Source: Candidatus Omnitrophota bacterium (lineage in GTDB: Bacteria; Omnitrophota; Gorgyraeia; Duberdicusellales; 4484-171). Taken from it: a stretch of DNA of 64,000 nt. Where the stretch lies: the NCBI GenBank assembly GCA_028692655.1, contig JAQUWY010000001.1, positions 24,116 to 88,115 on the forward strand. The letters run 5' to 3'. Below, piece after piece: positions 1 to 64,000 of the stretch. Numbering within the stretch: position 1 is the first letter of the stretch; every line of letters begins with the position of its first letter. The notes under the pieces were generated by a model. It was not told the DNA's origin, did not search any database, and worked only from the letters and a program-made list of their open reading frames with translations. Both the position numbers and the translations under genes were made by a program.

Positions 1-716
1 CTTAAATATCTGGTCTATTATGTGCCTGGGCCGGGAGCCTTTCTTTATGGATAAAAATAATAATTTAAGGCTGCGTTTCGCTCCGGTATTAAAGAAGAAT
101 TTTTTTACATCTTTGCCCCGAAATGTAAAATTTAACGGTAAAAGCATAAAAATTGAAAAAAATACCTTTGCCTTTAAGCTCTTTTCAAAGACCCTGGTTT
201 GTTACCATAATGACTTGCGTAAAGATACTTTTTGTGATTGCCGGGTTAAAAAAATAGAGGTGGTTTTGAAAAACAAAAAAGATGTATGTTTTTCAAGCAT
301 TTTAAGCCCTTCCTTAAGTTTTGCTGTGCGCCGGGGCGAAGCTGAAAAGATTGATATTTATTTGGGCTGAAACGGCTCTAAAGCCTTAATTATCAAAGCA
401 TTAGCTTAAAAATTAATTTTTTAGAAAACCCTTGACAATAAGGGGTTTATTTGATAAAAATCTTATAGGGTTATTTGGGGGCAAAACTAATAAAATTAAG
501 AACAATTCTGAATCTATCCCCATATAACGAGTTCTTTGATTTAACAGGTAAATAACGGTTATACCATTCAAGGCGTATTCAAACCTGGCAAAAAAGGAGG
601 TGGGGATAAAAGACGCAGCCAGAATATGTCAAAAAAATGGATGATATAACTATAGATTGTCAATAACAAGGGTTGAGAACCTTGTGGTATAGAGATTTTA
701 ATAAAGGAGGATTTGA

Positions 717-2033
717 ATGAGTAGAAAATTGATAATGGCTATTGTAGCCCTTTCTTTTGTCTTTACAGGGGCTGCTTTCGCCGCGGTTGAAAACATCAAA
801 GTAAGCGGAGACATTGGAGAGCAATATCTTGTCAGAGATTTCACTATGGGTGCTTCCACTGATGGTGATGACTCTGATCACCAAGGCATTTTCTCCCAAA
901 TCCGCTTAAGATTTGATGCTGACTTAACCGAAGGCGTTAGCGCTACTGTCCGGTTATTGAATGAAAGACTTTGGGGTGTAGAAGATGGTTTCAATGATAC
1001 AGAATCTTTCAATTTGGATTTAGGCTACATTGAGTTAAAGGAATTTCTTTATCAGCCTCTGACTATGATCATTGGTCGTCAGAACCTTCGCTACGGTAAT
1101 GCTCTTATCATCGGCGACCCTGACACAAACCAGACTGCAGCCGGCGAAACTCCATCGCTTGTTGGTGATTTGTCATGGAAGAAGTCATTTGATGCTGCCA
1201 GGGCAGTTCTTGATTTCTCTCCTTACACAATTGATGTGATTTATGCTCGTTTAGATGAAAATCTTACCGGTTATCGCGATGAGCAGAATATCTACGGTGT
1301 GTATGGAACTTATGACTGGAGTTCTTACAATGGTGTTACCGAAGCCTATTTTATCGGCGCGGATAACTCTGATGGCGGAACTTGGACTGAAAAGAAAGAA
1401 AGAACCTATACTGTAGGTGCCCGGGCTCAGATGGATCCTAACGATCACATCACTCTTGGCCTTGAAGGTGCTTGGCAGTTTGGTAACGACGCCGTTGCTT
1501 CTGATGACAACCGCAGCCGCCGTGCTTATGCTACACAGTTACTTACAGAATACAGATTTCTTAACAAATACAACGCTAAGGTTGGCATAGATTTTACTTA
1601 TCTTAGTGGTGATAAAGGGAAAACAACCGGAAGAACCGAATCTTGGGATCCTTTATACGAAGACCAGACACCGGGAGAATTGGTAAATATATTATTTGCT
1701 AATACAAACCTTTTATTGCCTGGTTTCAAAGTTTCTATGATGCCCAGAGAAGACCTTACTTTGAATTTACGCTACGTTCATGCAAGATATGCTAGAAAAG
1801 TTGCTTCTGATACCTATGAGCCAACTAAAGGCCCATCTTATGGTGAATCTTATAGTGTAGACAGGAACAAAAAGTATCTTGGTGATGAAGTTGATTTTGG
1901 TGCTACTTATGATTACACTGAAGATGTTCAGTTTAACTTAAGCGGCGCTTTGTTTATGCCGGGAGCTTATTTTAAATCAACCCATGACAATACCTCTTAT
2001 TCAGTAAGAGGCGGCGTAACAGTTAACTTCTAA
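717..2033 (+). CDS. outer-membrane beta-barrel protein (porin-like), paralog A
   Basis: 438-aa ORF with a signal peptide ending AFA|AVEN. Strong SD aaaggagg 8 nt upstream. C-terminal ...VRGGVTVNF ends in F, typical of outer-membrane beta-barrels. Tandem paralog of 2301..3617. Confidence 0.6.
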   Translation: MSRKLIMAIVALSFVFTGAAFAAVENIKVSGDIGEQYLVRDFTMGASTDGDDSDHQGIFSQIRLRFDADLTEGVSATVRLLNERLWGVEDGFNDTESFNLDLGYIELKEFLYQPLTMIIGRQNLRYGNALIIGDPDTNQTAAGETPSLVGDLSWKKSFDAARAVLDFSPYTIDVIYARLDENLTGYRDEQNIYGVYGTYDWSSYNGVTEAYFIGADNSDGGTWTEKKERTYTVGARAQMDPNDHITLGLEGAWQFGNDAVASDDNRSRRAYATQLLTEYRFLNKYNAKVGIDFTYLSGDKGKTTGRTESWDPLYEDQTPGELVNILFANTNLLLPGFKVSMMPREDLTLNLRYVHARYARKVASDTYEPTKGPSYGESYSVDRNKKYLGDEVDFGATYDYTEDVQFNLSGALFMPGAYFKSTHDNTSYSVRGGVTVNF

Positions 2034-2052
2034 GTAATTACTTAAGATTATA

Positions 2053-2088
2053 AAAACCCCGTGCTTCTAAAGAGCACGGGGTTTTTTA
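2053..2088 (+). terminator. rho-independent terminator
   Basis: ccccgtgct-tctaaagag-agcacgggg stem-loop followed by a T tract, directly after the stop of ORF 717..2033. Confidence 0.7.
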
Positions 2089-2300
2089 TTGCATCTTGCC
2101 TGCTTGCCACAAGTATAAGCGGGATTATTTTTTTCTTGCCTACCATTAAAATATTCAGTATAATAAAACTAATAATATTTAAATAACCTTTCCTCATCTG
2201 TAGAATTTGCTTTTGATCTGTGTATATCCGTTTTTTAATCCGTGAGAATCCGTGTAGCCATTTGTAATCGGTGTAATCAATCTTTAAAGGAGGGATTTGG

Positions 2301-3617
2301 ATGAGTAGAAAACTGGTATTTTTTCTGGTTGTTTTTTTCTTTTGTTTTTCCGCGGCCGCTTTTGCGGCGGTTGAAAACATCAAGGTAAGCGGAGATATTG
2401 GCGAGCAATACTTTGCCCGCGGCCTTACTCTTGGCCAGAGCTATAACGGAAGTAATTCTCATCAGGGTGTATTCTCTCAAATCCGCTTAAGATTTGATGC
2501 TGACTTAACCGAAGGAGTAAGCGCGACTGTCAGGTTGCTTAATGAAAGGCTTTGGAATGCCGAAGATTCAAATGATGATAAAGAATCTTTAAATTTAGAT
2601 TTAGGTTATATTGAATTAAAAGAGTTTTTCTATCAACCCTTAACTTTAATTGTCGGCCGCCAGAATTTGCGTTACGGAAACGCTATGATTGTAGGTGACC
2701 CTGACACAAACCAGACCGCCGCCGGCGAAACCCCTTCGATTGTAAGTGATTTATCCTGGAAAAAGTCATTTGACTCTATCAGGGCAATCCTTGATTTTTC
2801 TCCCTACACAATTGATGTGATTTACGCCCGTTTAAAAGAAAACGAAACCGGATATCGTGATGAGCAGAATTTATACGGCGTTAACGTAGCCTATGACTGG
2901 GCTATGGGTAATGGCGCGGTAACCGAAGGCTATTTCTTCGGCACTGATAATTCTGATTCTACCGGCACCTGGACCGATAAAAAAGACAGAGTTTATGCCT
3001 TGGGTGCCAGAACCCTGTTTCATTTGAGTGAAAATTTTACCCTTGGCACAGAAGGCGCTTATCAGTTTGGCAGAAGAGCTGTTAGTGCTACCAGCCATCA
3101 GTCACGCCGGGCTTATGCCGGACAATTTATCAGTGAATATCGGTTCAACAATAAATATGATGCCAAGATTGGCATTGATTATTCTTTCTTCTCCGGAGAT
3201 AAGCCCAACAGCGACCGCTATGAAGCCTGGGACCCGATGTATGAAGACCAGACTCCAGCTGAGCTGATGAATGTTTTGCTTACCCAGAGTAACCGTCAAT
3301 TGATAGGCTTTACCGCTTCAATGGTTCCGGTTGAAGATGTAATTTTGAAAGTAAGGTATGCCCGCGGCTGGTGCGTAAAGGGATTTACTTCTTCTATTAT
3401 ACAAGTCGCCGCAGGGCCTGCCGCCGGAAACGTCTATTATGTAAACGTAGGAAAGAAGTTTCTGGGTGATGAAATCGATATCAGCGCCAATTATGATTAC
3501 ACCGAAGATATTAAATTCAGCCTTTCCGGAGCCTGCCTGCTTCCGGGGAAGGTCTTTACCGGTGAAAACAACCATCCTGCCTATTCAGTGAGAGGCGGAG
3601 TAGTGGTTAATTTCTAA
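2301..3617 (+). CDS. outer-membrane beta-barrel protein (porin-like), paralog B
   Basis: 438 aa, same length and architecture as 717..2033. Signal peptide AFA|AVEN. C-terminal ...VRGGVVVNF. Blocks of near-identical nucleotide sequence shared with paralog A. Confidence 0.6.
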   Translation: MSRKLVFFLVVFFFCFSAAAFAAVENIKVSGDIGEQYFARGLTLGQSYNGSNSHQGVFSQIRLRFDADLTEGVSATVRLLNERLWNAEDSNDDKESLNLDLGYIELKEFFYQPLTLIVGRQNLRYGNAMIVGDPDTNQTAAGETPSIVSDLSWKKSFDSIRAILDFSPYTIDVIYARLKENETGYRDEQNLYGVNVAYDWAMGNGAVTEGYFFGTDNSDSTGTWTDKKDRVYALGARTLFHLSENFTLGTEGAYQFGRRAVSATSHQSRRAYAGQFISEYRFNNKYDAKIGIDYSFFSGDKPNSDRYEAWDPMYEDQTPAELMNVLLTQSNRQLIGFTASMVPVEDVILKVRYARGWCVKGFTSSIIQVAAGPAAGNVYYVNVGKKFLGDEIDISANYDYTEDIKFSLSGACLLPGKVFTGENNHPAYSVRGGVVVNF

Positions 3618-3646
3618 AAGAATTTTGTAAAAATTTGCTTAGTTGC

Positions 3647-3683
3647 AACCCCGTACTTTTTAAGAAGTACGGGGTTTTATTTA
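3647..3683 (+). terminator. rho-independent terminator
   Basis: aaccccgtactt-tttaagaa-gtacggggtt stem-loop plus T tract after the stop of ORF 2301..3617. Confidence 0.7.
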
Positions 3684-4203
3684 ATATCTCCATAAAAATT
3701 CCTTTCTTTGATAGTTAAGGCGTACTATGTTACACTTATAGGTGCAATGAGAGCGTAGTTATGATATCCTTAAAGTCAACTGTAACCGTAGCGTAGGATT
3801 ATCGGAATTAAGAATTCCAAAAAAAGTTGACTATGCTTATCTGTGTATTGTAATAAACAGTTGTATAATAAATTATACAGGAGAAAATGCAGGAAAGGTT
3901 TTACTGTAGTACTGATGCCAATAGAGCTGTTCCCTGCTGAACTGTAGGCGATGACCAAACCACGACTGTAACAGCCAATTATATGATTATCTGTGTTAAA
4001 TAGCGGGGGATTAACTTAAGAGTTAATAATGTATTCATTTTTTATCGAAAGTAGCTACGTCTACACACAAAGTCTTTTAACGCTCCAAGCATTTTTAGGC
4101 AGATTGCTAATGCTGAATATTTAATTTGTAATATTAGATATTAGGGGTAAAAATGTTACTGATTTATTGAGTTAGTATAATTTAGGGCTTAAGCATAATT
4201 TTA

Positions 4204-4243
4204 TCTCCGCGTCAATTTTCTATTGGTGCGGAGGTTTTTATTT
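4204..4243 (+). terminator. rho-independent terminator closing an ORF-free ~0.5 kb stretch
   Basis: ctccgc...gcggag stem followed by gtttttattt. No ORF upstream of it between 3700 and 4200. Confidence 0.45.
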
Positions 4244-4312
4244 GGGGTGATTTTGGCCTTGCAAATTGTTATGGCATATGGTACAATTTTCTTGTAAAAG
4301 ATAGTAGGACAT

Positions 4313-5257
4313 ATGTCCTATATAGAATATAAGGGGTTTAGCCAGATTATGAAAAGATATCAACTAAGCGATAAGGAAAAGCTGGAAAAAGTATTGCTGG
4401 AAACGGGTATTTCCCGCTCTGAGCTTGCTCGGCGCTTGGAGGTGGATTATAAGACTGTTTATCGCTGGCTGGATAAAGAGGTTAAGCCTCACCCAGCCCA
4501 GGCTCAGGATATTGACCAGCTTTTTAAAGAATATGTTGACTTGAGGGAGATAGTGCTGCAATTGCAAAATAAACTAAAAAGCCCCATGCATATCTTAAAA
4601 GGCAATCAGGTTATCCGGGAAAAATTTCTTTTAGAGATGACTTATCACTCTAACGCCATTGAGGGAAGCCGGATGACCGTAAAAGAGACCCAGAGGGCTT
4701 TTGACGGCAAACAGGTACGGGGCAAGGAGATGTTTGAAGTATTAGAGGTAATAAACCATAAAAATGCACTACAGTTTTTATTAGAAAATATCCGGTCAGG
4801 CTTTAAAATTGATAGCAATTATATCTTTCAATTGCACAGAACAGTAATGTATAATTTTAATAATAAATTGCCCGGAAAATACAGAACCGGCCATGTCAAC
4901 TTGCTGAATACTGAAAAAGCGCTTCCATCCGCCCAGGAAGTTCCTTTGAGGATGGGTAAGTTAATCAAGAATATCAACAATTACGGTAAGGATGCGATAA
5001 GTAAGATTGCCCGCGACCATTATGAATTTGAAGCCATTCATCCTTTTTTTGACGGAAACGGCAGAGTAGGCAGGCTGATAATGATAACCCAGCTTTTAAT
5101 TAAAGGGTTTGCGCCGGCAATTGTCCAGGTTGAGGATAGGTATAAATATTATATGGCTTTGAGCAAGGCTGATTTTGGTAATTTTGAAAATATGGTGCAA
5201 GTGGTTTGTGATAGTATTGTGAAAGGCTATAGGTTGTTAACGGGCAGCATTAAATAG
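4313..5257 (+). CDS. Fic family protein (Fic/Doc AMPylation fold) with N-terminal HTH-like region
   Basis: Canonical Fic motif HPFFDGNGRVGR at residues ~240-251. sigma70-like promoter ttgcaa-17-tacaat at 4259-4287. Alternative start at 4349 has the better SD (aagggg). Confidence 0.8.
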   Translation: MSYIEYKGFSQIMKRYQLSDKEKLEKVLLETGISRSELARRLEVDYKTVYRWLDKEVKPHPAQAQDIDQLFKEYVDLREIVLQLQNKLKSPMHILKGNQVIREKFLLEMTYHSNAIEGSRMTVKETQRAFDGKQVRGKEMFEVLEVINHKNALQFLLENIRSGFKIDSNYIFQLHRTVMYNFNNKLPGKYRTGHVNLLNTEKALPSAQEVPLRMGKLIKNINNYGKDAISKIARDHYEFEAIHPFFDGNGRVGRLIMITQLLIKGFAPAIVQVEDRYKYYMALSKADFGNFENMVQVVCDSIVKGYRLLTGSIK

Positions 5258-5465
5258 GGACAGCGACCATTTTCTTAGAAATTCTAAGGTCTCTATTAAA
5301 TCTCTGCGCAATTATTGTTTTTTCTGCGTAACGAATCTTTATTTTGTTTTGTGTTTCTGTTAAGTAAACGGCTTAAGGAATGAGGCTTTAACGAAACAGA
5401 TTGACATATACGAAAAAGCTAATATAATGGATTTGTGTCCAAAATTTTAGAAAGTTGAGGAACCT

Positions 5466-6002
5466 ATGCTAAAAGAGGTATTTTATAGTACGAGTGCCCA
5501 AAAAGTCTTATGTTTCCTTTTGGCTAATCCTGAAAAGAGATTTTACGATAGGGAAGTCTCAAGGCTTACGAAAATAGGTCGAGCAGCCGGTAATTATTCG
5601 TTGCGTACTTTGATAGCGACAGGCATTGTTAAAAGGGAAAAAAGAGGCAGGATGTATTTTTACCATGTGAGCCTCGATGATCCAATTATAAGGCAGTTAA
5701 AAATAACTCAGAATCTCATCAACATTAAGCCATTAGCTGACAAATTAAGAGATATTTCTCTGAAGATAGTTCTTTATGGAAGCTCCGCAGGCGGGACTAA
5801 TCACGCAGAAAGCGATATAGATCTGTTTGTCCTTACCCGGGATGTTAAGAAGGTCAAGGATATCGTTTATAAGAGCTCTCTTAAGCAAAAGCTTCAGCAC
5901 GTAGTTACAACTCCACAGGACTTGATTAAACTAAAGAAAGATAATCCCGTATTCTATAAGGAAGTTTCCAGCGGGATAGTTCTCCACGAGGAGAAAAGAT
6001 GA
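5466..6002 (+). CDS. minimal nucleotidyltransferase (MNT) with N-terminal winged-helix, antitoxin-type
   Basis: NTase signature LYGSSAGG...ESDIDLFVL (GS...DxD). Stop overlaps the start of the downstream HEPN ORF (ATGA). Confidence 0.75.
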   Translation: MLKEVFYSTSAQKVLCFLLANPEKRFYDREVSRLTKIGRAAGNYSLRTLIATGIVKREKRGRMYFYHVSLDDPIIRQLKITQNLINIKPLADKLRDISLKIVLYGSSAGGTNHAESDIDLFVLTRDVKKVKDIVYKSSLKQKLQHVVTTPQDLIKLKKDNPVFYKEVSSGIVLHEEKR

Positions 6003-6430
6003 GCATTGAGTTCCAAAAGGCCATAGAGAAGAAACGGATATTACACTTTGCGCCAGGGAAAAATCAGGTTAAGAAAGAGCTTCTGGAGGCAGAAAACGAC
6101 TTATCCGAGGCGTTTAATAGGTTTGAGAGTGAAAAATACAAATACGCTACTATTACCGGCTACTATTCGATGTTTCATTCTGCCAGGGCCCTTATTTACT
6201 CAAAGGGATATCGTGAGAAAAGTCATTATTATCTGCTGGTTGCTTTAAACAGCCTTTTTGTAAACGCGGGGATCTTGTCTGAGGAGATAACCTCAGAATT
6301 TCATGATGCTATGGTTTTACGCGAGGATGCCGATTATCACGGCAATTTTACTAAAGAAGGCGCGGAAGCAGTGCTCAAAACAGCAAAGGAATTTTTGGCT
6401 ACTGCTAAGACTGTCTTAAAAACCAAATAA
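5999..6430 (+). CDS. HEPN domain protein (toxin-type partner of the MNT)
   Basis: 143 aa. R-x4-H HEPN motif in LREDADYHG. Translationally coupled to the upstream NTase, the classic HEPN/MNT arrangement. Confidence 0.7.
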   Translation: MSIEFQKAIEKKRILHFAPGKNQVKKELLEAENDLSEAFNRFESEKYKYATITGYYSMFHSARALIYSKGYREKSHYYLLVALNSLFVNAGILSEEITSEFHDAMVLREDADYHGNFTKEGAEAVLKTAKEFLATAKTVLKTK

Positions 6431-6601
6431 GATGAAAAGGGGGCAGATGTTAATGCTCAACAATTGGGTAATTCTTTTGATATGGTATAATGCCATAAAT
6501 TAAAGGAGAACCTAATGCAACACTCACAACAAATTATTGAAAAGAGTCTTCAGCTTGTTTGTGCGGTGTGCAAATTGTTTTAAACAGATAAGGAGGGTTA
6601 T

Positions 6602-6928
6602 ATGGAAGAAAAAAAATTCACTGAGGTAGAAATTAAGGAAGGTGCGCCTTTTGCGGCATTGTCTTATGTGTTTTTTTTGTGGATACTGACTTTTATTTTC
6701 AAAAAAGACAATGCCTTTGCTTTATATCATGCCCGCCAGGGGATAGTGATATTTATAGGAGATGTAATCTGTTTGACATTTATGTTTATACCGATTATAG
6801 GCGTTTTGTTTGGGCTGCTGGCATTAATTTTAGCGGTAGTCCGTGTGTATGGAATTCTACTCTCACTTACCGGCAAGAGCGACAAAATTTATGTAATTAG
6901 TGATTTGGCAGAAAAATTAGTTGTATGA
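6602..6928 (+). CDS. small integral membrane protein (DUF4870-like)
   Basis: 108 aa, two or three hydrophobic helices. Motif ALSYVFF...ALYHARQG typical of DUF4870-type proteins. SD aaggaggg upstream. Confidence 0.5.
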   Translation: MEEKKFTEVEIKEGAPFAALSYVFFLWILTFIFKKDNAFALYHARQGIVIFIGDVICLTFMFIPIIGVLFGLLALILAVVRVYGILLSLTGKSDKIYVISDLAEKLVV

Positions 6929-6985
6929 GGCTGAGAAACCAAAAAACGAAAAAACAGAAAAACAAGAAAACGAAAAGCATAAAGC

Positions 6986-7369
6986 ATGAGTGATATATTT
7001 CGCTTTCAGAAGTTTCCAGTATATAATGAAGCGAAATTATTTCGTCGGAAGTTAAAAGATTTAAGCAGTAGCAAATTTCCCAAGCAAGAACAGTATTGTT
7101 TGCTTTCTCAATTATGGAGAGCCTTAGATTCCATTTTACTTAATATTGCTGAGGGTTCGGATAGATACTCTGATATAGATTTTAGCAGGTTTTTAAATAA
7201 TGCGCTAACTTCTCTGAATGAAGCAGTCGCGTGCTTAGATTGTGCTTTGAGTGACTCTTATATTAATCCGGAGGAATACAGAAATTATCTTTTGGAGGCA
7301 GAGAGCCTATCTAAACAATTAAAAGCTTTTTCTTCAAAGGTAAGAAAATCGGATAGTAAGCAAAAATAG
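6986..7369 (+). CDS. four-helix-bundle protein (23S rRNA intervening-sequence protein family, TIGR02436-like), copy 1
   Basis: 127 aa. Family hallmarks: FPK.E.Y.L..QL.RA..SI..NIAEG and later ...NEA...L. Flanked by A-rich and T-rich low-complexity inverted repeats. Confidence 0.8.
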   Translation: MSDIFRFQKFPVYNEAKLFRRKLKDLSSSKFPKQEQYCLLSQLWRALDSILLNIAEGSDRYSDIDFSRFLNNALTSLNEAVACLDCALSDSYINPEEYRNYLLEAESLSKQLKAFSSKVRKSDSKQK

Positions 7370-7493
7370 ATTTTATTTATGTTTTTCCTGTTTTTAAAGC
7401 TTTTAGTTTCTTAGTTTTTATGTTTTTGGGTTTTTCAGTTTTTATGTCGTTATATCAAAAAAGTACAATTCAACGAAGGAGAAGAGGTTAATT

Positions 7494-8216
7494 ATGGCAA
7501 ATAAGAAAAGAAAAATAATTTATCCTGTCTCCGGGCCCAGCCAGCTGACTACAACTTTTGATGAGCATTTTGCCAGTTCAGACACCTGGAGAGTCTTCAG
7601 AATTATGAGCGAGTTTGTTGACGGGTTTGAAAGCCTTTCCCGGGTAAAACACGGAGTCTGTTTCTTCGGTTCACGCTGCACCCCAAAGAAACACCCCTAT
7701 TACAAATGCGCGTATGAAGCCGCGCGCCTATTAGCCAAAAAAGGTTATAGCATTATTACCGGTGCCGGCGGAGGCATAATGGAGGCTTCCAACAAAGGGG
7801 CTGATGAAGCCGGGGGGGTATCAGTGGGGCTAAATATACTTATACCTCAAAAGCAAAACGCCAACCCCTATGTTAATTATCTTATGGAATTCAGGTATTT
7901 TTTTGTCCGCAAAGTTATGTTTACCAAGAATTCCCATGCTTCAATCGTCTTTCCCGGCGGTTTTGGCACGCTTGATGAGCTTTTTGAGACATTAGCGTTG
8001 GTCCAAACGCACAGAGTGCCCCGGATTCCTGTGATCTTGGTCCATAAAGAATACTGGCAGGGGCTCGTTAATTGGCTCAAAACAAAGCTAATACAGGAAG
8101 GGACTATAGAGAAAAAAGATTTAGATTTGTTTGTGGTAGTTGACACTCCTCAGGAAATTTTATCGGCAGTAGAAAAGTTTTACGGCAAACCTAAAACTAA
8201 AAAAAAGGCAGAATAA
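7494..8216 (+). CDS. LOG family / TIGR00730 Rossmann-fold nucleotide-binding protein
   Basis: ITGAGGGIMEASNKGA and PGGFGTLDELFE motifs, the LOG-family signatures. Confidence 0.8.
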   Translation: MANKKRKIIYPVSGPSQLTTTFDEHFASSDTWRVFRIMSEFVDGFESLSRVKHGVCFFGSRCTPKKHPYYKCAYEAARLLAKKGYSIITGAGGGIMEASNKGADEAGGVSVGLNILIPQKQNANPYVNYLMEFRYFFVRKVMFTKNSHASIVFPGGFGTLDELFETLALVQTHRVPRIPVILVHKEYWQGLVNWLKTKLIQEGTIEKKDLDLFVVVDTPQEILSAVEKFYGKPKTKKKAE

Positions 8217-8515
8217 TGACTGGTCTGATCAGAGTCTGGAAAGAGCTGGATTTACAGGATATCGAAAAAAATCTAATTGTCGTAGGCGAGCTTTCCAGCG
8301 AATGTTTTGCATGCCACAAGATTGGTATTGATTTGCATTCTATACAATGTCCCGGCTGCGGTATATATTTCAAATATGTAGGTTTCAGGCGGAGAGTTCA
8401 GGCGGGATACTTGAAAAAGCTTAAAGACCAGCATCCTCAACTTTTATTCATAGATTTTGAAGATTTCAAAAAATCTCTGGGTAAGCGCGATGCCCGGAAA
8501 TTACTGGATATCTAG
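8216..8515 (+). CDS. hypothetical zinc-ribbon protein
   Basis: 99 aa. CxxH...CPGC cysteine pairs. Start overlaps the stop of the upstream gene (TAATG). Confidence 0.4.
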   Translation: MTGLIRVWKELDLQDIEKNLIVVGELSSECFACHKIGIDLHSIQCPGCGIYFKYVGFRRRVQAGYLKKLKDQHPQLLFIDFEDFKKSLGKRDARKLLDI

Positions 8516-8814
8516 TGGAGATATTCTTGCAACTCCTTCTTTTCTAACCTCTTGATATTGAATAATTTACCTAAAATTATCTGCAAAGCTCTACGTTTTA
8601 TTTTTGATATATACCATCCGAATTCTTAGGATTTTCCCCCTCATGGTAAAAAGACAAAAAGATTTTTATATTCCCAAAGCTCTATTTTTGCGCTAAAATA
8701 TTACATAATTTAGCGTAAGCTGGGGAGCGTACATTCAAAAGAGCCGTTTCGGATGTCTGCTTCCAGATAAATAAAAAGGTTTCATAATGGCAAGTCAATG
8801 TGATTATTTAAGTT

Positions 8815-9561
8815 ATGAAGAAATTTAAAGATAAGGTAATAGTCGTTACCGGAGGCTCACGGGGTATTGGCAAAGCCTGCTGTGAGGCTTTTGCCAGAGA
8901 AGGTGCCAATATAGTTTTTACTTACAACTCAAGTCAAGAGGCTGCCAAGAGCCTGAAACAGGAAATAGAAACTTCAGGTTCGCAAGTTTTAGCCTTACAG
9001 TTAGATGTGAAAAAATATGACGCCTGCCGCAAATTTGTTGAAAAAGTTTTAGACAAATTCCAGAAAATAGACGTGCTCATCAACAATGCCGGGATCATCA
9101 ACGATAAAGCCCTTATGATGATGAGCGAAAGCGACTGGCTGGATGTTATCAATACCAACCTTAACGGCACCTTTAACGTAACCAAGAACTCTATAATCTC
9201 CTTTATGAAGCAGAGAAAAGGTAATATTATCAATATTTCTTCCTTGAGCGGGATTCTGGGCCTGCCGCGCCAGGCTAATTATGCTGCCTCAAAAGGCGGG
9301 ATGATTTCTTTTACGCGCTCCCTGGCTAGGGAAGTAGCCCCGTTAAATATAAGGGTCAATGCCATAGCCCCCGGTTTCATACAAACCGATATGATAAAGG
9401 GCTTGAGGGAAGATTACGTTAAAGATGTTCTGCCGCAGATCCCCTTAGGGCGCTTCGGTGAGGCAAAAGAAGTGGCTCAAGTTGCTTTATTTTTAGCGGG
9501 AGATGAGTCGGACTATATAACCGGACAAGTCTTAAGGGTTGACGGGGGGTTGGGAATGTGA
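8815..9561 (+). CDS. fabG: 3-oxoacyl-ACP reductase (SDR family)
   Basis: VTGGSRGIGKA Rossmann motif. NNAG. Y-x3-K catalytic pair in YAASKGG. 248 aa. Confidence 0.8.
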   Translation: MKKFKDKVIVVTGGSRGIGKACCEAFAREGANIVFTYNSSQEAAKSLKQEIETSGSQVLALQLDVKKYDACRKFVEKVLDKFQKIDVLINNAGIINDKALMMMSESDWLDVINTNLNGTFNVTKNSIISFMKQRKGNIINISSLSGILGLPRQANYAASKGGMISFTRSLAREVAPLNIRVNAIAPGFIQTDMIKGLREDYVKDVLPQIPLGRFGEAKEVAQVALFLAGDESDYITGQVLRVDGGLGM

Positions 9562-9980
9562 GGCCGCAGATGATCACTGAAGGAAAAGCGCAGATGATCA
9601 CTAATAAGAAAGATTATATTTACAAAGACTTAACTTATAGAGTAATCGGGTGTTTGTATGTTGTGCATAAAGAATTAGGCAACGTCCATAAAGAAATTAT
9701 TTATCATAAAGCTTTGGCGATAGAATTAAAGAGCAAAAATATAGCATTTGTTGACGAAAAATCCATTGATGTAAAATATAAAGGTAAAAAAATAGGAGCA
9801 TACAGGCCTGATTTTATAATAGAGGATAAAGTTATTCTAGAAATCAAGGTTTCACCGGCTATAACCAGAGCTATGCAGGATCAAGTTTATTTTTATGTAA
9901 AGGGAACTAAATACAAGTTGGTTTTATTGGCTAATTTTGGAACAAGCAAAGTTGGTATCAAAAGATTAATTTATTCATAA
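9558..9980 (+). CDS. GxxExxY family protein (PD-(D/E)xK-like), copy 1
   Basis: KDLTYRVIGCLYVVHKELG...GAYRPDFIIEDKVILEIKV matches the TIGR04256-type GxxExxY family. True start is probably internal (MITNKK...). Flanked by CAGATGATCAC / GTGATCATCTG inverted repeats. Confidence 0.7.
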   Translation: MRPQMITEGKAQMITNKKDYIYKDLTYRVIGCLYVVHKELGNVHKEIIYHKALAIELKSKNIAFVDEKSIDVKYKGKKIGAYRPDFIIEDKVILEIKVSPAITRAMQDQVYFYVKGTKYKLVLLANFGTSKVGIKRLIYS

Positions 9981-10030
9981 TCTGCGATTATCTGTAGTAT
10001 TCAATTTGTGATCATCTGTGTAAAAAAGAT

Positions 10031-11257
10031 ATGAAAAAGAAAGCTGTAATAACCGGCATTGGGGTGATTTCGCCTTTAGGTAAGAGCAAGGAAGAGTTTT
10101 GGGAAAATCTGTTTAAAGGTGAATCTGTATTCCATGAGATTGCCTTGTTTGATACTGAAGGCCTTAAGGTTAAAAAAGCCGGTGAGATTTGCAATTTTGA
10201 GCCGAAAGCCATATTGGGAGATAAAGGCCTAATGGATGTTGACCGGGCCAGCCTTATTTTAATGTCGGCGGCAAAACTTGCCCTTGATGATGCGGGTTTT
10301 AAAATTACCCAGGAAAATACTCATTCTACAGGGGTATCAATTGGAACAACTTTTGGAAGCCTTTATAGTATTTCTAAGTTTGACCAAGAGTCGTTAACCG
10401 AAGGCCCTCGATATGTGAACCCTTCTATATTTCCCAGCACAGTCGGTAATTCTCCGGCCAGTCGCCTGGGTATTCGTTACAATATTAAAGGGTTTAATAC
10501 AACCATATCAACCGGAATGTGCGCCGGGCTTGATGCCCTGGATTATTCCCGGGATTTTATTAATTTAGACAGAGCCGATACTGTTGTATCCGGAGGCTTG
10601 GGAGATTTAAACATTCAGACCTTTTTAGGTTTTTATAAACTGGGGTATCTTGCCGGCTTAAAGTATGGCTCAACGGAAGAGATGTGTCCTTTTGATAAGC
10701 GAAGAAACGGGATTATCCTTTCCGAAGGAGCGGTTATTTTTATTATTCAAAACAAAGATGCAGCCAATAGCCAGAAAAAAAGAATTTATGGAGAAATCTT
10801 AGGAACGGGCTCCTGTTTTGAACCGGGTAAGTTTTATAAGTATAGCCGTAAGGGTGAGGGGATGAAAAGGGCTATGGAGCTTGCCTTGGAAGACTCAGGT
10901 ATTAAGGCCTGTGATATAGACTGCATTTTCGCTAATGCCAATTCCACTAAAGACGCTGATTTAATCGAATCAAAAGCCATAAAAGAGGTTTTCGGGGAAA
11001 ACGTTCCTGTCACGGCAGTAAAATCACTCGTAGGAGAAACCTTTAGCGCTTCAGGTACGATGTCAGTTTTGGCAGCACTGGGAGCTTTTGAAAAGCAAAG
11101 CATTCCCGCAATAGCAAATTACCGCGAGAAAGATGAAGATTGCGATTTAGATTATGTAGTCGGAGAATCTCGCAAGAAAAGCATATCAAAAGTAATGATA
11201 AATTCATTCGATCCTAACGGCGCTAGTAGTTGTATGATTGTAGGTAAACCTGTATGA
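10031..11257 (+). CDS. beta-ketoacyl synthase family protein lacking both catalytic His (CLF-like but retaining the active-site Cys)
   Basis: Thiolase-fold KS with active-site Cys in TGMCAGLDA. The HGTGT box is replaced by NANST and the downstream GH by GE. Confidence 0.65.
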   Translation: MKKKAVITGIGVISPLGKSKEEFWENLFKGESVFHEIALFDTEGLKVKKAGEICNFEPKAILGDKGLMDVDRASLILMSAAKLALDDAGFKITQENTHSTGVSIGTTFGSLYSISKFDQESLTEGPRYVNPSIFPSTVGNSPASRLGIRYNIKGFNTTISTGMCAGLDALDYSRDFINLDRADTVVSGGLGDLNIQTFLGFYKLGYLAGLKYGSTEEMCPFDKRRNGIILSEGAVIFIIQNKDAANSQKKRIYGEILGTGSCFEPGKFYKYSRKGEGMKRAMELALEDSGIKACDIDCIFANANSTKDADLIESKAIKEVFGENVPVTAVKSLVGETFSASGTMSVLAALGAFEKQSIPAIANYREKDEDCDLDYVVGESRKKSISKVMINSFDPNGASSCMIVGKPV

Positions 11258-11308
11258 CACGGATGAACACGGATTTTTAAGAAACACGGATATACACGGA
11301 TAGATATT

Positions 11309-11683
11309 GTGGGAAAACTTGAGCAAGAAGATTTGACCTATAGAATAAGAGGCGCGATTTTCGAAGTGTATAATATATTAGGTCCGGGGTTTAAAGAGAT
11401 AATCTACCATAACTCTTTACGAGAAGAATTTGATAAGCGAAAGATTAAATATGCAGAGAAAAAAAGAGTTAAGATTGACTACAAAGGTAAACAAGTAGGT
11501 TTGTATGAACCGGACTTTGTAGTTGAAGGCAAGGTGATTATAGAGACAAAAGCGGTGGAAGTTATGCCTAAGGCGTTTGAAAAACAGTTGTATAATTATC
11601 TGAAAGCTACAGAGTATAAAATCGGAATTCTGGTTAATTTCGGTAGTGAAAAACTGGATATGAGGCGCCGTATCTACGGATAA
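11309..11683 (+). CDS. GxxExxY family protein, copy 2 (GTG start)
   Basis: LTYRIRGAIFEVYNILGPG...GLYEPDFVVEGKVIIETKAV, paralog of 9558..9980. Flanked by CACGGAT x4 upstream and ATCCGTG-type repeats downstream. Confidence 0.7.
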   Translation: MGKLEQEDLTYRIRGAIFEVYNILGPGFKEIIYHNSLREEFDKRKIKYAEKKRVKIDYKGKQVGLYEPDFVVEGKVIIETKAVEVMPKAFEKQLYNYLKATEYKIGILVNFGSEKLDMRRRIYG

Positions 11684-11816
11684 AATTATCCGTGACAGAG
11701 ATGCAGACACACAAGGATTTAAAATGGATGGATATAGATGAATATATTCTGTGTTAATCTGTATATTCAATCCGTGGGAATCCGTGTATGCAATCTGTGT
11801 GTATCCGTGTAATAAA

Positions 11817-12254
11817 ATGAAACAACTAAACATAGAAGAAATCCAGAAAATACTACCCCAGAGGTATCCGTTTTTGCTTATTGATAAAATAATAGAAATT
11901 GAGCCAGGCCAAAGAGTGGTAGCGATTAAGAATGTAAGCAATACCGAGGGGTTTTTTTCGGGGCATTTTCCCGGTAAACCCGTTATGCCAGGAGCTTTGA
12001 TAATTGAGGCAATGGCGCAAGCCTCGATAGTTCTTTACTGGAGTAAATATAAAGATGAATTAGTTAAAACACCTAATTATTATCTTGTTTCGGTCAAGGT
12101 AGATTTAGAAAACCCGGTTTACCCAGGTGATAGTTTAATGATTGAGTCTAAAGCGCTAAAAATTATTCCCAAGGCCGGTTTTGTTGAAGTGAACGCATCT
12201 ATAGACAAAACTATTATTGCCAAAGGCCAGGCTACATTTGCGATAGAAAGATGA
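11817..12254 (+). CDS. fabZ: 3-hydroxyacyl-ACP dehydratase
   Basis: LPQRYPFLLIDKIIE...GHFPGKPVMPGALIIEAMAQ hot-dog fold FabZ signature. ATG at 11817. The track ORF extends upstream through the repeat region. Confidence 0.85.
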   Translation: MKQLNIEEIQKILPQRYPFLLIDKIIEIEPGQRVVAIKNVSNTEGFFSGHFPGKPVMPGALIIEAMAQASIVLYWSKYKDELVKTPNYYLVSVKVDLENPVYPGDSLMIESKALKIIPKAGFVEVNASIDKTIIAKGQATFAIER

Positions 12255-13456
12255 AAAAAAGAATAGTAATAACAGGCTTAGGTTTGGTAACTTCCATAGG
12301 AATTGGTAAAGACGATTTTTGGAAAGCGCTCATTTCCGGAAAGTCCGGGATATCAGAGATAGACTCTTTTGATACTTCAGAACACACTACTCATTTTGGC
12401 GGCCAAGTTAAGAATTTTAAAGCTGAAATGTTTTTAGATAGAAGGAAAATAAAAGCAATGGCTAGAGCGTCACACTTAGCCATTGCTGCGACAAAATTAG
12501 CAATTGAAGATGCCAATATAGGCCTTAAAAAGCGAAACACTAATAAAGTTGCAGTTATGTTTGGGACTACTGGTGGAGAAATCCAGGAAATGGAAAAAAT
12601 GGATATCATCTGGTTAAAACAAGGCAAAGAAGCTGTGGGCTTAAAATCAATAGTTCAATATCCGGTAAATAACATTTCAGCTAATGTAGCTAAGGAATTA
12701 AAACTTAAAGGCTTTAATAGAATGTTTACCACTGCTTGTGCCGCCGGAAATTATGCCCTTGGCTATGGGCTTGACCTTATGAGGTTAGGAAAAACCGACA
12801 TAGCTGTTGTTGGCGGTTCAGATGCTTTTTCTTATCTTTCCTTTACCGGCTTTAATCAGGTTCGGGCGGTTGCGCCTTTAAAGTGCCAGCCTTTTGATAA
12901 AAACAGAAAAGGTATGATTCCCGGGGAAGGCTCAGGCGTTTTAATTTTAGAAACCTTAGAGTCAGCCATGGAGCGAAAAGCCAATATATATGCTGAAGTC
13001 TTAGGTTATGGGCTAAGCTGTGATGCTTACCATATGACACAACCCAATGTTGAAGGGGTAAGCAAATGTATGCAAAAAGCTTTAGATGATTCAGGCATAA
13101 AGCCTGAGGAAGTAGATTATATTTGTGCGCATGGAACAGGAACCCGCCATAATGACAAAGTTGAGTGTGCAGCGATAAAAAACGTCTTTGGAGATAGAAA
13201 AATAGCAGTCAGCTCTATTAAGTCAATGCTTGGCCATTGCATGGGTGCGGCTTCGGCAATCGAGATGGCAGCTTGTTGTTTGGCAATAAAGGAAGGGATT
13301 CTGCCTCCTACGATAAGTTTTGAAACACCTGATTTAGAATGTAATATTGATTGTGTTCCTAATAAAGCAAGAAAACAGAAAGTAAAAGTTGTTCTAAACA
13401 ATGGTTTTGCTTTTGGTGGAAATAACTGTTGTGTAGCAATTAGAAAATTCAATTAA
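12251..13456 (+). CDS. fabF: beta-ketoacyl-ACP synthase II
   Basis: Cys in TTACAAGN. HGTGT present (CAHGTGTRHND). GHCMGAAS. Overlaps fabZ by ATGA. Confidence 0.85.
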   Translation: MKKRIVITGLGLVTSIGIGKDDFWKALISGKSGISEIDSFDTSEHTTHFGGQVKNFKAEMFLDRRKIKAMARASHLAIAATKLAIEDANIGLKKRNTNKVAVMFGTTGGEIQEMEKMDIIWLKQGKEAVGLKSIVQYPVNNISANVAKELKLKGFNRMFTTACAAGNYALGYGLDLMRLGKTDIAVVGGSDAFSYLSFTGFNQVRAVAPLKCQPFDKNRKGMIPGEGSGVLILETLESAMERKANIYAEVLGYGLSCDAYHMTQPNVEGVSKCMQKALDDSGIKPEEVDYICAHGTGTRHNDKVECAAIKNVFGDRKIAVSSIKSMLGHCMGAASAIEMAACCLAIKEGILPPTISFETPDLECNIDCVPNKARKQKVKVVLNNGFAFGGNNCCVAIRKFN

Positions 13457-13467
13457 AGGAGGAGACT

Positions 13468-13734
13468 ATGTCAGAAAATGCGTTTGAAGGATTAGGAAAA
13501 GAAATTCAGCAGTTAATTGCCGAAGTTACTGGAAAAAGTATGGAGGATTTAAGACCCGAAGCTAATTTTTGGGAAGATTTGGGTATTGATTCAATTAAGG
13601 CCATTGAGATAACAGTAGCCATAGAGAGAAAATACAAGATAAGGATAGGCGATGAGCAAATACCACAAATAATGACCGTTGGCAAAGCTGTTGAGGTGGT
13701 TCGACAAGCTCTGGAGAAAAAGAAAAATGCATAA
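13468..13734 (+). CDS. acpP: acyl carrier protein
   Basis: 88 aa. Phosphopantetheine-attachment region LGIDSIKAIE (conserved Ser). SD aaaggagg upstream. Confidence 0.8.
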   Translation: MSENAFEGLGKEIQQLIAEVTGKSMEDLRPEANFWEDLGIDSIKAIEITVAIERKYKIRIGDEQIPQIMTVGKAVEVVRQALEKKKNA

Positions 13735-15025
13735 AAAAAGAATAGTTGTTACTGGAATTGGACCCATGGCTTCAGTAGGTGTGGGGAAGGATTTATTTTG
13801 GAAGGGAATTTTAGATAAGAATATTAATATTAGTTTAGAAAAAACCTGTATAGACTCAGAACTTTGGGATGAGTTTTATCTTCATAAAATAAATAATTTT
13901 TCCATAAACGACTTCGGCATCGATAAAGAGAGATTAAATGACATAAAAGAATGGAAAGATGGAGGAAGTGTTTTAGAATTAGATTATCTTATTGCCCTGG
14001 TCAAACTAGCATTAGACGACAGCAAACTCAATTATAATGCTAGCAATAATGACATTGGTTTAGTCCTAGCTCATGAGAATTTAGGCATAATGCAGTTTGC
14101 TTATCAAATAAGTGATTTAGCATACGAAGGCCTGATTGATAAAAAAAGATCTGATCTATCTAAGAGAGATTTTTTTGATGAGTTTTACCGTAAATTTTTA
14201 AAGATTGGGTACGATATTCAAACTTTTCCTGATTTATTTCATATCGCAAGGGTTTTTAATATTCGTAATTATTCTTTATTCATAAATAATGCCTGTGCTT
14301 CAGGGCTTTATGCGTTAGAGGCAGCGAGCAATGTAATAAATAGTGGCCAGGCTAAAGCTATGGTTATCGCTGTCTCAGACTGTCCAGAAATATATAAATA
14401 TATTTGGTTTAAAAGTTTGGGGATATATTCTGTTGATGGAATATGCCGGCCATTTTGTAAGAATAGCAACGGCCTTGTTTTTGGCGACGGGGGTGTGGGC
14501 ATGGTGGTTGAAGATTTAGAGCATGCCAGAGAAAGAGGTGCGGAGATTTATGCCGAATACTTAGGGGGAGGTTTTGATTTGGAAGGTTGGAAAATTACCG
14601 TTCCTCAGCTAGGCAGTGATTCTTATCAAAAAGCAATGCAGAAAGCATTCGCGCAAAGTAATGTTAATAAGGATGAAATTGATTTGCTTTGTCCGCATGG
14701 GGTAGGCTCACAAGTCATAGATTATTATGAAGCTAAGGCTATAACAGATATATTTGGTAAAAATCCGCAAAAACCCTTAATGACTACATTTAAGCCTTAT
14801 GTTGGGCATAATTTAGGAGGTAGCGCGCTTTTAGAAACTGCGATACTTTTACTTTCCTTAAAAAATAATGTTATTCCGCCTACTTTAAATTATGATGAGC
14901 CTGACCCTAAATTTAATATTTCTTTGGTTAAAGAAAAAAAAGAAGTAGAGCTAAAAACTGTTATGAAAGCGTGCTGTGCTTTTGCAGGGTTTAACGCGGC
15001 GGCGATATTTAGAAAAATTGACTGA
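13727..15025 (+). CDS. beta-ketoacyl synthase family protein (atypical, with N-terminal insertion)
   Basis: Cys in NNACASGLYA. His in CPHGVGS and in VGHNLGGSA. Overlaps the ACP stop. About 430 aa. Confidence 0.7.
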   Translation: MHKKRIVVTGIGPMASVGVGKDLFWKGILDKNINISLEKTCIDSELWDEFYLHKINNFSINDFGIDKERLNDIKEWKDGGSVLELDYLIALVKLALDDSKLNYNASNNDIGLVLAHENLGIMQFAYQISDLAYEGLIDKKRSDLSKRDFFDEFYRKFLKIGYDIQTFPDLFHIARVFNIRNYSLFINNACASGLYALEAASNVINSGQAKAMVIAVSDCPEIYKYIWFKSLGIYSVDGICRPFCKNSNGLVFGDGGVGMVVEDLEHARERGAEIYAEYLGGGFDLEGWKITVPQLGSDSYQKAMQKAFAQSNVNKDEIDLLCPHGVGSQVIDYYEAKAITDIFGKNPQKPLMTTFKPYVGHNLGGSALLETAILLLSLKNNVIPPTLNYDEPDPKFNISLVKEKKEVELKTVMKACCAFAGFNAAAIFRKID

Positions 15026-15027
15026 CT

Positions 15028-16578
15028 ATGAAAAAAACCGACTATGATGTAATTATTATTGGCGCGGGAATTGGTGGTTTGGTTTCTGGCAATATTTTAG
15101 CTAAAAATGGATTAAGGGTTTTATTATTGGAGAAAAATAACGTACCGGGCGGTTCAGTTTCTACATTTTATAAAGATGGTTACCCCATTGACATAACTCA
15201 TTCTTTTTGTGGAATGAAGCAAGGTTCGTTTATCAGGAAGATTTTTGATTATCTAGATATTTATAGAAAGTTAGAACTTATTGAGTTAAAAAAAGCTTTT
15301 ATATATATATCTGAGCATCGAAATGAACCAATCTTTTGTTATACAGATACAGAACGATACAAAAAAGAACTTAAATCCCATTTTCCATATGAAAGGAAAA
15401 GTATAGATGGATTTTTTAGAGAAATTGAATTAATCTGGAATGAAGAGATTCTAAAAAGTTATTACAACCCTTCCTTTTATCAGTTATTAAGTTACCCTTT
15501 TCTATTTCCTCGTCTTTGTAAATACAGAAATTATACTTTCGAAAGGTTTCTTAGTATTTTTACTGGTTCTAAAGAATTGAAAGAAGTGCTGTCTGTGGGC
15601 TGGCCTTATTTAGGTTTAGACAGATTTTCGGTTTCTGCTTTATACATGGTGTGTTTAATAATGGCCTATTGGAAAGAAGGCAGTTTTTACGTTAAGGGAG
15701 GGGTTGGAAAAATTGCTGAAGCATTAGCTTGTAATTTTAAAAATATGGGAGGCTATCTTCTTTACAATGTAGATATTGAATCTATAATAGTGAATGACAA
15801 AAGAACAGCGTTGGGCGTAAGGGATAAAAATAATGAAGTTTATCGTGGAGAAAAGATAGTCTCAAATGTTGATACTAAAAAAACATTTTTTGAATTAGTA
15901 GGACGTACATTTCTATCAAAAAAAACTTTGAGAAAGATTCAAAAGTCGATAGCATCTTGTTCTCTTATTCAAGTTCATATAGCGGCGGAGGCTCAAATTA
16001 AGGAAGATTACCTATCCGCAGGCTCAATAGTATTACCGTTTCGTATCGATTTAGAAGAAACCATAAAGGCTTTATTAGGTGTTGACACAAGCCCCTTTGG
16101 TAATTCTTCAATGATGGTAAGCATTAATTCTCTGGATTGTTTTTCGAATGATAGTAAAGAAAATGAATATATGTTCAATGTGGCATGGTTCCCCGCACAT
16201 TATAGTTTATGGAAAAAACTTATGGTTTTTTACGGGAGGAGGAAATATGAGATTTTGAAAGAAGAAATTGCTCAAAAAGTCATCAAGATATTACAGAAAT
16301 CAAAAATCATTGGTAGATTTAAATTCAGCAATGTATTGACGCCTCTTTCTGTAGAGAATTGGCTTAATGCATCTGAGGGAGCAATCTATGATTTTGCCGC
16401 TATTCCTCAACAAATGCTTCTTTCACGTTTCAAACATACAACATGTATAGATAAACTGTATCTTGTAGGTGCAAAAACATTTCCTGGCGCCGGTATCGCC
16501 GGCGCTTTTTGTTCTGCCGTCTGTCTTTCAGATATTCTTTTAAAAGGAGGCCTTTCCAAGGGCAAATTTACGTTATAA
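15028..16578 (+). CDS. FAD-dependent oxidoreductase, phytoene-desaturase (CrtI/COG1233) family, paralog 1
   Basis: N-terminal dinucleotide fold DVIIIGAGIGGLVSGNILAKNGLRVLLLEKNNVPGG. 516 aa. C-terminal GAGIAGA motif. Confidence 0.7.
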   Translation: MKKTDYDVIIIGAGIGGLVSGNILAKNGLRVLLLEKNNVPGGSVSTFYKDGYPIDITHSFCGMKQGSFIRKIFDYLDIYRKLELIELKKAFIYISEHRNEPIFCYTDTERYKKELKSHFPYERKSIDGFFREIELIWNEEILKSYYNPSFYQLLSYPFLFPRLCKYRNYTFERFLSIFTGSKELKEVLSVGWPYLGLDRFSVSALYMVCLIMAYWKEGSFYVKGGVGKIAEALACNFKNMGGYLLYNVDIESIIVNDKRTALGVRDKNNEVYRGEKIVSNVDTKKTFFELVGRTFLSKKTLRKIQKSIASCSLIQVHIAAEAQIKEDYLSAGSIVLPFRIDLEETIKALLGVDTSPFGNSSMMVSINSLDCFSNDSKENEYMFNVAWFPAHYSLWKKLMVFYGRRKYEILKEEIAQKVIKILQKSKIIGRFKFSNVLTPLSVENWLNASEGAIYDFAAIPQQMLLSRFKHTTCIDKLYLVGAKTFPGAGIAGAFCSAVCLSDILLKGGLSKGKFTL

Positions 16579-16588
16579 TAACAATATT

Positions 16589-18022
16589 ATGAAAAAAAAG
16601 CGTGATTACGATGTTGCGATTATTGGTTCTGGTATAGGGGGCTTAGTTTGCGGTTGCTATTTGGCAAAAGCGGGCTTGAAGACAGCAATAATTGAAAAAC
16701 ATCATTCTCCGGGAGGGTATTGCACTTCTTTTAAACGAAGAGGGTATAGATTTGATACATCTGTGCACTATATAGGGGGGATAAAAAAAGGAGCGCTAAG
16801 TGAAATATTGATGAATTTAGAGATGGAAACCTCATTAAAGTTTCATCAAGATGATCCCTCAGACGGCATTTTTTTACCGGATACGTCAACTTATATTAGA
16901 GCCAATTCTCAGGATACAATTAAAGAATTTAAGAAGAGTTTTCCTTCGGAGAGCAAAGACATTGAAAGGTTTTTTAGATTCATCATGCAAAATGATATCG
17001 CATCTATTTATAGAAAAACGATAGAAATTACTTTAGAAGAATTACTAAATGATTTTTTTAGTGATACGAATCTTCGAGCAACCATAGGAATTCCTTTTTT
17101 AGGAAATATGGGTTTGCCGCCCGGTAAAATTTCTGCTTTTGCTGCCATTGTTTTCTTTCGGGAATTTCTATTAGACCCAGGATATTATCCTGTTGGAGGG
17201 ATGCAAGCTTTTGCTGACTGTTTAGCTAACAGATTTAAAGGCTATGGTGGCGATTTAGTTTTGTCGAAAGAAATTTCCAAAATAATATTAAATAACAATG
17301 TTGCCGAAGGGGTAGTGACTTCATCTGGAAAAGAAATCAAGTCCAAATTCGTAGTTTCTAATATCGATGCTACGCGAACTTTCAAACATCTTATTAAGTC
17401 TAAAACCAAAGAGGCGCTAGTCGTAGACAAGATGGTGCCATCTAATTCTATTTTTGCTGTTTATGTAGGCCTCAAAAGAACTTTTAAAGATAGCTTTAAA
17501 AATCTTTATGATACTTGGCTATTCAAAAATTATGATTTAAATGATAGCTATAAATATTTGACAAAGAACATAGCTGAAGGCCAAATTTCTGGAGTCATGG
17601 TATCATTTCCTTCCTTCAAAGACCTTTCTTTTACAAAGACATCTAAGTTTACTGCCGAAATTTTTACAATGGCCCCATATGTGAGTGAAAATTTTTGGGC
17701 TATCAATCAAGAATTAGTAACTGAGGCGGTTTTAAACTTTGTAGACGAAAATATTCCAGGTTTCAAAAAATACGTAGATTTTAAGTTAGTCGCGACTCCT
17801 CACACGTATTATAGGTATACTATGAATAGGGAAGGAGCTGCTTTTGGTTGGGCGTCAATCATAAACCAGATAAAATCTTCTTTGTTGCCCCAAGTTTCGT
17901 CAGTCAAGAATTTATTTGTAGTTGGGCATTGGTGCACTATGGGAACGGGGCAAGGTGGTGTGTCAACCGTGGCTTTAGCTGGGAAAAAGGTTTACGAAAG
18001 GATAACTAACTTGTTACTATGA
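16589..18022 (+). CDS. FAD-dependent oxidoreductase, phytoene-desaturase (CrtI/COG1233) family, paralog 2
   Basis: DVAIIGSGIGGLVCGCYLAKAGLKTAIIEKHHSPGG. 477 aa. Tandem to paralog 1. Confidence 0.7.
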   Translation: MKKKRDYDVAIIGSGIGGLVCGCYLAKAGLKTAIIEKHHSPGGYCTSFKRRGYRFDTSVHYIGGIKKGALSEILMNLEMETSLKFHQDDPSDGIFLPDTSTYIRANSQDTIKEFKKSFPSESKDIERFFRFIMQNDIASIYRKTIEITLEELLNDFFSDTNLRATIGIPFLGNMGLPPGKISAFAAIVFFREFLLDPGYYPVGGMQAFADCLANRFKGYGGDLVLSKEISKIILNNNVAEGVVTSSGKEIKSKFVVSNIDATRTFKHLIKSKTKEALVVDKMVPSNSIFAVYVGLKRTFKDSFKNLYDTWLFKNYDLNDSYKYLTKNIAEGQISGVMVSFPSFKDLSFTKTSKFTAEIFTMAPYVSENFWAINQELVTEAVLNFVDENIPGFKKYVDFKLVATPHTYYRYTMNREGAAFGWASIINQIKSSLLPQVSSVKNLFVVGHWCTMGTGQGGVSTVALAGKKVYERITNLLL

Positions 18023-20184
18023 ACTTTTTTACGTTTTCTTCTATATTTTCAACCTTTTCAACTTTCGCTATAGCTTTATTACTTTTCGTTAAAGTAAAAA
18101 ATAAAAGTCCAAGCTATAATTTTGCCTACACTTCTTTAGCTTCAGGAATTTGGACCTTGGGAGCGTGGGGATTTTCGACAACTACTTCGTATGATACAGC
18201 GTTGATATGGATCAAGGTTGCTCACATAGGAACAATTTTAACCCCTGCTTTCTTTTTCCATTTCGTTTCGGGTCTTACGAAAAAATATAATAAATTCCTA
18301 ATTTTGTTAAATTATTGTCTTGCAGCGCTGTTTGTTTTTTATACTTTTTTTTATAAAGATTTTATTCATATCAAATATGTTTTTGGTCAATTCTATTTTC
18401 CCATCTATGTTAATCCAGCTTCTGTATTATTTTATATAAGTGTTTACGGAATATTTCTCCCGTATGCGTTTTTTCTATTAATAACTTTTTTTAGAACTAC
18501 CAGGGGCATTTTACGAAATCAGCTTAAATATTTTATAATTGGTCTTATAGTAGCGTGGTCAGGTCCTGAAGGGTTATTCTTGTTTGCCTTAGGGGTTCCG
18601 ATTTATCCTTGTTCGAATATTCTTATAGGTGTCTATCCTTTAATATTTGCTTACGCTATCCTTAAATACCATCTAATGGATATCCGAATTTTTATCTCTC
18701 GGGCGGCGGCGTTTCTCATCAGTTATCCTTTCTTTTTAGGAGTTCCCTTTATATTCGCTTATCGAATGGAGCCGGTTCTGTTTCCTTTATTGGGAATGAA
18801 TTGGTGGCTTGTGCCTACAAGCTTAATTGTTTTCTTTGCCACCCTTGCCCCTTTGGCCTACGGGCAGATAAGAAGCAAAATGGAAAATGCCTTTTTGGCT
18901 GAACAAAAAAGATACCAGAAACTTTTACTTCAAGCTGCAAGCGGTATGGCGACAGAACATGATCTAAATCGTCTGGCAAAGCTGATTGTTTATATTGTAA
19001 AGAAGGCCGTAAGAATTGATTTTGCGGCTATTTTCCTTGATGATAAATCCAACGAGATTTATCGGCTCAAGGCTTATCGTGATAGAGGAAGCAAAATATC
19101 AAAGGATATGGTTTTTCTTTATGAACATCCCCTTGTGCAATATTTAAAGAAGCAAAAAGAACCTGTGCTTTATGAAGAACTGCCTCCTGAGTTAAGAGAA
19201 TCTTTAGGTGAATTCTCCAAAACCAGCCTTATTGTTCCTTCCGGTATTGAAGATAATCTGCTGGGCTTTGTGTTTTTTGGTGAAAAACTTAATCGCCAAC
19301 CTTATACTAACGATGATATTGATGTGTTTAAAATACTTTCCCATCAGGCGGCTTTGGCTATAGAAAATTGTCTTTTTATGGAGGAATCGCGCCAGGCTCA
19401 GGAGAAAATATTTGCCGCTGAAAAACTGGCTTCAATCGGAGGCATCGCTGACGGTGTGGCTCATCAGATTAAAAACCGTTTGAATCAATTTTCTGTTGCC
19501 AGCGGAGAGCTTCGCTATGAAATAAAAGATTTTGCCCAGAAGCATTCCGAGCTGATATTGAAGAATCCTGACCTTAAAAAAACCTTTGATTATTTGGCCG
19601 AAATCGCTACATCTTTTCTTAATAATGTCAAAAGGACTGACGGCATTGTTAAGGGAATACTTAATTTTGCAAGGGTGGAGGAGAAAGAGACTTTTTTCAG
19701 CAAGTTTTCTTTAAAAGAGGTGATAGATGTTTCTACTGAACTTCTGCAGATAAAGCATGAAATTTCCCAGGTACCTCTAAAGCTTAATCTAGGTTCTTCA
19801 GATATTATTTATGGTGTTAAAGCCCAAATGACCGAAGTCGTGTATAATATGCTCGACAACGCCTATGAGGCTATACAGGATAAAGTTATGCGTCTTGAGC
19901 CGGAAGAAAAACTGAAATTTTCTCCTGAAATTAAATTACGCTTGCTTCACGAGCAATCAATAGACGTTATAGAAATCTCTGATAATGGTATTGGAGTCAG
20001 CAAAGAAAATGAGCGCAAAATATTCGCTCCGTTTTTTACCACAAAATCTTCATACAAATCAGGCACAGGCATTGGAATGTATGTTGTAAAGCGTATGGTG
20101 GAGGAAAATCATAAAGGAAAAGTTTGGTTTGAATCTACGCATATGAAAGGAATCAAGTTTTTTGTGGAATTGCCACGGAAATAA
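18019..20184 (+). CDS. sensor histidine kinase with large multi-TM N-terminal domain and GAF-like region
   Basis: About 300 aa of hydrophobic helices. H-box GVAHQIKNRLN. HATPase_c motifs DNGIGV and GTGIGMYVV. Overlaps the upstream gene stop. Confidence 0.8.
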   Translation: MNFFTFSSIFSTFSTFAIALLLFVKVKNKSPSYNFAYTSLASGIWTLGAWGFSTTTSYDTALIWIKVAHIGTILTPAFFFHFVSGLTKKYNKFLILLNYCLAALFVFYTFFYKDFIHIKYVFGQFYFPIYVNPASVLFYISVYGIFLPYAFFLLITFFRTTRGILRNQLKYFIIGLIVAWSGPEGLFLFALGVPIYPCSNILIGVYPLIFAYAILKYHLMDIRIFISRAAAFLISYPFFLGVPFIFAYRMEPVLFPLLGMNWWLVPTSLIVFFATLAPLAYGQIRSKMENAFLAEQKRYQKLLLQAASGMATEHDLNRLAKLIVYIVKKAVRIDFAAIFLDDKSNEIYRLKAYRDRGSKISKDMVFLYEHPLVQYLKKQKEPVLYEELPPELRESLGEFSKTSLIVPSGIEDNLLGFVFFGEKLNRQPYTNDDIDVFKILSHQAALAIENCLFMEESRQAQEKIFAAEKLASIGGIADGVAHQIKNRLNQFSVASGELRYEIKDFAQKHSELILKNPDLKKTFDYLAEIATSFLNNVKRTDGIVKGILNFARVEEKETFFSKFSLKEVIDVSTELLQIKHEISQVPLKLNLGSSDIIYGVKAQMTEVVYNMLDNAYEAIQDKVMRLEPEEKLKFSPEIKLRLLHEQSIDVIEISDNGIGVSKENERKIFAPFFTTKSSYKSGTGIGMYVVKRMVEENHKGKVWFESTHMKGIKFFVELPRK

Positions 20185-20268
20185 TATTTTATGATTACGT
20201 AGTCTGGTATATGTTGACCGTTGAAAGGTTGCGTAGCTGGAAACGTTAAAGGTTTAGCGTTAATCGTT

Positions 20269-20700
20269 ATGGAAGATAAAAAAATAAGAAGCTTTCACGA
20301 TTTAGATGTATATCAAAATTCATATGGAGCCATGCTGATAGTTTATAAAGAAATAATGCCTAAATTACCCAAAGAAGAGGAATATGACCTTAAAGATCAG
20401 CTTAGAAGGTCAACTAAAGCTATTCCAAGATTGATAGCCGAAGGGCATTCTAAAAGACATCAAAAGAGGGGATTTCAGAAATATATAGACGATTCTTTAG
20501 CAGAGTCTAACGAGACAATTGTTTCACTAAGTCAGGCTCGCGATTTGTACGCAAATTACGTAGATACTAAATTATGCAATGAACTGATTGATAGATACGA
20601 TAAAATAAGCAGGCAGTTATATAATTTAGCTTTGGCTTGGGATAAATTTAATAGGCGCAGCCGTAAAACGACAAACGATTCGAGCTACACAACCGTATAG
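20269..20700 (+). CDS. four-helix-bundle protein (23S rRNA IVS protein family), copy 2
   Basis: FHDLDVYQNSY...LRRSTKAIPRLIAEGHSKRH...AESNETI. ATG at 20269. The track ORF starts at 20221. Flanked by ggttgcgtagctgg / cgagctacacaacc inverted repeats. Confidence 0.75.
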   Translation: MEDKKIRSFHDLDVYQNSYGAMLIVYKEIMPKLPKEEEYDLKDQLRRSTKAIPRLIAEGHSKRHQKRGFQKYIDDSLAESNETIVSLSQARDLYANYVDTKLCNELIDRYDKISRQLYNLALAWDKFNRRSRKTTNDSSYTTV

Positions 20701-20766
20701 CTTATTACGGAAAAGCTAATTGTTAATTTTTTATTTTACATTCCCGAATAAGATGAGGGGTGAATT

Positions 20767-21135
20767 ATGAGCAAAGTATTAGTAATTGATGATGAAGTGG
20801 AAGTGGTAGATTTTCTATTTAATTTTCTCAGGAGATTCAAAATTCAGGTTGAGAAAGCTGTGAGCGGTAAAGGGGCTCTTGAGGCTTTTATGAAGGTCAA
20901 GCCCGATTGGGTATTTTTGGACATCAAAATGCCGGATATAGACGGTTTCGAAGTTTTAAAAGCGATAAAATCTATGTCGCCGGAAGTCAACGTTATAATG
21001 ATAACCGGAAAGGAAGATAAAGAATCCCAGGATAAGGCCAGGAAGCTTGGAGCATTTGATTACATAATTAAGCCTTTGGATTTAGAGCAGCTACATAAGA
21101 AAATTCAGGTTAATATACTGGATAAAAATAATTAA
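20767..21135 (+). CDS. response regulator receiver domain protein (CheY-like, stand-alone)
   Basis: VLVIDDE. Phospho-acceptor in LDIKMPDIDGF. Conserved K in IIKP. 122 aa. Confidence 0.85.
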   Translation: MSKVLVIDDEVEVVDFLFNFLRRFKIQVEKAVSGKGALEAFMKVKPDWVFLDIKMPDIDGFEVLKAIKSMSPEVNVIMITGKEDKESQDKARKLGAFDYIIKPLDLEQLHKKIQVNILDKNN

Positions 21136-21189
21136 CATTAGTAAAAAACTCTTTTTGTAAATGTAAGCCTGTGTATAATATAAAGAATT

Positions 21190-22371
21190 ATGAAAGCACA
21201 TCCCGACTATAGGAAAGACTTGGAGATTGCCGCGAAGCAGATGATTCTTATCCACCGTGTGGATACTTTGATTAAACTGATTCTGCGCACTATAGTCAGG
21301 TCACTTAAGGTTAAACATGCCGGGCTTCTTTTATATGATAAAGATAGAGATGAATATGTGGTTAAGGTGTCCCGCGGTAAGGGTGGATTCAAGATTCCTT
21401 CCGGATTTACCAAAATAAATAAAGATAACGCTTTAATAAGATATTTTACTGAAGATAGCCTGCGTATTTTCGGCAAGGATGTTTTACTTCTGCGCCGGTT
21501 GAATGCTTTTTTAAGCTCAAAAAAGACCAAAAAGGATAAAAACTTAAGAACTTTTCTTGAAAGTATTAAGCTGCAGTTTTCTTTATATAACGCAAAGGCT
21601 TGCATTCCGGGATTTTTTAGGGATAAACTTATTTGTATTTTTTTTCTTGGCCAAAAGTTAGACGGTAAAGATTTCAACCGGGACGAGTTAGGATTTCTTT
21701 CGGTTCTAAGCTCAGACGCAGTAATGGCTATCCAAAATGCTTGGTTTTTCCAGGATTTGAATAACCAGCTTGGTATAAATAAAAAGCTCTTTTTACAGAC
21801 TGTGATGGCGCTTGCTTCAGCAATTGAAGCCAAAGATAAATATACAATAGGCCACACAGAAAGAGTATCAAAATATTCTTTGATAGTTGCCCAGGAAATT
21901 AAAGCAATGAAGAAAGTTCCTTCTAAGGACAGGGAAGATTTTCTGGAAAATTTAAGGATAGCGTCTTTGCTTCACGACATAGGAAAAATCGGCGTCAGGG
22001 AAGATGTGCTTAACAAAAATGGGTTTCTTGATCAAGAAGAACGCCGCGAAATCGAAAAACACCCAACGATAGGGTTTTCGATATTGAAACAAGTTGATGA
22101 ATTTCATGAGCCTATTTTAGGGGTGAAATACCACCATGAGCGTTATGATGGCAAAGGATATCCCGAAGGCATAAAGGGAAAGAAAATTCCTCTTATTGCC
22201 CAGATAATTGCCGTAGCAGATACCTTTGATGCGATGACCTCTGATAGGCCATATCGTAAGGGTTTATCCAAGGAAGAAGCAGCTAGGGTAATTGAGGAAA
22301 ATAAAGGCAAGCAATTTTCTCCTTTGATCGTGGATGCGTTCTTAAGGGTGTATAAGGCAGGGAAGCTGTAA
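21190..22371 (+). CDS. GAF domain / HD-GYP phosphohydrolase
   Basis: HD motif LLHDIGKIGV. HD-GYP signature HHERYDGKGYP. Confidence 0.8.
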   Translation: MKAHPDYRKDLEIAAKQMILIHRVDTLIKLILRTIVRSLKVKHAGLLLYDKDRDEYVVKVSRGKGGFKIPSGFTKINKDNALIRYFTEDSLRIFGKDVLLLRRLNAFLSSKKTKKDKNLRTFLESIKLQFSLYNAKACIPGFFRDKLICIFFLGQKLDGKDFNRDELGFLSVLSSDAVMAIQNAWFFQDLNNQLGINKKLFLQTVMALASAIEAKDKYTIGHTERVSKYSLIVAQEIKAMKKVPSKDREDFLENLRIASLLHDIGKIGVREDVLNKNGFLDQEERREIEKHPTIGFSILKQVDEFHEPILGVKYHHERYDGKGYPEGIKGKKIPLIAQIIAVADTFDAMTSDRPYRKGLSKEEAARVIEENKGKQFSPLIVDAFLRVYKAGKL

Positions 22372-22815
22372 TAGTCGATAGTCCATAGTCCATAGATGAT
22401 AGGCTGTACAGGTTAAGGTTAAGGTTGAGGTTGAGAAAGACAGAAAAACCGAAAAACCAAAGAATCGAAAAACGGAAGAACTAAAAACTGAAAGACCAAA
22501 AAACCGAAGAACATAAAAACTAAAAGACTGAAAAACATAAAGAATAGGGAAGTTAAGACCTTGTCTACCGGCAGGCAGGCGCTAACCGAAAACCGAAAGA
22601 ATATTTCTTTAGTAGAAATACGATAGAAATATATGGAAATACATAGAAATAAATTGTTTTGAATTTTATTCATTTGAATTTGTTTAGGGATTAGAATTTC
22701 GGATTTAGTATTTGGTTGGTTAGTATTATTGGAATTTTTGATGTTCTGGCGCTCTGGTGACTAGTGTACTGGTGTTCTTAAAATATTTATTTAACGCGTA
22801 AGCATTCTGCGAATA

Positions 22816-22903
22816 GGAGAGGTCGCATAGCCCGGTCGAGTGCGCGTGTTTGGAGAACACGTATCCGCTTTGCGGATCCAGGGTTCGAATCCCTGCCTCT
22901 CCG
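22816..22903 (+). tRNA. tRNA-Ser (anticodon GGA)
   Basis: Acceptor GGAGAGG/CCTCTCC. Anticodon stem CGTGT/ACACG with loop TTGGAGA. Long variable arm ATCCGC-TTT-GCGGAT. T arm CAGGG-TTCGAAT-CCCTG. No encoded CCA. Confidence 0.8.
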
Positions 22904-23021
22904 TTTTTTGACCTTTGGTCAAAAAACGGAGCAATTGAGCAATAGACAATAGAACAATAGATGCGTTTGCTCAATTGCGGTCTAATGCTCAATTGTTCTA
23001 TTGTTCTAAAGAAGGTGACAA

Positions 23022-23342
23022 ATGCCTTTCATGTTCGAAAATCTGGAGGTTTATAAGAAGGCTATCGATATCGCCGAAGAGCTTGGCGTTCTCACGGAAT
23101 CTTTTCCAAAAGGTAACTATTATTTAGCCGATCAGTTGAATCGAGCGGCTCTATTAATCGCGACAAATATTGCCGAGGGCAATGGTAAGTATCATAAAGC
23201 AGATAGGATTAACTTTTTTCGCATCGCTCGTGGTTCTGCGTTTGAATGTATTCCCATATTAGAATTATGTAAGCGCAAAAGATTAATCAAAGAAGAGGAC
23301 GCTTCAGGCATCAATTCGGCTAAGGCCTCTTTGAAATGGTAA
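23022..23342 (+). CDS. four-helix-bundle protein (23S rRNA IVS protein family), copy 3
   Basis: LEVYKKAIDIAEEL...FPKGNYYLADQLNRAALLIATNIAEGNGKYH...FRIARGSAFE. Confidence 0.8.
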   Translation: MPFMFENLEVYKKAIDIAEELGVLTESFPKGNYYLADQLNRAALLIATNIAEGNGKYHKADRINFFRIARGSAFECIPILELCKRKRLIKEEDASGINSAKASLKW

Positions 23343-23562
23343 TTTCAAAAGGCCTAGTCTCATTGAGACAACGGACTCCGGACGAGGCTTGGTCCGAGCC
23401 GGAGTTTTAATAGTCGTAGAGCTGTTTTGAATCTAAGCCTTTTTCTTTATCTACGAAATAGCCAGGTTTTTCTCGAAATAAGATTTTTCCTTGACACCTG
23501 CGCTATAAATATGTTATATTAACTCCGGTTAATTTATAGGTTAAACCTTTACGGTTAAGGAT

Positions 23563-23655
23563 ATGCGGACAAAAAACCATTACAAGGCAATTTTTTCTCT
23601 AGTTGTAGGGGTAGTAGTCTCTGCGTTCTGCCGTAGGGGTCTAGCTAATAAGTAG
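23563..23655 (+). promoter_or_regulatory. candidate ilv leader peptide 1 (MRTKNHYKAIFSLVVGVVVSAFCRRGLANK)
   Basis: 30-codon ORF with a Val-rich core LVVGVVV, followed 25 nt later by an intrinsic terminator. Lies upstream of ilvB. Confidence 0.45.
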
Positions 23656-23681
23656 ATTAACCGAAAATTAGCGAAAACAAA

Positions 23682-23719
23682 GCCCTTGTCGGTAGAAACG
23701 ACAGGGGCTTTTTTATTTT
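23682..23719 (+). terminator. attenuator terminator 1 (ilv leader)
   Basis: gcccttgtcg-gtagaaa-cgacaggggc stem followed by ttttttatttt. Confidence 0.55.
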
Positions 23720-23752
23720 ATACTGCATAAAAATAGCAAAATGCCAAATAAT

Positions 23753-23821
23753 ATGGAGAAAAATAGGCTTAATAATCAGGTTAAACTAGAATTGGTCGTA
23801 GTCAACAAGGCACCGCCTTAA
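23753..23821 (+). promoter_or_regulatory. candidate ilv leader peptide 2 (MEKNRLNNQVKLELVVVNKAPP)
   Basis: 22-codon ORF with LELVVV, followed about 25 nt later by a second intrinsic terminator. An in-frame alternative start lies at 23741. Confidence 0.4.
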
Positions 23822-23844
23822 GGCGCTTATGTTTTGTAAGCATA

Positions 23845-23885
23845 GGCCCCTGCCGGCGGTAAACGAGGCAGGGGTTTTTTATTTT
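23845..23885 (+). terminator. attenuator terminator 2 (ilv leader)
   Basis: cccctgcc-ggcggtaaacga-ggcagggg stem followed by ttttttatttt, 28 nt before the ilvB start. Confidence 0.55.
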
Positions 23886-23912
23886 CAAAAGGGATTTTAG
23901 AAGGAGGGGAAA

Positions 23913-25583
23913 ATGTATTACAGCGGAGCGCAGATTCTTATTAAATTATTGGAGAAATTCGGAATAAGAAAAATTCCCGGAATTCCCGGGGGCGCGAATC
24001 TTCCAATTTATAGCGCCCTGGCAGACAGTTCTATAGAGCATATCTTGGCACGGCATGAGCAGGGAGCTGGATTTATTGCTCAAGGCATGGCACGCTCAAC
24101 CGGTAAGCCTGCAGTTTGTTTTGCCACTTCCGGCCCGGGTGCTACGAATTTATTAACAGCCATTGCCGACGCAAAATTAGATTCGGTGCCGATAATTGCT
24201 ATTACCGGACAGGTGCCTACAACTTATTTGGGGACAGATGCTTTCCAGGAAATCGATACCTACGGCCTTACTTTGCCGATTACAAAACACAATTTTCTCA
24301 TTCGTTCGCCAGCGGAGCTGCTGGAAGTTATTCCTGAAGCTTTCAGGATTGCTAGAGACGGCCGGCCGGGGCCGGTTGCAATTGATATTCCTAAGGATGT
24401 ACAGTTTGAGAAGATTAAAGTTTCTAAATGGCCATCTCCGAAAAGGACAAAAATTAAAAAAATTGACCAAAAAACTATTAGGAAAATAGCGCAAGAAATC
24501 AATAAAGCAAAAAAGCCCTTGCTTTATATCGGCGGCGGGATTATCAGCTCAGGGGCTCATTTGGCTTTGCGTAAGTTTTCCGGTAAGAATTCTATTCCGG
24601 TTACATCAACCCTTATGGGCCTGGGAGCTTTTTTGCCTCAGGGCTCCTTATATTTGGGGATGCTGGGAATGCATGGGGCGCGCTATACAAATCTTCTTCT
24701 TAAGGAAACAGATTTACTTTTGGCTTTTGGGGTTAGATTTGATGACAGGGCAACTGGCAACATAAAAGAATTCTGCAGCCAGGCTAAGATAATCCATATC
24801 GATATTGACTATGCAGAAATAGACAAATTGAAGAAAACTAATATTTCCATAGCAGGGGATATCAAGCAGGCGTTAGAGCAGATCCTTCCTTATTTAAGGC
24901 GCGATGCCCGAAGGCAGTGGCTTGCTCATATAGAAAAGTTTAAGAAAGAATATCCTTTTTTTATGCCGGCAAAAAAATATTTTTTTCAACCGCTTAACTT
25001 TATACAGGCTATAAACAGGCATCTTGCGCCTCAGGATATTATTACTACTGATGTTGGCCAACACCAGATGTGGGTTGCCCAGGCTTATACTTTCAGCTAT
25101 CCCAGGACTTTTTTGACATCCGGAGGCCTGGGAACAATGGGTTTTGGGTTCCCGGCGGCTATCGGTGCGGCTCTGGCTAATCCCGGCAGGCGTGCGGTTT
25201 GTATTAGTGGAGACGGCTCATTCCTTATGAATATACAGGAATTAGCCACTCTGGCCGATTTGAATTTAGATGTTGCCGTAATAATAATGAATAATAAAAA
25301 TTTAGGATTGGTTCGTCAACAGCAGGAACTTTTTTACGGTAAAAAATACATAGGGACCTTCTTTAAGAGTAATCCTGATTTTACGAAAATAGCTGAAAGC
25401 TTTGGCATAAGGGGCTATGATTTGGGAAAGGCAAAGCAACCAGCGAAGATGCTGGATGAGGCTTTACGGAAAAAGGGCCCTTGTGTTATCAATGCCCCGA
25501 TCCATTATGCCGAAAACGTTATGCCTATGGTTGCTCCGGGAGCGGCCAATAGCGAAATGATAGGAGGCCAGGAATATGAATAA
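23913..25583 (+). CDS. ilvB: acetolactate synthase large subunit (ThDP-dependent)
   Basis: 556 aa. TPP-enzyme N/M/C domains. GDGSFLMNIQEL ThDP-binding motif. SD aaggagggg. Confidence 0.9.
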   Translation: MYYSGAQILIKLLEKFGIRKIPGIPGGANLPIYSALADSSIEHILARHEQGAGFIAQGMARSTGKPAVCFATSGPGATNLLTAIADAKLDSVPIIAITGQVPTTYLGTDAFQEIDTYGLTLPITKHNFLIRSPAELLEVIPEAFRIARDGRPGPVAIDIPKDVQFEKIKVSKWPSPKRTKIKKIDQKTIRKIAQEINKAKKPLLYIGGGIISSGAHLALRKFSGKNSIPVTSTLMGLGAFLPQGSLYLGMLGMHGARYTNLLLKETDLLLAFGVRFDDRATGNIKEFCSQAKIIHIDIDYAEIDKLKKTNISIAGDIKQALEQILPYLRRDARRQWLAHIEKFKKEYPFFMPAKKYFFQPLNFIQAINRHLAPQDIITTDVGQHQMWVAQAYTFSYPRTFLTSGGLGTMGFGFPAAIGAALANPGRRAVCISGDGSFLMNIQELATLADLNLDVAVIIMNNKNLGLVRQQQELFYGKKYIGTFFKSNPDFTKIAESFGIRGYDLGKAKQPAKMLDEALRKKGPCVINAPIHYAENVMPMVAPGAANSEMIGGQEYE

Positions 25584-25875
25584 AATTGCCAGCACTATAA
25601 TAGAGTTGACGGTTAGGAATCATCCGGGGGCCATGTCGCACATAACCGGTTTGTTTTCCCGCAGGGGATTTAATCTGGAGGGAATACTATGTGCTTCCAT
25701 AGGCAATGGCGAAAATAGCCGCATGTATTTACTGGTCGAAAACAATAGCCGTCTTGAGCAGATAGTAAAACAACTACAGAAATTATACGATGTTCTAAAA
25801 CTGCGAATAAGGCATGATTATGACCACACTTTATTTAATCGCCTGCATGAGCTTATTAAGGGAGAAGGACTATAA
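25576..25875 (+). CDS. ilvN: acetolactate synthase small subunit (ACT domain, short form)
   Basis: 99 aa. ACT-domain start LTVRNHPGAMSHITGLFSRRGFNLEG. Overlaps the ilvB stop. Confidence 0.8.
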   Translation: MNKIASTIIELTVRNHPGAMSHITGLFSRRGFNLEGILCASIGNGENSRMYLLVENNSRLEQIVKQLQKLYDVLKLRIRHDYDHTLFNRLHELIKGEGL

Positions 25876-26006
25876 GTCGACAGAAGCAGGTAGAGGCTAA
25901 GGCAAAGGCATAGACACAAAGCTTCATTTTCAGCTTAATAAAATCTCGTCAGTATTTGATTGATGGACGAGCAGGCATGTTTAAATAAGGTTTAGCTTTT
26001 ATTTAA

Positions 26007-26642
26007 GTGGGCCGAAACTGTTTGCTAATCTTGGCCTTTTGCGGTAAAATTCCATCAATGGAGAAGAAAAATATATATATAATATCTGGGCCAAATGGTT
26101 CAGGCAAGACTACTTTTGCCAAGGAATTCTTGCCTGATTATGCAAATTGTCCCAATTTTATAAATGCTGACCTTATCGCTCAGGGGTTATCTCCCTTTTC
26201 GCCTCAACAAGTGGCAATCAAAGCCGGCAAACTCGTTCTTGAACAAATCACTCAATTTTCCGAAAAAGGCCTTGATTTTGGGTTTGAGACTACTCTATCC
26301 GGAAAAACTTACCTTAAACATTTTAAGGTTTTTAAGAAAAAGGGTTACCGGCTAAATTTATTTTTTCTCTGGATTCCCAGCCCGCAGTTGTCTATAGTCC
26401 GTATTCAAGATAGAGTTAAACAAGGCGGGCATGATGTGCCAATAGCAGATATCAAGCGTAGGTTTGACAGAAGTATAGAAAAGTTTTTTAAAGAATACCG
26501 CTTATTGGCAGACAAATGGATATTATTTAATAATTCTGGGGAAAAGCCGAAGATTATTGCAAAAAAACAAAACGCACATATCGATATAATTGATAGAGAA
26601 CTAATGACGAAAATTACTAAAAAAGCCGGAGTAAAATTATGA
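26007..26642 (+). CDS. zeta-toxin-like P-loop kinase (AAA-type ATPase)
   Basis: Walker A ISGPNGSGKTTFAKE. Zeta/PezT-like length and layout. GTG start at 26007 or ATG at 26058. Confidence 0.5.
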   Translation: MGRNCLLILAFCGKIPSMEKKNIYIISGPNGSGKTTFAKEFLPDYANCPNFINADLIAQGLSPFSPQQVAIKAGKLVLEQITQFSEKGLDFGFETTLSGKTYLKHFKVFKKKGYRLNLFFLWIPSPQLSIVRIQDRVKQGGHDVPIADIKRRFDRSIEKFFKEYRLLADKWILFNNSGEKPKIIAKKQNAHIDIIDRELMTKITKKAGVKL

Positions 26643-26790
26643 AAAAGAAACGCTTAACGATACTAGACAAAGCCGAGCTTGCCATGAAACAAGCCATAAA
26701 AAAAGTTGTGGCCCAACATAAAAAAGACGGCCGCCCGTTGGCGGTATGGGAAAACGGCAGGGTTAAAAGAATCTACGTTAAGTAATACTT
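26639..26790 (+). CDS. small hypothetical protein (50 aa) translationally coupled to the zeta-like kinase
   Basis: ATG overlaps the upstream stop (ATGA). Basic, lysine-rich. Not in the supplied ORF track because it is under 60 aa. Confidence 0.3.
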
Positions 26791-26906
26791 GCTATTTATT
26801 ATCCGGTGTTTGATTTTATCTTATCCAGCCAAATAGCTTACAGTTTACTTCCTGCATAACCATTTATCTTGTCAAGAGATAGCAGGTATGTTAAAATCTA
26901 AGCACT

Positions 26907-28466
26907 ATGAGCGAAATTATCTATCATATTGGCTTGCCTAAAAACGGACGATTAAAATCAATTCCTAAAAATCTTCTCAATGCTTCTTTTAAAAGAATAT
27001 CTAAACTAAAAGATATTGAGAAAACGGGGCCGTCTCTTGTAGTGGTAGATGAAAGCCTTCTCAGAAAAAAAACCAAATTTAATCTCGCCCTTTTAACTGG
27101 TAAAGTTTGTCTTGCTCATTTCAAAGAAGCCAGTAAAAAACATTTCAGCACAATTAAAAAATTTAATTGTTTCGGTTATTTTACTGATCAGGATTCAAAA
27201 ACAGAGGTTTCTTTTAAATTTAAGAGGGCATTGAAGGTCCTTACGTCTGTGCGACAGCTCTATAAAGCAAGGGATGAACTGACCAAAAAAGAAGAACAGA
27301 TCCAAAAAATGACCTTGGTTGACCCTTTGACCGGCTGTTACAACTGGCGCTATTTTTTGAATCGTCTTTCCCAGGAGATAAGCCGCAGCCGCAGGTATCT
27401 TTATAGCGTTTCGTTTGTCGGTATAGACATAGATAATTTCCGCCAGATAAATGAGATTTACGGCGTCAAAGTTGCAGATCAAGTTACCAAAGATTTAGTG
27501 GCTCTTTTGAATAGGACGTTGAGGAAGGAGGATGTCCTTTGCCGCTGGAGAGGGGATGAGTTTTTTATTATCGCTCCTCATATTGAAAGTAAGAATGGCT
27601 ACAGGATGGCGGCGAGGATAAGGAACAAGATAAATTCTTATAAATTTAAGTATCGCAATTTAACAATAAGCATAAAAGCCAGCATAGGCGTTACTTCTTC
27701 TCCGGAAGACAGCCTTTTTAATGCCAGGGATATTGTTGGAGCTTTAAACAGGTGCCTTGTCCTGGCTAAACGCAAGGGCGGAAATACTATAGTGTTGCAT
27801 TCTGAATCCAAATTCAAGTTTATCCGAAAAGAAAAGGATAAAGCTAATGTTGTGGATTTAAGAGGCAAAATCGAGAAGATGAATGTTCTCATGACCAGGG
27901 ATTTTCTTGAAATGATCTATGGATTTGCCCGGGCCATAGAAGCTAAAGATTCTTATACCGGCAAACACGTTGAATATACGGCTGTTTTAGCTGAAGAAAT
28001 AGCTAACAGCTTAAAGCTTTCTAAAAGTGAGGTTGAAAACATTAAGCATGCCGCGGTTTTACATGATTTGGGTAAGGTTGGCATAGATGGCAGTATCCTT
28101 TCCAAAAAAGGCTCTTTGACCGCCAAAGAGAGAAACATTATAAAAACTCATCCTTCCATTGCTGCCGGAATCTTAAAAGATATCCATAGCTTGCGAGGAG
28201 CTGTCCCGGCGATTCTTTACCATCACGAACGCTATGACGGCAAGGGCTATCCGCTGGGCCTCAAAGGAGAAGAGATACCTTTAAGTGCCCGAATTGTTTC
28301 TGTGGCGGACGTATATCAAGCGCTTATTTCCGACAGGCCTTATCGTAAAGGCTTTAGCAGAAAAGAAGCGATACGAATTGTTAAAAGCGAATCCGGAAAG
28401 CAATTTGACCCTAAAATCGTAAAAATATTTGAAAAGGTAGTTAAAAAGATAAATGGCCGAAGATGA
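26907..28466 (+). CDS. degenerate GGDEF domain + HD-GYP domain protein
   Basis: GGDEF-like region DPLTGCYNWRYF...RWRGDEF (first Gly of GG(D/E)EF replaced by Arg). HD-GYP motifs HDLGKVGI and HHERYDGKGYP. Confidence 0.8.
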   Translation: MSEIIYHIGLPKNGRLKSIPKNLLNASFKRISKLKDIEKTGPSLVVVDESLLRKKTKFNLALLTGKVCLAHFKEASKKHFSTIKKFNCFGYFTDQDSKTEVSFKFKRALKVLTSVRQLYKARDELTKKEEQIQKMTLVDPLTGCYNWRYFLNRLSQEISRSRRYLYSVSFVGIDIDNFRQINEIYGVKVADQVTKDLVALLNRTLRKEDVLCRWRGDEFFIIAPHIESKNGYRMAARIRNKINSYKFKYRNLTISIKASIGVTSSPEDSLFNARDIVGALNRCLVLAKRKGGNTIVLHSESKFKFIRKEKDKANVVDLRGKIEKMNVLMTRDFLEMIYGFARAIEAKDSYTGKHVEYTAVLAEEIANSLKLSKSEVENIKHAAVLHDLGKVGIDGSILSKKGSLTAKERNIIKTHPSIAAGILKDIHSLRGAVPAILYHHERYDGKGYPLGLKGEEIPLSARIVSVADVYQALISDRPYRKGFSRKEAIRIVKSESGKQFDPKIVKIFEKVVKKINGRR

Positions 28467-28908
28467 ACTGCATATGCAAAGAGCCCTCGTTCAGGCTCGC
28501 CGCGCGTTTGAAGAGGATGAGGTTCCTGTAGGGGCTGTTATTGTCTATAAAAATAAAATTATAGCTAAAAGTTATAATCAGGTCGAAAAACTCAAAGATC
28601 CTACCGCTCACGCCGAGATGATTGCTATTACTCAAGCCGCTAGTTTCCTCAAATCAAAGTGGCTGACTGATTGCGTGATGTATGTTACTATCGAGCCTTG
28701 TGCTATGTGTGCCGGGGCACTAGTCTTAAGCCGCATAAAGAAATTAGTTTTTGGGGTAAAGGATTCTAAGACCGGGGCTTTTGGTTCAAAGCTTGATATG
28801 AACTCCTTTGGCTTAAATCATCAGATAAAAGTTAAGAAAGGCGTACTTTGTGATGAATGCTCAGCTATCATTAAGAGTTTTTTTAAAGGCAAGCGAAAAA
28901 TAGCCTAA
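28453..28908 (+). CDS. tadA: tRNA-specific adenosine deaminase
   Basis: HAEMIAI and PCAMCAGAL zinc-binding motifs of CMP/dCMP-type deaminases. 151 aa. Confidence 0.85.
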   Translation: MAEDELHMQRALVQARRAFEEDEVPVGAVIVYKNKIIAKSYNQVEKLKDPTAHAEMIAITQAASFLKSKWLTDCVMYVTIEPCAMCAGALVLSRIKKLVFGVKDSKTGAFGSKLDMNSFGLNHQIKVKKGVLCDECSAIIKSFFKGKRKIA

Positions 28909-29118
28909 AACCTGCCATTTATAACCTCCTGTTCAAAACTCCTATTTAGCCTTTAAAACCTTCATTTTAGAAGATTTTTTAACTTTTTTAGAGAAAATAA
29001 GCAGATTGCCTTGAAAAAACAATATAAATATGTTACCTTTTCTACGGGTATGGTTTAGTAATTCCGAACTTGTTGTTAAAAAGCCACGGGTTCGGATTTT
29101 GTTTTTAAGGAGTTTTGA

Positions 29119-29457
29119 ATGAATGCTTTAGAAGAAAGAAGGCAGTTTCCGAGGGTGAAAGTATCGTTTCCGGTTGAATGCAAAACCCTTCCTTCCCGCA
29201 AGTATTTTTATACAGTCAGCAAAGATGTTAGCATGGTAGGTATGAAGATTCTTATTAACGGTTTCATTCCCCGCGATAAGCTTCTGCGCCTGGATTTAAA
29301 CCTTATCGATACAGTTTTGGAATTAAAAGCAAAAATAGTCTGGTGCAATCGCGAAAGAATGTCTGACAAGTATTCAGCAGGCTTACAATTCGTTGAAGTA
29401 GGCCAAGATTGCCGTAAAGCTTTAACCCAGTTTTTAAGCAATGTCTGTCTTGCCTGA
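29119..29457 (+). CDS. PilZ domain protein (c-di-GMP receptor type)
   Basis: RRQFPRVKV (RxxxR) near the N-terminus. DVSMVGM (D/NxSxxG). 112 aa. Confidence 0.65.
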   Translation: MNALEERRQFPRVKVSFPVECKTLPSRKYFYTVSKDVSMVGMKILINGFIPRDKLLRLDLNLIDTVLELKAKIVWCNRERMSDKYSAGLQFVEVGQDCRKALTQFLSNVCLA

Positions 29458-29820
29458 GCCTCAGTATCTATTCTAAAAAACCTCAAAAAACTTTAAAAAA
29501 AGCCCATAAACTAAAAATAGGGGCTTTTTTAGCCCCTATTTTAGGAGAATTGAATGAGTTCGTTTAAGGCCTCTCCCGTGGCTGGCAGTGCCTCTTTACA
29601 CTTAATGTATAAAACAAATAAAGGCAGTTTTCAATACTCTGAGGGTGTGGGTTTGAAAGCGCTTCAATTCCAGCATGCATATGTTTTAAGTCTCTGGCTT
29701 TGCTTATTAAGTCTTTTTTTGATTAATTATAAATATTTTTCTGTTGAAAGAATCAGTTTGTAGTAGTATTATTATTCAATAGATATTTACCAAAAGTCTG
29801 AATACCAAGGGGGGTGGACG

Positions 29821-30129
29821 ATGGTTGAGGTAGTGCATGAAAGGGGAATGAGTTGGAAAACTTTCTTCCAGGTAATTTTACTGATGTGTGCTTTGGGGTT
29901 TCTGTTCTATCTTGTATATCCTAAATATCAACACGGATTTAAACTGCCCTACAGGGCCAATAAGATTACTGGAAAAGTTGAATATTGGATGAATGGCAAA
30001 TGGTATGTACTTAAAGATAAAGACAAGCAAAGTTTGTTCGCTAAACTTGGGAACAGCAATCTTTACAGAATTCCCGGGAAAAAACTTGCTTTAATGAAAC
30101 AAGCTCTTAATAGGCAGGCAGATAAATAG
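29821..30129 (+). CDS. hypothetical small membrane protein
   Basis: 102 aa with one N-terminal TM helix. SD gggggtgg upstream. Confidence 0.3.
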   Translation: MVEVVHERGMSWKTFFQVILLMCALGFLFYLVYPKYQHGFKLPYRANKITGKVEYWMNGKWYVLKDKDKQSLFAKLGNSNLYRIPGKKLALMKQALNRQADK

Positions 30130-30797
30130 CTTTGGTTTTATAACAAGCCGCATTCTTTAGATAACAATATAATGCTTCTGTTCCCGCCGGCCACAGTCCA
30201 CAGTCCACAGTCGATAGTCCACGGTCCACAGACTATAGGATATCCAGGATGAGGTTAAGGTTGAGAAAAACTAAAAAACCAAAAGACAAAAAAACAGAAA
30301 ACTAAAGAACTAAAAACAGAAAAACTGAAAGACCAAAAAACCGAAGAACATAAAAACTAAAAGATTGAAAAACATAAAGAATAGGGAAGTTAAGACCTTG
30401 CCTACCGGCAGGCAGGCGCTAACCGAAAAACGAAAGAACATTTCTTTAGCGGAAATACGGTAGAGATATATGGAAACAAATAGAAATAGATTGTTTGAAA
30501 AAATTCTTCGGGTCACAGGTCGCAAGCCACAGGTATCAGGTAACAGGTTATTTAAAATAACCAATAACCAAGCAACAAGAAACAAATAAATTACAATATT
30601 CAATAACCAAACAGAATGAAAAATCCAAAATCCAAATACTACCAAATCCCAAACAAATTCAAAATCCCAAATCCCAATTTTGGATTTGGTAATTGGGATT
30701 TATTTGGTAGTATTGGCATTATTGGAATTTGGGATTTTTAGCATTTTCGCTCTAACAACTTTGTTATTGAAGATAATGCGTAAGCATTCTGCGAATA

Positions 30798-30890
30798 GGA
30801 GGGGTGGCCGAGCTCGGTTTAAGGCGGCGGTTTGCTAAACCGTTGTACGGTCGAAAGTCCGTACCTGGGGTTCAAATCCCCACCCCTCCG
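30798..30890 (+). tRNA. tRNA-Ser (anticodon GCU)
   Basis: Acceptor GGAGGGG/CCCCTCC. Anticodon stem GCGGT/ACCGT with loop TTGCTAA. Long variable arm GTACGG-TCGAAAGT-CCGTAC. T arm TGGGG-TTCAAAT-CCCCA. CCA encoded at 30891-30893. Confidence 0.8.
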
Positions 30891-31092
30891 CCAATTTAAA
30901 CCTTTGGTTTAAATTGGCGGAGCAATCGATAATCGAAATTCGATTATAAGAGGTTATCGATTGCGGTCAAATTTTAACTATCGATTTTCAGAAAATTGTA
31001 ATCGCTATGCCGACGATTGTACCGAATGATCTAAGATAAACAAATTTCAACACACTGCCAAAAACACAGTGTTTAGTGTATAATAGGGTTAA

Positions 31093-32055
31093 ATGGAAGT
31101 CATTTCAAATTTTATAATTTTCTTCGTTGGCTTGTTGATTTTGATTTTTTCTTCGGGCTGGATGATACAGGCAAGTGTCAAAGTATCCTATCTTTTCAGG
31201 TTATCCCCCTTATTCATAGGTTTAATTTTGGTTGCTTTCGGAACTTCTGTGCCTGAGGCTGGAGTGGGAATAGTGGCGGCTATCCGTAATTACAGAGGCG
31301 TTGCTTTAGGCAATATAATAGGAAGCAATATTGCTAATATTGGCCTTATACTGGGGATTTGTGCTCTTTTTAGGCCGTTGGGTGTAAACAAGAGCATCTT
31401 TAAACGAGAAATGCCAATGATGCTGGCTTCGGTGCTTTTGCTTTTTATCCTAAGCGCTGATTTATGCATAAGCCGCATTGACGGTATTATTTTGCTGGCA
31501 GGTTTTGTAGCTTTTTGTATTATAGCTTATACAGGCGGCAAGAAGTCTTTTGATACCAGCGAAATTGACAATTTTAAACTAAAAAGTTTTCTGAAAAAAA
31601 GCGCCTCAACGCCGTTAGTTCTAATAATTATATTATTGTCATTGTTGGGAGTATTCTGGGGGGCTAACTTAATGGTTAATTCCGGAGTCCTGCTGGCCGC
31701 GGCCTTTGGAATCAGTCCTTGGGTTGTGGGCTTAACTGTTTTTGCTATAGGCACATCGTTGCCTGAACTTTCGGCTTCGCTTACAGCTGCTTTTAAGAAA
31801 GTTCCCAGCATAAGCGTGGGCAATATTGTCGGCAGTAATATTTTTAATATTTTATTTATATTGGGAGTGGTGGCGCTTGTAAGGCCGATCACTATTTCTG
31901 CGGAGATATTTAGTTTAGAGTTGCCGGTATTGCTGATTTATAGCTTGGCGATTTTAGTTGTTATGAGAACCGGTTTTAAGATAACCCGTTGGGAAGGGGG
32001 AGCTTTGCTTTTAGGATATGTAGGATTCTTGGCGGCTTTATTTTTAAAAAGATAA
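31093..32055 (+). CDS. Ca2+/Na+ antiporter (CaCA family, YrbG-like)
   Basis: Two alpha-repeats with GTSVPE and GTSLPE motifs. 320 aa, about 10 TM. Confidence 0.8.
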   Translation: MEVISNFIIFFVGLLILIFSSGWMIQASVKVSYLFRLSPLFIGLILVAFGTSVPEAGVGIVAAIRNYRGVALGNIIGSNIANIGLILGICALFRPLGVNKSIFKREMPMMLASVLLLFILSADLCISRIDGIILLAGFVAFCIIAYTGGKKSFDTSEIDNFKLKSFLKKSASTPLVLIIILLSLLGVFWGANLMVNSGVLLAAAFGISPWVVGLTVFAIGTSLPELSASLTAAFKKVPSISVGNIVGSNIFNILFILGVVALVRPITISAEIFSLELPVLLIYSLAILVVMRTGFKITRWEGGALLLGYVGFLAALFLKR

Positions 32056-32057
32056 AT

Positions 32058-33782
32058 ATGGAATATGTAGTTTTTGCTTTAAAGTATCGACCGGCTGATT
32101 TTGACGGTGTTGTAGGGCAGGAAAATGTGGTTATGTCCTTAAAGAACGCCATAATTAGCAAAAGAGTTCATCACGCTTATCTTTTCAGCGGGCCCAGGGG
32201 AGTGGGTAAAACTTCTTTAGCCAGAATCTTTGCTAAATCCCTGAATTGTTTTGAGGGCCCGAAACCTAAGCCATGTGGGAAATGCCTAAGCTGTGTTGAA
32301 ATCGCCAAAAACCAATCATTGGATGTGATTGAAATAGACGGCGCTTCCAACCGGGGTATCGATGAGATAAGGACTTTACGAGAAAATGTTAAGCTTTCAG
32401 CGGCTCATTCGCGGTACAAAATATATATTATCGATGAAGTTCATATGTTGACTCAAGAGGCTTTCAATGCTCTCCTTAAAACTTTAGAAGAGCCTCCGGC
32501 GCACGTTAAATTTATTTTTGCTACCACTCATCCGCATAAAGTACCACCGACAATATTATCCCGTTGCCAGAAGTTTCAGTTTAACCTTTTGCCGGTGGAG
32601 AAGGTGGTGTTTAAACTTAAAAAAATCGTTGAAGCTGAAAAATTGGATATCAAAGACAGCCTTCTTCATACAATAGCTCAAGCCAGTGGCGGCAGTATCC
32701 GTGATGCCGAATCTTTGCTGGATCAGGTGGTGCCGGTAATTCTTGAAAAAGGTTCCCTGGAAGACGTTTTTTCTTTTCTGGGCATAGTAGACGAAGAGAG
32801 CCTAAACCAGGCTTTGGATAAGATTATAAAAAAAGACTTGCCTTCTTGCCTGGAATTTATCGAAAAGTTATCCGCAGACGGAAAAGATTTGGGGATTTTT
32901 TTAAACGGACTCATTGAACACGCCCGCAACCTTCTTCTGGCAAAGATTTCTCCTAAAAACTTTAAAGAGCTCAGTGAATTGTCTCCCCAGGGCAAAGATG
33001 CTGCCATGGCTTTGACAAAGGTTTCATCTACCGCGGACATATTAAGATTTATAGATTTATTGATAGAGGCCAAAGATCTTTCTCGTACACTCAATACGGC
33101 TCGAATTCCTTTCGAACTTGCCCTCATAAAGTATTGTCATAAACCCGAAACCCGGCAGTCCAAAATACCCGTGAAGAATACTGAAAGTGTTAGTATTCAG
33201 CCTAAAAAGAATTTAGCCGAGAAAATAAATCCGATTAAAAATGTAACGCCGATTGAAGCTTTGGGCAAAGAAATAGACGATGCTGATTTTGATTTGCCGA
33301 TTAATAAGGCTAAAGCCTCTGAATCTAAAGCTGATATCCCGGCGCAAGCCCCGCTGGATTTCGGCCCCGAAGACGATGCGTTATTACCTTTAATAAAAGC
33401 AAGATGGAACCAGATAATAACCTATATACAAAAGGTAAGGGCTGCGATAGCTTCGCATTTGCATTTCTCTCAGCCTGTTTCATCCAGGGGTTGTGTTGTG
33501 ACTATAGGGTTTTTACCGGCCAACTATTTTCATAAAGAAATCGTTGAGACTGCAAAGAATGTCCAATTCATCGAAGAGGCAATGTCAAAGATTATGGAAA
33601 AAAAAGTTGGAGTAAAGTTTGAGCTAAAAGATACTCTCGGAGATTCTAGGCAAACGGATTTTCCCCAGGAAGCTGAAGAAAAGCCAATTCCTGAGGAAAG
33701 TAAGGCGCATAGCGAAGGCGATGATGAATTTTTAAATGATTTACTTGATACTTTTGGAGGAAAATTCCAGACGGAAGAGTAG
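32058..33782 (+). CDS. dnaX: DNA polymerase III subunit gamma/tau
   Basis: Walker A GPRGVGKTS. Zn module CGKCLSC. DEVHML. ATG at 32058. The track ORF begins at 31989. Confidence 0.85.
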   Translation: MEYVVFALKYRPADFDGVVGQENVVMSLKNAIISKRVHHAYLFSGPRGVGKTSLARIFAKSLNCFEGPKPKPCGKCLSCVEIAKNQSLDVIEIDGASNRGIDEIRTLRENVKLSAAHSRYKIYIIDEVHMLTQEAFNALLKTLEEPPAHVKFIFATTHPHKVPPTILSRCQKFQFNLLPVEKVVFKLKKIVEAEKLDIKDSLLHTIAQASGGSIRDAESLLDQVVPVILEKGSLEDVFSFLGIVDEESLNQALDKIIKKDLPSCLEFIEKLSADGKDLGIFLNGLIEHARNLLLAKISPKNFKELSELSPQGKDAAMALTKVSSTADILRFIDLLIEAKDLSRTLNTARIPFELALIKYCHKPETRQSKIPVKNTESVSIQPKKNLAEKINPIKNVTPIEALGKEIDDADFDLPINKAKASESKADIPAQAPLDFGPEDDALLPLIKARWNQIITYIQKVRAAIASHLHFSQPVSSRGCVVTIGFLPANYFHKEIVETAKNVQFIEEAMSKIMEKKVGVKFELKDTLGDSRQTDFPQEAEEKPIPEESKAHSEGDDEFLNDLLDTFGGKFQTEE

Positions 33783-33834
33783 CGTTCGTATATAGTATGT
33801 CGTATATAGCATTTCGCATATAGGATATCGTGGG

Positions 33835-34200
33835 TTGCAGATGGAGAAGATAAATAGCTTTAAGCAGTTAAAAATTTGGCAAAAGGGAATTGAGATTGTC
33901 AAAGACATATATAGCATTACAGAAAAATTTCCCAATAAAGAGACTCGCGGTTTAATTTCGCAGATGCGAAGAGCGTCCGTATCTATACCGTCTAATATAG
34001 CTGAAGGTTTTAAGAGATATCACAATAAAGAATATAAGCAATTTCTGTTTATTGCTTTAGGCTCTTGCGCGGAATTAGAAACTCAGTTTATCATTTCAAA
34101 TGAGCTCAGGTATATAGACAAAATAAATATGGAATTCATTTGTGAAAAATTAGACCATCTTTCAAGAATGGCTACGGTTTTAATTGGTAAACTCAAATAA
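33835..34200 (+). CDS. four-helix-bundle protein (23S rRNA IVS protein family), copy 4
   Basis: FPNKETRGLISQMRRASVSIPSNIAEG...LGSCAELETQ. Likely ATG at 33841. Flanked by an 18-bp perfect inverted repeat ttcgtatatagtatgtcg / cgacatactatatacgaa. Confidence 0.8.
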   Translation: MQMEKINSFKQLKIWQKGIEIVKDIYSITEKFPNKETRGLISQMRRASVSIPSNIAEGFKRYHNKEYKQFLFIALGSCAELETQFIISNELRYIDKINMEFICEKLDHLSRMATVLIGKLK

Positions 34201-34247
34201 CCATCACGCTGTGCACGACATACTATATACTATATACGAATTAATCT

Positions 34248-34847
34248 ATGGGTTTTAACAAAGCATTTAATGATTTAGCAAAGAGTTTTTCGAAATTTCC
34301 CGGCGTGGGCAGGCGCAGCGCCGAGAGGATGGCTTTTTATATCCTGAAAATGAAGCCTGAAGAGGTTAAAGATATGGCTCTAAAGATGGAGGAAATCCAT
34401 AATCACATAAAGCCTTGCAGCTTATGTAATAATTTTTCAACCAAAGATATCTGCTCTATCTGTTCTGACCCAAAAAGAGAGAAAGACGTGATATGCATTG
34501 TGGAGGAGCCCAAAGATATAATGGCAATTGAAAAAACTTCCCGTTACCGGGGGCTTTACTATGTCCTCTTAGGTTCTATTTCTCCCATAGAAGGCATAAA
34601 TGCTGAGAATCTTAATTTGCAAAAGCTGATTAATCGTCTTGAAAAAAAGGAGATCAGAGAAATCATTATTTCTACCGACCCAGATAACGACGGAGAAATT
34701 ACCGCCCAGTATCTTATCAAATTGCTTTCTTCTTACGATGTGAAGATTTATCGCATAGCCATCGGCGTCCCTCTGGGTACCCAAATCGAATATATTGACT
34801 CAGCTACCCTCGGCCAGGCCCTTACTGAAAGAAAGGCCATTGCCTGA
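34248..34847 (+). CDS. recR: recombination protein RecR
   Basis: Zinc finger CSLCNNFSTKDICSIC. Toprim domain. 199 aa. Confidence 0.9.
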   Translation: MGFNKAFNDLAKSFSKFPGVGRRSAERMAFYILKMKPEEVKDMALKMEEIHNHIKPCSLCNNFSTKDICSICSDPKREKDVICIVEEPKDIMAIEKTSRYRGLYYVLLGSISPIEGINAENLNLQKLINRLEKKEIREIIISTDPDNDGEITAQYLIKLLSSYDVKIYRIAIGVPLGTQIEYIDSATLGQALTERKAIA

Positions 34848-34954
34848 AAAATATTCTTTAAAATCATAATCCCATTGCTTTAAGGAGAGTTTCCAGATAT
34901 AATAAATACAGGTACTATATTGTATAAGGCTTAACCGTTAAATCATTCTAAGAG

Positions 34955-36286
34955 ATGCCGGAAAAAAAAGAAAAGTTGTTCATAATAGACACCAACGTCA
35001 TTCTGCATGATTCATCCTGCATTTACCAATTCGCCGAGAATAACATCGTCATCCCGATTACTGTCTTAGAAGAGCTTGATAAATTTAAAAAGGGCCATCA
35101 GACAGTAAATTTAAATGCCCGCCAATTTCTTCGCGCTCTGGACTCAATAAACGGAGACCGTATCTTTGATGAAGGGGCAAAGATAAGCCCTGAACACGGC
35201 AAGATAATCATTAAGCTGGATAGAAATTTTGATGATAAATTTGCTTTAAGCTTCTCTCCCAGCAATCCCGATCATCATATCCTTAATACCGCCTATTGCC
35301 TGACTAAAGATTATCCCGGAGAGCAGGTTATCCTGGTATCAAAAGACGTTAACCTGCGCATGAAAGCCAGGGCTTTGGGTGTGAAAACAACTGATTATAC
35401 AACCGACCATGTTAAAGATATCTCCGACCTTTATACCGGTTACCGCGTGCAGGAAGGGGTTTCTCAGGAGACGATCAACCGGCTGTATAAAAAGCCTTTC
35501 GAGATTGATTCTTCTGAGGTTGGCTTTGACAAAGAATTATCTCCTAATGAATATATTATACTGCGCAACGGAAAACATTCGGTGCTCACGCGCTTTGAGC
35601 ATGCTAAGAGAAAAATAAAACATGTTGATAAGATTTATGCCAACGGCATTGCTCCCCGTAATGCCGAGCAAATCTTTGCTTTGGATGCGTTAATGAACAA
35701 TAAAATTCAACTAGTTACTTTAACCGGTAAAGCCGGAACCGGTAAAACCCTTCTTGCTTTAGCCGCGGCTCTTGAGAGTAAAAAAGCTTATCGCCAAGTT
35801 TTTCTGGCCCGGCCGGTAGTGCCTTTGAGCAATCGGGATATAGGGTTTTTGCCGGGAGATATTGCTGATAAACTAGATCCTTACATGCAGCCCTTGTTTG
35901 ATAACTTAGGTGTTATTAAAAATGAATACTTGGGCTCAGACATTCGCCACCAGCAGACAAAGAACCTGTTAACAAAAGAGAAGCTGATTATCGCTCCTTT
36001 AGCTTACATCAGAGGAAGGAGCCTGGTAAATATTTATTTTATCGTCGATGAAGCCCAGAACTTAACACCCCATGAAGTTAAAACCATAATTACCCGTGCC
36101 GGGGAAAATACCAAGCTTGTTTTTACCGGCGATATCTTCCAGATAGATCACCCGTATTTAGACACCTATTCTAACGGCCTAAGCTACCTGATTGATAAAA
36201 TGCGGGGCCAGAGGCTTTACGCTCACATAAACCTTGAGAAAGGTGAGCGTTCAGAATTGGCTGATTTAGCCAGCAATATACTTTAA
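34955..36286 (+). CDS. PhoH-like ATPase with N-terminal PIN domain (YlaK-like)
   Basis: N-terminal PIN (FIIDTNVILHD). Walker A LTGKAGTGKTLLA. PhoH-family C-terminal region. Confidence 0.8.
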   Translation: MPEKKEKLFIIDTNVILHDSSCIYQFAENNIVIPITVLEELDKFKKGHQTVNLNARQFLRALDSINGDRIFDEGAKISPEHGKIIIKLDRNFDDKFALSFSPSNPDHHILNTAYCLTKDYPGEQVILVSKDVNLRMKARALGVKTTDYTTDHVKDISDLYTGYRVQEGVSQETINRLYKKPFEIDSSEVGFDKELSPNEYIILRNGKHSVLTRFEHAKRKIKHVDKIYANGIAPRNAEQIFALDALMNNKIQLVTLTGKAGTGKTLLALAAALESKKAYRQVFLARPVVPLSNRDIGFLPGDIADKLDPYMQPLFDNLGVIKNEYLGSDIRHQQTKNLLTKEKLIIAPLAYIRGRSLVNIYFIVDEAQNLTPHEVKTIITRAGENTKLVFTGDIFQIDHPYLDTYSNGLSYLIDKMRGQRLYAHINLEKGERSELADLASNIL

Positions 36287-36304
36287 CAAAAGAATAAAGC
36301 TATT

Positions 36305-36886
36305 ATGACTGCTGAGGAAATTCAAAAACTCAACCAGGAAATTCATTCTTGTCAGAAATGTCCATTGGGTGCAACCCGCACAAACGCGGTTCCCGGACAA
36401 GGAAACCTGAACGCTAAGGTTATGTTTATCGGAGAAGCCCCCGGTGCCACAGAAGATGCTCAAGGCATACCTTTTTGTGGTAAGGCCGGAGGAGTCCTTG
36501 ATGAATTGCTGGCGATTGCCGGGTTAAAGAGGGAGGAGATATTTATCGGCAATATTTTAAAATGCCGTCCGCCTAATAACCGCAACCCTCAAGAAATTGA
36601 AATAAAAACCTGCACTCCTTATCTTGATAGGCAAATTGAGCTTATTAAGCCGTCTGTTTTATGCTGTCTTGGGAATTTCTCAACCGGCTATATCATGAAG
36701 AAGTTTTCTCTTGGAGCAAAAGTGCAGGGGATAACCAAAATCCACGGAAAAATCTTCCTCAGTGATGTAGCTTACGGAAAGATAAAGATAATGCCTTTGT
36801 TTCATCCGGCAGTAGTAACTTATGATATGAGTAAGAAGAGCGTCCTCGCCGAAGACTTCCGTCTGTTGAAGAATATACCGAAGTAG
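36305..36886 (+). CDS. uracil-DNA glycosylase, family 4
   Basis: CQKCPL Fe-S Cys. GEAPGATED motif A. FHPAVV motif B. Confidence 0.85.
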   Translation: MTAEEIQKLNQEIHSCQKCPLGATRTNAVPGQGNLNAKVMFIGEAPGATEDAQGIPFCGKAGGVLDELLAIAGLKREEIFIGNILKCRPPNNRNPQEIEIKTCTPYLDRQIELIKPSVLCCLGNFSTGYIMKKFSLGAKVQGITKIHGKIFLSDVAYGKIKIMPLFHPAVVTYDMSKKSVLAEDFRLLKNIPK

Positions 36887-37003
36887 ATAAGAGCAGGTTG
36901 AGGCAGAGGTAGAGGTTGAGGAAATTCCAAATTCAAATATTGCCAAATTCCAAATAATTTCCAAACCTCAATTTCCAAAGCCTAAACGGATTCAATTAGT
37001 TTA

Positions 37004-37222
37004 CTACTTAGACTGTGCTGCCAGAACTATGCAAATGACAGATAAAATTACTCCGATGATAAGAGCTGGCCAGCCTAAAGGCATAAGATAATTTGCTAGA
37101 AGTATTCCCAGGCCCAAGCCTACAAGAAGTTTTGAAACCGCAAAAACAATAAACATAGGTTCAGATAGCTTTTTGACTCCGGCGATAAGGTTTTTCATAC
37201 ACCCTCCTTTTTTCAAGTCCAT
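37004..37222 (-). CDS. hypothetical small membrane protein
   Basis: 72 aa with two predicted TM helices. Weak evidence. Confidence 0.3.
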   Translation of the reverse strand: MDLKKGGCMKNLIAGVKKLSEPMFIVFAVSKLLVGLGLGILLANYLMPLGWPALIIGVILSVICIVLAAQSK

Positions 37223-37462
37223 AAAAGGCCACCAATCTATTATACTACGAAATGTAAGGGGGAGAAGCTGGAAGTTGAAGATTGTGTGGGGAAGGGTTTC
37301 GTACGGAGACCTCGACGCTTACTCAGATATTTCGTTTTCGGTTACTCAACCTAGCTCGCCTTTGGCGAATCGTTTTGAAAATAGAAAATCGACATTAGAC
37401 CGCAATAGAAAATTTTTCCTTCAATTTTCGATTCTCTATTTTCTATTGCTCTGCTTCATAAA

Positions 37463-37494
37463 AAAAGCCCGCATTTCTGCGGGCCTTTTTATGA
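37463..37494. terminator. bidirectional intrinsic terminator
   Basis: aaaaaaagcccgc-atttct-gcgggcttttt. Lies immediately 3' of the minus-strand tRNA-Asn. Confidence 0.6.
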
Positions 37495-37500
37495 AGCCAA

Positions 37501-37805
37501 CTCCCCGGGTAGGGCTCGAACCTACGACCTATTGGTTACGATCTGACTCACATTACTGTGAGAGTCGGACTATCCCTTTACCATGACTGAACAACTTACC
37601 CCTTATTTTATTCGGGATAAAACTTCGCTTCGTTCAGTTTTAGGTAGCGAGTGTCTAGTCTCTGCACCTTCCCTTTTGGGGCTTGGCTCAGGATTGCCCT
37701 TCGCTTGAAGGGTTTCCCTGAATTTACTCGCTGTTTCAATCTCAATTTCTTGAGAAAGCTGCTAACCTTAACAGCCAACCGCTCTACCAATTGAGCTACC
37801 GGGGA
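37501..37805 (-). tRNA. tRNA-Asn (anticodon GUU) interrupted by a group I intron in the anticodon loop
   Basis: Minus-strand exons. 5' exon (37805..37771): TCCCCGG-TA-GCTC-AATTGGTA-GAGC-G-GTTGG-CTGT. 3' exon (37538..37501): TAA-CCAAT-AGGTC-GTAGG-TTCGAGC-CCTAC-CCGGGGA-G. Spliced product is a 73-nt cloverleaf with anticodon loop CUGUUAA. Confidence 0.7.
37539..37770 (-). ncRNA. group I self-splicing intron (cyanobacterial/plastid tRNA-intron-like), 232 nt
   Basis: Intron begins after exon U. Ends in omega-G (...GAGUCAGAUCG). Core AAAUUCAGGGAAACCCUUCAAGCGAAGGGCAAUCCUGAGCCAAGCC plus P7-like GCAGAGACUAGACACUCGC strongly resemble the tRNA-Leu(UAA)-type group I intron core (GGGCAAUCCUGAGCCAA). Confidence 0.7.
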
Positions 37806-38040
37806 ATAAATTATCTAAGAACTTTCTTCCTTGACCAGACTTGAGAAATTTCTCTCTTTGCTTGGCCTCTTTTATATTAGAGAATTCTTCGTAATGCAAT
37901 AAATCAAATGGACGATTCAACCTTGTCCAGCGTGTATTTCCCGAGTTATGTTCTTTTAAGCGAATCCTCACATTCTTTGATGTGTAGCCTACGTATCTTT
38001 TACCATTATGTTTGCTTTTTAATACATAAATAAATGGCAT
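37768..38040 (-). CDS. GIY-YIG nuclease domain protein (YhbQ/UPF0213-like)
   Basis: FIYVLKSKHNGKRYVGYTSKNVRIRLKEHNSG matches the GIY...YIG...R...E...N core. Same strand as the intron-containing tRNA and directly 5' of it. The ORF's last ~38 nt overlap the tRNA 5' exon, so the true C-terminus is uncertain. Confidence 0.55.
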   Translation of the reverse strand: MPFIYVLKSKHNGKRYVGYTSKNVRIRLKEHNSGNTRWTRLNRPFDLLHYEEFSNIKEAKQREKFLKSGQGRKFLDNLFPGSSIGRAVGC

Positions 38041-38323
38041 AAGCGCTGCCTATTTAGAGCTTCCGCCAGAGGCGGATCAGCCTATGGCTGAACCGGGGAA
38101 TTCAATGAAACCGTGATTTTTAAGTATCTAGTAAAAATCGCTTGGTTGAATTAATTCCGACTGCTATCGGGAAAACTTGCTTAAAAGAGCACTAATCTGT
38201 GTAATCTTTTTCGAATCGGTGTAATCGAATATCTCATTAAGACTGCTAATTATAGCGTATTTGATAAAAAGCGTCAAGATTTTGATTTTTGTGGCCTAAA
38301 CCTGAGGAAAAGCTCTAGGAAAA

Positions 38324-38488
38324 CAGGAGAAAATTTACAAGAGAGAGTACAAAAATATCTCCTTGTAAATATTTAAAGAAAGTACTATAATTCCTTTTGT
38401 TACGGTTAAACGGATATCTATGCATTGGCAATATACCCAAATTATTTAAGTAAATCAAAGCGCTAGGAACACCTAGCGCTTTTTTTTG
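38324..38488 (+). repeat. promoter-leader-terminator module, copy A (candidate small RNA or attenuated leader)
   Basis: 126 nt identical to 41537-41662. Contains a perfect sigma70 promoter ttgtaa-17-tataat. Ends in hairpin gcgctagg...cctagcgc plus a T8 tract. Lies upstream of lipoprotein gene 38551. Confidence 0.6.
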
Positions 38489-38550
38489 TTTTTGGTGAGC
38501 TGATAAGCTAATCTTGTCTTTTCTTTTTACAATCAAGAATTTGGCTGAAA

Positions 38551-39099
38551 ATGAGAAATATTTTTATAGTTTTGCTTATCACGGTTTCATTAATAACATC
38601 AGGATGTACAGTACTTTTAGTTGGTGCCGCTGTGGGCTTAACAGCTCTAGCTGTAAAGAAAATGGCTTCCAATCCTTACGATTTAACAGAAGAGGAAAGA
38701 AAAAAAACAGAATATCGTGAAATAAAGGGAAACGAAAAAGATGTATTGTGTGCTGCGAAACAAGCATTAAAGAATATGGGATACGCAGTAAAAGAGACGT
38801 CAGTTGGGCAAATCAAGAATGTTGAACAATATAGGCAAGGAACGAATATAAGTTTTGGAAAAAGAGATGAAATTGCGACAAATAATAGAGTTGTGAAGAA
38901 GGGAAAAGACTTTTCGGAGGGGCTGATTGTTGGTGTCAGGCATGATCCATTTTTGCAGATAACGGCTGTTGTTAAAAAAACAGTGGCAGACCACGTCGGA
39001 TTGAGATTAATCGCTGAGAATGAGGAAGGGATAGTGGAAAACAAGCGGCTATATGAAGTATTGTTTGATAAAATTATGGAAGAGTTAAGAGAAACGTAA
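38551..39099 (+). CDS. hypothetical lipoprotein
   Basis: Lipobox LITSGC at residues 13-18. 182 aa. Confidence 0.5.
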   Translation: MRNIFIVLLITVSLITSGCTVLLVGAAVGLTALAVKKMASNPYDLTEEERKKTEYREIKGNEKDVLCAAKQALKNMGYAVKETSVGQIKNVEQYRQGTNISFGKRDEIATNNRVVKKGKDFSEGLIVGVRHDPFLQITAVVKKTVADHVGLRLIAENEEGIVENKRLYEVLFDKIMEELRET

Positions 39100-39101
39100 G
39101 A

Positions 39102-40430
39102 ATGGAGGCTGGCGTGACGAAAAAATCAGTTAAATTAATTTTGATAGTTTTGTTGTCAATGTCGTTGTTTGGTTGTGCTAGAGCGGTTAGAATCAAAAAT
39201 ATAACTAGAATGCCGGTAATTGTGCCCAAAAGCCAAGAAACAAAACCTGTAATGTTAAAAAAGGTTGTTATAAAGCTTAGCAGAGGCCAATTTATTGGAA
39301 GTGTTCAAGCTGGGATGTTTTGCATACCTCAAGCGCAGTTATTTTACAGACGTGGTAGATACAATGTGCCTGATGAAGAATATACCGAAATTTTGAATGA
39401 AGAGCTTGAAAAAAATGGATATACTGTTGTCGGGGACCCCACATCTCTTTGGGATGATGAAGAAGGTGATTGTGCAAATTTCCTAATAGGTGCACTCATA
39501 ACAGACATAAAGGCAAATGTATGTTATCCGAATTTAGGCTGGGGAGATTTCTTAACATCAAGTGGTGAAGCATATATGGAAATTGAGTGGCAAATTTATA
39601 GCCGTTTAACGCGAGATGTGGTGTTACGATTTAAGACAGAAGGAAGTTCAAAAACAAAAAATATGGAATATGGAAGTGATGAAGCGTTCTATCAAGCCTT
39701 TTCTGTGGCCACTAATAATATGCTAGCAGATAGAAACTTTTTTCAATTAGTTGCTTTACATCAGGATATTGGAGAGAAGGTAGATAAGAAAGAGTTAAAG
39801 CCTATACAGGTTAGTTATAAAAAAATGAATGAAAAGAATATCGGAGACTTTTCCGACAAGAACATGATTAAAAAAGCTAGAAATGCTGCCGTTACAATTT
39901 TTGCTGGGGATGGATGGGGATCTGGATTTTTAATATCCAATGATGGATACATTTTAACCAATGCGCATGTTGTGGGTGGTGCTAATTTTGTTCAGGTTAA
40001 GCTAGTTACTGGATCAGAAAGAACCGGTGAAGTTATTCGTAAAGACAAGAGAAGAGATGTTGCCCTCGTGAAGCTAGAAGCTGACCTATACCCGTATATT
40101 GTTTTGAGCGACAGCTCTCTTTTATCAATTAGCGATGAAGTTTTCGCTATTGGTACACCTAAGAAAGAAAAATATTCTAATACTGTTTCCAAGGGTATCG
40201 TTAGTAGCTTTCGAGTCGATGAAGGTATCAGATATATACAAAGTGATGTTACTGTACATCCAGGTAATTCAGGTGGTCCTCTAATTTCAGAAAAAAGTGG
40301 GGCTGTTGGAATAACGGTACAGGCATATCCCATTATTGCTGCTGGCAGGGACAGAGTTGGAATTGGTTTGAATTATTTTATTCCTGTCGAGGAAGCTTTA
40401 GACATATTGAAAATTAAAAAAGCAGAATAG
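39102..40430 (+). CDS. trypsin-like serine protease (S1 family) lipoprotein with ~230-aa N-terminal domain
   Basis: Lipobox LFGCARA. Catalytic-triad contexts TNAHVV (His), RDVAL (Asp) and GNSGGPL (Ser). Confidence 0.75.
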   Translation: MEAGVTKKSVKLILIVLLSMSLFGCARAVRIKNITRMPVIVPKSQETKPVMLKKVVIKLSRGQFIGSVQAGMFCIPQAQLFYRRGRYNVPDEEYTEILNEELEKNGYTVVGDPTSLWDDEEGDCANFLIGALITDIKANVCYPNLGWGDFLTSSGEAYMEIEWQIYSRLTRDVVLRFKTEGSSKTKNMEYGSDEAFYQAFSVATNNMLADRNFFQLVALHQDIGEKVDKKELKPIQVSYKKMNEKNIGDFSDKNMIKKARNAAVTIFAGDGWGSGFLISNDGYILTNAHVVGGANFVQVKLVTGSERTGEVIRKDKRRDVALVKLEADLYPYIVLSDSSLLSISDEVFAIGTPKKEKYSNTVSKGIVSSFRVDEGIRYIQSDVTVHPGNSGGPLISEKSGAVGITVQAYPIIAAGRDRVGIGLNYFIPVEEALDILKIKKAE

Positions 40431-40456
40431 AGACTCTTAATAATAAAAGGGACATA

Positions 40457-41530
40457 AAAGGGACGGAGTTAACTTAATAACTTATGGACATAGTTAATAC
40501 TTTCTGTAAAATGATTATATGCCAAGAAACAAACGATTAAACGTTATTGGCGGTGTATATCATGTATTTACTCGGGGAATAGAGCGTAAAGAGATATTTA
40601 AAGATTCAACCGACCGTGAAGAATTCTTATCCCGCCTTGCTGATACGCTAGATAAAACAAAATCAACCTGTTATGCCTGGGCATTGATGCCTAATCATGT
40701 TCATATTATGCTTCGTCCTGGCAAGAGAACCTTAACTGATATAGCCCGAAGAATATTCACCGGCTATGCTGTATATTTCAACATCAGACATAAACGTAGA
40801 GGGTATCTTTACCAGAACCGATATAAATCAATTCTTTGCCAAGAGGACATATATTTTGAAGAACTTATAAGATATATCCACTTAAACCCTTTAAAAGCTA
40901 AAATAGTATCAACAATCAGCCAATTAGATAAATACCCTTGGACTGGTCATTTTACAATAATGAGTAGTAAAAATTGTCCTTGGCAGAATATAGATGAAGT
41001 ATTGCTTCGCTTTTCGAAGAAAAAGGGAAAAGCGGTAGCTGCCTACAGAGATTTTATAAAAGAAGGCGTAGGCAAAAAGTCTATGGTAGACTTTTTAGGT
41101 GGCGGATTGATAAGAAGTGCCGGCGGCTGGAGCGAACTTGCTGCCATGAGGCGTAAAAAAGATTATTGGCGGGGAGACGAGAGAATACTAGGGGGCGATT
41201 CATTTGTTAATCAGGTATTGAATGAATACGAGGAGAAAATGGATCAAAAAGATAAGCTAAGGAGAGCGGGCTGGGATTTAACTAAGGTAATCCATAAGGT
41301 ATGTTGCGAATTGGCCATAAGTGAGGAAGACATCTACAAAAAAGGCAGAAACAATATATACTCAGAAGCCAAAGCCTTGATTTGTTACCTTGCCAATAAA
41401 AAGCTCGGTATCAGCGGAGCCCAAATAGCCAAAAGGCTTAGAATATCTCAACCGGCGGTAGCCAAGTATATGATTAAAGAGATTGTGAGGGAGAGGGGAA
41501 ATAAGTTATTAAGTTAACTCCGTCCCCTCC
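40457..41530 (+). mobile_element. IS element with ~25-bp terminal inverted repeats carrying an IS200-like (HUH/Y1) transposase gene
   Basis: Left end aagggacggagttaacttaataactta (40457-40483). Right end taagttattaagttaactccgtccc (41503-41527), a perfect inverted copy. Single ORF between them. Confidence 0.6.
40519..41517 (+). CDS. IS200-like / REP-associated tyrosine (HUH) transposase with C-terminal DnaA-domain-IV-like HTH
   Basis: GVYHVFTRG. HUH motif NHVHIML. YLYQNRY catalytic Tyr region. C-terminal ...AKALICYLANKKLGISGAQIAKRLRISQPAV resembles a DnaA C-terminal HTH. Confidence 0.7.
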   Translation: MPRNKRLNVIGGVYHVFTRGIERKEIFKDSTDREEFLSRLADTLDKTKSTCYAWALMPNHVHIMLRPGKRTLTDIARRIFTGYAVYFNIRHKRRGYLYQNRYKSILCQEDIYFEELIRYIHLNPLKAKIVSTISQLDKYPWTGHFTIMSSKNCPWQNIDEVLLRFSKKKGKAVAAYRDFIKEGVGKKSMVDFLGGGLIRSAGGWSELAAMRRKKDYWRGDERILGGDSFVNQVLNEYEEKMDQKDKLRRAGWDLTKVIHKVCCELAISEEDIYKKGRNNIYSEAKALICYLANKKLGISGAQIAKRLRISQPAVAKYMIKEIVRERGNKLLS

Positions 41531-41536
41531 TCCTCA

Positions 41537-41699
41537 CAGGAGAAAATTTACAAGAGAGAGTACAAAAATATCTCCTTGTAAATATTTAAAGAAAGTACTA
41601 TAATTCCTTTTGTTACGGTTAAACGGATATCTATGCATTGGCAATATACCCAAATTATTTAAAGAATTTAAAGCGCTAGGTGCCCCTAGCGCTTTTTTT
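41537..41699 (+). repeat. promoter-leader-terminator module, copy B
   Basis: Same 126-nt sequence as copy A, then a variant terminator hairpin gcgctagg-tgcc-cctagcgc plus a T tract. Lies upstream of lipoprotein operon 41750. Confidence 0.6.
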
Positions 41700-41749
41700 G
41701 CTTCGAGGTACTTTTTAAGGTTTTTTTATAGACATTAAAAGGAGGCAGG

Positions 41750-42154
41750 ATGAAGATATTCTATATAACTTTTGTTGCTCTAATGATTTTTAGTGGCTGT
41801 GCATCTGCTAGCAAGCATAGGCAGAATGTCCAAGATGATACCGGAGAGCGCATAACGGTTGGAAAGGTTCAACGAGAAATACGCGTAGGCATGCCATCAG
41901 CTCAGGTTGCTGAAATTCTGGGATCTCCAAATGTTGTGAGTACCGATGAAGAGAGGCGAGAAGTTTGGCTTTACGACAAAATTTCTACTGATGTCAGTTA
42001 TTCAAAAAGTGAAGCTGGCGCAGGACTCCTAATTATTGGCGGTAGTGGGGCTTCAGGAGCGCAATCAACATCACAGAGGACTCTGACAGTTATAATAAAA
42101 TTCGATAAAGATAATAAGGTTCGTGACTTTGCATATCATACATCACGATTTTAA
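41750..42154 (+). CDS. lipoprotein with BamE/SmpA-OmlA-like domain
   Basis: Lipobox IFSGCASA. GMPSAQVAEILGSPN resembles the BamE motif (GMT..QV...LGTP). Confidence 0.45.
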   Translation: MKIFYITFVALMIFSGCASASKHRQNVQDDTGERITVGKVQREIRVGMPSAQVAEILGSPNVVSTDEERREVWLYDKISTDVSYSKSEAGAGLLIIGGSGASGAQSTSQRTLTVIIKFDKDNKVRDFAYHTSRF

Positions 42155-42158
42155 AATA

Positions 42159-42713
42159 ATGTTGTTACGTGTCTCAAAATTACTCCCGTTAATTATTATC
42201 AGTTGTTTTTTGTCCGGGTGTGTTAGTGCTCCAAAAGGTTTTCTAAAGTTTCCTGAAACATATCTTGAAAAGCGGCAATTGCAAATACGGCAATATGATA
42301 CAACAGATGAAGAAAAAATTATTATTTCTGTAGCAGGAGTTTTGCAAGATTTAGGATTTATGCTTGATGATAGCGAAACAGAAGTGGGTTTGGTGGTTGC
42401 TTCAAAAAAAGCTGATGCTACTGACGGTGGGCAAATTGCAACTGCTTTTTTTATCGACTTGCTAGCCGCGTTGGGTGGTTCGTATTCAAACGCATCAGCC
42501 AATGTTGATGCTGTACAGCATGTTAAAGCCTCTGTAATTGTTAAACCTAGCCTTGAAGGTGGCAGAACTGTTGTTCGTGTGACTTTTCAGCGTATTGTTT
42601 GGAATGTCAGCAATAAAATTAATAGAGTGGAAACTGTAGACGAACCCGAGATTTACCAGAAGTTTTTTGATAGTCTATCAAAATCGATATTTTTGGAGGC
42701 ACATTCAATATGA
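42159..42713 (+). CDS. hypothetical lipoprotein (paralog family with 42710..43138)
   Basis: Lipobox FLSGCVSAP. Shares DTTDEE...QDLGF...YQKFFDSLSKSIFLEAH with the next ORF. Confidence 0.45.
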   Translation: MLLRVSKLLPLIIISCFLSGCVSAPKGFLKFPETYLEKRQLQIRQYDTTDEEKIIISVAGVLQDLGFMLDDSETEVGLVVASKKADATDGGQIATAFFIDLLAALGGSYSNASANVDAVQHVKASVIVKPSLEGGRTVVRVTFQRIVWNVSNKINRVETVDEPEIYQKFFDSLSKSIFLEAHSI

Positions 42714-43138
42714 ATAGACAGAGTAAAAAAATGTTTTTTACAATATTCTTAGTTGTTTTTCTTGCAGGTTGCGCTTCGACTTCACAAAAGGCATTTGTGA
42801 CTAACGAGAGCCAGGTTATGCTGAGAAGTATGCAGACGAGGGCATTTGATACAACAAATAAAAAAGCGATGATGCAAACAGTTATTAGCACAATGCAGGA
42901 TTTAGAATTTGTTATTGATAAAGCAGATTTTATGCTTGGGTCGGTGACCGGTACAAAATTTTTAGGATATGCCGTTATAAAAATGACAGTAACGATTAGG
43001 CCTCGAGGAAAGACTCAATTATTAGTAAGAGCAAACGCTCAGCATGGGATAAATTCTATTAATGATGCCGAAACCTATCAAGATTTCTTTACCGCTTTAG
43101 GAAAGTCATTATTTCTTACAGCTCACCAAGTGGATTAG
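42710..43138 (+). CDS. hypothetical lipoprotein (paralog of 42159..42713)
   Basis: Lipobox FLAGCAST. C-terminal YQDFFTALGKSLFLTAH. Overlaps the upstream stop. Confidence 0.45.
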   Translation: MNRQSKKMFFTIFLVVFLAGCASTSQKAFVTNESQVMLRSMQTRAFDTTNKKAMMQTVISTMQDLEFVIDKADFMLGSVTGTKFLGYAVIKMTVTIRPRGKTQLLVRANAQHGINSINDAETYQDFFTALGKSLFLTAHQVD

Positions 43139-43184
43139 ATGTTTTTACAACCGATAGAATTCAGGAGGGCAGAGTACTTATTTC

Positions 43185-43212
43185 GAATTAAGTAATACGT
43201 CCCCTCCTCCAA
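43185..43212 (+). repeat. possible solo IS-end remnant
   Basis: gaattaagtaatacgtcccctcctcc shares cgtcccctcctcc plus a taagt(a/t)a prefix with the right end of the IS at 41503-41536. Confidence 0.3.
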
Positions 43213-43392
43213 CGGATTAACGATTTTAAAATAAACATACCGGGGGTGCTCATTGTTGTTTGCGTGGCTTTTATCATTTTTGGCTTATCTTTACGGAGTA
43301 GTAAATTTATAAGTGTAAAAACTCAAAATAAGGTCATGGGTATTTTATCACTAGACAAAGAGAAGAATTAACTTCCTTTATAAATTAAGGAG

Positions 43393-44154
43393 GTGTTAAA
43401 ATGGCCGAAGGTGGCTTTTAGTGAGGTTTATGGATGGAGAGATATATATATGAATTACGGTATTCTATCGCACAGTGAAGCGAGGGCGTTTTTCAAAAAA
43501 GAAATAAATTCACAGAAATTGTGTAATGAATGTCGATCGGCAAGGTCAGAATTTCGTTTAAAGGATCAAAAATATAATTCTTCTTACAGCAATCTCCTTC
43601 CTGGCTTTTCAAGTTCTAAAGTAAAGATACCAATAGATGTATTAGTTATTGCTGAGGCCCATGGCGGCGGTCGAGAAAAGTGCTTTCGTAAACAGCTATC
43701 TCTGGAAAAAGAAGTTACTGAGATAGGTAATTATTATCGCAGTGACTCTATTGAGAAATTCCATCAATATGAAATGAGAAAATTGTTTAAACGATTAGAT
43801 CAAAAGGGAAAGAGCTGGATTTTTGCTGATTTAATACGTTGTTTTGTTTGGCAAGGAATAGACATAGCCGCTAATTTGGACGGCAGAATTAATGTTCAAA
43901 AAGCTATAGGCTACTGCCGGAAATATCTAGACAAAGAGATTGCTTTTTTGAAGCCTAAAAAAATAATTTGTTTAGGAAATAAAGTCGCCAGAGATTATTT
44001 TGGAATAGACGAAAGAATGATACACGGTATGGAGTATAAATACAATAGCAAAAATACTGAGTCCGTCGTTATCCGGTCGTACTTCCCAAGCAGAAATACA
44101 GCTGATATATGGGTGACGGTTGGAGGGTGGAAAGAAATTCTCGCTAAAATCTAA
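43393..44154 (+). CDS. hypothetical protein, possibly UDG-superfamily-like
   Basis: VLVIAEAHGGGRE resembles UDG motif A (GEAPG) and SYFPSRN resembles motif B (HPSP). CNECRS cysteine pair. Start uncertain: GTG at 43393 or ATG at 43450. Confidence 0.35.
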   Translation: MLKWPKVAFSEVYGWRDIYMNYGILSHSEARAFFKKEINSQKLCNECRSARSEFRLKDQKYNSSYSNLLPGFSSSKVKIPIDVLVIAEAHGGGREKCFRKQLSLEKEVTEIGNYYRSDSIEKFHQYEMRKLFKRLDQKGKSWIFADLIRCFVWQGIDIAANLDGRINVQKAIGYCRKYLDKEIAFLKPKKIICLGNKVARDYFGIDERMIHGMEYKYNSKNTESVVIRSYFPSRNTADIWVTVGGWKEILAKI

Positions 44155-44240
44155 TTCCTTGACAGAATTTCCGATCAGAGCTATATTAAAAGTAACAATT
44201 AGGCAAAAGTCCCGAGTTAGAGGATTAAATCCCGGACTTA

Positions 44241-44288
44241 AAAAAAGTAAAACCTTCACTGGAAACGGTGAGGGATTTTTTATTTTAT
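44241..44288 (+). terminator. intrinsic terminator, copy 1 of a 44-bp duplicated sequence
   Basis: aaaaaagtaaaaccttcactggaaacggtgagggattttttatttta. Repeated at 44893-44942. Confidence 0.55.
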
Positions 44289-44904
44289 GGAAATGAAACA
44301 AAAATATTGGTTATTTAATGTTTTGTTTTTATTGTTTTTTGCTAACGCAATAGCATCGGAAGTTAATCCTTCGGCAAAGCCTAAGATTTATGTTAGTACG
44401 CATAGAGGGATAGATTATTATCATATGAAATATACACTGACTCCCGATAATGTAGAATTAACCTTGCCTACTTATCATAAATATGGACCTAGCGAATATT
44501 TCTTTGAATATGGAAACTTTCAACTATTTATTCCCAAGGAAAAATTTCCCATCTCAGCGCCTAATTGCAACACGCATATTATTTTACGTATGCCTATGAC
44601 AATGGGCGATGTTTTTGCGAAAAGGTATTACACTTCTGAACAAGAGCGCTATATTGCAGAGAAAAGAGCTGTTTACGACAAAATTAAACAAATAAAGGAA
44701 TCAGGCAGGGGCGAGTTAGAGGTAGTGGTTGAGTTAAACCCGTATGTGAAAGTAAAGCAAGAGGAGCCGTTAGAGGTTGAATTAGAGTGGTGCAATGTTT
44801 TTTTCAGAGATGCTTATGGTCAATATATTGATTATGTGGGTCCGTTAAAATGGACAATTCCGCGGATAAATAAAAAGTTGTTTAAACGTCTTGAGAAAAA
44901 GTAA
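44287..44904 (+). CDS. hypothetical secreted protein
   Basis: 205 aa with signal peptide ending ANAIA|SE. Bounded on both sides by the duplicated terminator sequence. Confidence 0.4.
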   Translation: MEMKQKYWLFNVLFLLFFANAIASEVNPSAKPKIYVSTHRGIDYYHMKYTLTPDNVELTLPTYHKYGPSEYFFEYGNFQLFIPKEKFPISAPNCNTHIILRMPMTMGDVFAKRYYTSEQERYIAEKRAVYDKIKQIKESGRGELEVVVELNPYVKVKQEEPLEVELEWCNVFFRDAYGQYIDYVGPLKWTIPRINKKLFKRLEKK

Positions 44905-44942
44905 AACCTTCACTGGAAATGGTGAGGGATTTTTATTTTAAG
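44893..44942 (+). terminator. intrinsic terminator, copy 2 of the 44-bp duplicated sequence
   Basis: aaaaagtaaaaccttcactggaaatggtgagggatttttatttta. Its stop codon taa is embedded in the repeat. Confidence 0.55.
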
Positions 44943-44965
44943 AATACATAAAATAAAAGGGATAT

Positions 44966-45166
44966 ATGAAAATCAAAAAATGCAGAAAATGTGGAGGGGA
45001 TAATTTTATCATTCAGGAAACTATTCTTCACGAAGCTGCACTTTGCTTGGAAGATAAAGAATTGACTGTTTACAAGGAACGCACTGGAGGCATAGAAAAA
45101 ATAATATGCAAAAATTGTAATACAGATTACTCTGAGGAAGATTTTTCAAGAATAAACTTTCGGTAA
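44966..45166 (+). CDS. small zinc-ribbon protein
   Basis: 66 aa. CRKCGG...CKNCN. Confidence 0.3.
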   Translation: MKIKKCRKCGGDNFIIQETILHEAALCLEDKELTVYKERTGGIEKIICKNCNTDYSEEDFSRINFR

Positions 45167-45423
45167 TAAAGTTATTATAAAAAATAAGTACGTTTGTTTA
45201 CAGCAGGGTTTACACATATTCAGTTGCTAAAAAAGCGTGGTTGCCGGAGGAAAGATTTTATATATTGACACTGGATTTCAGTACATTAAGATAATCATAA
45301 TGCTTTGGGCAAGGAAGAGGAATCTATGCGTAAAAATAAGCAAAACCTTTGCAAAACAAGCGAAGGTTTTTGTATTTTTATAGGGGTAGTGAAAAAGTGA
45401 AAAATTTGGTATAATAACAACAT

Positions 45424-46713
45424 ATGAAAACGATGCATAAAATTATCATTGGTGATTCGCGAAAGATGAAGGAGCTTTCTGATGAAAGCATCCATATAGT
45501 TGTAACTTCTCCGCCATATTGGCAACTGAAAGATTACGGAGTTAAAGATCAAATAGGATTTAATGATAGTTATGAGAGCTACATCAATAACCTTAATTTA
45601 GTCTGGAAAGAATGCCATAGGGTTTTACATAAAGGTTGTCGTTTATGCGTCAACATTGGAGATCAATTCGCACGTTCAGTTTACTATGGAAGATATAAGA
45701 TTATTCCTATCCGAACGGAGATTATTAGGTTTTGCGAAACGATCGGGTTTGATTATATGGGCGCTATAATCTGGCAAAAAGTAACTACCTGCAATACTAC
45801 AGGTGGTGCGACAATAATGGGTTCATTTCCTTACCCCCGGAATGGGATTTTAAAGTTAGATTACGAATTTATTCTGTTATTTAAAAAACCAGGCATTTCT
45901 CCACGACCATTTAGAGAGATTAGAGAACGCTCAAAGATGACAACTGAGGAATGGAATAAGTATTTTGCTGGACATTGGCAATTTACCGGAGAAAGACAGA
46001 ATAAGCATTTGGCAATGTTTCCGGAGGAATTACCTAAACGTCTTTTAAGAATGTTTACTTTTGTCGGCGATACGGTATTAGACCCTTTCCTAGGGAGCGG
46101 TACGACTTCTTTGGCAGCAAGGAATTTAGAAAGAAACTCTGTCGGATACGAGATAAATAAAGATTTTTTGTCTGTTATAAAATCAAAACTCGGAATGAAG
46201 CAGCACAATTTTTTTCATACGCATAATTTCGAAGTTATACAACAAGAAAAAATAGCGAATAATTTAACCGAGGAAATTAATAAATTGCCTTATGTTTTTA
46301 AGGATCCAATAAAATTTGATAAAAAAGTTGATCCTAGAAAGTTGCAGTTTGGTTCAAGAATCGATAAAAATAGTGGGGAGCGACACCAATCCTTTGTTGT
46401 AAAGGAAGTTATTAGCCCCGAATTACTAAAACTCAACAATGGTCTTACTATACGACTTCTAGGCATCAAGCAGAACCTTGACAAAAATGGAAAAGCTACT
46501 CAGTTTTTGAGCGATAAGGTTAAGGGAACAAGAGTTTTTCTTAAATACGATAAAGCAAAACATGATGAAAAAAATAACCTGCTTTGTTACCTTTATTTAC
46601 AAAATAAGACTTTTGTGAATGCACATCTAGTAAAAAATAACCTAGTGGACGTTGATGCAGCAACGGATTATAGATATAAGACAAAATTTTTATCTTTGGC
46701 AGGAGCTAAATAA
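45424..46713 (+). CDS. DNA methyltransferase, beta-class amino-MTase (N4-C or N6-A)
   Basis: Motif IV SPPYW precedes motif I DPFLGSGTT, the beta-class permutation. About 150-aa C-terminal extension. Confidence 0.8.
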   Translation: MKTMHKIIIGDSRKMKELSDESIHIVVTSPPYWQLKDYGVKDQIGFNDSYESYINNLNLVWKECHRVLHKGCRLCVNIGDQFARSVYYGRYKIIPIRTEIIRFCETIGFDYMGAIIWQKVTTCNTTGGATIMGSFPYPRNGILKLDYEFILLFKKPGISPRPFREIRERSKMTTEEWNKYFAGHWQFTGERQNKHLAMFPEELPKRLLRMFTFVGDTVLDPFLGSGTTSLAARNLERNSVGYEINKDFLSVIKSKLGMKQHNFFHTHNFEVIQQEKIANNLTEEINKLPYVFKDPIKFDKKVDPRKLQFGSRIDKNSGERHQSFVVKEVISPELLKLNNGLTIRLLGIKQNLDKNGKATQFLSDKVKGTRVFLKYDKAKHDEKNNLLCYLYLQNKTFVNAHLVKNNLVDVDAATDYRYKTKFLSLAGAK

Positions 46714-47345
46714 TGGCAAAAGAATGGATATTAAATCAGGCAAATATGCGATGGGGGTTAACTAGAAAGAGTAAAGTTGGTCCTGTTGCAGAACTAATAA
46801 GGAAATGTTCACCCAAGACATTAAAAGAATGGGAAGAGTTTTATTTGCATAAAGCTTATTCAAAGCAACACCTTGAACAGCTCGGGAAAATATTGTTCAT
46901 TAAGGTAACTGATATTTGCAAGGCAGAAATAGAAGATATTACCGAAGAAGATTGCATAGGATTTGTATATAATTTGGTAATTAACAGAACCTTTGATGGA
47001 TATCAGTCAGAAATTCAAACAATATATGGCCAACTTGAAAAGATTCTTGGGGTAAAAATTGAATCCGCTCCTGACGAATGGGATAGAGGCTATAACGTTG
47101 ATTATTTCATTCGAATTGATGGTAAACATATCGGTCTTCAAATAAAACCCGCAGGTTATGAGTATATAACGCAAATAATTAATGAGAGAGAGCAGCAGAA
47201 GAAAACTCACGAAAAATTTTCAGCAAAGTATGGAGGTAAAGTGTTCTATATTATTTCAATAACTGAAGGTAAAAATAAGTTAATTCATAATCCCGAAGTA
47301 ATCGAGGAAATAAAAAAAGAGATCGAAAGGCTAAAAAGAGTATAA
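46713..47345 (+). CDS. hypothetical protein, candidate cognate restriction endonuclease
   Basis: Translationally coupled (ATGA) to the MTase. VDYFIRIDGKHIGLQIK could be a PD-(D/E)xK-like core. Assignment by position only. Confidence 0.3.
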   Translation: MAKEWILNQANMRWGLTRKSKVGPVAELIRKCSPKTLKEWEEFYLHKAYSKQHLEQLGKILFIKVTDICKAEIEDITEEDCIGFVYNLVINRTFDGYQSEIQTIYGQLEKILGVKIESAPDEWDRGYNVDYFIRIDGKHIGLQIKPAGYEYITQIINEREQQKKTHEKFSAKYGGKVFYIISITEGKNKLIHNPEVIEEIKKEIERLKRV

Positions 47346-47707
47346 AGATCAGTGATAAAAAGGGGAATTTCTACCCCGAAATTCTTCGGGCTGGGTGGGT
47401 ATTTAGTGTTCCACTCACTTGCAGGTTCGGAGTCCCGAACCAGAATAGATTCGGTTCGGGGTAAACTCCGGTAGGCCCGAGCAGAGCGAAGCCTTCTTTT
47501 AGGGGTTGAGACTGCAACAAGCAACCACGATGTATATGCACCCCACCAGAGACGCCAACAGGCTACCACGATGAGGCTGGCCCTTGGCCGTTTCTTAAAC
47601 AACAAAGATGAACTCCAGCCATTTTTCACATTTCGAACTATTCTGCCGTCCATTTCTAAGAGGATTTTCTCCCTTCACGAATTTGCCAATAATGATATAC
47701 TTAAAAT

Positions 47708-48247
47708 ATGCAAAACATAAAAGCCGGTGACATTATTCTTTTTAAGCCCGGGGGAGATTTGCTTTCAAGGATTATTGCCTGGGGCACAAAAAGCGCCTAT
47801 TCTCATGTTGCTGTTTGTGTATCGGCAGAAATGAACCTGGCCATTGAGGCAAACACAAGAGGCGGAGTGAGAGCAATTGACTTACGCAAAATTAAACGCA
47901 GGATAGATATTTACCGCATCAAAAACGAGCATCAATTCCGGCTGGATGGAGTAATTTCTTTTTTAGTTGAGCAGTTAAATAACAAGTATGACTTTTTAGG
48001 CGTAATATACTTAGCAATTTTAAAGAGTTTAGCTATTGTTTTACGCAGGCCCCTTAAAAATGCCGCCAATAGATGGCAGAAAGGCAAAGACTATTTTTGC
48101 TCAGAGCTCTGCTATGAAGCTTTTTTAAAGGGCGGCGATTTAGATATCGTACCGCAAAGCGATAAAGCGGATGTAACTTCTCCCGGTGATATTGCCAAAA
48201 GCCCGATTGTCGAATTAGTGGAGCAAAAAAGAACTTTCTACAATTAG
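47708..48247 (+). CDS. permuted papain-fold hydrolase-like protein (YiiX/DUF830-like)
   Basis: GDIILF near the N-terminus. SHVAVCV. FCSELCYEAF. Order and spacing are typical of permuted NlpC/P60-like amidases. Confidence 0.4.
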   Translation: MQNIKAGDIILFKPGGDLLSRIIAWGTKSAYSHVAVCVSAEMNLAIEANTRGGVRAIDLRKIKRRIDIYRIKNEHQFRLDGVISFLVEQLNNKYDFLGVIYLAILKSLAIVLRRPLKNAANRWQKGKDYFCSELCYEAFLKGGDLDIVPQSDKADVTSPGDIAKSPIVELVEQKRTFYN

Positions 48248-48490
48248 GCTGGGATTTGCCTACTGCTTAATCATTTACGGTCATTTTTATATTAAAAAAG
48301 TTATTTATAATGTAAGATATTGCAGAGGGTTTTCTTTTTCGTGATATAATATAAAAATGTAATTCCGGCCGCTTATATAGCGGGTTAAATCTTGCCCTGT
48401 TTTGCGCCGTAACTTTTAACCCTAAGCGGTTCGGACATAATTCACCCTTGACATTAAAGATATCAAGGGTTCATTAAAAGGAGGTTAGAT

Positions 48491-48745
48491 ATGCAAGAGC
48501 AAGAGATTGGAGTAGTTGACCATTTTTTTGGCAAGATTTCTGTTGGGATGATCAACCTAAGCGGCGAGCTTAAAGTAGGAGAGACCATTCGCATTAAAGG
48601 AAAGCAGGCGGATTTTTCTCAAAAGGTCGAATCGATGCGGATAGGGTTTGATGATGTAACTGAGGCTAAAGAAGGGGACAAGGTAGGCATAAAAGTTTCC
48701 GAAGCTGTCCATGCTAACGATAAAGTATATAAAGTGATTGCTTAA
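48491..48745 (+). CDS. small EF-Tu domain-2-like beta-barrel protein
   Basis: 84 aa. GKISVGMINLSGELKVGETIRIKG resembles the translation-factor beta-barrel domain 2. SD aaaggagg. Confidence 0.4.
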   Translation: MQEQEIGVVDHFFGKISVGMINLSGELKVGETIRIKGKQADFSQKVESMRIGFDDVTEAKEGDKVGIKVSEAVHANDKVYKVIA

Positions 48746-48793
48746 ATCCCGGCGATAAATATTATTTTCCCAAGAAACTTTTAAAATAAGTCT

Positions 48794-49951
48794 ATGCAAT
48801 TCAGTGAGCTTAATTTACCGCAATCTATATTAAAATCTCTGCAAAGAATGGGGTTTAAGGAGCTTACTCCTATACAGGAAGCAACTTACCCGATTATTTT
48901 GACCGGGCGTGATATCTGCGCATTGGCTGAGACCGGTTCAGGTAAGACTAGCGCTTGCGCGATTCCGCTTATTCAGATAGTTGATTCTAATATTAAAAGT
49001 ATCCAAGGGCTGGTGATTGTGCCTACACGCGAGCTCTGCATTCAATATGTCGATGAAATTCATAAGATTGCGCTTAAAACTCAGGTTGCAGTTTTTGCCG
49101 CTTACGGCGGTTTTGATAAGTCAATACAAGTAACCAAGCTTAAACATGGGGTGCATATCCTGGTGGCTACTCCCGGACGGCTTATAGACCTGATTTATGA
49201 CGGAGTAGTTGATTTAACCGGTATAAAATGCGTGATATTGGATGAAGCTGACCGGCTGCTCGACGATGGTTTTTTAGAAGGTATTGAGCTTATTCTTTCC
49301 TGTATAAGGCAGGAACACCAGATACTTATGTTTTCAGCCACGATGAACGAGGAGACGAAAAAACTCGCCAATGACTGCCTTAAAAACCCCAAGCATATAT
49401 CGTTGATTAACAAGCAGGCTACACCCAAGAGTATTGAGCATTATTTTGCTTATGTTAAACGGGAAACTAAAGAAAAAGCCCTCTTTGATTATTTGCGCCG
49501 CGAAAGAGTTAACCAGGCGATTATTTTTTGCAATGCCCGGAGCATGGTGGATACCCTGCACAGGATTGTGCGCAAGCATTTTCGTGATGTAGAGTATATT
49601 CATGCCGGCCTTGAACAGGGCAAGCGTTCTTCAATAGTGCGCCGATTCAGGGCTAAAAAGATTCGCTATTTGATTGCAACAGATGTTGCCGGCCGCGGCC
49701 TTGATTTTTCCCATATTTCTCATATTGTTAACTGGAATTTTCCCCGAGGCGAGCAATATACGCATCGTACCGGACGAGTCGGGCGTATGGGCAGAAAAGG
49801 CAGGGCATTATCTTTGATAACCCATCATGACATTCCTGCGGTGCGGGAAATGCTAAGCGCTACTAAAATTAAACCTCATTGGTTCGGGATAGATCCATTG
49901 AGCCAGTTATCAGCGCCGCATCGTTCCAGCCGTCGGCCGCCGAGAGGTTAA
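48794..49951 (+). CDS. DEAD-box ATP-dependent RNA helicase
   Basis: Q motif region. AETGSGKT. DEAD. SAT. HRTGRVGR motifs in order. Confidence 0.9.
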   Translation: MQFSELNLPQSILKSLQRMGFKELTPIQEATYPIILTGRDICALAETGSGKTSACAIPLIQIVDSNIKSIQGLVIVPTRELCIQYVDEIHKIALKTQVAVFAAYGGFDKSIQVTKLKHGVHILVATPGRLIDLIYDGVVDLTGIKCVILDEADRLLDDGFLEGIELILSCIRQEHQILMFSATMNEETKKLANDCLKNPKHISLINKQATPKSIEHYFAYVKRETKEKALFDYLRRERVNQAIIFCNARSMVDTLHRIVRKHFRDVEYIHAGLEQGKRSSIVRRFRAKKIRYLIATDVAGRGLDFSHISHIVNWNFPRGEQYTHRTGRVGRMGRKGRALSLITHHDIPAVREMLSATKIKPHWFGIDPLSQLSAPHRSSRRPPRG

Positions 49952-50147
49952 CAAGTTAAGCAATTTATGCGCTTATCAGAAATGGATGAGCCTGAGGAGA
50001 TGGAGGGTTATTTAGAATTTTTGCTTAAGGCGTGCAGAGAATTGGTTGTTACTTTTTTGTGTTAATAAAAATGTTAAAAGTTGTCTTTTTTACCATTTGT
50101 GGTAGCGTAAAAGAGAGAAGGATTTAAAATAAAAAAAGGAGGCGGGA

Positions 50148-50663
50148 ATGAGGCAAAAGATGATATTGGCGGTTTTATTGTCACTGGGTTTTATTTTTGT
50201 TACTTCATCAGTTAACGCCGGCCAGGCGGAAGGATTAGAGGCAAATAAAGAAATTGCCGTAAAGTATGTAGAGGAAATTTTAGAAGAAGGCAATATTGAT
50301 TTTATTGTTGATAATTATCTTGCCCCTGAGATTGAAATTGAGTTTCCTGAAAATTTCATAATTCCGGCATTAGGAACTAACCAGGTTAAAGGGAAGGAGG
50401 CCCATCGTAGGGCAGCTAAGGCTTGGAAGAGCGAAACGGCGCATAACGTTGATATCTCTGAGGTCATTGCCGAGGATGATAAAGTGGTAGTATTGGTTTA
50501 TGTTGATCGAGCATTCAAAATAATAGAAGGTAAGGAAAGATTATTCAATGACCATCCGATGGTATTTATTTTTAAGTTTAAGGATGGCCAGATTATTAAT
50601 GCTAAGATAATTTTTGACGTGTTGGATGAAATTGAACAGATGAAAGCAAAAAAATATAATTAG
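50148..50663 (+). CDS. secreted SnoaL/ketosteroid-isomerase-like fold protein
   Basis: Signal peptide ending VNA|GQ. About 150-aa mature domain of NTF2-like composition. Weak evidence. Confidence 0.35.
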   Translation: MRQKMILAVLLSLGFIFVTSSVNAGQAEGLEANKEIAVKYVEEILEEGNIDFIVDNYLAPEIEIEFPENFIIPALGTNQVKGKEAHRRAAKAWKSETAHNVDISEVIAEDDKVVVLVYVDRAFKIIEGKERLFNDHPMVFIFKFKDGQIINAKIIFDVLDEIEQMKAKKYN

Positions 50664-50738
50664 CTAATAGAGTTAATAAGCAATAAAATATTTATTTTTA
50701 GCTGACAAGAATATCTCTATGCTTAGAGAGGGGTATAA

Positions 50739-51515
50739 GTGATTTTACGTAAGGTTTCTATATTATTTTTCTCGATAGTTTTTCTGTCAGTTATTTTTTT
50801 CATTAAATACGCCAGTGCTGAGGGCAAATGGCAAATTACCGGCCAAAGGCATTTTGGTACGCGTGTTGTCGATGACAGCGATTTTGCGAAGGTAAAAAGT
50901 ATACCTGCTTGGTGCGGAGTGGCTCGGATAGTAAACTGCGGCGGCAGGCAGGCCTTAGAATACGCCTGTTTAGAGGATGCTCTCTGGACTCCTTATACAG
51001 AAAGCAGCCTTATCGGCCCGATAGGGTTTGATTTTCAGGGTTATAACGAGTTAGTGGTTTATATTTATTCTACCGCGGCAAATTCTCCGGGCCGTTTCCT
51101 AAGGCTTAAAGGAATAGACTTAGATAAAACAATGATCGGCAAGGTAGGAGAATTCACCGGGAAAATAACTCCCTGGGTTAAAGGCAAAAGCCCGGGAGTG
51201 ATGGAGGTGGAAGAATACCACTGGCTGCCTCCAGTCTGCATAAAAGGCATTGTGAGAGAAGAAAACAGATGCCAGGGGGAGCGGAAAGAATCCACAGCTC
51301 TTGTTTTTGATGTGAAAGGAAGAAAAGGTACGGTTACATTTTTTATCAGCCAGAATTCACCGGTTTATTCAGAGCTTAGACAGCATCTTGGAGAAGAGAT
51401 TAGCTTAGCTGCCTATGTTTGCAATAAATGGCTAAGCGAGCATATCTTCCCCGAGATGAGTTGGACATGTTTCCTTGGTATGCCGGCGATGAGTGTGCAG
51501 TGGCTTTGCGATTAG
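50739..51515 (+). CDS. hypothetical secreted protein
   Basis: 258 aa, N-terminal TM/signal, several Cys. Confidence 0.3.
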   Translation: MILRKVSILFFSIVFLSVIFFIKYASAEGKWQITGQRHFGTRVVDDSDFAKVKSIPAWCGVARIVNCGGRQALEYACLEDALWTPYTESSLIGPIGFDFQGYNELVVYIYSTAANSPGRFLRLKGIDLDKTMIGKVGEFTGKITPWVKGKSPGVMEVEEYHWLPPVCIKGIVREENRCQGERKESTALVFDVKGRKGTVTFFISQNSPVYSELRQHLGEEISLAAYVCNKWLSEHIFPEMSWTCFLGMPAMSVQWLCD

Positions 51516-51528
51516 ATTGTCCATGAGC

Positions 51529-51876
51529 AGAGCGGGAAACATAGAAAGCCTTTTACAAAAATCAAAATTCAGGTCGAGCTTTAAACTTACCCTCAAAGAC
51601 TTAGCTTATATAAAAAGAGTTGGGCTTGCAAAAATTAAGAGTCATGCCCACGATTTTATCGTTACAAGATTAAAACCGGCAAATCCTGAAAATGACGGAA
51701 AGCAAACCCCTTTTAGGGGCCACCCAGTTTTTAAGGCTCAACACGCTACTGCTACATGCTGCCGCAAGTGCCTTTATAAGTGGTATGAAATACCAGAAAA
51801 AAGACAGCTGAGTGAAACTGAAACAACATTTATTGAAAAGCGTATTATGAATTGGATTAATGCGCGCTTACAATAA
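51529..51876 (+). CDS. hypothetical protein (DUF4186-like)
   Basis: CCRKCLYKWYEIPEKRQL motif. The track ORF starts at 51493. Confidence 0.3.
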   Translation, partial: RAGNIESLLQKSKFRSSFKLTLKDLAYIKRVGLAKIKSHAHDFIVTRLKPANPENDGKQTPFRGHPVFKAQHATATCCRKCLYKWYEIPEKRQLSETETTFIEKRIMNWINARLQ

Positions 51877-52083
51877 ATATAGCTTTGCCGGTGAAAGCGG
51901 TTGGAAACGGCTGTTTATTTTTGAAAAAGTAATTAAACCAGAAGAATCGCAGCAGTTTTTGCCAGATATAAGCAATATATATTGTTTTATTCTTGTAAGA
52001 GAGTTCAAGCAGCGATAAAATGTTTAGAAGTCGCCGGAGTAATTAATGTAGGATTATTTTGTTTATTGCATAGGAGGTTTTTA

Positions 52084-53136
52084 ATGGAAAAAGAGTCCTT
52101 AGAGTTTCTAAAAAAATTGATTAATACTGCCAGCCCTTCAGGTTCTGAAGAAGAAGCAGGCATAATATGGAGAGAGGAAGTAGCCAAGAGCATCAGTAAG
52201 GTTAAAAATGATATTCACGGCAATAGCATTGCGGTTATAAATGAGGCTAAAACTCCCAAGGTGATGCTTGCGGCTCATATTGATGAAATTGGGTTTATGG
52301 TGAAATATATCGACAAAGAGGGATTTATTTATTTTTCGGCAGTCGGCGGCATTGACGCGCGTTTAGTTTCCGGGCAGAGGGTAAAAATCAAAACCAAAAA
52401 AGGAAATGTTTTAGGCGTTGTCGGAAAAAAACCAATTCATTTATTAAAACCGGAGGAAAAGAAAAAGGCAGAAGAAATAACCGACCTTTGGATAGACATT
52501 GGGGCAGAAAATCAAGCCCAAGCTAAAGCAAAAGTTGATATTGGAGATGTGGCGGTTATTGATGTAGGGTTTGACAGCTTATGCTCTGATCGGATAGTCG
52601 GAAGGGGCTTGGATGATAAGGCAGGGGTTTTTGTTGCGGCGGAAGTTTTAAAATCTATCTTCAAAGAAAGTTTTGACACTTGCTTGGTTGGCGTAGCTAC
52701 GGTTCAGGAAGAGATAGGCCTGCGCGGTGCGAAAACAAGCGCTTACGGAATTTCTCCTGATATCGGAATCGCTGTTGACGTAACTTTTGCTTCGGATTTT
52801 CCCACAATGGATAAAAAAGAAACGGGAGATATTAAAATCGGAGCTGGACCGGTAATCGCTAAAGGCCCTAATATTAATTCTAAAATATTTGATTTACTGG
52901 TCAATACGGCAAAGGAGAAAAATATTCCTTATCAGATAGAGGCAATATCCCGGGCTACCGGAACTGATGCCAATGTTATCCAGCTTACGAAATCGGGAGT
53001 AGCTACGGGACTGGTGAGTATTCCTTTAAGGTATATGCATACCCCGGTAGAAATAGTCAGCCTCAAGGATTTAGAAAATACGATTGCATTGATAAAACAG
53101 TTTATTTTAAAAGTTGATAAAAACTTACTGGTTTAA
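52084..53136 (+). CDS. M42 family aminopeptidase (FrvX/CelM-like)
   Basis: AHIDEIGFMV metal-binding motif. 350 aa. ATG at 52084 with SD taggagg. Confidence 0.8.
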   Translation: MEKESLEFLKKLINTASPSGSEEEAGIIWREEVAKSISKVKNDIHGNSIAVINEAKTPKVMLAAHIDEIGFMVKYIDKEGFIYFSAVGGIDARLVSGQRVKIKTKKGNVLGVVGKKPIHLLKPEEKKKAEEITDLWIDIGAENQAQAKAKVDIGDVAVIDVGFDSLCSDRIVGRGLDDKAGVFVAAEVLKSIFKESFDTCLVGVATVQEEIGLRGAKTSAYGISPDIGIAVDVTFASDFPTMDKKETGDIKIGAGPVIAKGPNINSKIFDLLVNTAKEKNIPYQIEAISRATGTDANVIQLTKSGVATGLVSIPLRYMHTPVEIVSLKDLENTIALIKQFILKVDKNLLV

Positions 53137-53169
53137 GCAAAGATGGGTTTTAAAAGATTAAGGAGGCAA

Positions 53170-54141
53170 ATGATGGCAGGTATCCGAGAAGTAAAAGCAG
53201 AAGGCATGGATGCGGAAGGTTTTATAAACGAGAAAGTTAAAGAGATATCTGCAGCTGTCGGTGATGGCGTTGCTATTAACGCTTTATCTGGAGGGGTAGA
53301 TTCTTCAGCGGTAACGATGCTGGGGCACCGGGCTTTAGCAGGCAGGTTGAAAACTTACTTTATTGATAATGGAATAATGAGGGAGAACGAACCTGAACAG
53401 ATAGCCGGAATATTTAAAAAATTAGGCGTGCCGGTAGAGATAATAGATGCTCGCAAGGAGTTTTTTACTGCTCTTAAAGGCCTAACTGATCCGGAAGAAA
53501 AAAGAGAAGCAATCACCCAAACTTTTTACAAGGATGTCTTTGGAAAATTGGTAAAGAATAGCGGGGCAAAATATCTTTTACAGGGAACAATCTTAACCGA
53601 TGTGGATGAAACTGTTGCCGGAATCAAAAGGCAGCATAATGTATTTGAACAGCTGGGCATAGACCCGCAAAGCACTTTTGGCTACAAAATCATTGAGCCT
53701 TTAATACAGTTGCGTAAGGATGGAGTAAGAAAAATCGCCAAAGCAACAGGCTTGCCGGAGTCTTTGTTCAACCGGATGCCGTTCCCCGGGCCGGCTCTTG
53801 CGGCGCGGGTAATTGGCGAAGTGACACCCGAGAAAATAGAAGTCGTCAGAATTACTACCAAGATAGTTGAGGCAGAGCTTGTTTCTTCAGGAGCCTTCCA
53901 ATATATGGCCATTTTACATAACGATAGAGTAACCGGAATGCGCCAGGGAAAAAGAGATTTTGGTTTGCAAATTGAGATAAGGTGCTGGGATAGCGTTGAT
54001 GCCCGCAGGGCCACACCGACTAATTTGCCTTACGAGCTTCTTTGTAAGCTTGGCGATAGAATTTCTACCGAGGTTCCCGGGGTGGTGAGCGTTACTTACA
54101 ATATAGTTAATAAACCCCCCTCAACCATGGAAGCGATATAA
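53170..54141 (+). CDS. GMP synthase ATP-pyrophosphatase subunit (stand-alone GuaA C-terminal half)
   Basis: PP-loop SGGVDSSAV. C-terminal GMP-synthase dimerisation region PGPALAARVIGEVT. No glutamine-amidotransferase domain in this ORF. Confidence 0.7.
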   Translation: MMAGIREVKAEGMDAEGFINEKVKEISAAVGDGVAINALSGGVDSSAVTMLGHRALAGRLKTYFIDNGIMRENEPEQIAGIFKKLGVPVEIIDARKEFFTALKGLTDPEEKREAITQTFYKDVFGKLVKNSGAKYLLQGTILTDVDETVAGIKRQHNVFEQLGIDPQSTFGYKIIEPLIQLRKDGVRKIAKATGLPESLFNRMPFPGPALAARVIGEVTPEKIEVVRITTKIVEAELVSSGAFQYMAILHNDRVTGMRQGKRDFGLQIEIRCWDSVDARRATPTNLPYELLCKLGDRISTEVPGVVSVTYNIVNKPPSTMEAI

Positions 54142-54170
54142 AAATAACTTTTTGAAAAAATGGAGGGAGA

Positions 54171-55154
54171 ATGAAATTCCGGCAGCTATTAAGAGCCAGT
54201 TTGCTTTTTTTGAGCCTATGTTTTTGTTTTGTTAATGAAGGTGTATGCCTTGATACTAAAAGCGTAGTTTTGCCGGAGCCGGATTACGTGAATTCTATAA
54301 ATTGGATGTTTTTACCCGGAGATTCTAATGCTCAAGCAGCCGATATTTTCTGGGTGTATCCGACTATATATGTTTCAGAGGATAACTGGAATATGCCCCT
54401 TGATGATAAAGAGGCTATGGCGAAAGCAAAAGAGGTTACTTCTAAATATCTTGATATGTTCAAAGACAATGGAAACCTTTACGCACCTTACTACCGGCAG
54501 GCGAGCCTGAAGGTTCTTTCCGCAAACGAGCAGGAAAAAGAAAAATATTTAGGCATAGCGATTGAGGATATCAAAAATGCCTTTAATTTTTACCTTGATA
54601 ATTACAATCACGGCAAGCCGTTTATCCTTGCCGGCCACAGCCAGGGAGCTAATGTGCTTCTTGAAATGATGAAGGATATGTTTGCCAGTGAGCAAATACG
54701 CAAAAAATTAGTAGCAGCCTATATAGTAGGCTGGTCGGTTACAGAAGATGATCTCAAAGAGTATCCTTTCTTGAAAATTGCCCAGGCACCCGATGATACC
54801 GGGGTGATAATAACTTATAACGTTGTTGCTGACGGATTCCAGGATAAGTCGCCTACACTTTTGGCGGGAGCGGTCGCGGTTAACCCGCTTTGCTGGCTGA
54901 AATCGGATATTTTTATGCCGGCGATGCTTAATGAGGGAGCGGTGTTTTTTGATGATAAGATGATTGAGACAATAATTCCTTATTACACAGGTGCTCAGGT
55001 AAAAAATGGCGCTTTGGTTATACCGAAGATAGAAGACGAGAGCCAATTTGATATGCTTTTTGGGCCGGGGGTGTATCATGTTTATGACTATTATTTCTTT
55101 TATGAGAATATCCGTAAAAATATGAAACAGCGCTTAAGGGCTTTTTTGCAGTAA
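54171..55154 (+). CDS. secreted alpha/beta-hydrolase (lipase/esterase-like)
   Basis: Signal peptide. Nucleophile elbow GHSQG. Confidence 0.55.
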   Translation: MKFRQLLRASLLFLSLCFCFVNEGVCLDTKSVVLPEPDYVNSINWMFLPGDSNAQAADIFWVYPTIYVSEDNWNMPLDDKEAMAKAKEVTSKYLDMFKDNGNLYAPYYRQASLKVLSANEQEKEKYLGIAIEDIKNAFNFYLDNYNHGKPFILAGHSQGANVLLEMMKDMFASEQIRKKLVAAYIVGWSVTEDDLKEYPFLKIAQAPDDTGVIITYNVVADGFQDKSPTLLAGAVAVNPLCWLKSDIFMPAMLNEGAVFFDDKMIETIIPYYTGAQVKNGALVIPKIEDESQFDMLFGPGVYHVYDYYFFYENIRKNMKQRLRAFLQ

Positions 55155-55219
55155 AAATATTTCAGGGGCTTATGATTGTTTTAAACTAGATATGAATATG
55201 GAAGGATAATTAAAGTTAT

Positions 55220-55582
55220 ATGCCAATGGATAAACAGGTAAATATCCAGCATAAAAATTTAGCTGCCGGGCGATGGAAGGAAATATCTCTTTGCGAGCAG
55301 ATGGCAAATATTGGCAGTGAAATATCCAGAGCGCTTAATTGGCAAAATAAGGGCAGAGAAGAGATGTCCAAAAAAGCTGTTTTAAGAGCTCTGGAATTGT
55401 TGGATTTAAGTTTAGATTCATCTAAAAAAATATCTCGCCTTAAGGAAATGGCCCGTTTACGAGAAGCAATAGTTGATTATTTTTATAGCTCTAATGAGTT
55501 TTCTTCTTTAGAGAAGCTGTTTCGCGGATATTTTGACCATTTCAATTATGCCGCACGGCATTCTTGCCGCCGGCTGGGTTGA
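55220..55582 (+). CDS. hypothetical protein
   Basis: 120-aa ORF, no recognisable motif. Confidence 0.25.
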   Translation: MPMDKQVNIQHKNLAAGRWKEISLCEQMANIGSEISRALNWQNKGREEMSKKAVLRALELLDLSLDSSKKISRLKEMARLREAIVDYFYSSNEFSSLEKLFRGYFDHFNYAARHSCRRLG

Positions 55583-55627
55583 GCGGGATAACGGTTTATG
55601 ATATAATTTTAAAAAAAGGAGGGAGGA

Positions 55628-56107
55628 GTGAATATTTTTAAAATAGCTATTTTTGGATTATGCGCTTTTATGTTTATGACCGGTTGTGAAACCATGGATA
55701 CTGCTTCAAAATTTACCAGGCCGGTTATAAAAAAGAGGGTTTTTGATGCTTCATACGATGTTGTTTGGAACGCAGTATTGGAGACTGTGTCTTCTCAGGG
55801 AGTTGAGATTACTGCCGCGGATAAAAATAAAGGCGTTATTACTTTTAAGAAAGCACTTACTAACAAAGAAGCCAAAGAGTATATCGCTCCTGACTCCAGA
55901 ATTGCCTGGTATCGTGCCAATGCTAATGGCGAGGTGTTAATCAAAGAAGAGGATGTTGGGAAGATTACTGTTGTTATAAATATGAGTTTCAGAGGAAGTA
56001 TCAGCGGCTCCTCCGGCCCTTTAGCGCAGAGTCATGGGGGTGATACAAGCGGAGTTTTTGAAGAAAAAGTTTTCTACGGAATAAAAAATCTGGTTAGTGG
56101 GAATTAA
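55628..56107 (+). CDS. hypothetical lipoprotein
   Basis: Lipobox FMTGCET. SD aaaggaggg. Confidence 0.4.
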   Translation: MNIFKIAIFGLCAFMFMTGCETMDTASKFTRPVIKKRVFDASYDVVWNAVLETVSSQGVEITAADKNKGVITFKKALTNKEAKEYIAPDSRIAWYRANANGEVLIKEEDVGKITVVINMSFRGSISGSSGPLAQSHGGDTSGVFEEKVFYGIKNLVSGN

Positions 56108-56226
56108 TAACTGTCCAGGGGAAAATCGCGATAAGTAACTAAGCTCAGAAGAAAATCTTTTAGCTTGCGTTAGTATATTATTCTAAGTACAATATTTAAC
56201 GGATATTAATTAAAAAGGAGGGGAGG

Positions 56227-56607
56227 ATGCTTAAAAGATTCTTAGTTGTATTTTTTATGGCAGCTTTGGTCATATCTTCTTCAGGTTGTGTTGGAGGGCT
56301 CATAGTCGGTGCCGGAGGAGCAGCCCTGTGGCAGTCAGGAAAAGTTATTTCCGAGGAAACAGTATCCTTTGACAGGGCTGTAGCTGTGGTTGAAGCTACG
56401 TTTAAGGCGCAGAAGATTACACTTACCGATAAGCTTGTCAAAGAGAAGACTGCCCAGATAAGAGGGGATGATAAAGATGGCAAAAAAGTTGCCGTGGATA
56501 TTTTTGATAAAGGCCCGAAAGTGGTCAGCATTGAGATACGCTACGGGTTAGTAGGAAAAGAAAAGCCGGCCCGTGAGCTCTTAGGCCAGATAAAGAAACG
56601 TCTGTAA
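56227..56607 (+). CDS. hypothetical lipoprotein
   Basis: Lipobox SSSGCVG. SD aaaggagggg. Confidence 0.4.
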   Translation: MLKRFLVVFFMAALVISSSGCVGGLIVGAGGAALWQSGKVISEETVSFDRAVAVVEATFKAQKITLTDKLVKEKTAQIRGDDKDGKKVAVDIFDKGPKVVSIEIRYGLVGKEKPARELLGQIKKRL

Positions 56608-56735
56608 AAACGAAAGTTTTCAAGAGATAATTTTAAACCCACCGCGTTTAAATGAGGCGCGGTGGGTTTTTAAATTATTGATAAGGTTTTGGAATGATTG
56701 TTATGAATAGAAGCATACAGAGGAAAGAAAAACCG

Positions 56736-58145
56736 ATGGTAAAGGGCGGCGTGCGAGAAATGATTTCTATCGCGATGCCAATGGTAATATCGCAGGCCTG
56801 CTATACAATCATGACTTTTACCGACCGGATGTTTCTATCGCGCCTTGGCCCTGAATATATGAATGCGGCTATGGCCGGAGGCCTGACGGCTTTTATGATG
56901 ATGACGTTTTTCCTAGGCTTAATCGGTTATACTACAGCTCTCGCGGCTCAGTATTTAGGCTCCGGCAAAAAAGATAAATGCGCTGTTACTGTAAGCCAGG
57001 CCGCGATTATAGCTTTGGTGGCTTATCCGCTGATTCTTTCCTGCCGGCCTCTGGCTCATGGCCTTTTTGAATTTATGGGGATAATTCCCGGCCAACTGGC
57101 ACTGCAAAAGATTTATTTCGATATATTATTATGGGCGGTGTTCGTCAGCTTATTGCGAAATTGCCTTAGCGGTTTTTTCTCCGGTATAGGCAAAACAAAG
57201 ATTGTAATGATTTCGGCATTTGCCGCTATGCTTGTAAATGTCGTAATTAACTATGTCCTTATTTTCGGTAAGTTGGGTTTCCCGGCTTTAGGCATAAGGG
57301 GGGCGGCCTATGGAACCATTGCCGGGGGAGTAAGCGGCTTGATAATTTTGTTGGTTTCATATCTTGGAAAAACTAATCGCAGAGAATACAAAGTTTTAAA
57401 ATCTTTATATTTTGATAAAACCGTGATGACAAGGTTGCTATGGTTTGGCTATCCGGCCGGTCTTGAGATGTTTCTTAATCTCTTAGCGTTTGATATAGTA
57501 ATAATGATTTTTCATTCCGCAGGTGCTATTGCCGCTACAGCCGCGACTATTGTCTTTAACTGGGACATGGTTTCCTTTGTGCCTTTATTGGGGGTAGAGG
57601 TGGGAGTGATGAGCTTGGTTGGCCGTTATATGGGAGCAAGAGACCCTGATACTGCCCATAAAGTTACTATGTCCGGGCTTAAAATGGGGGCAGCGTATTC
57701 GGCAATAGTTTTTGTTTTATTTTTCGGATTTCCGCAATTTTTGACTGAAATTTTCCGGCCCAGTAATTCCGCAAGCGTATTTATAGCCGCTAAGCCGGTA
57801 ATAGTTTTTATGATACGGCTGGCGTCGATCTATGTTTTAGTTGAGGCGATGATAGTAGTTTTTATCGGAGCCTTAAGAGGAGCCGGAGATACTTTCTGGG
57901 CAATGCTTATTTCAGTTTCCCTGCATTGGGTTCTGGTGCCGGTACTATTTGTGCTGTTGAAAATATACGGAGTATCATTACAGATTAGCTGGAGCGTGGT
58001 GGTAGGAATATTTCTTATGTTCTCGTTTCTTGTTTACTGGCGCTATTCAATTGGTAAATGGAGGAAGATATCTGTGGTAAGCGCGTCGCCGGTAGTTCCG
58101 GCAGTTACCGTATATGAAGACTTTCATGAATCTTTGGACCTATGA
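56736..58145 (+). CDS. MATE family efflux transporter
   Basis: 12 TM. N-terminal MVKGGVREMISIAMPMV typical of the MATE start. The track ORF begins at 56694. Confidence 0.8.
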   Translation: MVKGGVREMISIAMPMVISQACYTIMTFTDRMFLSRLGPEYMNAAMAGGLTAFMMMTFFLGLIGYTTALAAQYLGSGKKDKCAVTVSQAAIIALVAYPLILSCRPLAHGLFEFMGIIPGQLALQKIYFDILLWAVFVSLLRNCLSGFFSGIGKTKIVMISAFAAMLVNVVINYVLIFGKLGFPALGIRGAAYGTIAGGVSGLIILLVSYLGKTNRREYKVLKSLYFDKTVMTRLLWFGYPAGLEMFLNLLAFDIVIMIFHSAGAIAATAATIVFNWDMVSFVPLLGVEVGVMSLVGRYMGARDPDTAHKVTMSGLKMGAAYSAIVFVLFFGFPQFLTEIFRPSNSASVFIAAKPVIVFMIRLASIYVLVEAMIVVFIGALRGAGDTFWAMLISVSLHWVLVPVLFVLLKIYGVSLQISWSVVVGIFLMFSFLVYWRYSIGKWRKISVVSASPVVPAVTVYEDFHESLDL

Positions 58146-58231
58146 TTTTATATCTTCAAACCTTTTGGTTGCAATAAGCCTCATTTCTTATAAAATATAG
58201 TTCTAAAGTTTTTTTTAACCCCGAGATCAGT

Positions 58232-58789
58232 ATGTTTTCTCAAAAATCTAAAATTAGTGATTTTGGATTCATCGCTGAGGGCAATTCCCTTTTTCAAATT
58301 TATCCAAGAACATATGGCATTATTCTGTTATTACTCATAATGCTGTCCGGAAGCCTTCTTATTGCCGGATTATTTATGCCGGTTCTAACTTTTAAAGAAA
58401 TGGCCTGGTTTAAAACTACCTTTTCGGTTCTTTCGGGGATACAGAACTTATGGCAGGAAAAGCAGCCATTTTTAGCTTTGATAATTGTCCTTTTTTCGGT
58501 GATATTTCCTGTGATTAAACTATTCGCTCTGGCTTGGCTTTGGCTGGCGAAACTTTCGAGTAAACGCAGAATGGTTATAATTGAACGGCTTGAGCTTTTG
58601 GGGAAATGGTCGATGCTGGATGTTTTTGTAGTCGCGGTTACGGTTGTTGCGGTTAAACTCGGGTTTTTAATTAAAGCAAGGCCCCGAGCCGGCATTTATG
58701 TCTTTGCCTCTTCTATTATACTTACCATGTTTATAATGATGTGGTTGAGTAAACTTGCGCTTAAAGCATCTCGCCGTCAGGATCAATAA
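58232..58789 (+). CDS. PqiA-like integral membrane protein
   Basis: Four TM. WSMLDVFVVA-type motif. Weak evidence. Confidence 0.35.
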   Translation: MFSQKSKISDFGFIAEGNSLFQIYPRTYGIILLLLIMLSGSLLIAGLFMPVLTFKEMAWFKTTFSVLSGIQNLWQEKQPFLALIIVLFSVIFPVIKLFALAWLWLAKLSSKRRMVIIERLELLGKWSMLDVFVVAVTVVAVKLGFLIKARPRAGIYVFASSIILTMFIMMWLSKLALKASRRQDQ

Positions 58790-58833
58790 CGGCAGGCGGA
58801 TACAACTATAAAGGTATAACATTATATTTATAG

Positions 58834-60126
58834 ATGCAAAACGGAGGTTGTATGGGTAAGCGGCTTATTCTGGCGTTTGTCTTTATTTTTTTTATTTCTT
58901 TTCAAAATCTCCTTGAAGCCAGCGAGATAGATATATTAGTTGATAAATTAGTGGAAAAAGGCATTTTGAGCCGGGACGAAGCCAAAGAAATCCTGGATGA
59001 AACCAGAAACGAGGCCGCTAAAGAGGCCGAAAAAACGGTTCTTGGCCGGGAGGCTAAGGGTAGTTTTGAGAAAAAAACTTTTGATTTGCCGCAGTGGGCC
59101 AAAAACCTGAATATTAAAGGAGACTTGCGCCTGCGTTATCAGTATGATGATACAAAACATGATTCTACTGATGGAAGAAATCTTGGCAAAATACAATATC
59201 GTTTAGGGTTTGACGTTAAGATAAACGATAGAATAGCATTGGCCGGAGGGCTTGCTTCAGGAGGAAGTGATCCCCGTTCGCGTAATATTACCTTTGACGG
59301 AACTTTTGACGGCAAAGCAATATGCCTTGATTATGCTTACCTCAGGTATGCTCCGCTTCCCTGGTTTATTTTTGAAGCCGGTAAAATGAAACGCAATACC
59401 GTTATGTGGGAGCCCACGGATCTTTTATGGGATACATCTATTACTCCTGAAGGCGGGGCGGTTGTATTTTTAAAAGAAACCCCGGAGATTAAGTATTTCT
59501 CGAATATGAATATGTATGTTCTTGAGGCTGATTCGGGAAGCGATAACGGTGCTTATGTGGCTTTTGTGCAACCGGGGATAGATTGGGCGGTGGATGAAGG
59601 TACGAATCTTAAGGCAGCAGTTACCTATTATAATGTTAATACTAAAGGTAAAACTCTTACTCATCCGGGTGCGGGAAACACTATGGCGGGAGATAGCCAG
59701 AGATACGATTATGATTCTGTGAGCCCGGCTTTTGAATTAGGGTTTGATAATCCTTTAGGGTTATTACCTTATGCGTCTTTAACCGGTGAATACATTCACG
59801 CCTTAAAGCCCAAGAAGAACGAGAATGGTTTTATAGCCGGATTCAAACTCGGCGATAAAGATATTGAGAATTTCGGCAATTGGCAATTCGGCTACTACTA
59901 TAGGAGGCTTGAGGCTGATTGCTGGCTGGATGCTCTTCCTAATTCTGATACATATAGCGGTGATACCAACACTAAAGGACATACCTGGTTTTTGGGGTAT
60001 GGACTGGGAAAGAATGCACTGTTTAATCTTACCTGTTATTATGCTCAACCGATAAAGAGCATTAATTCCATGGATACCGAGGCTAAGCAGATTGTCGTGC
60101 AGTCTGACTTTATAGTTAAGTTTTAA
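58834..60126 (+). CDS. outer-membrane beta-barrel porin-like protein with N-terminal coiled-coil segment
   Basis: Signal peptide. Charged helical segment. Alternating beta-strand pattern. C-terminal ...DFIVKF. Confidence 0.5.
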   Translation: MQNGGCMGKRLILAFVFIFFISFQNLLEASEIDILVDKLVEKGILSRDEAKEILDETRNEAAKEAEKTVLGREAKGSFEKKTFDLPQWAKNLNIKGDLRLRYQYDDTKHDSTDGRNLGKIQYRLGFDVKINDRIALAGGLASGGSDPRSRNITFDGTFDGKAICLDYAYLRYAPLPWFIFEAGKMKRNTVMWEPTDLLWDTSITPEGGAVVFLKETPEIKYFSNMNMYVLEADSGSDNGAYVAFVQPGIDWAVDEGTNLKAAVTYYNVNTKGKTLTHPGAGNTMAGDSQRYDYDSVSPAFELGFDNPLGLLPYASLTGEYIHALKPKKNENGFIAGFKLGDKDIENFGNWQFGYYYRRLEADCWLDALPNSDTYSGDTNTKGHTWFLGYGLGKNALFNLTCYYAQPIKSINSMDTEAKQIVVQSDFIVKF

Positions 60127-60211
60127 AGCATTAATATCCCTTGACTCTAAAAAATCCCTGCCATATAATTCATCTTTGCATTATTAACCATTTTTTGAAA
60201 TAAGAGGAAAA

Positions 60212-61132
60212 ATGATTAGTTTAAACGACTATATAAAACCGGAAGCCATTGTAACCGGAATGAAAGCCCAGACTAAAGAAGAGGCTATAAAAATTCTGAT
60301 CAAACGTGTTTTTCAGGAGGATAATTCCTGCTGTGGTTCGGTAAGCTTTGAAGATGTTTGCAGGGAAGTTCTATACCGGGAAAGCATGCAGACGACCGGC
60401 GTGGGAGAACATATGGCTTTCCCTCATGCCCGTATAGCCGGATGGAAGAAGCTATCCGTAGCCTTGGGTATTTGTAATGAAGGTATTGACTTTAAAAGCC
60501 TGGACAAAAACCCGGTTAACTTTGTCTGTCTCATGGTTTCATCATTGGATGAGCCTTATGTAATTCTTCAGACTATGGCTTCTATAATAAGATGCCTGCG
60601 CCGAATGAAAAAAAGCGGCGGGTCTTTTGAAAATATGGATTCCCGACAAATAGCGGACAGTTTTACGTCTTACGATGTGCGAACAAGTGAAAATATTCTT
60701 GCCGGGGATATAATGAGGCCGGTAAAAGCATCTGTTAAATTAGATTCAAGCCTTGAAGATGTGGCCCGGCTGATGCATCTTAACCATCTCGACGTTCTCC
60801 CGGTAGTAAACGGAGGAGATAGGCTGTGTGGTGAAATATCCTGCCTTGATATTTTTTCTTACGGTATGCCGGATTTTTTTAAGCAGTTAAGTACGGTTTC
60901 ATTTGTGCGCCATATTGACCCTTTCGAAAATTATTTTAAAATCAAACGCGGAGTAAAAGTAAAAAATCTTTTAAGTAAAGATGTTTCGGCTATAGCCAAG
61001 GATGCTACATTACTTGAGATAGTATTTCAACTTACGGTTAAAAACAGGCAAAAACTTTTTGTGGTCGATGAGGGCAGGTTAGTAGGAGAGTTGGACCGTT
61101 TTAATATAATCGATAAAATATTGTTTTTTTAA
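60212..61132 (+). CDS. PTS EIIA(Ntr)-type domain fused to CBS pair
   Basis: N-terminal PTS EIIA type-2 with His in MAFPHARI. Two C-terminal CBS motifs. Confidence 0.65.
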   Translation: MISLNDYIKPEAIVTGMKAQTKEEAIKILIKRVFQEDNSCCGSVSFEDVCREVLYRESMQTTGVGEHMAFPHARIAGWKKLSVALGICNEGIDFKSLDKNPVNFVCLMVSSLDEPYVILQTMASIIRCLRRMKKSGGSFENMDSRQIADSFTSYDVRTSENILAGDIMRPVKASVKLDSSLEDVARLMHLNHLDVLPVVNGGDRLCGEISCLDIFSYGMPDFFKQLSTVSFVRHIDPFENYFKIKRGVKVKNLLSKDVSAIAKDATLLEIVFQLTVKNRQKLFVVDEGRLVGELDRFNIIDKILFF

Positions 61133-61141
61133 AATTAAAAC

Positions 61142-62443
61142 ATGATACCGTCACTAGTTATATTTATAATTGCGTATATTCTCATTGCCACAGACAGGCT
61201 TGATAAGACTACCGTTGTGCTTATAGGAGCCGGGTTGATGCTTTTTTTCCGCTTGATAACTTTTGAAAATGCGGTAGCGGCGATAGATCTAAATGTTATT
61301 TTTCTTCTTGTGGGCATGATGACCAGTGTTTTTGTTTTGGCAAAAACAGGATTTTTTGAGTGGGTTGCCATTATTGTGGCAAAGCTGGCCAGGGGAAATC
61401 CGATGCTAATAACCCTTTTATTCCTGATAGTGACGGCTATTCTTTCAGCTTTCCTGGATAATGTTACCACAATAATTCTTTTGGCGCCGGTTACCATACT
61501 TATAATGCAGATTTTAGAAATTTCCCCCGTACCTCTGCTTATTCTGGAAGTTATCGCTTCTAATATTGGCGGAGCAGCCACTCTTATTGGAGACCCTCCC
61601 AATATCATCGTGGGTTCACAGGCCAACCTGTCTTTTAACGATTTTTTGATTAATCTATTTCCGGTAGTCAGTGTCATGTTTGTTGTATTTCTGCTTACAG
61701 TATATATTCTGTTTCGCAGGCGCTGGAACATATCCGGGCAAATCAGAAAGAGGGTGATTGAGTCTGTACCACATTTGGCTATTATTGACCGCAAGAATAT
61801 GATCAAAGCTTTGGTCGTTTTAAGTTTTATATTTTTGGGATTTTTTACCCATACCTTGACAGGCGTGAAACCGGGGGTTATAGCTCTTTTTGGGGCGATG
61901 GTTATGACTTTAGTCTGTAAAGTCGAGATTGATAGGACATTTAAATCAGTTGAGTGGAGTGTAGTATTTTTTTTCATAGGCTTATTCATGATGGTGGCGG
62001 CTTTGGAACATAACGGGGTTATAGAATTTTTGGCTCAAGGGTTATTAAATGCTGCCGGGTCAAATTTATTTATTTTATGCGTTGTCATTCTTTGCGGCAG
62101 TGCGCTTTTGTCTTCAGTTTTGGACAACATACCTTTTGTTGTAACCATGATACCGATGGTTAAAAGCATTATCGGAAAAGTTTCTCTTTCTTATGGCCTG
62201 GCTGATGCTTCTCTTATCCAGGCTCAAATAGCTTACCCTCTTTGGTGGTCGTTGGTTCTGGGAGTGTGCCTGGGGGGTAACGGTACTTTAATCGGGGCTT
62301 CAGCGAATGTAGTTATGGCTAAGATCAGCCAGCGTAATAAATATCCTGTTAGTTTTATGAAATTTTCCAAATACGGGTTTCCTTTTATGCTGCAGACTTT
62401 AGTTATTTCTGTTCTGTATATCTGGATAAGGTATTTTCTCTAA
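61142..62443 (+). CDS. ArsB/NhaD-superfamily anion permease
   Basis: 433 aa, about 12 TM. Duplicated GDPPN/ GASAN-type hairpin motifs. Confidence 0.65.
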   Translation: MIPSLVIFIIAYILIATDRLDKTTVVLIGAGLMLFFRLITFENAVAAIDLNVIFLLVGMMTSVFVLAKTGFFEWVAIIVAKLARGNPMLITLLFLIVTAILSAFLDNVTTIILLAPVTILIMQILEISPVPLLILEVIASNIGGAATLIGDPPNIIVGSQANLSFNDFLINLFPVVSVMFVVFLLTVYILFRRRWNISGQIRKRVIESVPHLAIIDRKNMIKALVVLSFIFLGFFTHTLTGVKPGVIALFGAMVMTLVCKVEIDRTFKSVEWSVVFFFIGLFMMVAALEHNGVIEFLAQGLLNAAGSNLFILCVVILCGSALLSSVLDNIPFVVTMIPMVKSIIGKVSLSYGLADASLIQAQIAYPLWWSLVLGVCLGGNGTLIGASANVVMAKISQRNKYPVSFMKFSKYGFPFMLQTLVISVLYIWIRYFL

Positions 62444-62530
62444 TTGTTTTAGCAATGCGCCTTTAAAATGGATTTAGCTGCGATGTGGCTAGTCTAAGCT
62501 TAAAGGCGTTTTTTATTAAGGAGAAACAGT

Positions 62531-63544
62531 TTGGCCGCAAAAAAAATACTCATTGTTTTCACCAGGGATGAAGAGATTAAGAAAAACATAAAGGATACGG
62601 TTCTGGCCGTTGATGAAATAAAAAAGGCTCTTGTTGCTGGTGGATTTGAAGTAGAAGCCAGATGCCTTACGGAAGAAGATTTCAAGGACGTTGGACGCCT
62701 TAAGAGAAAAATATTTGTAAAAAGACCCGATTGTATTTTTAATCTTTTTGAAGGGTTCGTTGATGACTCATCGAAAGAGATAGAATTGGTTCGCATAATT
62801 GAAAGCGAAGGCCTACCTTATACGGGTAACGGCTCTATGGCTTTAGAAAATTGTTTGGACAAAGCAGCCTGCAAGAAAATACTCAAAGAAGCAGGCGTAA
62901 GCGTGCCTAGAGGCATATTTATTAATAAATCCGGAGATTTTAATTTAGGAGATTTAGCGCCTCCTTTTTTTGTTAAACCCTGCTTTGAAGATGCCAGTTA
63001 TGGCATAGACGAGCAATGCCTGGTTTATGAGGAGAAAGAGCTAGCCAGTGTCATTGAAAGGGCTCTTGAAATGTTTCCCCGGGGGATTGTGGTGGAAGAA
63101 TTTATTGGGGGTAAAGAATATCATGTGGGTTTACTTGGCGAGTATCCTTATGAGTTGCTGGGAATTTCAACTACCGACTATTCTCTTTATAAGGACTTTA
63201 AGCCTTTCTTGACATATAAAGCCAAGTGGGATAGGAATACTCCTGAGTACAGACGAATAATGCCGTCTCTTATTGAGCCCATAGAGGGGCAGATAGAAAA
63301 TAAGCTACACGAAACTGCTTCTTTTTGCGCGAAAGCGTTAGGTTGTAAAGGCTACCTGAGAGTTGACATACGCGAAAAACGGGGCGGTTTTTTCGTTCTG
63401 GATGTTAACCCTAACCCGGATATATCGGTTGAGAGCGGTTTTATAAAGCAGGCCTATCAAAAAGGGTATGATTATCAGAAAATAATAGTTAAAATTGTTC
63501 AATTGGCAAACATTGGGCCGGGAGAAACAAAATGCAACAGATAA
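62531..63544 (+). CDS. ATP-grasp enzyme (D-Ala-D-Ala ligase-like)
   Basis: ATP-grasp layout: FVKP...E.FI.G.E..V....., then LRVDIR and DVNPNPD. Confidence 0.6.
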   Translation: MAAKKILIVFTRDEEIKKNIKDTVLAVDEIKKALVAGGFEVEARCLTEEDFKDVGRLKRKIFVKRPDCIFNLFEGFVDDSSKEIELVRIIESEGLPYTGNGSMALENCLDKAACKKILKEAGVSVPRGIFINKSGDFNLGDLAPPFFVKPCFEDASYGIDEQCLVYEEKELASVIERALEMFPRGIVVEEFIGGKEYHVGLLGEYPYELLGISTTDYSLYKDFKPFLTYKAKWDRNTPEYRRIMPSLIEPIEGQIENKLHETASFCAKALGCKGYLRVDIREKRGGFFVLDVNPNPDISVESGFIKQAYQKGYDYQKIIVKIVQLANIGPGETKCNR

Positions 63545-64000
63545 GTAGCATATATTTAAAGATTGCTGACAATGCGAGAGTTTTTACTCCGGTTGAGCTG
63601 GGTGTTTTAAGAGAGGTACTTCTGGACATAAATGTCAATTCCAACAGTACATATAAACTGGTTGAGGAAAAAGAAGGAGAGCGTGTCGCCGGGTTTGCAG
63701 TGTTAGGCAGAATTCCCATGACAGCTTTTGGCTGGGATATATATTGGATGGCCATTGATAAGGATTTACAGGGTAAAGGTATCGGGACCAGGCTTTTGAG
63801 GCGGGTTGAAGCGCTTATTCTAAGCGCAGCGGATAAAGCTATAGTAAGAGTTGAAACCTCAGCTAGGAAAGATTATGTTTTGGCTCAGAATTTCTATTGT
63901 AAAAGAGGTTTTATTCAAGCGGGGATAATACCAGATTTTTACGGCACTTGTGATGATCTGATGGTTTTTTATAAGAAGATAACCAATCGCAGTCTTAAGT
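63532..64000 (+). CDS. GNAT family N-acetyltransferase (3'-truncated by window end)
   Basis: Motif A LQGKGIGTRLL. Overlaps the ATP-grasp stop. Not in the ORF track because it runs off the window. Confidence 0.55.
   Translation, partial: MQQISSIYLKIADNARVFTPVELGVLREVLLDINVNSNSTYKLVEEKEGERVAGFAVLGRIPMTAFGWDIYWMAIDKDLQGKGIGTRLLRRVEALILSAADKAIVRVETSARKDYVLAQNFYCKRGFIQAGIIPDFYGTCDDLMVFYKKITNRSLK

Follow-up and report, generated by a model that had tools for sequence, protein, structure and literature searches.

The stretch of Omnitrophota DNA analysed here, 64 kb in length and referred to as the window, contains a tRNA-Asn gene that is interrupted within its anticodon and directly preceded by a small GIY-YIG nuclease gene. 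The arrangement raises two questions: what kind of intervening sequence occupies the tRNA gene, and whether the nuclease is its partner in homing or a neighbour of separate origin.

The split tRNA-Asn gene

A tRNA-Asn(GUU) gene occupies positions 37805..37501 on the minus strand and is interrupted between anticodon nucleotides 35 and 36 by an intron at 37770..37539. The exons and the site that follows them are:

37771..37805, minus strand: 5' exon of tRNA-Asn(GUU), nucleotides 1-35 with ...CUGU at its end (ARAGORN, spliced sequence)
37501..37538, minus strand: tRNA-Asn 3' exon, nucleotides 36-76, UAACC...CCGGGGAG, CCA not encoded (ARAGORN)
37460..37484, minus strand: intrinsic-terminator-like hairpin GCCCGC-agaaat-GCGGGC followed by T7, stem 37467-37484 (sequence reading)

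The joined exons (37805..37771 and 37538..37501; 73 nt) give a perfect tRNA-Asn(gtt) cloverleaf when the spliced sequence is examined with ARAGORN, and the canonical tRNA with anticodon loop CUGUUAA that had been proposed for this locus is borne out. A repeated TAA leaves the exact splice junction ambiguous within 4 nt; the interval 37770..37539 (232 nt) is the only one in which the 5' splice site is preceded by U and the intron closes with G at its 3' end, and by this rule the gene is split between nucleotides 35 and 36. The original prediction of a 232-nt intervening sequence preceded by U, ending in G and lying inside the anticodon is correct on each point. In a 38-sequence alignment of the intron family described below, the two strands of the anticodon stem, one in each exon, show covariation (GC 19, UA 12, CG 7). 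The terminator-like hairpin starts 16 nt past the tRNA 3' end, and the locus is 99.7% identical in a second assembly (L001).

The split gene is missed by ARAGORN with default settings and labelled tRNA-Thr(cgt) in intron mode; a closely related artefact, in which moving the splice boundary by two bases makes tRNA-Asn appear as tRNA-Thr(UGU), is described by Nakagawa et al. (2026; PMC13011429). ARAGORN and Rfam searches, whose view of the genome was the 64-kb window, found no second tRNA-Asn gene within it.

The intervening sequence is a group I intron

The structural elements assigned to the intervening sequence are:

37539..37770, minus strand: group I intron, 232 nt, without an ORF, compact and apparently IC3-like (RF00028, family alignment, fold, helix coordinates)
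37757..37776, minus strand: P1, GGCUGUUA / UAGCAGCU, with a U37771·G37762 wobble at the 5' splice site (8/8 paired)
37646..37732, minus strand: catalytic core, listed P3-P6 strands fully paired
37732..37726 with 37652..37646, minus strand: P3, paired
37722..37716 with 37693..37687, minus strand: P4, paired
37712..37707 with 37702..37697, minus strand: P5, paired
37686..37685 with 37668..37667, minus strand: P6, paired
37660..37656 (5' strand) and 37572..37568 (3' strand), minus strand: P7
37539..37644, minus strand: P8 to the intron end, with a P8 extension pairing 37637..37630 with 37594..37587
37566..37558 with 37551..37545, minus strand: P9
37539, minus strand: terminal G (omega G)

Comparison with Rfam, which the original prediction had named as a check, gave an RF00028 match at 37780..37546 that spans the full model (positions 1-253) and scores 82.7 bits, where the gathering score is 50 (E 1.6e-19); the two core strings quoted in that prediction, GGGCAAUCCUGAGCCAA and GAGACUAG, are both present in the intron. 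The fold has a z score of -4.8 (MFE), and none of 200 shuffled sequences folds as well. Within the 38-sequence alignment, compensatory change on both sides is seen in 40 of the 58 predicted pairs; P3-P6 covary, including a P6 pair that flips from GC (21) to CG (16), and the U·G pair of P1 is found in all 38 members. The P1 loop GGUUA (37767..37763) can form P10 with UAACC of the 3' exon (37538..37534), 5/5 paired. The weak spots are P7, where A118 is unpaired with C212 (5/6 paired), and the base of P8. The intron signal is far above chance.

An intron family in tRNA-Asn

A signature pattern derived from the window intron and published introns was scanned against one genome per species and returned at least 119 loci, with matches in at least 117 further species genomes of many phyla. 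Ninety-eight of the matches, together with the window, resolve to complete split genes, and 99/99 are tRNA-Asn(GUU) split at 35/36. The other 22 of 121 signature matches fell outside this set because of locus ends, P1 extensions, permutation (two loci) or, for L022 and L036, a probable chance match within coding sequence. One locus (L102) was considered as tRNA-Asp, a reading rejected on its exons, which give CUGU/UAA and hence tRNA-Asn. Among the family are 24 long introns that carry an HNH gene in P1, the family's own endonuclease.

The window intron aligns with family members over its full length at 61-75% identity; among the 99 resolved introns, just one is shorter than its 232 nt. Its P3' strand follows P7 after 4 nt, as against 10-69 nt (mostly 20-49) in 99 of 100 other resolved matches; a compact form, with P3' directly after P7, is common to L002, L012, L026, L062, L072, L086, L103, L108 and L120, and the 5' halves in L084 and L090 are also compact. 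The P8 sequence is nearly the same as that of the Omnitrophota locus L086. The P1-P2-P3 signature and P8 place the intron in the tRNA-Asn family, with Omnitrophota and Planctomycetota members as its nearest relatives.

Group I introns within tRNA-Asn had been regarded as rarely reported, a view now outdated: introns at 35/36 of tRNA-Asn were catalogued in 2020 as 'Asn.4Ug' (Williams, bioRxiv 10.1101/2020.01.27.920355), homologous introns of Patescibacteria show guanosine-dependent self-splicing in vitro (Nakagawa et al. 2026, mSystems, PMC13011429), and the signature extends to the further genomes counted above. The class is thus already published and widespread, and the window intron is not a new kind.

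Across the P3-P6 core, the window intron and cyanobacterial tRNA-Leu IC3 introns are 83-95% identical, in semi-global alignments of short segments that inflate identity, and the near-identity to tRNA-Leu introns noted originally is real in that sense. As a statement of origin, however, 'plastid/cyanobacterial-type' is not supported, since the core is common to the tRNA-Asn family as well (78-92% identical) and the signature and P8 are those of that family; the host is Candidatus Omnitrophica. Because such alignments inflate identity, region-wise comparison did not discriminate between IC3 and tRNA-Asn introns, and architecture was therefore relied upon. The extra helices between P7 and the P3' strand by which IA1 introns are recognised are absent from the window intron, which has the compact core lacking P7.1/P7.2 and the core sequence of the IC3 type. 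P7.1/P7.2 are reportedly the hallmark of IA introns, as Michel and Westhof are said to have set out in 1990. The intron would accordingly be described as IC3-like and not IA1, a call made by eye from the architecture and not from subgroup covariance models. In the published survey, 25 of 28 introns at 35/36 are classed as IA, and at least the Nitrospirota, Bipolaricaulota and one Patescibacteria tRNA-Asn entry of its Table S5 are labelled IA1 (PMC13011429).

The GIY-YIG gene and a putative cassette

The features upstream of the tRNA-Asn gene are:

37768..38040, minus strand: GIY-YIG ORF, 90 aa, UPF0213/YhbQ-like, single domain (PF01541, E 7.7e-17)
38041..38061, minus strand: putative degenerate D-arm-like remnant AGCTCTAAATAGGCAGCGCTT, separating the hairpins from the ATG (sequence reading)
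38062..38091, minus strand: two hairpins, TCAGCCATAGGCTGA (38091..38077) and TCCGCCTCTGGCGGA (38076..38062)
38092..38101, minus strand: left copy of the tRNA 5' end, ATTCCCCGGT, a direct repeat of 37807..37798 that recurs at other cassette loci
38249..38277, minus strand: candidate sigma-70-type promoter-like site, TTGACG-17 nt-TATAAT, 11/12 consensus

As had been noted from the sequence, a free-standing GIY-YIG ORF lies immediately 5' on the same strand. It overlaps the 5' exon by 38 nt, such that its final 12 codons and stop fall within the 5' exon and intron nucleotides 1-3, the latter supplying the TAA. The description 'YhbQ-like' is apt: the protein is a single domain in the 80-100 aa range with similarity to solved UPF0213 proteins, the nearest structures being 1YWL (E 4.9e-6) and 1ZG2 (E 4.1e-4), and its relatives are typically 80-81 aa. 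Catalytic residues Y5, Y16, G18, R27, H31 and E63 are invariant in the protein and its relatives, and dN/dS is about 0.1-0.2, indicating purifying selection, in three comparisons with dS saturated for most pairs. No DNA-binding domain was found in the protein, which falls outside the GIY-YIG homing endonuclease family; the NCBI profile for group I intron endonucleases, TIGR01453, scores 17.8 bits against a cutoff of 56.05, with residues 2-33 matched of a 215-position profile, and part of the protein matches phrog_314, 'homing endonuclease'.

From these comparisons, the gene appears to be part of a separate cassette of ~330 bp and not a partner of the intron. Between 22 and 25 of about 26 solid metagenome relatives lie directly upstream of uninterrupted tRNA genes of seven isotypes, as do four further protein clusters; in all, the arrangement is seen at ~30 loci (Asn, Ile, Val, Met, Gln, Leu and Thr tRNAs), and the association is thus specific neither to the intron nor to its empty site. 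A repeat of the locus's own tRNA of at least 9 nt is present in 14 of 23 cassette loci, compared with 3 of 324 mismatched-probe controls. L121, L124, L127, L129 and L131 have the hairpin pair conserved in the corresponding position, whichever of the two comes first; in other cassette loci the left tRNA copy clearly picks up again beyond the hairpin module, and the D-loop copy of L137 has each hairpin at a separate insertion point. In 12 of 23 loci the ORF ends at the tRNA's own TAG (T8-A9-G10); the linker in the window differs by 1 nt from that of the closest relative, so that T8-A9-G10 is out of frame and the ORF reads on to the TAA at the intron start. Truncated or decayed copies are found in L056b, L062, L051, L144 and L146-L148. 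The promoter-like site is the likely start of a transcription unit comprising the GIY-YIG and tRNA-Asn genes. A 164-nt direct repeat lies near the cassette.

We also asked whether the hairpins belong to a REP element spread through the genome and mobilised by a nearby Y1 transposase-like gene, and rejected this because each is present only once (with zero mismatches) in the 64-kb window. A literature search found no published description of a tRNA-abutting GIY-YIG cassette.

GIY-YIG genes are beside nine of the 98 other split tRNA-Asn loci, and some link to tRNA-Asn is therefore real, if not one to the intron. Tentatively, and with somewhat less than even confidence in the reading as a whole, we propose that the GIY-YIG gene is the cargo of an undescribed ~330-bp mobile cassette that targets tRNA genes, inserts in their 5' half, in the region from the D-arm to the anticodon loop, and borrows its stop from the universal U8-A9-G10 of the tRNA. 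Insertion would regenerate an intact tRNA on the right side and leave behind a duplicated tRNA 5' fragment interrupted by the palindromic two-hairpin module; the proposal includes a sister cassette type behind tRNA 3' ends.

The gene might instead be an ordinary resident YhbQ-type housekeeping gene that shares an operon with the tRNA and is neither mobile nor selfish. The UPF0213 family does include conserved chromosomal genes, the ORF is under strong purifying selection, and the gene-tRNA arrangement recurs, for example after rpoD (L153, L157-L160) and after dnaX-recR (L161). We nevertheless consider this unlikely: the partner tRNA varies between close relatives across the seven isotypes, the copies are preceded by a duplicated 5' part of their own tRNA that the conserved hairpin module interrupts, some copies are truncated or decayed, and the separate insertions in L137 point the same way.

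The homing-endonuclease-like association with the intron that had been suggested fares considerably worse. It would take the form of collaborative (trans) homing, resembling that of phage T4 mobE with the td intron, in which intron-less tRNA-Asn alleles are cleaved by the GIY-YIG enzyme and, during repair, the nuclease gene and the neighbouring ORF-less intron are copied together. The catalytic residues are intact, the phrog_314 match is to a homing endonuclease, a same-strand GIY-YIG gene lies upstream of the split tRNA-Asn in the window, L121, L056 and L062 and downstream of it in L018, L038, L051, L058, L082, L092 and L114, and trans homing by free-standing endonucleases is known in T4 (PMC2790892). 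Against this, relatives that share 48-67% identity are found directly beside uninterrupted genes for tRNA-Ile, Val, Met, Gln, Leu, Thr and Asn; the protein is short, with no DNA-binding module, and matches TIGR01453 in the GIY motif only (17.8 bits, cutoff 56); the intron family already has a dedicated endonuclease, the HNH protein in P1; and the duplication flanking the cassette is of the tRNA 5' end, not of the intron insertion site. Taken together, these observations make trans homing highly improbable.

That the locus is a decaying pseudogene, with an intron that no longer splices and a continuous tRNA-Asn elsewhere supplying the cell, is also very improbable. In its favour, the view is limited to 64 kb with no other tRNA-Asn in that span (ARAGORN, Rfam), and the slip of the ORF from its usual stop-codon frame shows some local drift; against it, the helices, U·G pair, terminal G and P10 are intact, the cloverleaf is perfect, the locus is 99.7% conserved in the second assembly, and promoter-like and terminator-like sites are present.

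The reading that we prefer, and consider quite probable, joins an Omnitrophota split tRNA-Asn(GUU) gene, interrupted by a splicing intron of the 35/36 family, with a separate GIY-YIG tRNA cassette. In the transcript the intron would fold into P1-P9; the terminal G would then dock, P10 would align the 3' exon, and ligation of the exons would yield a normal 73-nt tRNA. We infer this chemistry from the in vitro self-splicing of homologous introns at tRNA-Asn 35/36 (PMC13011429). The intron would belong to a compact sub-lineage of Omnitrophota, Planctomycetota and WOR-1 that has no P7-P3' insert; the intron itself carries no homing gene and was probably inherited vertically. The cassette would comprise the duplicated tRNA 5' fragment, the two conserved hairpins and an ORF for a UPF0213-type nuclease of ~80 aa that runs into the tRNA, and many different tRNA genes, intron-bearing or not, would have cassettes of this type at their 5' end. 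Judging from the promoter-like and terminator-like sites, it is probably co-transcribed with tRNA-Asn from 38277..38249.

Permuted tRNA-Asn loci

Two related MAGs (L084 and L090; Margulisiibacteriota and WOR-1) carry the tRNA-Asn and intron halves in permuted order. As a part of the tentative mobile-cassette proposal, rearrangement around such a cassette may have made a permuted intron-exon tRNA-Asn gene in these two loci, and that gene would mature via a circular RNA. Among seven loci of L084 GIY-YIG relatives, sampled from five clusters, no further permuted loci were found; in five the gene is downstream of an ordinary tRNA-Gln, and in two no tRNA was found. We know of no natural counterpart to the engineered permuted intron-exon systems that make circular RNA; these loci, if functional, would be the first.

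Implications

The window locus is a further case, here from Omnitrophota, of a tRNA gene missed or mislabelled by standard annotation; with the split gene overlooked, such MAGs appear to have no tRNA-Asn, and estimates of their completeness are the worse for it. The published survey of complete genomes (PMC13011429) does not name Omnitrophota as a phylum with 35/36 introns, and outside Patescibacteria the tRNA-Asn 35/36 family is far wider than that survey suggests. Its two architectures, with and without the P7-P3' insert, bear on the relation between IA-labelled and IC3-type tRNA introns. The cassette is the more interesting product of the analysis than the intron: were it mobile, it would rank with the smallest autonomous DNA elements and would show a new means by which a selfish gene can settle in an essential gene and leave that gene functional.

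Comparison with known systems

With the tRNA-Asn 35/36 family the window intron shares the host gene, the insertion site, the rule of U-1 and a terminal G, the P1-P2-P3 signature GCAGCUU...UUGAAA...AAUUCAGGGAA, and the P4-P7 and P9 blocks, and the published Nitrospirota and Bipolaricaulota tRNA-Asn introns (PMC13011429) align with it throughout. It differs in that most scanned members carry a 20-49-nt insert between P7 and P3' and it has none, and in its P6 pair, which is C-G and not G-C.

The IC3 introns of bacterial and plastid tRNA genes (tRNA-Leu(UAA) 34/35, tRNA-fMet, tRNA-Arg and Azoarcus tRNA-Ile) are likewise compact P1-P9 structures lacking P7.1/P7.2, with P3-P6 cores 78-95% identical to that of the window intron, values inflated by short-segment alignment; GGCAAUCCUGAGCCAAGCC and GUGCAGAGACU are identical to cyanobacterial tRNA-Leu introns (PMC13011429, Table S5). 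They sit, however, in other tRNAs and at other insertion sites, and the P1-P2 and P8 of the window intron match the tRNA-Asn family and not the IC3 tRNA-Leu introns.

Stand-alone UPF0213/YhbQ-like proteins (1YWL, 1ZG2; the 'Slx1 cluster' of PMC1564403) have the same minimal GIY-YIG domain of 80-100 aa as the window protein; tRNA adjacency, tRNA-borrowed stops, duplicated tRNA fragments and hairpin modules are not mentioned by Dunin-Horkawicz et al. (2006; PMC1564403). The T4 SegA-G and I-TevI-type (TIGR01453) enzymes likewise have an intact GIY-YIG catalytic domain, and a free-standing gene beside tRNA genes, as in the window, is seen with SegB, located in the T4 tRNA cluster (PMC2330249). The window protein is unlike both in being short (about 80 aa), in having no DNA-binding domain and in scoring far below the TIGR01453 cutoff; its nearest relatives are the UPF0213 proteins, and alongside its gene lie hairpins and a duplicated target fragment, features that do not arise by homing.

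A split tRNA-Asn gene and its group I intron

The minus strand of the window matches the Rfam group I intron model RF00028 at 37780..37546, over the full model and well above threshold (82.7 bits versus a gathering score of 50; E-value 1.6e-19). The joined exons give 73 nt that ARAGORN recognizes as tRNA-Asn(gtt) with a perfect cloverleaf. Because UAA is repeated, the splice junction is ambiguous over 4 nt, and only an intron at 37770..37539 (232 nt) both follows a U and ends in G; the insertion is therefore between anticodon nucleotides 35 and 36. The original prediction, of a tRNA-Asn(GUU) with a 73-nt spliced product, split within the anticodon by a 232-nt intron that follows a U and ends in G, is correct. 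All of the canonical group I elements are present and fully paired, and a single-sequence fold reproduces these helices (−78.2 kcal/mol, z = −4.8; none of 200 shuffles is as stable). There is no orf inside the window intron.

Features of the split gene and its flanks (window positions, all minus strand)
38277..38249, promoter-like site TTGACG-17-TATAAT, 5′ of the GIY-YIG orf and tRNA
38101..38092, copy of the tRNA 5′ end, ATTCCCCGGT, matching 37807..37798
38040..37768, GIY-YIG orf, 90 aa, PF01541 over residues 2-68
37805..37771, tRNA-Asn 5′ half, ending ...GGCUGU
P1, GGCUGUUA/UAGCAGCU, with U37771·G37762 at the splice site
P10, GGUUA/UAACC, paired
P2, 6 bp
P3, 7 bp, AGCGAGU/ACUCGCU
P4, 7 bp, and P5, 6 bp
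P6, 2 bp, followed by a short P6a
P7, GACUA/UAGUC
P8, long, followed by P9
37539, terminal G of the intron
37538..37501, tRNA-Asn 3′ half, UAACC...CCGGGGAG
37484..37460, terminator-like hairpin and T7 run, 3′ of the GIY-YIG orf and tRNA

ARAGORN with default settings reports no tRNA at window 37501-37805, its intron mode names the split gene tRNA-Thr(cgt), and the Rfam tRNA model does not detect the gene in the same interval. A closely similar artefact is described in Nakagawa 2026 (PMC13011429), in which a two-base boundary shift turns tRNA-Asn into tRNA-Thr(UGU). MAGs with this intron will seem to be without tRNA-Asn, an annotation blind spot.

MAG GCA_028715335.1 contains this locus with 99.7% identity over 8.9 kb, and the GIY-YIG protein there is labelled by its source as 'Candidatus Omnitrophica bacterium'. 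The host is neither a cyanobacterium nor a plastid. The G+C content of the window is 38.8%.

A widespread family of tRNA-Asn introns

The number of split bacterial tRNA types was raised from 4 to 21 by Williams 2020 (bioRxiv 10.1101/2020.01.27.920355), and Nakagawa 2026 (PMC13011429) places 'Asn.4Ug' among them. The latter study reports 28 introns at 35/36 in 4,934 complete genomes (Patescibacteria 19, Cyanobacteriota 3, Nitrospirota 3, and three other phyla with 1 each), assigns 25 of the 28 to class IA, and demonstrates that Patescibacteria examples self-splice precisely in vitro. The Nitrospirota and Bipolaricaulota introns of its Table S5 have blocks in common with the window intron, and a pattern built from these, GCAGCTT-N(10-30)-TYGAAA-N(7-11)-AATTCAGGGAA, was used to scan one genome per species. 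At least 119 loci in as many species genomes contain the pattern, among them members of the Nitrospirota, Acidobacteriota, Omnitrophota, Elusimicrobiota, Bacteroidota, Ignavibacteriota, Clostridia, Desulfobacterota, Aminicenantes, Bipolaricaulota, Margulisiibacteriota, and others.

Complete split genes were parsed from 98 of the 120 matches listed, together with the window, and all 99 resolved spliced products are tRNA-Asn(GUU) with a 3′ exon beginning UAA. Among these resolved matches, introns of 209-365 nt contain no orf, and the 24 of at least 420 nt (about a quarter) encode an HNH endonuclease within the P1 loop, in agreement with the HNH genes already published in tRNA-Asn introns (Nakagawa 2026, PMC13011429). 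For an alignment of 38 non-redundant sequences, RNAalifold predicts 58 consensus pairs, and two-sided changes maintain the pairing at 40 of them; the U·G pair is present in 38/38, and the anticodon stem covaries between the two exons. The family is far more widespread outside Patescibacteria than the complete-genome survey suggests. Introns in tRNA-Asn had been described as rarely reported, which does not hold for a class published twice and with its signature in at least 119 species genomes. The intron reading is correct in kind, but the class was known before and is common; the window intron is a new member of it, in a new phylum and a compact sub-lineage.

The GIY-YIG gene is associated with tRNA 5′ ends

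The promoter-like and terminator-like sites suggest that the GIY-YIG orf and the tRNA would be co-transcribed. The nearest solved structures of the GIY-YIG protein are the UPF0213 proteins 1YWL and 1ZG2. Catalytic residues are conserved across the tRNA-adjacent copies, and dN/dS is about 0.1-0.2 where computable. Among the matches listed, nine of the 98 other split tRNA-Asn loci contain ten GIY-YIG orfs, all on the same strand as the tRNA and 23-478 nt away, with none elsewhere in the roughly 8-kb loci.

A gene-centred control is decisive. Relatives with 34-70% identity are encoded in 31 metagenome loci, and nearly all of the solid ones lie 0-30 nt upstream of an uninterrupted tRNA gene on the same strand (Asn-GTT, Ile-TAT, Val-GAC/TAC, Met-CAT, Gln-TTG, Leu-CAA/TAG, Thr-CGT), and a split tRNA-Asn is found only at L121, the closest relative. 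Four further protein clusters from other assemblies are located before uninterrupted tRNA-Asn (three) or tRNA-Gln (one) genes, and their loci have no RF00028 match. The gene thus goes with the 5′ ends of tRNA genes rather than with introns. A homing-endonuclease-like link to the intron, as originally proposed, is unsupported, given these uninterrupted partners and a score of 17.8 bits (cutoff 56) against the NCBI group I intron endonuclease family, for which the match covers the GIY motif only.

One scan locus, in a Nitrospirae MAG (L056:1813-2863, plus strand), has GIY-YIG genes on both sides of its split tRNA-Asn. The upstream gene is intact, uses the tRNA TAG as stop, and has 16 nt of the tRNA 5′ end duplicated in front of it; the downstream gene is N-terminally truncated. 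An upstream pseudo-copy at this locus holds the intron-less anticodon loop sequence GGTGGCTGTTAA.

A tRNA-abutting cassette

A cassette of ~330 bp recurs 5′ of tRNA genes of at least seven isotypes, in the window (38101..37768, minus strand), in loci encoding relatives of its GIY-YIG protein (L121-L148, L152-L161), and in L056. From left to right it consists of a duplicated 5′ fragment of its own tRNA, a two-hairpin module, and an ~80-aa orf. The tRNA's own T8-A9-G10 forms the orf stop codon in 12/23 loci. The window linker is 1 nt shorter than that of L121, which places this TAG out of frame, and the orf continues to a TAA made of intron nucleotides 1-3; its length is thus 90 aa rather than the usual 80-81 aa.

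The copy of the same tRNA's 5′ end lies 47-148 nt upstream of the ATG, and own-tRNA repeats of at least 9 nt are found in 14/23 loci versus 3/324 mismatched-probe controls. Directly after it are two conserved hairpins, CAGCC-nnn-GGCTG and CCGCC-nnn-GGCGG, each present once in the 64-kb window. Either hairpin order is seen among the loci, equivalent to inverting a palindromic module. The tRNA copy often continues past the hairpins as far as the anticodon loop (for example, positions 1-34 in L134; positions 1-37 in three blocks in L122), and this extended copy is above the controls' 95th percentile in 12/23 loci. Decayed cassette copies are also present. We read this arrangement as a putative small selfish cassette that would occupy a tRNA gene and restore an intact tRNA to its right. 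We found no published description of this tRNA-abutting cassette in the limited literature accessible to us.

The window leader between promoter and cassette contains a degenerate tRNA-Asn-like fragment (TTCCCGATAGCAGTCGG...TTCAACCAAG; about 38171..38135, minus strand), and L056 likewise has an extra tRNA-like 5′ fragment upstream. Such fragments suggest that the window site may have undergone repeated rounds of insertion and decay.

Neighbouring features

A 164-nt direct repeat (96% identical; window 38323-38486 and 41536-41699), each copy of which includes a palindromic terminator-like hairpin, brackets a ~3-kb segment whose start lies a short way upstream of the GIY-YIG/tRNA promoter. The segment encodes a 182-aa orf, a 442-aa trypsin-like protease, and a 332-aa Y1-transposase-like gene (PF01797), and may have arisen by duplication or as an insertion. 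A '23S rRNA intervening sequence protein' gene (PF05635, four-helix bundle; about 33849-34199, plus strand) lies between dnaX and recR and interrupts this otherwise conserved neighbourhood, as annotated in GCA_028715335.1.

Permuted loci and a 3′-flanking cassette

Two scan loci, L084:4700-5560 (Margulisiibacteriota) and L090:5500-6500 (WOR-1), both on the plus strand, contain each piece of the tRNA-Asn gene and intron exactly once and in permuted order. The intron 3′ part (P8 3′ strand, P7′, P9, terminal G) and 3′ exon come first, followed by a 5-nt spacer, the 5′ exon, the intron 5′ part (P1-P7, P3′, P8 5′ strand), and a GIY-YIG orf. Downstream of the exons, the RF00028 core (model positions 47-158) scores 47.5 and 44.1 bits; upstream matches are weaker. 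In both loci the P8 strands of the separated halves are complementary, compensatory changes distinguish the two (acceptor stem G-C to A-U, anticodon stem C-G to U-A), and the exon junction resembles the YrlA permuted tRNA-like domain.

Permuted intron-exon layouts are the engineers' design for making circular RNA, and the engineered systems have the same layout as L084 and L090. From their sequences, these loci could be natural permuted intron-exon genes giving a circular pre-tRNA, for which we found no report in the literature among group I introns. They could also be rearranged pseudogenes: ahead of its cassette leader, L084 retains 22 nt duplicated from the tRNA 3′ end, a sign of tandem duplication and subsequent deletions. 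The permuted loci and the tRNA-abutting GIY-YIG cassette are the parts that deserve further work.

Relatives of the L084 GIY-YIG protein lie 3′ of ordinary tRNA-Gln genes, after a conserved leader, and define a second, 3′-flanking cassette type. This subfamily (L162:1786-2285, L165:1778-2285, L168:1820-2291; L018, L038, L058, L082, L114) has 94-98 aa and a 'KGW.R.KK' tail, and is encoded about 70-480 nt 3′ of tRNA-Gln or split tRNA-Asn. The leader shared by the tRNA-Gln loci and L084 is CGACTC...CTCGCTCGG.ACAAGTCC...GAGTCGAG.

Compact architecture and likeness to IC3 introns

Most family members have one or two extra hairpins (20-49 nt) between the P7 5′ strand and the P3 3′ strand. In the Michel-Westhof scheme, P7.1/P7.2 of IA introns are reportedly located between P7 and P3′, and an insert at this place fits the published IA1 label. 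The window P3′ begins 4 nt past P7, and no other automatically resolved match among those listed has P3′ within 8 nt of P7. By eye, the compact form is recognized in the complete introns of L002, L026, L062, L072, L086, L108 and L120. It is likewise seen in L012 and L103, which are captured incompletely, and in L084 and L090 for their 5′ halves; the hosts of all these loci are Omnitrophota, Planctomycetota, WOR-1, and Margulisiibacteriota. The P8 of L086 is almost the same sequence as that of the window.

The window has an IC3-type P6 pair (GAGCCAAG...GAAGG), as do 16 of the 38 aligned members, and the pair covaries to GAGCGAAG...GAACG in the remainder. The P3-P6 core of cyanobacterial tRNA-Leu IC3 introns is 83-95% identical to that of the window, so the original description of the core as nearly identical to tRNA-Leu is true; the likeness is not diagnostic, however, because tRNA-Asn family members are themselves 78-92% identical to the window over the same core.

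Follow-up and report, generated by a model that had tools for sequence, protein, structure and literature searches.

A repeated promoter-leader-terminator sequence before two unrelated lipoprotein operons in a Candidatus Omnitrophota genome

A 164-nt sequence, here called R, is present as a direct repeat (R1, 38323-38486, and R2, 41536-41699; 96% identity, spacing 3213 nt) in the 64-kb stretch of Candidatus Omnitrophota DNA analysed (the window), and is a real and fairly ordinary case of promoter reuse. The reading preferred here, which is given about an even chance of being correct, is that R represents a cassette of promoter and leader that has been reused before two unrelated envelope operons and whose terminator is either leaky or controlled by a factor. 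The cassette would be a lineage-specific 164-nt module in which an inverted repeat resembling an operator and a sigma-70 promoter are followed by an unstructured leader of ~58 nt and a strong terminator. Its targets would be an accessory pair of lipoprotein and S1 protease (R1) and a conserved BamE-like operon of three lipoproteins (R2). The coordinates of all features are collected in Table 1.

In this cassette, RNA polymerase would start near G38399 (R1) or G41612 (R2), and most transcripts would end at the hairpin and U run, yielding a leader RNA of ~89 nt, while the fraction that reads through would be the only visible source of operon mRNA. Read-through may be either constitutive or set by a factor; if regulated, the factor would have to act in trans, as no antiterminator is present in the leader itself. 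Both operons would be under one control, since R1 and R2 have the same operator, promoter and leader. The activity of the promoter and its start site are predicted from the sequence, and so are partial termination, the shared control of the operons and the succession of events proposed below.

Table 1. Positions and properties of R1, R2 and the neighbouring features (window coordinates)
Feature	Position	Strand	Description
Repeat copy 1 (R1)	38323..38490	+	Operator-like inverted repeat, promoter, leader and terminator; in divergent intergenic region 5' of 182-aa lipoprotein gene
Repeat copy 2 (R2)	41536..41702	+	9 nt past right inverted repeat of transposase unit; upstream of BamE-like lipoprotein operon
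Inverted repeat AAAATTTACAAG - 20 nt - CTTGTAAATATT	38330..38373 (R1), 41543-41586 (R2)	.	12-nt arms, 92% complementary
Sigma-70-like promoter TTGTAA-17-TATAAT	38363..38391 (R1), 41576..41604 (R2)	+	Consensus match 10/12; predicted
Predicted terminated leader RNA, ~89 nt	38399..38487 (R1), 41612-41699 (R2)	+	Weakly structured 5' part of ~58-60 nt, then hairpin and U tail
R1 intrinsic terminator AAAGCGCTAGG-AACA-CCTAGCGCTTT	38457..38482	+	-16.9 kcal/mol; T8; T run ends at 38487
R2 intrinsic terminator AAAGCGCTAGG-TGCC-CCTAGCGCTTT	41670..41695	+	-16.8 kcal/mol; T7; T run ends at 41699
Lipoprotein, 182 aa	38551..39099	+	First gene past R1; no Pfam match
S1 (trypsin-like, S1C) serine protease lipoprotein	39102..40430	+	Trypsin_2, E = 1.3e-30
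IS-like unit, ~1.07 kb	40460..41526	+	Gene 40519-41517, Y1_Tnp with DnaA_C-like HTH; separate from R
Three-gene lipoprotein operon past R2	41750..43138	+	BamE-like 134 aa, 41750-42154; 184 aa, 42159-42713; 142 aa, 42710-43138

Extent and assembly support of R

The first 127 nt of R (38323-38449 and 41536-41662) are identical in the two copies; the preliminary description, which had reported a duplicate of 126 identical nt, was right as to the two copies and one base short as to the core. Past the core, seven differences are found within R, at 38450, 38451, 38454 and 38456 before the terminator stem and at 38468, 38469 and 38471 in its loop. Two more (38487 and 38488) lie just outside R, at the ends of the T runs. 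A 43-nt probe allowing up to three mismatches detects two copies of R in the 64-kb window and none in shuffled sequence, and the hairpin pattern likewise gives exactly two matches in the window and none in shuffled sequence. R1 extends from -228 to -65 relative to the ATG at 38551, and R2 from -214 to -51 relative to the ATG at 41750. As described earlier, the two copies bracket the block of lipoprotein, S1 protease and IS as direct repeats, and their geometry, with 127 nt of identical direct repeat, is the correct one for mediating its deletion or duplication. No deleted or circular form appears in the assembled sequences, which, unlike reads, could not reveal one.

The source of the window is a MAG. 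In a second assembly, GCA_028715335.1, the contigs break exactly at R and support the gene order: JAQUSC010000049 runs from the upstream flank through R1 into the block and stops at position 127 of R2, and JAQUSC010000014 starts at position 1 of R2 (41536). R cannot be ascribed to the assembly of this window alone. That the 3.2-kb block is instead a circle or lies elsewhere, through misassembly or heterogeneity of the population, with the chromosome reading A-R-operon (A, the upstream flank), is extremely improbable. The de Bruijn graph would be identical for both configurations, short-read assemblies do break at R, and a Logan contig of 3243 nt, longer than the 3213-nt unit by an overlap of 30 nt, fits a repeat-bounded or circular path. 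Against this stand an independent metaSPAdes-style contig that crosses the upstream flank and R1 into the block, the distinct 3' tails of R1 and R2, which in separate assemblies run on into the downstream genes of the respective copy, and the longest contig of the protease, transposase and BamE-like proteins, which is in each case 145,055 nt and suggests that block and operon are joined.

Predicted promoter, candidate operator and terminator

The promoter, earlier termed perfect, agrees with the consensus at only 10 of 12 positions, the -10 hexamer being perfect and the -35 hexamer matching at four of six. Such motifs occur at chance frequency in this AT-rich region (23 found against 19.6 expected, so that the class is not enriched), which is a caveat to the preferred reading. 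The inverted repeat overlaps the -35 hexamer and is a candidate operator; the window holds two occurrences of the pattern TTTACAAG-N15-25-CTTGTAAA, where 0.01 would be expected. A consensus scan of the DNA that separates each terminator from the start codon of its operon identified no second promoter candidate, and a regex scan found only a poor match, TTGTTT-17-TAATCT, past the R1 terminator. As no other promoter candidate was found for either operon, expression of the operons appears to need terminator read-through. Some unrecognised type of promoter may be located 3' of the hairpin. By E. coli rules the R terminators look efficient, and read-through might therefore be too low to feed the operon.

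Each predicted terminator consists of 11 bp, including six G-C pairs, and a 4-nt loop, directly before the U run. This anatomy, present in both copies, bears out the strong terminator reported ~90 nt past the promoter, except that the T8 assigned to it is a T7 in R2. No + strand gene is found upstream of R1, which lies in a divergent intergenic region, so the R1 terminator cannot serve an upstream gene. The stem is the same in R1 and R2, while the loop and the 5' flank have diverged. All seven differences avoid the stem, being confined to the 11 non-stem positions of 37 (P = 3.2e-5), which suggests that the terminator hairpin is under selection. Since all 22 stem positions are unchanged, without any compensatory pair, a sequence-specific DNA or protein site would fit too.

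Attenuators, small RNAs and the leader

The layout of promoter, short leader, intrinsic terminator and operon is common to R and to attenuators, conditional terminators and leader-derived sRNAs, in which the short terminated RNA is the default product, as is proposed for R. Examples of this class are the trp-type attenuators, the riboswitch-terminated leaders acting in trans (SreA and SreB of Listeria) and rnTrpL. R differs from attenuators and riboswitch leaders in having no antiterminator, no aptamer match, no credible leader peptide and no conservation at orthologous operons, and the conditional attenuator suggested earlier is thus unsupported in its classical form. Two checks proposed in the preliminary description, an Rfam search and a search for an alternative antiterminator structure in the leader, both gave negative results. 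No Rfam family reaches its gathering score with R, nor is there any relevant match at E <= 10; the top score, 23.7 bits where the gathering score is 76, lies on the wrong strand. When the 3' arm is left out of the fold, the leader reaches -4.3 (R1) and -8.0 (R2) kcal/mol, against -9.0 and -10.6 for shuffled upstream sequence; these folds, weaker than the shuffles and far weaker than the terminator, offer no competing antiterminator. Among seven related lineages, none has at its orthologous BamE-like operon a leader that aligns with that of R (z <= 2.5). In the lack of an antiterminator, an aptamer or a credible leader peptide, any regulation at R is hypothetical. The sole leader ORF, MHWQYTQII (38420-38449), contains nine codons and ends 10 nt before the G-C core; it was rejected as a regulatory leader peptide for its weak SD and for a stop too distant from the G-C core to block.

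A ~90-nt sRNA made in two copies had also been put forward. Of the features of an sRNA, the promoter-terminator unit is present, as the motifs delimit a predicted unit of ~89 nt, inside the 50-300 nt range of sRNAs; neither an Rfam family nor a homologue was found in the collections searched, and a classical sRNA is no better supported than a classical attenuator. Extended to its full form, the proposal would make R1 and R2 stand-alone sibling sRNA genes. The ~89-nt product of each would act in trans and would comprise an unstructured seed region, a stretch rich in A/U, and a terminator hairpin rich in G+C that ends in a long U tail, while transcription of the operons next to them would rely on other signals or on read-through that is merely incidental. 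This is unlikely, though it deserves some weight. The unit is self-contained, with promoter and strong terminator ~90 nt apart; its 5' ~58 nt are less structured than shuffles, as for a pairing region; its U tail measures 7-8 nt; its two copies share 96% identity, like PrrF1/2 and OmrA/B; and selection appears to act on the terminator stem of R1 and R2 alike. These arguments are set against the lack of an Rfam family and of any homologue of R, whether by blastn in 90 loci, mostly from Omnitrophota and related uncultured lineages, among the 100+ related loci covered in all, by a 20-mer scan of JGI metagenomes and IMG/VR, or in plasmid and phage collections. Within the window, a scan of 70 translation-initiation regions also gave no complementarity above background, the best leader duplex reaching -22.8 kcal/mol against a shuffle mean of -24.8. 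Finally, as the consensus scan shows no other promoter candidate for the operons, the R unit cannot be purely independent of them.

PrrF1/PrrF2 and OmrA/OmrB are known sibling trans-acting sRNAs. Like R, they are near-identical pairs of ~90 nt with their own promoters and with Rho-independent terminators carrying a long U tail, and their copies lie close together in the genome, adjoining envelope-related genes. Unlike them, R is predicted from motifs, gave no target signal within the window and has no homologue in the genomes searched, and each of its copies is the only visible promoter of its downstream operon. A combination of both roles, in which the leader is a functional sRNA from two loci and read-through is set by an envelope-stress factor acting on the leader or the operator, is conceivable and improbable. 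If true, R would be a portable unit of sRNA plus gated promoter, able to bring envelope genes of recent acquisition under a regulon already in place, and the first such riboregulatory element proposed for Omnitrophota; no Omnitrophota sRNA study was found among the top-ranked papers of a full-text literature search.

Downstream genes, a probable promoter replacement and the bracketed block

Genes with SGC, FGC or AGC lipoboxes follow both copies, in agreement with the lipoprotein operons noted earlier. Downstream of R1, the NCBI model of the S1 protease has 438 aa and would fit a start at GTG 39114; the protease shows a patchy taxonomic spread, its nearest homologue being 61% identical. The pair of lipoprotein and S1 protease recurs in two related loci, L095 and L096. 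The BamE-like operon downstream of R2 is conserved, with 4140 homologues, many of them in Omnitrophota, and the same three genes are found together in relatives; its 184-aa and 142-aa lipoproteins are paralogues. The genes downstream of R1 and R2 are non-homologous: the 182-aa lipoprotein gives a BLASTP E of 0.19 with the BamE-like protein of 134 aa and an hhalign probability of 0.9% with the profile of the 184/142-aa family. The upstream genes, a GIY-YIG gene on the opposite strand (R1) and the Y1_Tnp gene (R2), are unrelated as well.

R qualifies as a putative mobile promoter (PMP) under an operational definition from the literature, which covers upstream regions of one genome that share >50 nt at >=80% identity, roughly 50-150 nt before start codons, with non-homologous downstream and upstream CDSs, and that are not the terminal repeat of a multi-copy transposase (PMC3488235). 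Where a PMP family has two members, recombination, either homologous or non-homologous, has been held responsible for the duplication (Matus-Garcia, Nijveen & van Passel 2012, NAR, PMC3488235). In common with PMPs, R is a similar non-coding sequence before non-homologous genes, with unrelated genes upstream, in a two-member family (PMC3488235). It differs from them in comprising a complete promoter plus a strong intrinsic terminator ahead of the genes, in its mosaic divergence, the core being identical over 127 nt and the loop and flank of the terminator having diverged, and in apparently replacing an ancestral promoter documented in relatives.

In six of seven related lineages, the BamE-like operon is preceded by a near-consensus sigma-70 promoter ~45-60 nt before the ATG, without a terminator. 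Because several of these promoter regions align mutually (z = 7-57 in the three pairs tested) but show no alignment with R (z <= 2.5), R2 looks like a lineage-specific replacement of the ancestral short-leader promoter of this operon. Here the operon lacks the short-leader promoter of its relatives, so that its expression appears to depend on read-through. One lineage, L091, independently possesses its own promoter, a ~95-nt leader and a hairpin-T6 before the BamE-like operon, and the architecture therefore recurs. No second genome carrying R was found in the collections searched; hence the cassette reading has no comparative or covariation support. As for the history of the cassette, an older duplication would have been followed by divergence of the terminators, confined to loop and flank. 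Ectopic gene conversion, or a second duplication, would recently have rendered the first 127 nt identical, and at the BamE-like operon the module would have taken the place of the ancestral promoter with its short leader.

The window contains further duplicated intergenic modules, which indicates that such copying is usual in this genome. A 44-nt terminator repeat, for example, brackets one gene (44242-44285 and 44896-44939).

R might also be a functionless recombination scar, duplicated during the insertion or rearrangement of the 3.2-kb lipoprotein-protease-transposase block, for instance through Campbell-type integration at a sequence common to both partners or through segmental duplication, the motifs of one or both copies being passengers. 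This is improbable. The block does look accessory, given the patchy family of its protease, and it carries a mobile-element gene at its right end, 9 nt from R2; the 44-nt repeat has a similar geometry, and chance alone yields many promoter-like motifs in DNA of this kind. A single recent event, however, should leave uniform identity, and the differences observed are 0/127 in the core, then 7/11 at non-stem and 0/22 at stem positions. Moreover, the BamE-like operon has lost its ancestral promoter and has no other promoter candidate, so at least R2 would be needed, and the composition of the block is not distinct from its surroundings.

It is very improbable that R or its hairpin belongs to a mobile element, either as an end or substrate hairpin of the Y1 (HUH) transposase or as a MITE/REP-like repeat with a promoter. 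IS200/IS605-type Y1 transposases act on hairpins in direct repeat at both element ends, and, as in IS200/IS605 and REP-associated RAYTs, a Y1_Tnp gene adjoins R2, which begins 9 nt from the transposase unit; the stem sequence is also invariant. The R locus departs from IS200/IS605 in that the Y1 unit has its own conserved terminal inverted repeats of 24-26 nt and R is absent from homologues. In the window these repeats are perfect over 26 nt (40460-40485 and 41501-41526), and a 67%-identical transposase homologue in another context has the same GGGGACGGAGTTAAC inverted repeats with a conserved GGGACGGAGTTAAC core. No R-like sequence was found at the homologous transposase loci retrieved (by blastn, and by eye in the flanks of L098), R and its hairpin have only two copies in 64 kb, and R has no match in the plasmid, phage, IMG/VR or JGI collections. 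The R hairpin was rejected as an IS200/IS605 or REP-RAYT substrate, as homologous Y1 units have their own inverted repeats and no R-like sequence. Two Logan contigs, of 1079 and 1148 nt, contain about the Y1 unit from inverted repeat to inverted repeat and little else.

Structure of the duplicated promoter-leader region

A repeat search of the window identified a direct repeat of 164 nt, termed R, whose two copies are 96% identical and 3213 nt apart. Pairwise alignment and base-by-base comparison show that the identical core is the first 127 nt of each copy, so the identity claimed in the preliminary description stands, over 127 nt rather than 126. Exactly two matches in the window, and none in shuffled sequences, are found with a 43-nt probe and likewise with the hairpin pattern. 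The promoter-like site, previously called perfect, is present in both copies and agrees with the consensus at 10 of 12 positions; promoter-like motifs overall show no enrichment in this AT-rich DNA (23 observed against 19.6 expected). The two hairpins have folding energies of -16.9 and -16.8 kcal/mol.

Features of the window, with positions in window coordinates
Feature	Position	Description
R, copy 1 and copy 2	38323-38486; 41536-41699	direct repeat
Identical core of R	38323-38449; 41536-41662	first 127 nt
Promoter-like site	38363-38391; 41576-41604	TTGTAA-17-TATAAT
Inverted repeat, each copy		12-nt arms, AAAATTTACAAG - 20 nt - CTTGTAAATATT, overlapping the -35
Terminator hairpin, each copy		AAAGCGCTAGG-N4-CCTAGCGCTTT, 11 bp, then T8 or T7; about 60 nt 3' of the promoter
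Leader ORF	38420-38449	9 codons
Promoter-like site left of copy 1	38277 to 38249	minus strand
GIY-YIG ORF	38040-37768	minus strand
tRNA-Asn(GUU)	37805-37501	minus strand
Group I intron	37770-37539	232 nt
Lipoprotein gene		182 aa, 3' of copy 1; Pfam match none
S1 (Trypsin_2) lipoprotein gene		442 aa, 3' of the 182-aa gene
Transposase unit	40460-41526	Y1_Tnp + DnaA_C-like HTH gene, 332 aa
Terminal inverted repeats of unit	40460-40485; 41501-41526	perfect, 26 nt, core GGGACGGAGTTAAC
BamE-like operon		lipoproteins of 134 (BamE-like), 184 and 142 aa, 3' of copy 2
44-nt repeat	44242-44285; 44896-44939	terminator-like hairpin + T-run, 93% identity
205-aa gene	44287-44904	
Restriction-modification pair	45424-46713 and downstream	N6_N4 methyltransferase, then RE_MjaI-family gene (L003 3889-5810)
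Repeat upstream of tRNA-Ser genes	22444-22659; 30281-30496	about 216-270 nt, 88% identity
tRNA-Ser genes	22816-22903; 30798-30893	GGA; GCT
Related arrays	6923-6984; 7382-7452	one inverted

Behind the core, the copies of R differ at seven positions: four are among the 7 nt that lead into the hairpin, and the 4-nt loop holds the other three; two extra differences are found just beyond the repeat end, where the T-runs stop, and similarity is absent farther on. All seven are confined to the last 37 of the 164 nt (P = 3e-5) and, within these 37 nt, to the 11 non-stem positions (P = C(11,7)/C(37,7) = 3.2e-5). The stem thus appears protected, its loop and flank are as good as random, and the 127 nt before them are unchanged, a pattern that a single recent duplication cannot yield. 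The simplest history would be that the duplication is older and the hairpin was kept under selection, and that gene conversion or re-duplication recently covered the first 127 nt. Given this pattern, a functionless scar of recombination is an improbable account of R. No compensatory stem pairs occur between the copies, so the palindrome may instead be recognised by a protein as a DNA sequence.

The gene order is supported by other assemblies. Exact-protein matches are found for genes on contigs of the Candidatus Omnitrophota MAG GCA_028715335.1 and in the Logan assemblies built from SRR22315505 and SRR22315506. For PhoH, the closest relatives come mainly from Omnitrophota MAGs and have at most 76% identity. 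Contig JAQUSC010000049 of GCA_028715335.1 extends across the upstream genes, copy 1, lipoprotein, protease and transposase and stops at position 127 of copy 2, and JAQUSC010000014 starts at position 1 of copy 2. Short-read assemblies of the organism break here because the 127-nt core is identical, and these contig breaks are the mark that a true exact repeat of 127 nt leaves in a graph built with k=127. The junction of upstream flank, copy 1 and the 3.2-kb block between the copies is supported independently by this second assembly. For each of the protease, transposase and BamE-like proteins the longest contig listed measures 145,055 nt, an indication that all three genes share one contig. That the arrangement is an artefact of assembly or population is hardly credible; a circular or deleted form may coexist with it in the population. 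To judge from the sequence, the 3.2-kb segment could be lost or amplified through homologous recombination at the 127-nt core.

Genes around the two copies and the transposase unit

Copy 1 is located in a divergent intergenic region, with a promoter-like site, a GIY-YIG gene and a tRNA gene to its left on the minus strand. As no plus-strand gene ends left of copy 1, its terminator cannot belong to an upstream gene. Lipoprotein operons follow both copies, as originally described: the 182-aa and S1 lipoproteins follow copy 1 and the three lipoproteins of the BamE-like operon, the last two of which are paralogues, follow copy 2. The gene directly behind copy 1 is unrelated to the one directly behind copy 2 (BLASTP E = 0.19; hhalign probability 0.9%). 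Pairwise BLASTP of the 182-aa lipoprotein against the 184- and 142-aa proteins is weakly suggestive of paralogy (E = 0.002), which would turn the entire region into an old tandem duplication; this was rejected on profile comparison (probability 0.9%).

The lipoprotein and protease pair looks accessory. The nearest homologue of the protease is 61% identical, its family is taxonomically patchy, and the pair of small lipoprotein and protease recurs as a unit in two related loci, L095 and L096. The base composition of the 3.2-kb block is not distinct from its surroundings. Eighty related loci were searched for an "empty site" in which the upstream flank, a single R and the operon would be contiguous; gene order around PhoH and RecR is kept only for RecR-PhoH, so synteny is uninformative on this point. 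In the distant relative represented by L095 (7506-11076) and L096, the pair has a 60% identical protease and, within about 550 nt 3', Y1_Tnp genes from another subfamily, present as ORFs of 190 and 204 aa with 33% identity, with REP-like GGGAC-containing repeats nearby; the association of pair and Y1_Tnp could be chance or recurrent linkage. About 2 kb 3' of the BamE-like operon lies a restriction-modification pair, where strain variants L004 and L005 differ in the methyltransferase (426 versus 429 aa) and a neighbouring gene (247 versus 234 aa).

Copy 2 starts only 9 nt past the right inverted repeat of the transposase unit, and R was considered as an end of this element. The transposase family has at least 7990 matches; among those listed, the closest is 71% identical and many members are on contigs of about 1.1-2 kb. 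One homologue from another metagenome (67% identical; L098 925-1998) is enclosed by a perfect inverted repeat of 24 nt that shares the GGGGACGGAGTTAAC core; the Logan contigs on which it is found, 1079 and 1148 nt long, are roughly one unit from inverted repeat to inverted repeat. R-like sequence is absent from the homologous transposase loci examined. The element is a discrete unit of about 1.07 kb with its own conserved ends, merely adjoining copy 2, and it is very unlikely that R belongs to a mobile element. IS200/IS605 elements are not known for terminal inverted repeats. Some members of the transposase family are labelled RayT by JGI; further copies of the repeat are absent from the window.

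The predicted leader RNA and the candidate promoter of the BamE-like operon

The Rfam search and the search for an alternative antiterminator that had been proposed both proved negative. No relevant Rfam family was found in the whole window at gathering thresholds or in 38100-38600 at E <= 10, the best score being VqmR on the opposite strand (23.7 bits, gathering score 76). The approximately 58 nt 5' of the hairpin are poorly structured, and the leader folded without the 3' arm reaches only -4.3 and -8.0 kcal/mol in the two copies, weaker than shuffled controls. Several other candidates were rejected. The leader ORF has only GGA as a Shine-Dalgarno (SD) sequence, no conservation and copy ends that differ; it ends precisely where identity ends, and its stop, 10 nt before the G-C core, is too far away to block the stem. 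It was judged to be due to chance, as were minus-strand ORFs of 73 aa across copy 1 and 39 aa across copy 2, which also lack SD and conservation and have differing copy ends. Anti-SD pairing of UCCUUUU with the SD of the BamE-like gene was dismissed, the stretch being upstream of the likely start site.

Searches with both copies by blastn-short and nhmmer against all fetched loci matched only contigs of the source organism, blastn in distant mode against plasmids and phages gave no R match, and a leader 20-mer had no match in IMG/VR. The same 20-mer had one match in JGI metagenome contigs, which lies inside an ORF with dissimilar flanks and was judged accidental. Scanned for duplexes with 70 start regions of the window, the leader gives energies no better than those of shuffles. 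A pair of stand-alone sibling small-RNA genes, to which the closely spaced promoter and terminator would conform, is on these results doubtful.

The BamE-like gene has 4140 homologues, many in Omnitrophota, and the three genes of its operon are together in every fetched relative. Upstream regions were compared for seven distinct lineages with 75-88% protein identity. Six of these possess a near-consensus sigma-70 promoter (TTTACA, TTGCTA or TTGACT, 16-17 nt, TATAAT or TACAAT), with the -10 about 45-60 nt before the ATG and a leader without hairpin. In all three pairs of these promoter regions that were compared, the two members align (z = 7 to 57); in none of the seven lineages does the region align with R (z <= 2.5). 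Between the window and its closest relative, similarity is left only in an A/T-rich stretch of about 29 nt between terminator and ATG and, as judged by eye, in the ribosome-binding region. The ancestral promoter thus appears to have been replaced by copy 2.

For both copies, a consensus scan of the interval from hairpin to first gene gave no further promoter candidate; a regex scan gave only a poor match, TTGTTT-17-TAATCT, 3' of the copy-1 terminator, and informal inspection revealed no sigma-E-like or sigma-54-like motif 3' of the terminators. A conserved and presumably needed operon therefore lies behind a terminator, and at least partial read-through would be required. In an unrelated Omnitrophota lineage (L091 170-318, also L092 and L093), TTGACT-16-TATAAT, a leader of about 95 nt and an 11-bp hairpin with T6 directly precede the SD of the orthologous operon, without sequence similarity to R; the architecture, though not the sequence, seems to recur independently before the BamE-like operon.

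The preferred reading, with about even chances of being right, is that R is a promoter-leader cassette that has been reused, that its leader terminator is leaky or controlled by a factor, and that it has placed the acquired lipoprotein and protease pair and the BamE-like operon under one control region. This reading and that of sibling small RNAs are not exclusive, since an RNA that ends at the leader terminator can have a role in trans as well. R fits in full the operational definition that Matus-Garcia et al. (PMC3488235) give for putative mobile promoters. The initial observation is confirmed and its interpretation partly supported: promoter-like site, terminator and lipoprotein operons are retained, while the antiterminator needed for a built-in attenuator is absent. 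Duplicated 5' regions have been catalogued by thousands, so the finding will not surprise a specialist. If the cassette reading holds, this would be a clean natural case of regulatory rewiring through promoter reuse in an uncultured phylum, in which a conserved envelope operon has had its ancestral promoter swapped and an acquired lipoprotein and protease pair has joined the same control region, with relatives documenting the "before" state. The 164-nt cassette is a concrete test object that might reveal how transcription gets past a strong leader terminator when there is no RNA switch.

Other duplicated modules and tRNA loci

Other duplicated intergenic modules in the window indicate that copying of regulatory DNA is habitual in this genome, which favours an ordinary explanation. 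The 44-nt repeat sits just before and at the end of one 205-aa gene, with the same gene-bracketing direct-repeat geometry as R on a smaller scale. A longer repeat, made up for the most part of A-rich units that recur every 8 nt, is located 150-300 nt upstream of both tRNA-Ser genes, and arrays related to it occur at two other places. An identical stretch of about 23 nt, GCGTAAGCATTCTGCGAATAGGAG, lies directly 5' of both tRNA-Ser genes.

The tRNA-Asn gene is interrupted between anticodon positions 35 and 36 by a group I intron (Rfam RF00028, 82.7 bits). ARAGORN misses this tRNA on the raw sequence and calls tRNA-Asn(gtt) after in silico removal of the intron. The 35/36 site in tRNA-Asn is reported to be enriched in Patescibacteria but seldom occupied in other phyla (2026 paper, PMC13011429); the host genome here belongs to Omnitrophota. 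The GIY-YIG ORF is upstream of the tRNA and outside the intron, and its final 11 codons are the 5' half of the tRNA.

Follow-up and report, generated by a model that had tools for sequence, protein, structure and literature searches.

The window analyzed here (the whole 64-kb stretch of DNA) carries at positions 40460-41526 a compact unit of 1,067 bp, in which one ORF lies between two perfect terminal inverted repeats (TIRs). The arms pair at 26/26 nt and are 1015 nt apart, and the 64-kb window has exactly two copies of the TIR 25-mer, as against 0.00 expected (100 shuffles). The initial annotation had placed perfect inverted ends of 25 bp within a box at 40457-41530. The ends are real and perfect, but they measure 26 nt, one base more, and the box was 3-4 nt too wide on each side; the single ORF between the ends (40519-41517, 332 aa) was correctly recognized. 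For the gene and the element, respectively, we use the names TIRYT and TIRtron, given by Di Nocera, De Gregorio & Rocco (2013, BMC Genomics 14:522; PMC3733652). The features of the locus, and of one related site in the window, are as follows:

40443..40459, + strand: left-flank re-iteration, consisting of ATAAAA, GGGAC, and ATAAAA and then GGGACGG, by the same rule as the 27/194 re-iterated ends described below
40460..40485, + strand: left TIR, 26 nt, GGGACGGAGTTAACTTAATAACTTAT, 100% complementary to 41501-41526
40460..40465, + strand (mirror 41521-41526): tip hexamer GGGACG, invariant, with a putative nick between TIR positions 6 and 7
40469..40484, + strand (mirror 41502-41517): two tandem 8-bp direct repeats, TTAACTTA and ATAACTTA, candidate binding sites of the helix-turn-helix (HTH) domain
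40485..40512, + strand: candidate sigma-70-like promoter, TGGACA-16-TAAAAT, 10/12 consensus positions, a pattern match only
40519..41517, + strand: TIRYT gene, 332 aa, the sole ORF between the TIRs
40555..40881 (aa 13-121), + strand: Y1 HUH nuclease domain, Pfam PF01797 Y1_Tnp (E 4.6e-11, above threshold)
41233..41499 (aa ~239-327), + strand: DnaA-domain-IV-like HTH, from a family profile against PDB and sub-threshold Pfam matches
41501..41526, - strand: right TIR, reverse complement of the left, with the final 5 codons and the stop codon of the ORF inside it
43160..43212, no strand: weak hairpin, perhaps a degenerate TIR copy (solo or mini), 25 nt past the stop of the gene that ends at 43138

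The C-terminal N-K-L-L-S of the protein is encoded by the right TIR, with the stop codon inside the right arm, and a K-L-[LIT]-[SN]-stop C-terminus is kept across the family alignment. A 100% identical database protein is annotated "transposase [Candidatus Omnitrophica bacterium]", and the AlphaFold model of the protein has a mean pLDDT of 79.6 (80-89 in the HTH domain). Thirty relatives show no change at H60 and H62 (NHVHIM) or at R101-Y102-K103-S104, Y102 being the putative catalytic residue; the HUH and Tyr motifs noticed at first sight are thus both present and conserved. The NCBIfam model REP_Tyr_transpos scores 67.8 bits, under its 80-bit cutoff. When the N-terminal domain was searched as a single sequence against PDB sequences, there was no match; profile and fold searches succeeded. 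The top solved structure in Foldseek is TnpA_REP (4er8_A, E 2e-6, TM 0.70), and weaker matches were obtained to the ISDra2, IS608, and IS200 transposases (E 1e-4 to 1e-3), so that in predicted fold the nuclease domain is nearer to E. coli TnpA_REP than to IS200, IS608, or ISDra2.

A 30-sequence family profile searched against PDB matched DnaA (2hcb/1l8q: E 0.003; 2z4r: E 0.0095; 1j1v: E 0.065), and the matches, domain IV of Aquifex and Thermotoga DnaA among them, span the whole C-terminal domain (profile columns 239-327). Pfam Bac_DnaA_C scored 26.6 bits at aa 256-307, below the gathering score of 31.5, HTH_23 was also sub-threshold at 17.1 bits, and many relatives carry a precomputed PF08299 match. 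The proposal of a C-terminal DnaA-domain-IV-like HTH is upheld by the family profile (E 0.003-0.01) together with PF08299 in relatives. Upstream of the gene, the candidate promoter begins at the final base of the left TIR and ends 7 nt ahead of the ATG; relatives have TTGAC(A/G)-17-TATCAT-like hexamers at the equivalent place. An Rfam search returned zero matches inside the element, and those in the 164-nt repeat that adjoins it were sub-threshold and at chance level only.

A partial look-alike of the right end had been reported at 43185-43212. This is confirmed in part, by an exact 13-mer, CGTCCCCTCCTCC, at 43198-43210 (= 41521-41533) and then a gapped match of ~13 bases, aligning GGGACGTATTACTTAAT to TIR positions 1-19. 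Of the 13-mer, 6 bases belong to the tip and the other 7 to the flank outside, and the hairpin is weak (DNA fold of 43160-43212: -6.5 kcal/mol, z -1.46). We rejected the 13-mer as proof of a second copy, since it was met once and the window has many 13-mers that match the element at E ~0.9. The stretch 43160-43212 may represent a TIR copy, solo or mini, that has decayed.

Distribution, copies, and flanks of the element

We compared 80 homologous loci in genomes that represent at least five phyla; the encoded proteins are 42-65% identical. GGGACG-tipped TIRs with at least 19/26 positions matching were present in the same places at 58 of the 80 loci, and an unbiased inverted-repeat search gave a score of at least 15 at 65 of them; the inverted repeat is therefore not a local palindrome missing from other copies of the gene, the outcome that the initial annotation had named as fatal to its proposal. 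At the 58 loci, the left arm typically lies 57-62 nt upstream of the ATG and the right arm at or just beyond the stop codon (9 nt from stop codon to element end in many loci), and in essentially all of them the TIRs enclose no ORF but the Y1 gene, which lies at fixed distances from them. The relatives are hosted by Omnitrophota, Elusimicrobiota, Desulfobacterota, and Clostridia MAGs. With at least 8,000 close proteins, and with 932 clusters at 50% identity (E <= 1e-30), the family is very large in uncultured anaerobes. In a plasmid collection, the relatives were all distant and partial, with identities of <=35% and no full-length match, and for this reason we see no evidence for plasmid carriage of the clade.

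The tip reads exactly GGGACG in 115-117 of 117 arms, counted over 59 loci that were preselected for a GGG[AG]C[GA]-type tip. Period 8 gives the best self-match in 97/118 TIR arms versus 15/118 shuffled arms. The TIR 25-mer of the window is identical in locus L005, where it flanks a 58%-identical homolog: between the two, the ORF has 64% nucleotide identity and the TIR-to-ATG spacer 56%, and the TIRs agree at 25/25 positions on both sides. By this comparison, the TIRs are under strong selection, and they are conserved well beyond the level of the coding sequence.

Copies with unrelated surroundings define the limits of the unit. Two copies in one MAG (L039 and L051) are 95% identical over 1105 bp and have unrelated flanks, and element-only homology with unrelated flanks is also seen among L036, L064, and L053 (93-96%), between L021 and L024 (91%), and between L054 and L060 (87%). 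Homology between copies stops at the TIRs, which shows that the copied unit extends from TIR to TIR. In one metagenome sample, one element occurs with four different flanks (L099, L106, L121, and L130), and many metagenome contigs break 65-170 nt inside the element, as expected of contig ends because the element is repeated. On balance, we lean toward reading the locus as a TIRtron, that is, a compact element, mobile as one unit now or until recently, that encodes a RAYT-type Y1 HUH single-strand nuclease fused to a DnaA-domain-IV-like HTH.

The window copy itself gives no sign of recent movement. It is single in the 64 kb and occupies the same site in two other independent assemblies (L001 and L002), and exact-protein look-ups of two neighboring genes revealed no empty site, returning either the same arrangement or contigs broken within the adjoining 164-nt repeat. 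Elsewhere, related genomes hold the element at orthologous positions (L059/L063/L067 and L029/L034, flanks 81-87% identical), which indicates long vertical persistence, as domesticated genes would show, and a genome often has diverged paralogs, each with its own TIR type, instead of identical copies (for example L006, L013, and L022 in MGVF01). TIR copies also occur by themselves: 33/99 in metagenome contigs lack TIRYT coding sequence within 450 nt, and in the classification of the metagenome TIRs 54 ends were linked to the gene, 8 were rearranged, and 33 lacked the gene. There are 60-bp TIR dimers (L083, L094, and L116), a 139-bp mini-element (L088 and L116), and deletion derivatives. A gene-less majority among the TIR copies was considered and discarded, as it arose artificially from short contigs and a strict tblastn threshold.

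These observations bear on the chief alternative, unlikely in our judgment though to be taken seriously, of a domesticated, immobile RAYT-like gene that is inherited vertically and serves a host role or the upkeep of dispersed TIRs, with the TIRs acting as operator or recognition sites. Orthologous positions with conserved flanks, paralogs diverged along with their TIRs, and the gene-less third of metagenome TIR copies with its REPIN-like dimers would all suit such a gene, and TIR families occurring as singles, dimers, and groups are reported by Di Nocera et al. (2013; PMC3733652). The closest fold is that of TnpA_REP, the promoter adjoins the left TIR, and plasmid carriage is very rare, by distant partial relatives only. 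However, an immobile gene does not account well for near-identical copies in unrelated flanks, two of them in one MAG, with homology ending at the TIRs, nor for four flanks of one element in a single sample and assemblies that break inside it. The gene and both TIRs are always found together at fixed spacing, and the 64-kb window has no dispersed TIR family, only two perfect copies and one doubtful relic.

The initial annotation had suggested looking for target-site duplications; none was found above a mismatched-flank control at the 58 loci (k = 2-12, symmetric offsets), which fits HUH rather than DDE chemistry. Elements of the IS200/IS605 type insert 3' of a fixed tetra- or pentanucleotide. 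At the loci compared here, (T)(A)G is favored directly outside the tip on both sides, the left flank of the window copy being ATAAAA instead, and this bias could be an extension of the TIR or a target preference.

The missing duplication would also be expected of an ordinary IS200/IS605 element that uses subterminal hairpins, moves by single-strand "peel and paste" to a tetranucleotide target, and has its inverted repeat incidentally. The Pfam Y1_Tnp domain with its HUH and Tyr motifs and the Foldseek matches to ISDra2, IS608, and IS200 point the same way, but we regard this explanation as very improbable. The left end has no predicted single-strand hairpin beyond that of shuffles on either strand (z +0.59 and +0.29), and the modest hairpin at the right end (z -2.4) is built from coding sequence and flank and is treated as incidental. 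The ends here are symmetric, whereas those of the IS200/IS605 family are asymmetric and without inverted repeats (PMC3333891); the protein has 332 aa and two extra domains as against ~130-150 aa; and conservation of the TIRs far exceeds that of the coding sequence.

The 26-bp inverted repeats and the gene-less mini-elements recall DDE insertion sequences and MITEs, of which both are typical, and the TIRs might belong to such an element, mobilized in trans with the Y1 gene as a passenger. That has a slighter chance still of being right, considering the lack of a target-site duplication, the presence of the Y1 gene as sole ORF at fixed distances in essentially all 58 loci, the overlap of the right TIR with the stop codon of the gene, and the co-variation of the TIR with the protein's own HTH (below). 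A chance palindrome or assembly artefact, for which nothing speaks except that the window comes from a metagenome-assembled genome, is refuted by the shuffles (0 expected), by the independent assemblies L001 and L002, and by the same structure in 58 other genomes.

Flank re-iterations, covariation, and a candidate mechanism

At 27 of 194 ends (14%), the flank contains a tandem re-iteration of at least 11 nt that reaches into the tip, compared with a mean of 0.07 and a maximum of 3 in shuffled flanks. The structure in the 25 clean cases is F-GGGACG-F followed by GGGACG..., where F stands for 6-19 nt of variable flank sequence. In 13 of these 25, exactly 6 nt of the tip are copied, and about 20 are compatible with a copied tip of that length. 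One endpoint of the re-iterations is fixed just after GGGACG, from which we infer that a site-specific nick left them as its footprint; a nick-extend-rejoin scheme has been published for BIME amplification driven by TnpA_REP (PMC3333891). The re-iterations could also be produced where a tightly bound protein causes the fork to stall or slip. Excision footprints and target duplications were rejected as explanations because the repeated unit is confined to one end and the tip hexamer is always part of it. A point against a nick 6 nt inside the TIR is that the GGGACG hexamer would fall outside the cut and yet travel with the element.

The two domains of the protein relate differently to the TIR. 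In partial Mantel tests, which may be inflated on related sequences and in which the C-terminal domain evolves faster, the TIR was correlated with the DnaA-IV domain given Y1 (r = 0.35, P = 0.001), and the correlation with Y1 given the DnaA-IV domain was r = 0.08 (P = 0.076). The inner 8-bp repeats vary with the HTH domain and not with the nuclease domain, and the HTH domain tracks these repeats rather than the tip; this covariation suggests that the HTH reads the 8-bp repeats.

A mechanism can be proposed from these sequence patterns. The C-terminal HTH would bind duplex DNA at the two 8-bp repeats (TIR positions ~10-25, as the covariation suggests) and would position the HUH/Tyr domain at the GGGACG tip. 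The nick would fall on the inside-to-outside strand, 5'-...CTC^CGTCCC-flank-3', in keeping with the fixed endpoint of the re-iterations; it would leave a 3'-OH on the element end and the tyrosine covalently joined to the 5' end of CGTCCC-flank. Opposite strands would be nicked at the two ends, given the inverted orientation of the repeats, whereas in IS200/IS605 both cuts lie on one strand, beside hairpins. Binding of the TIR would probably also auto-regulate the gene, since the left TIR adjoins the -35 box of the promoter. The nick tag CGTC... resembles that of the REP superfamily called "CGTC-tagged"; Di Nocera et al. (2013; PMC3733652) did not find a transposase dedicated to it.

A broader hypothesis would make TIRtrons a large autonomous IS family with a new Y1 mode, in which the HTH recognizes two duplex 8-bp iterons, each TIR is nicked 6 nt in from its outer end, on opposite strands at the two ends of the element, and the re-iterations are footprints of nicking, short displacement synthesis, and tyrosine-mediated rejoining. 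This we put forward tentatively, as a possibility on which we would not yet rely. If it were true, the cleavage site could be read straight from genomes; if correct, it would also represent a new mode for Y1 HUH enzymes, with duplex DNA recognized instead of a hairpin, and provide a compact, sequence-programmable nick-and-join module. Three testable predictions follow from the comparative data; they concern the part of the repeat that each domain reads, the phosphodiester and strand that are cut, and the cutting of the two ends on opposite strands.

Relation to known systems

The suggestion that the locus is an under-described IS, or a RayT-like gene with a repeat of its own, was right, but such elements already bear the names TIRYT and TIRtron. 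Quentin, Siguier, Chandler & Fichant (2018, BMC Genomics 19:475; PMC6006769) describe TnpA_REP subclass 2.1, with its subgroup 2.1.2, and equate subclass 2.1 with TIRYTs. In the literature searched, the name TIRYT/TIRtron was met only in PMC3733652 and PMC6006769, and no biochemical study was found. The architecture is thus already published, if thinly, and the window copy is a further example, in Omnitrophota. Since the element class received its name in 2013 and its classification in 2018, the finding is no discovery, and its value lies mainly in being an entry point. What is new here are the homology limits at the TIRs together with the lack of a target-site duplication, the HTH covariation, the re-iterations at 14% of ends, and the gene-less third. 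To our knowledge, TIRtrons do not figure as a separate family in IS catalogues.

The element agrees with the TIRtrons of 2013 in having a RAYT-like Y1 HUH protein between long TIRs instead of REPs, in the roughly fixed distances of the TIRs, which sometimes overlap the 3' end of the gene, and in the several differently "decorated" genes that a genome may hold (PMC3733652). Some of the TIRs described there are tipped GGGGWSAS, which is not obligatory; the tip here, (G)GGGACG(G/T/C), fits at 7/8 positions, with G rather than A at position 7. Single, dimeric, and grouped TIR copies are described there as well; gene-less copies and dimers occur in the metagenome contigs examined here, the window having only one doubtful relic. 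The 26 original examples were in Acidobacteria and Proteobacteria, unlike the hosts found here, and the sections of the 2013 description cited do not mention 8-bp repeats, flank re-iterations, or homology boundaries (PMC3733652). Proteins of TnpA_REP subgroup 2.1.2 are among the longest Y1 proteins, are not accompanied by REP-like hairpins nearby, have a Bac_DnaA_C/HTH_23/HTH_28-like C-terminus, and carry a serine beside the catalytic tyrosine (PMC6006769). The window protein shares these traits (Bac_DnaA_C 26.6 bits, HTH_23 17.1 bits, R-Y102-K-S104), and its assignment to 2.1.2 rests on common domain organization only.

With IS200/IS605 elements (IS608 and ISDra2), the window element has in common the Y1 HUH domain and the lack of a target-site duplication. 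They differ from it in having no TIRs, asymmetric subterminal hairpins, cuts on one strand, and transposases of ~130-150 aa. The Y1 HUH enzymes studied cut only single-stranded DNA presented by a hairpin (PMC3333891). That no hairpin is predicted here to present a single strand was counted against the proposed mechanism; the same result (z +0.6 and +0.3 at the left end) agrees with the contrast to IS200/IS605 drawn in the initial annotation.

In iteron-directed HUH initiators (geminivirus and rolling-circle plasmid Rep, and AAV Rep), duplex direct repeats are bound beside the nick site and an HUH tyrosine makes the cut. These Rep proteins are not of the Y1 class, bind through the nuclease domain or other modules and not through a DnaA-IV HTH, and replicate an episome rather than an integrated element, and the likeness of the TIRtron to them is by analogy only.

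RAYT/TnpA_REP (E. coli YafM; PDB 4er8), with its REP/BIME/REPIN sequences, is the best structural match to the N-terminal domain. As in the window, the RAYT gene lies between two inverted copies of its own recognition sequence, and dispersed gene-less copies and dimers, as well as vertical persistence, are common to both systems. RAYTs and REPtrons differ, however, in their GTAG-tagged REP hairpins, which are highly repeated in the genome, the element described here having neither GTAG tag nor hairpin; the protein here also has extra middle and HTH domains, and the gene-bearing unit itself is seen in several copies with different flanks.

Anatomy of the element and its protein

The initial annotation had placed an IS200-like HUH transposase between perfect inverted ends at 40457-41530, a box 3-4 nt too wide on each side; the rest of the description is accurate, including the perfect ends and the single ORF between them. 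We use TIR for the terminal inverted repeats, tip for their outermost hexamer (GGGACG), TIRYT for the Y1 HUH transposase gene and L-numbers for fetched relative loci.

Features of the element
40460-41526: whole unit, 1,067 bp, with a perfect 26-nt inverted repeat forming its two ends
40460-40485: left TIR arm, GGGACGGAGTTAACTTAATAACTTAT, pairing with the right arm
40485-40512: sigma-70-like site TGGACA-16-TAAAAT, sharing its first base with the end of the left arm (pattern match)
40519-41517, plus strand: sole ORF, 332 aa
41501-41526: right TIR arm, inverted copy of the left

A 25-mer of the TIR occurs exactly twice in the 64-kb window and never in shuffles. A gap of 33 nt separates the left arm from the ATG, whereas the stop codon and the final five codons (N-K-L-L-S) fall within the right one.

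An identical protein is already annotated as a transposase in a Candidatus Omnitrophica MAG. Pfam places Y1_Tnp at residues 13-121 (E = 4.6e-11) and, for the single sequence, Bac_DnaA_C at 256-307 below threshold (26.6 against 31.5 bits); the NCBIfam REP-associated tyrosine transposase model also scores under its cutoff (67.8 against 80). The family profile matches DnaA domain IV of Aquifex and Thermotoga over the whole domain (E = 0.003-0.01), so the proposed label of DnaA-like HTH is justified at the family level. Across 30 aligned relatives, H60 and H62 of the HUH motif and R101-Y102-K103-S104 are invariant, as are G-G-x-x-R-S-x-G-x-W and D-x-R-x-L-G in the middle region. An AlphaFold model built from this alignment (mean pLDDT 79.6) has confident N-terminal and C-terminal helical domains and a disordered linker (194-226); its top Foldseek hit in the PDB is E. 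coli TnpA_REP with its REP hairpin (4er8; E = 2e-6, target TM 0.70), followed by the ISDra2, IS200, and IS608 transposases.

Other features of the window
37546-37780, minus strand: group I intron (Rfam RF00028, 82.7 bits) in a tRNA gene without an ARAGORN call; tRNA exons at about 37490-37545 and 37781-37815
37768-38040, minus strand: GIY-YIG ORF, 90 aa, immediately upstream of the intron and overlapping the 5' exon
38323-38486 and 41536-41699: 164-nt direct repeat, 96% identity
40348-40375: GGGACAGAGTTGGAATTGGTTTGAATTA, within the 3' end of a protease gene; the left TIR follows 112 nt downstream
42123-42713 and 42710-43138: adjacent paralogous lipoprotein genes
43185-43212: partial look-alike of the right end

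The look-alike, reported earlier, does share an exact 13-mer with the right end, but six of these bases are tip and seven are flank. Its match to the next portion of the repeat is gapped, and the site falls within a weak hairpin just past a gene; this one instance may be a solo or mini copy that has decayed. The first 11 bases of GGGACAGAGTTGGAATTGGTTTGAATTA are 10/11 identical to the TIR start, probably by chance. The second copy of the 164-nt repeat starts 9 nt past the right TIR, and in two other assemblies contigs end within the repeat. In it, a near-consensus promoter (TTGTAA-17-TATAAT, 41576-41604) is followed by about 60 nt of predicted transcript (41605-41669) and then by a GC-rich hairpin that has a T-run (41670-41695). 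Small lipoprotein genes cluster just downstream of both copies (from 38551 and from 41750), and no Rfam family reaches threshold on the repeat, a candidate duplicated small RNA or leader/attenuator. The lipoprotein genes downstream of the element retain residual DNA repeats in register at about 550-nt spacing and look like a tandem duplication. In-silico removal of the intron yields a tRNA of 74-76 nt whose anticodon is Thr-CGT or Ile-GAT by the splice point chosen.

Repeat conservation and covariation with the protein

There are at least 8,000 close homologs, of strikingly uniform length (about 334 aa), and in an exhaustive search of clusters formed at 50% identity, 932 passed E ≤ 1e-30 and 12,686 passed E ≤ 1e-10. 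We compared 80 genome loci with 42-65% identity, from Omnitrophota, Elusimicrobiota, Desulfobacterota, Clostridia, Methylomirabilota, and others. An unbiased search found gene-bracketing inverted repeats scoring at least 15 at 65 of them, and GGGACG-tipped arms with at least 19/26 matching positions recur at 58/80. The repeat is a family trait and not a lone local palindrome, which answers the refuting condition set by the initial annotation. The left arm usually lies 57-62 nt 5' of the ATG and the right arm at the stop codon or just beyond. Among these loci, preselected by tip, exact GGGACG is present in 115-117 of 117 arms; the base bordering it outside is mostly G, with T-A ahead of that. 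The inner TIR (positions 7-26) is locus-specific in sequence, yet it is made of two tandem 8-bp direct repeats (iterons), period 8 being the best self-match in 97/118 arms vs. 15/118 shuffled.

Between the window and L005, the ORF has 64% DNA identity and the spacer 56%, yet both repeats match at 25/25 positions; on this sequence comparison, constraint on the repeats is far stronger than on the gene. Of seven relatives compared, L003 comes closest to the window in ORF nucleotide identity (70%), but its inner repeat is GTCAACTA-GTCAACTA and its TIRs match at 18-19/25 positions; this contrast with the more distant L005 suggests that repeat specificity switches occasionally.

Across the 58 loci, whose sequences are related and whose C-terminal domain evolves faster, TIR inner distance correlates best with that of the DnaA-IV-like domain (Mantel r = 0.54). 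This correlation persists with Y1 controlled (partial r = 0.35, P = 0.001), whereas that with Y1 is gone once the DnaA-IV-like domain is controlled (r = 0.08, P = 0.076). Recognition-helix variants pair with particular repeat units: SRQAVSLL, SIPAVSKS, and SQPSVSIS, for example, with GTCAAGAT-GTCAAG, TTAACTTA-TTAACTT, and CATAAAAn-TATAAC, respectively. This covariation supports a reading in which the HTH would bind the two 8-bp repeats and the invariant tip would serve as the business end of the conserved nuclease domain. Quentin et al. (2018, PMC6006769) doubted DnaA-type recognition since the tip does not resemble a DnaA box; HTH reading of the inner repeats would address this doubt, which was drawn from the tip.

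Mobility and possible nick footprints at the ends

All-against-all BLAST returned copies with unrelated flanks and homology limited to the element: L039/L051 (95% over 1105 bp, on two contigs of the same MAG), L036/L064/L053 (93-96%), L021/L024 (91%), and L054/L060 (87%). A metagenome scan with GGGACGGAGTTANNTTAATANNTTA gave at least 120 matching stretches, 80 of which were examined. Among the matches listed, one element occurs within a single sample next to four distinct flanks (L099, L106, L121, L130), and many contigs break off after 65-170 nt of element sequence, as is typical of repeats.

Classes of 99 TIR copies among the metagenome matches listed
54/99: gene-linked ends
33/99: TIRYT coding sequence absent within 450 nt
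8/99: rearranged or internally deleted
4/99: contig end too near to classify

The gene-less class includes 60-bp TIR dimers (L083, L094, L116), a 139-bp mini-element (L088, L116), and truncated ends. L083 has a 60-bp dimer (2194-2253), next to it some 860 bp that lack TIRYT similarity but hold a 144-aa ORF on the opposite strand, and finally a right-type TIR (3111-3135); the whole (2194-3135) may be a non-autonomous TIR-bounded unit with other cargo. No target-site duplication rose above the mismatched-flank control at 58 loci.

Flanks are 81-87% identical in L059/L063/L067 and in L029/L034, so these positions are orthologous and long kept; one genome often carries several diverged paralogs, no two of them sharing a TIR type, and the clade is essentially absent from the plasmid collection searched. 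The window copy is single in the window and occupies the same site in two other assemblies; look-ups of two neighbouring genes' proteins found no empty site. With unrelated-flank copies on one side and conserved flanks, paralogs, and a single window copy on the other, the family behaves at once like an IS and like a domesticated gene.

Outside many tips, the flank and first repeat bases are tandemly re-iterated, at left and right ends alike. Re-iterations of at least 11 nt extending into the tip occur at 27/194 ends (shuffled-flank mean 0.07, maximum 3), and an extra GGGAC lies within 30 nt outside at 39/194 (5.2 expected). Twenty-five clean cases have the layout [F][GGGACG][F]|GGGACG-N..., where F is variable flank sequence of 6-19 nt, differing even among copies of one element; the tip portion copied measures exactly 6 nt in 13/25 and, allowing microhomology, is compatible with 6 nt in about 20/25. 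The window's left end reads ATAAAA-GGGAC-ATAAAA|GGGACGG. This layout fixes one duplication endpoint between TIR positions 6 and 7 and leaves the other variable, outside.

The simplest chemistry giving such endpoints, we infer, would begin with HUH nicking at one specific site in the strand that reads from the element out into the flank (5'-...CTC^CGTCCC-flank-3'), after which the 3'-OH would prime short displacement synthesis into the flank and the tyrosine-linked 5'-CGTCCC end would be rejoined to the new 3'-OH. In the end sequences inspected by eye, no inner-repeat duplications stood out, which nicking of the other strand should produce. Nicking, extension, and rejoining in this order have been put forward for BIME amplification driven by TnpA_REP (PMC3333891). 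Fork stalling at a bound protein could also make re-iterations, but its products should be less sharply placed than the observed endpoint. The nick-and-rejoin reading carries a difficulty of its own: the hexamer would lie outside the nick, so its travel with the element needs explaining.

Relation to known systems

The first observation is confirmed, and its interpretation as an under-described IS or a RayT-like transposase with its own repeat is supported; the architecture itself was published in 2013 and 2018. New here are the anatomy shared across the family (a tip followed by two iterons), a proposed split of roles among the protein's domains, and a predicted cleavage site read from the re-iterations in genomes, each directly testable.

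Di Nocera et al. (2013, PMC3733652) describe RAYT-like genes between long TIRs rather than REPs (the genes TIRYTs, the units TIRtrons) and a GGGGWSAS motif common to some TIRs. In their account, TIR copies can be solitary, dimeric, or grouped. Quentin et al. (2018, PMC6006769) assigned most TIRYTs to TnpA_REP subclass 2.1; subclass 2.1.2 members have a Bac_DnaA_C/HTH_23/HTH_28-like C-terminus and a serine beside the catalytic tyrosine, and REPs are absent nearby. Within the literature searched, both names are used in these two papers only, and no later study or biochemistry of TIRYTs was found. The window element lacks the GTAG hairpins that define RAYT/REPtrons; unlike IS200/IS605 elements, it has TIRs, and its left-end hairpin is no better than random. 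Matched by shared features, it has every defining feature tested of TIRtrons/TIRYTs and subclass 2.1.2 except the tip, which agrees with GGGGWSAS at 7/8 positions; the architecture is known if neglected, and the window element is not the first of its kind.
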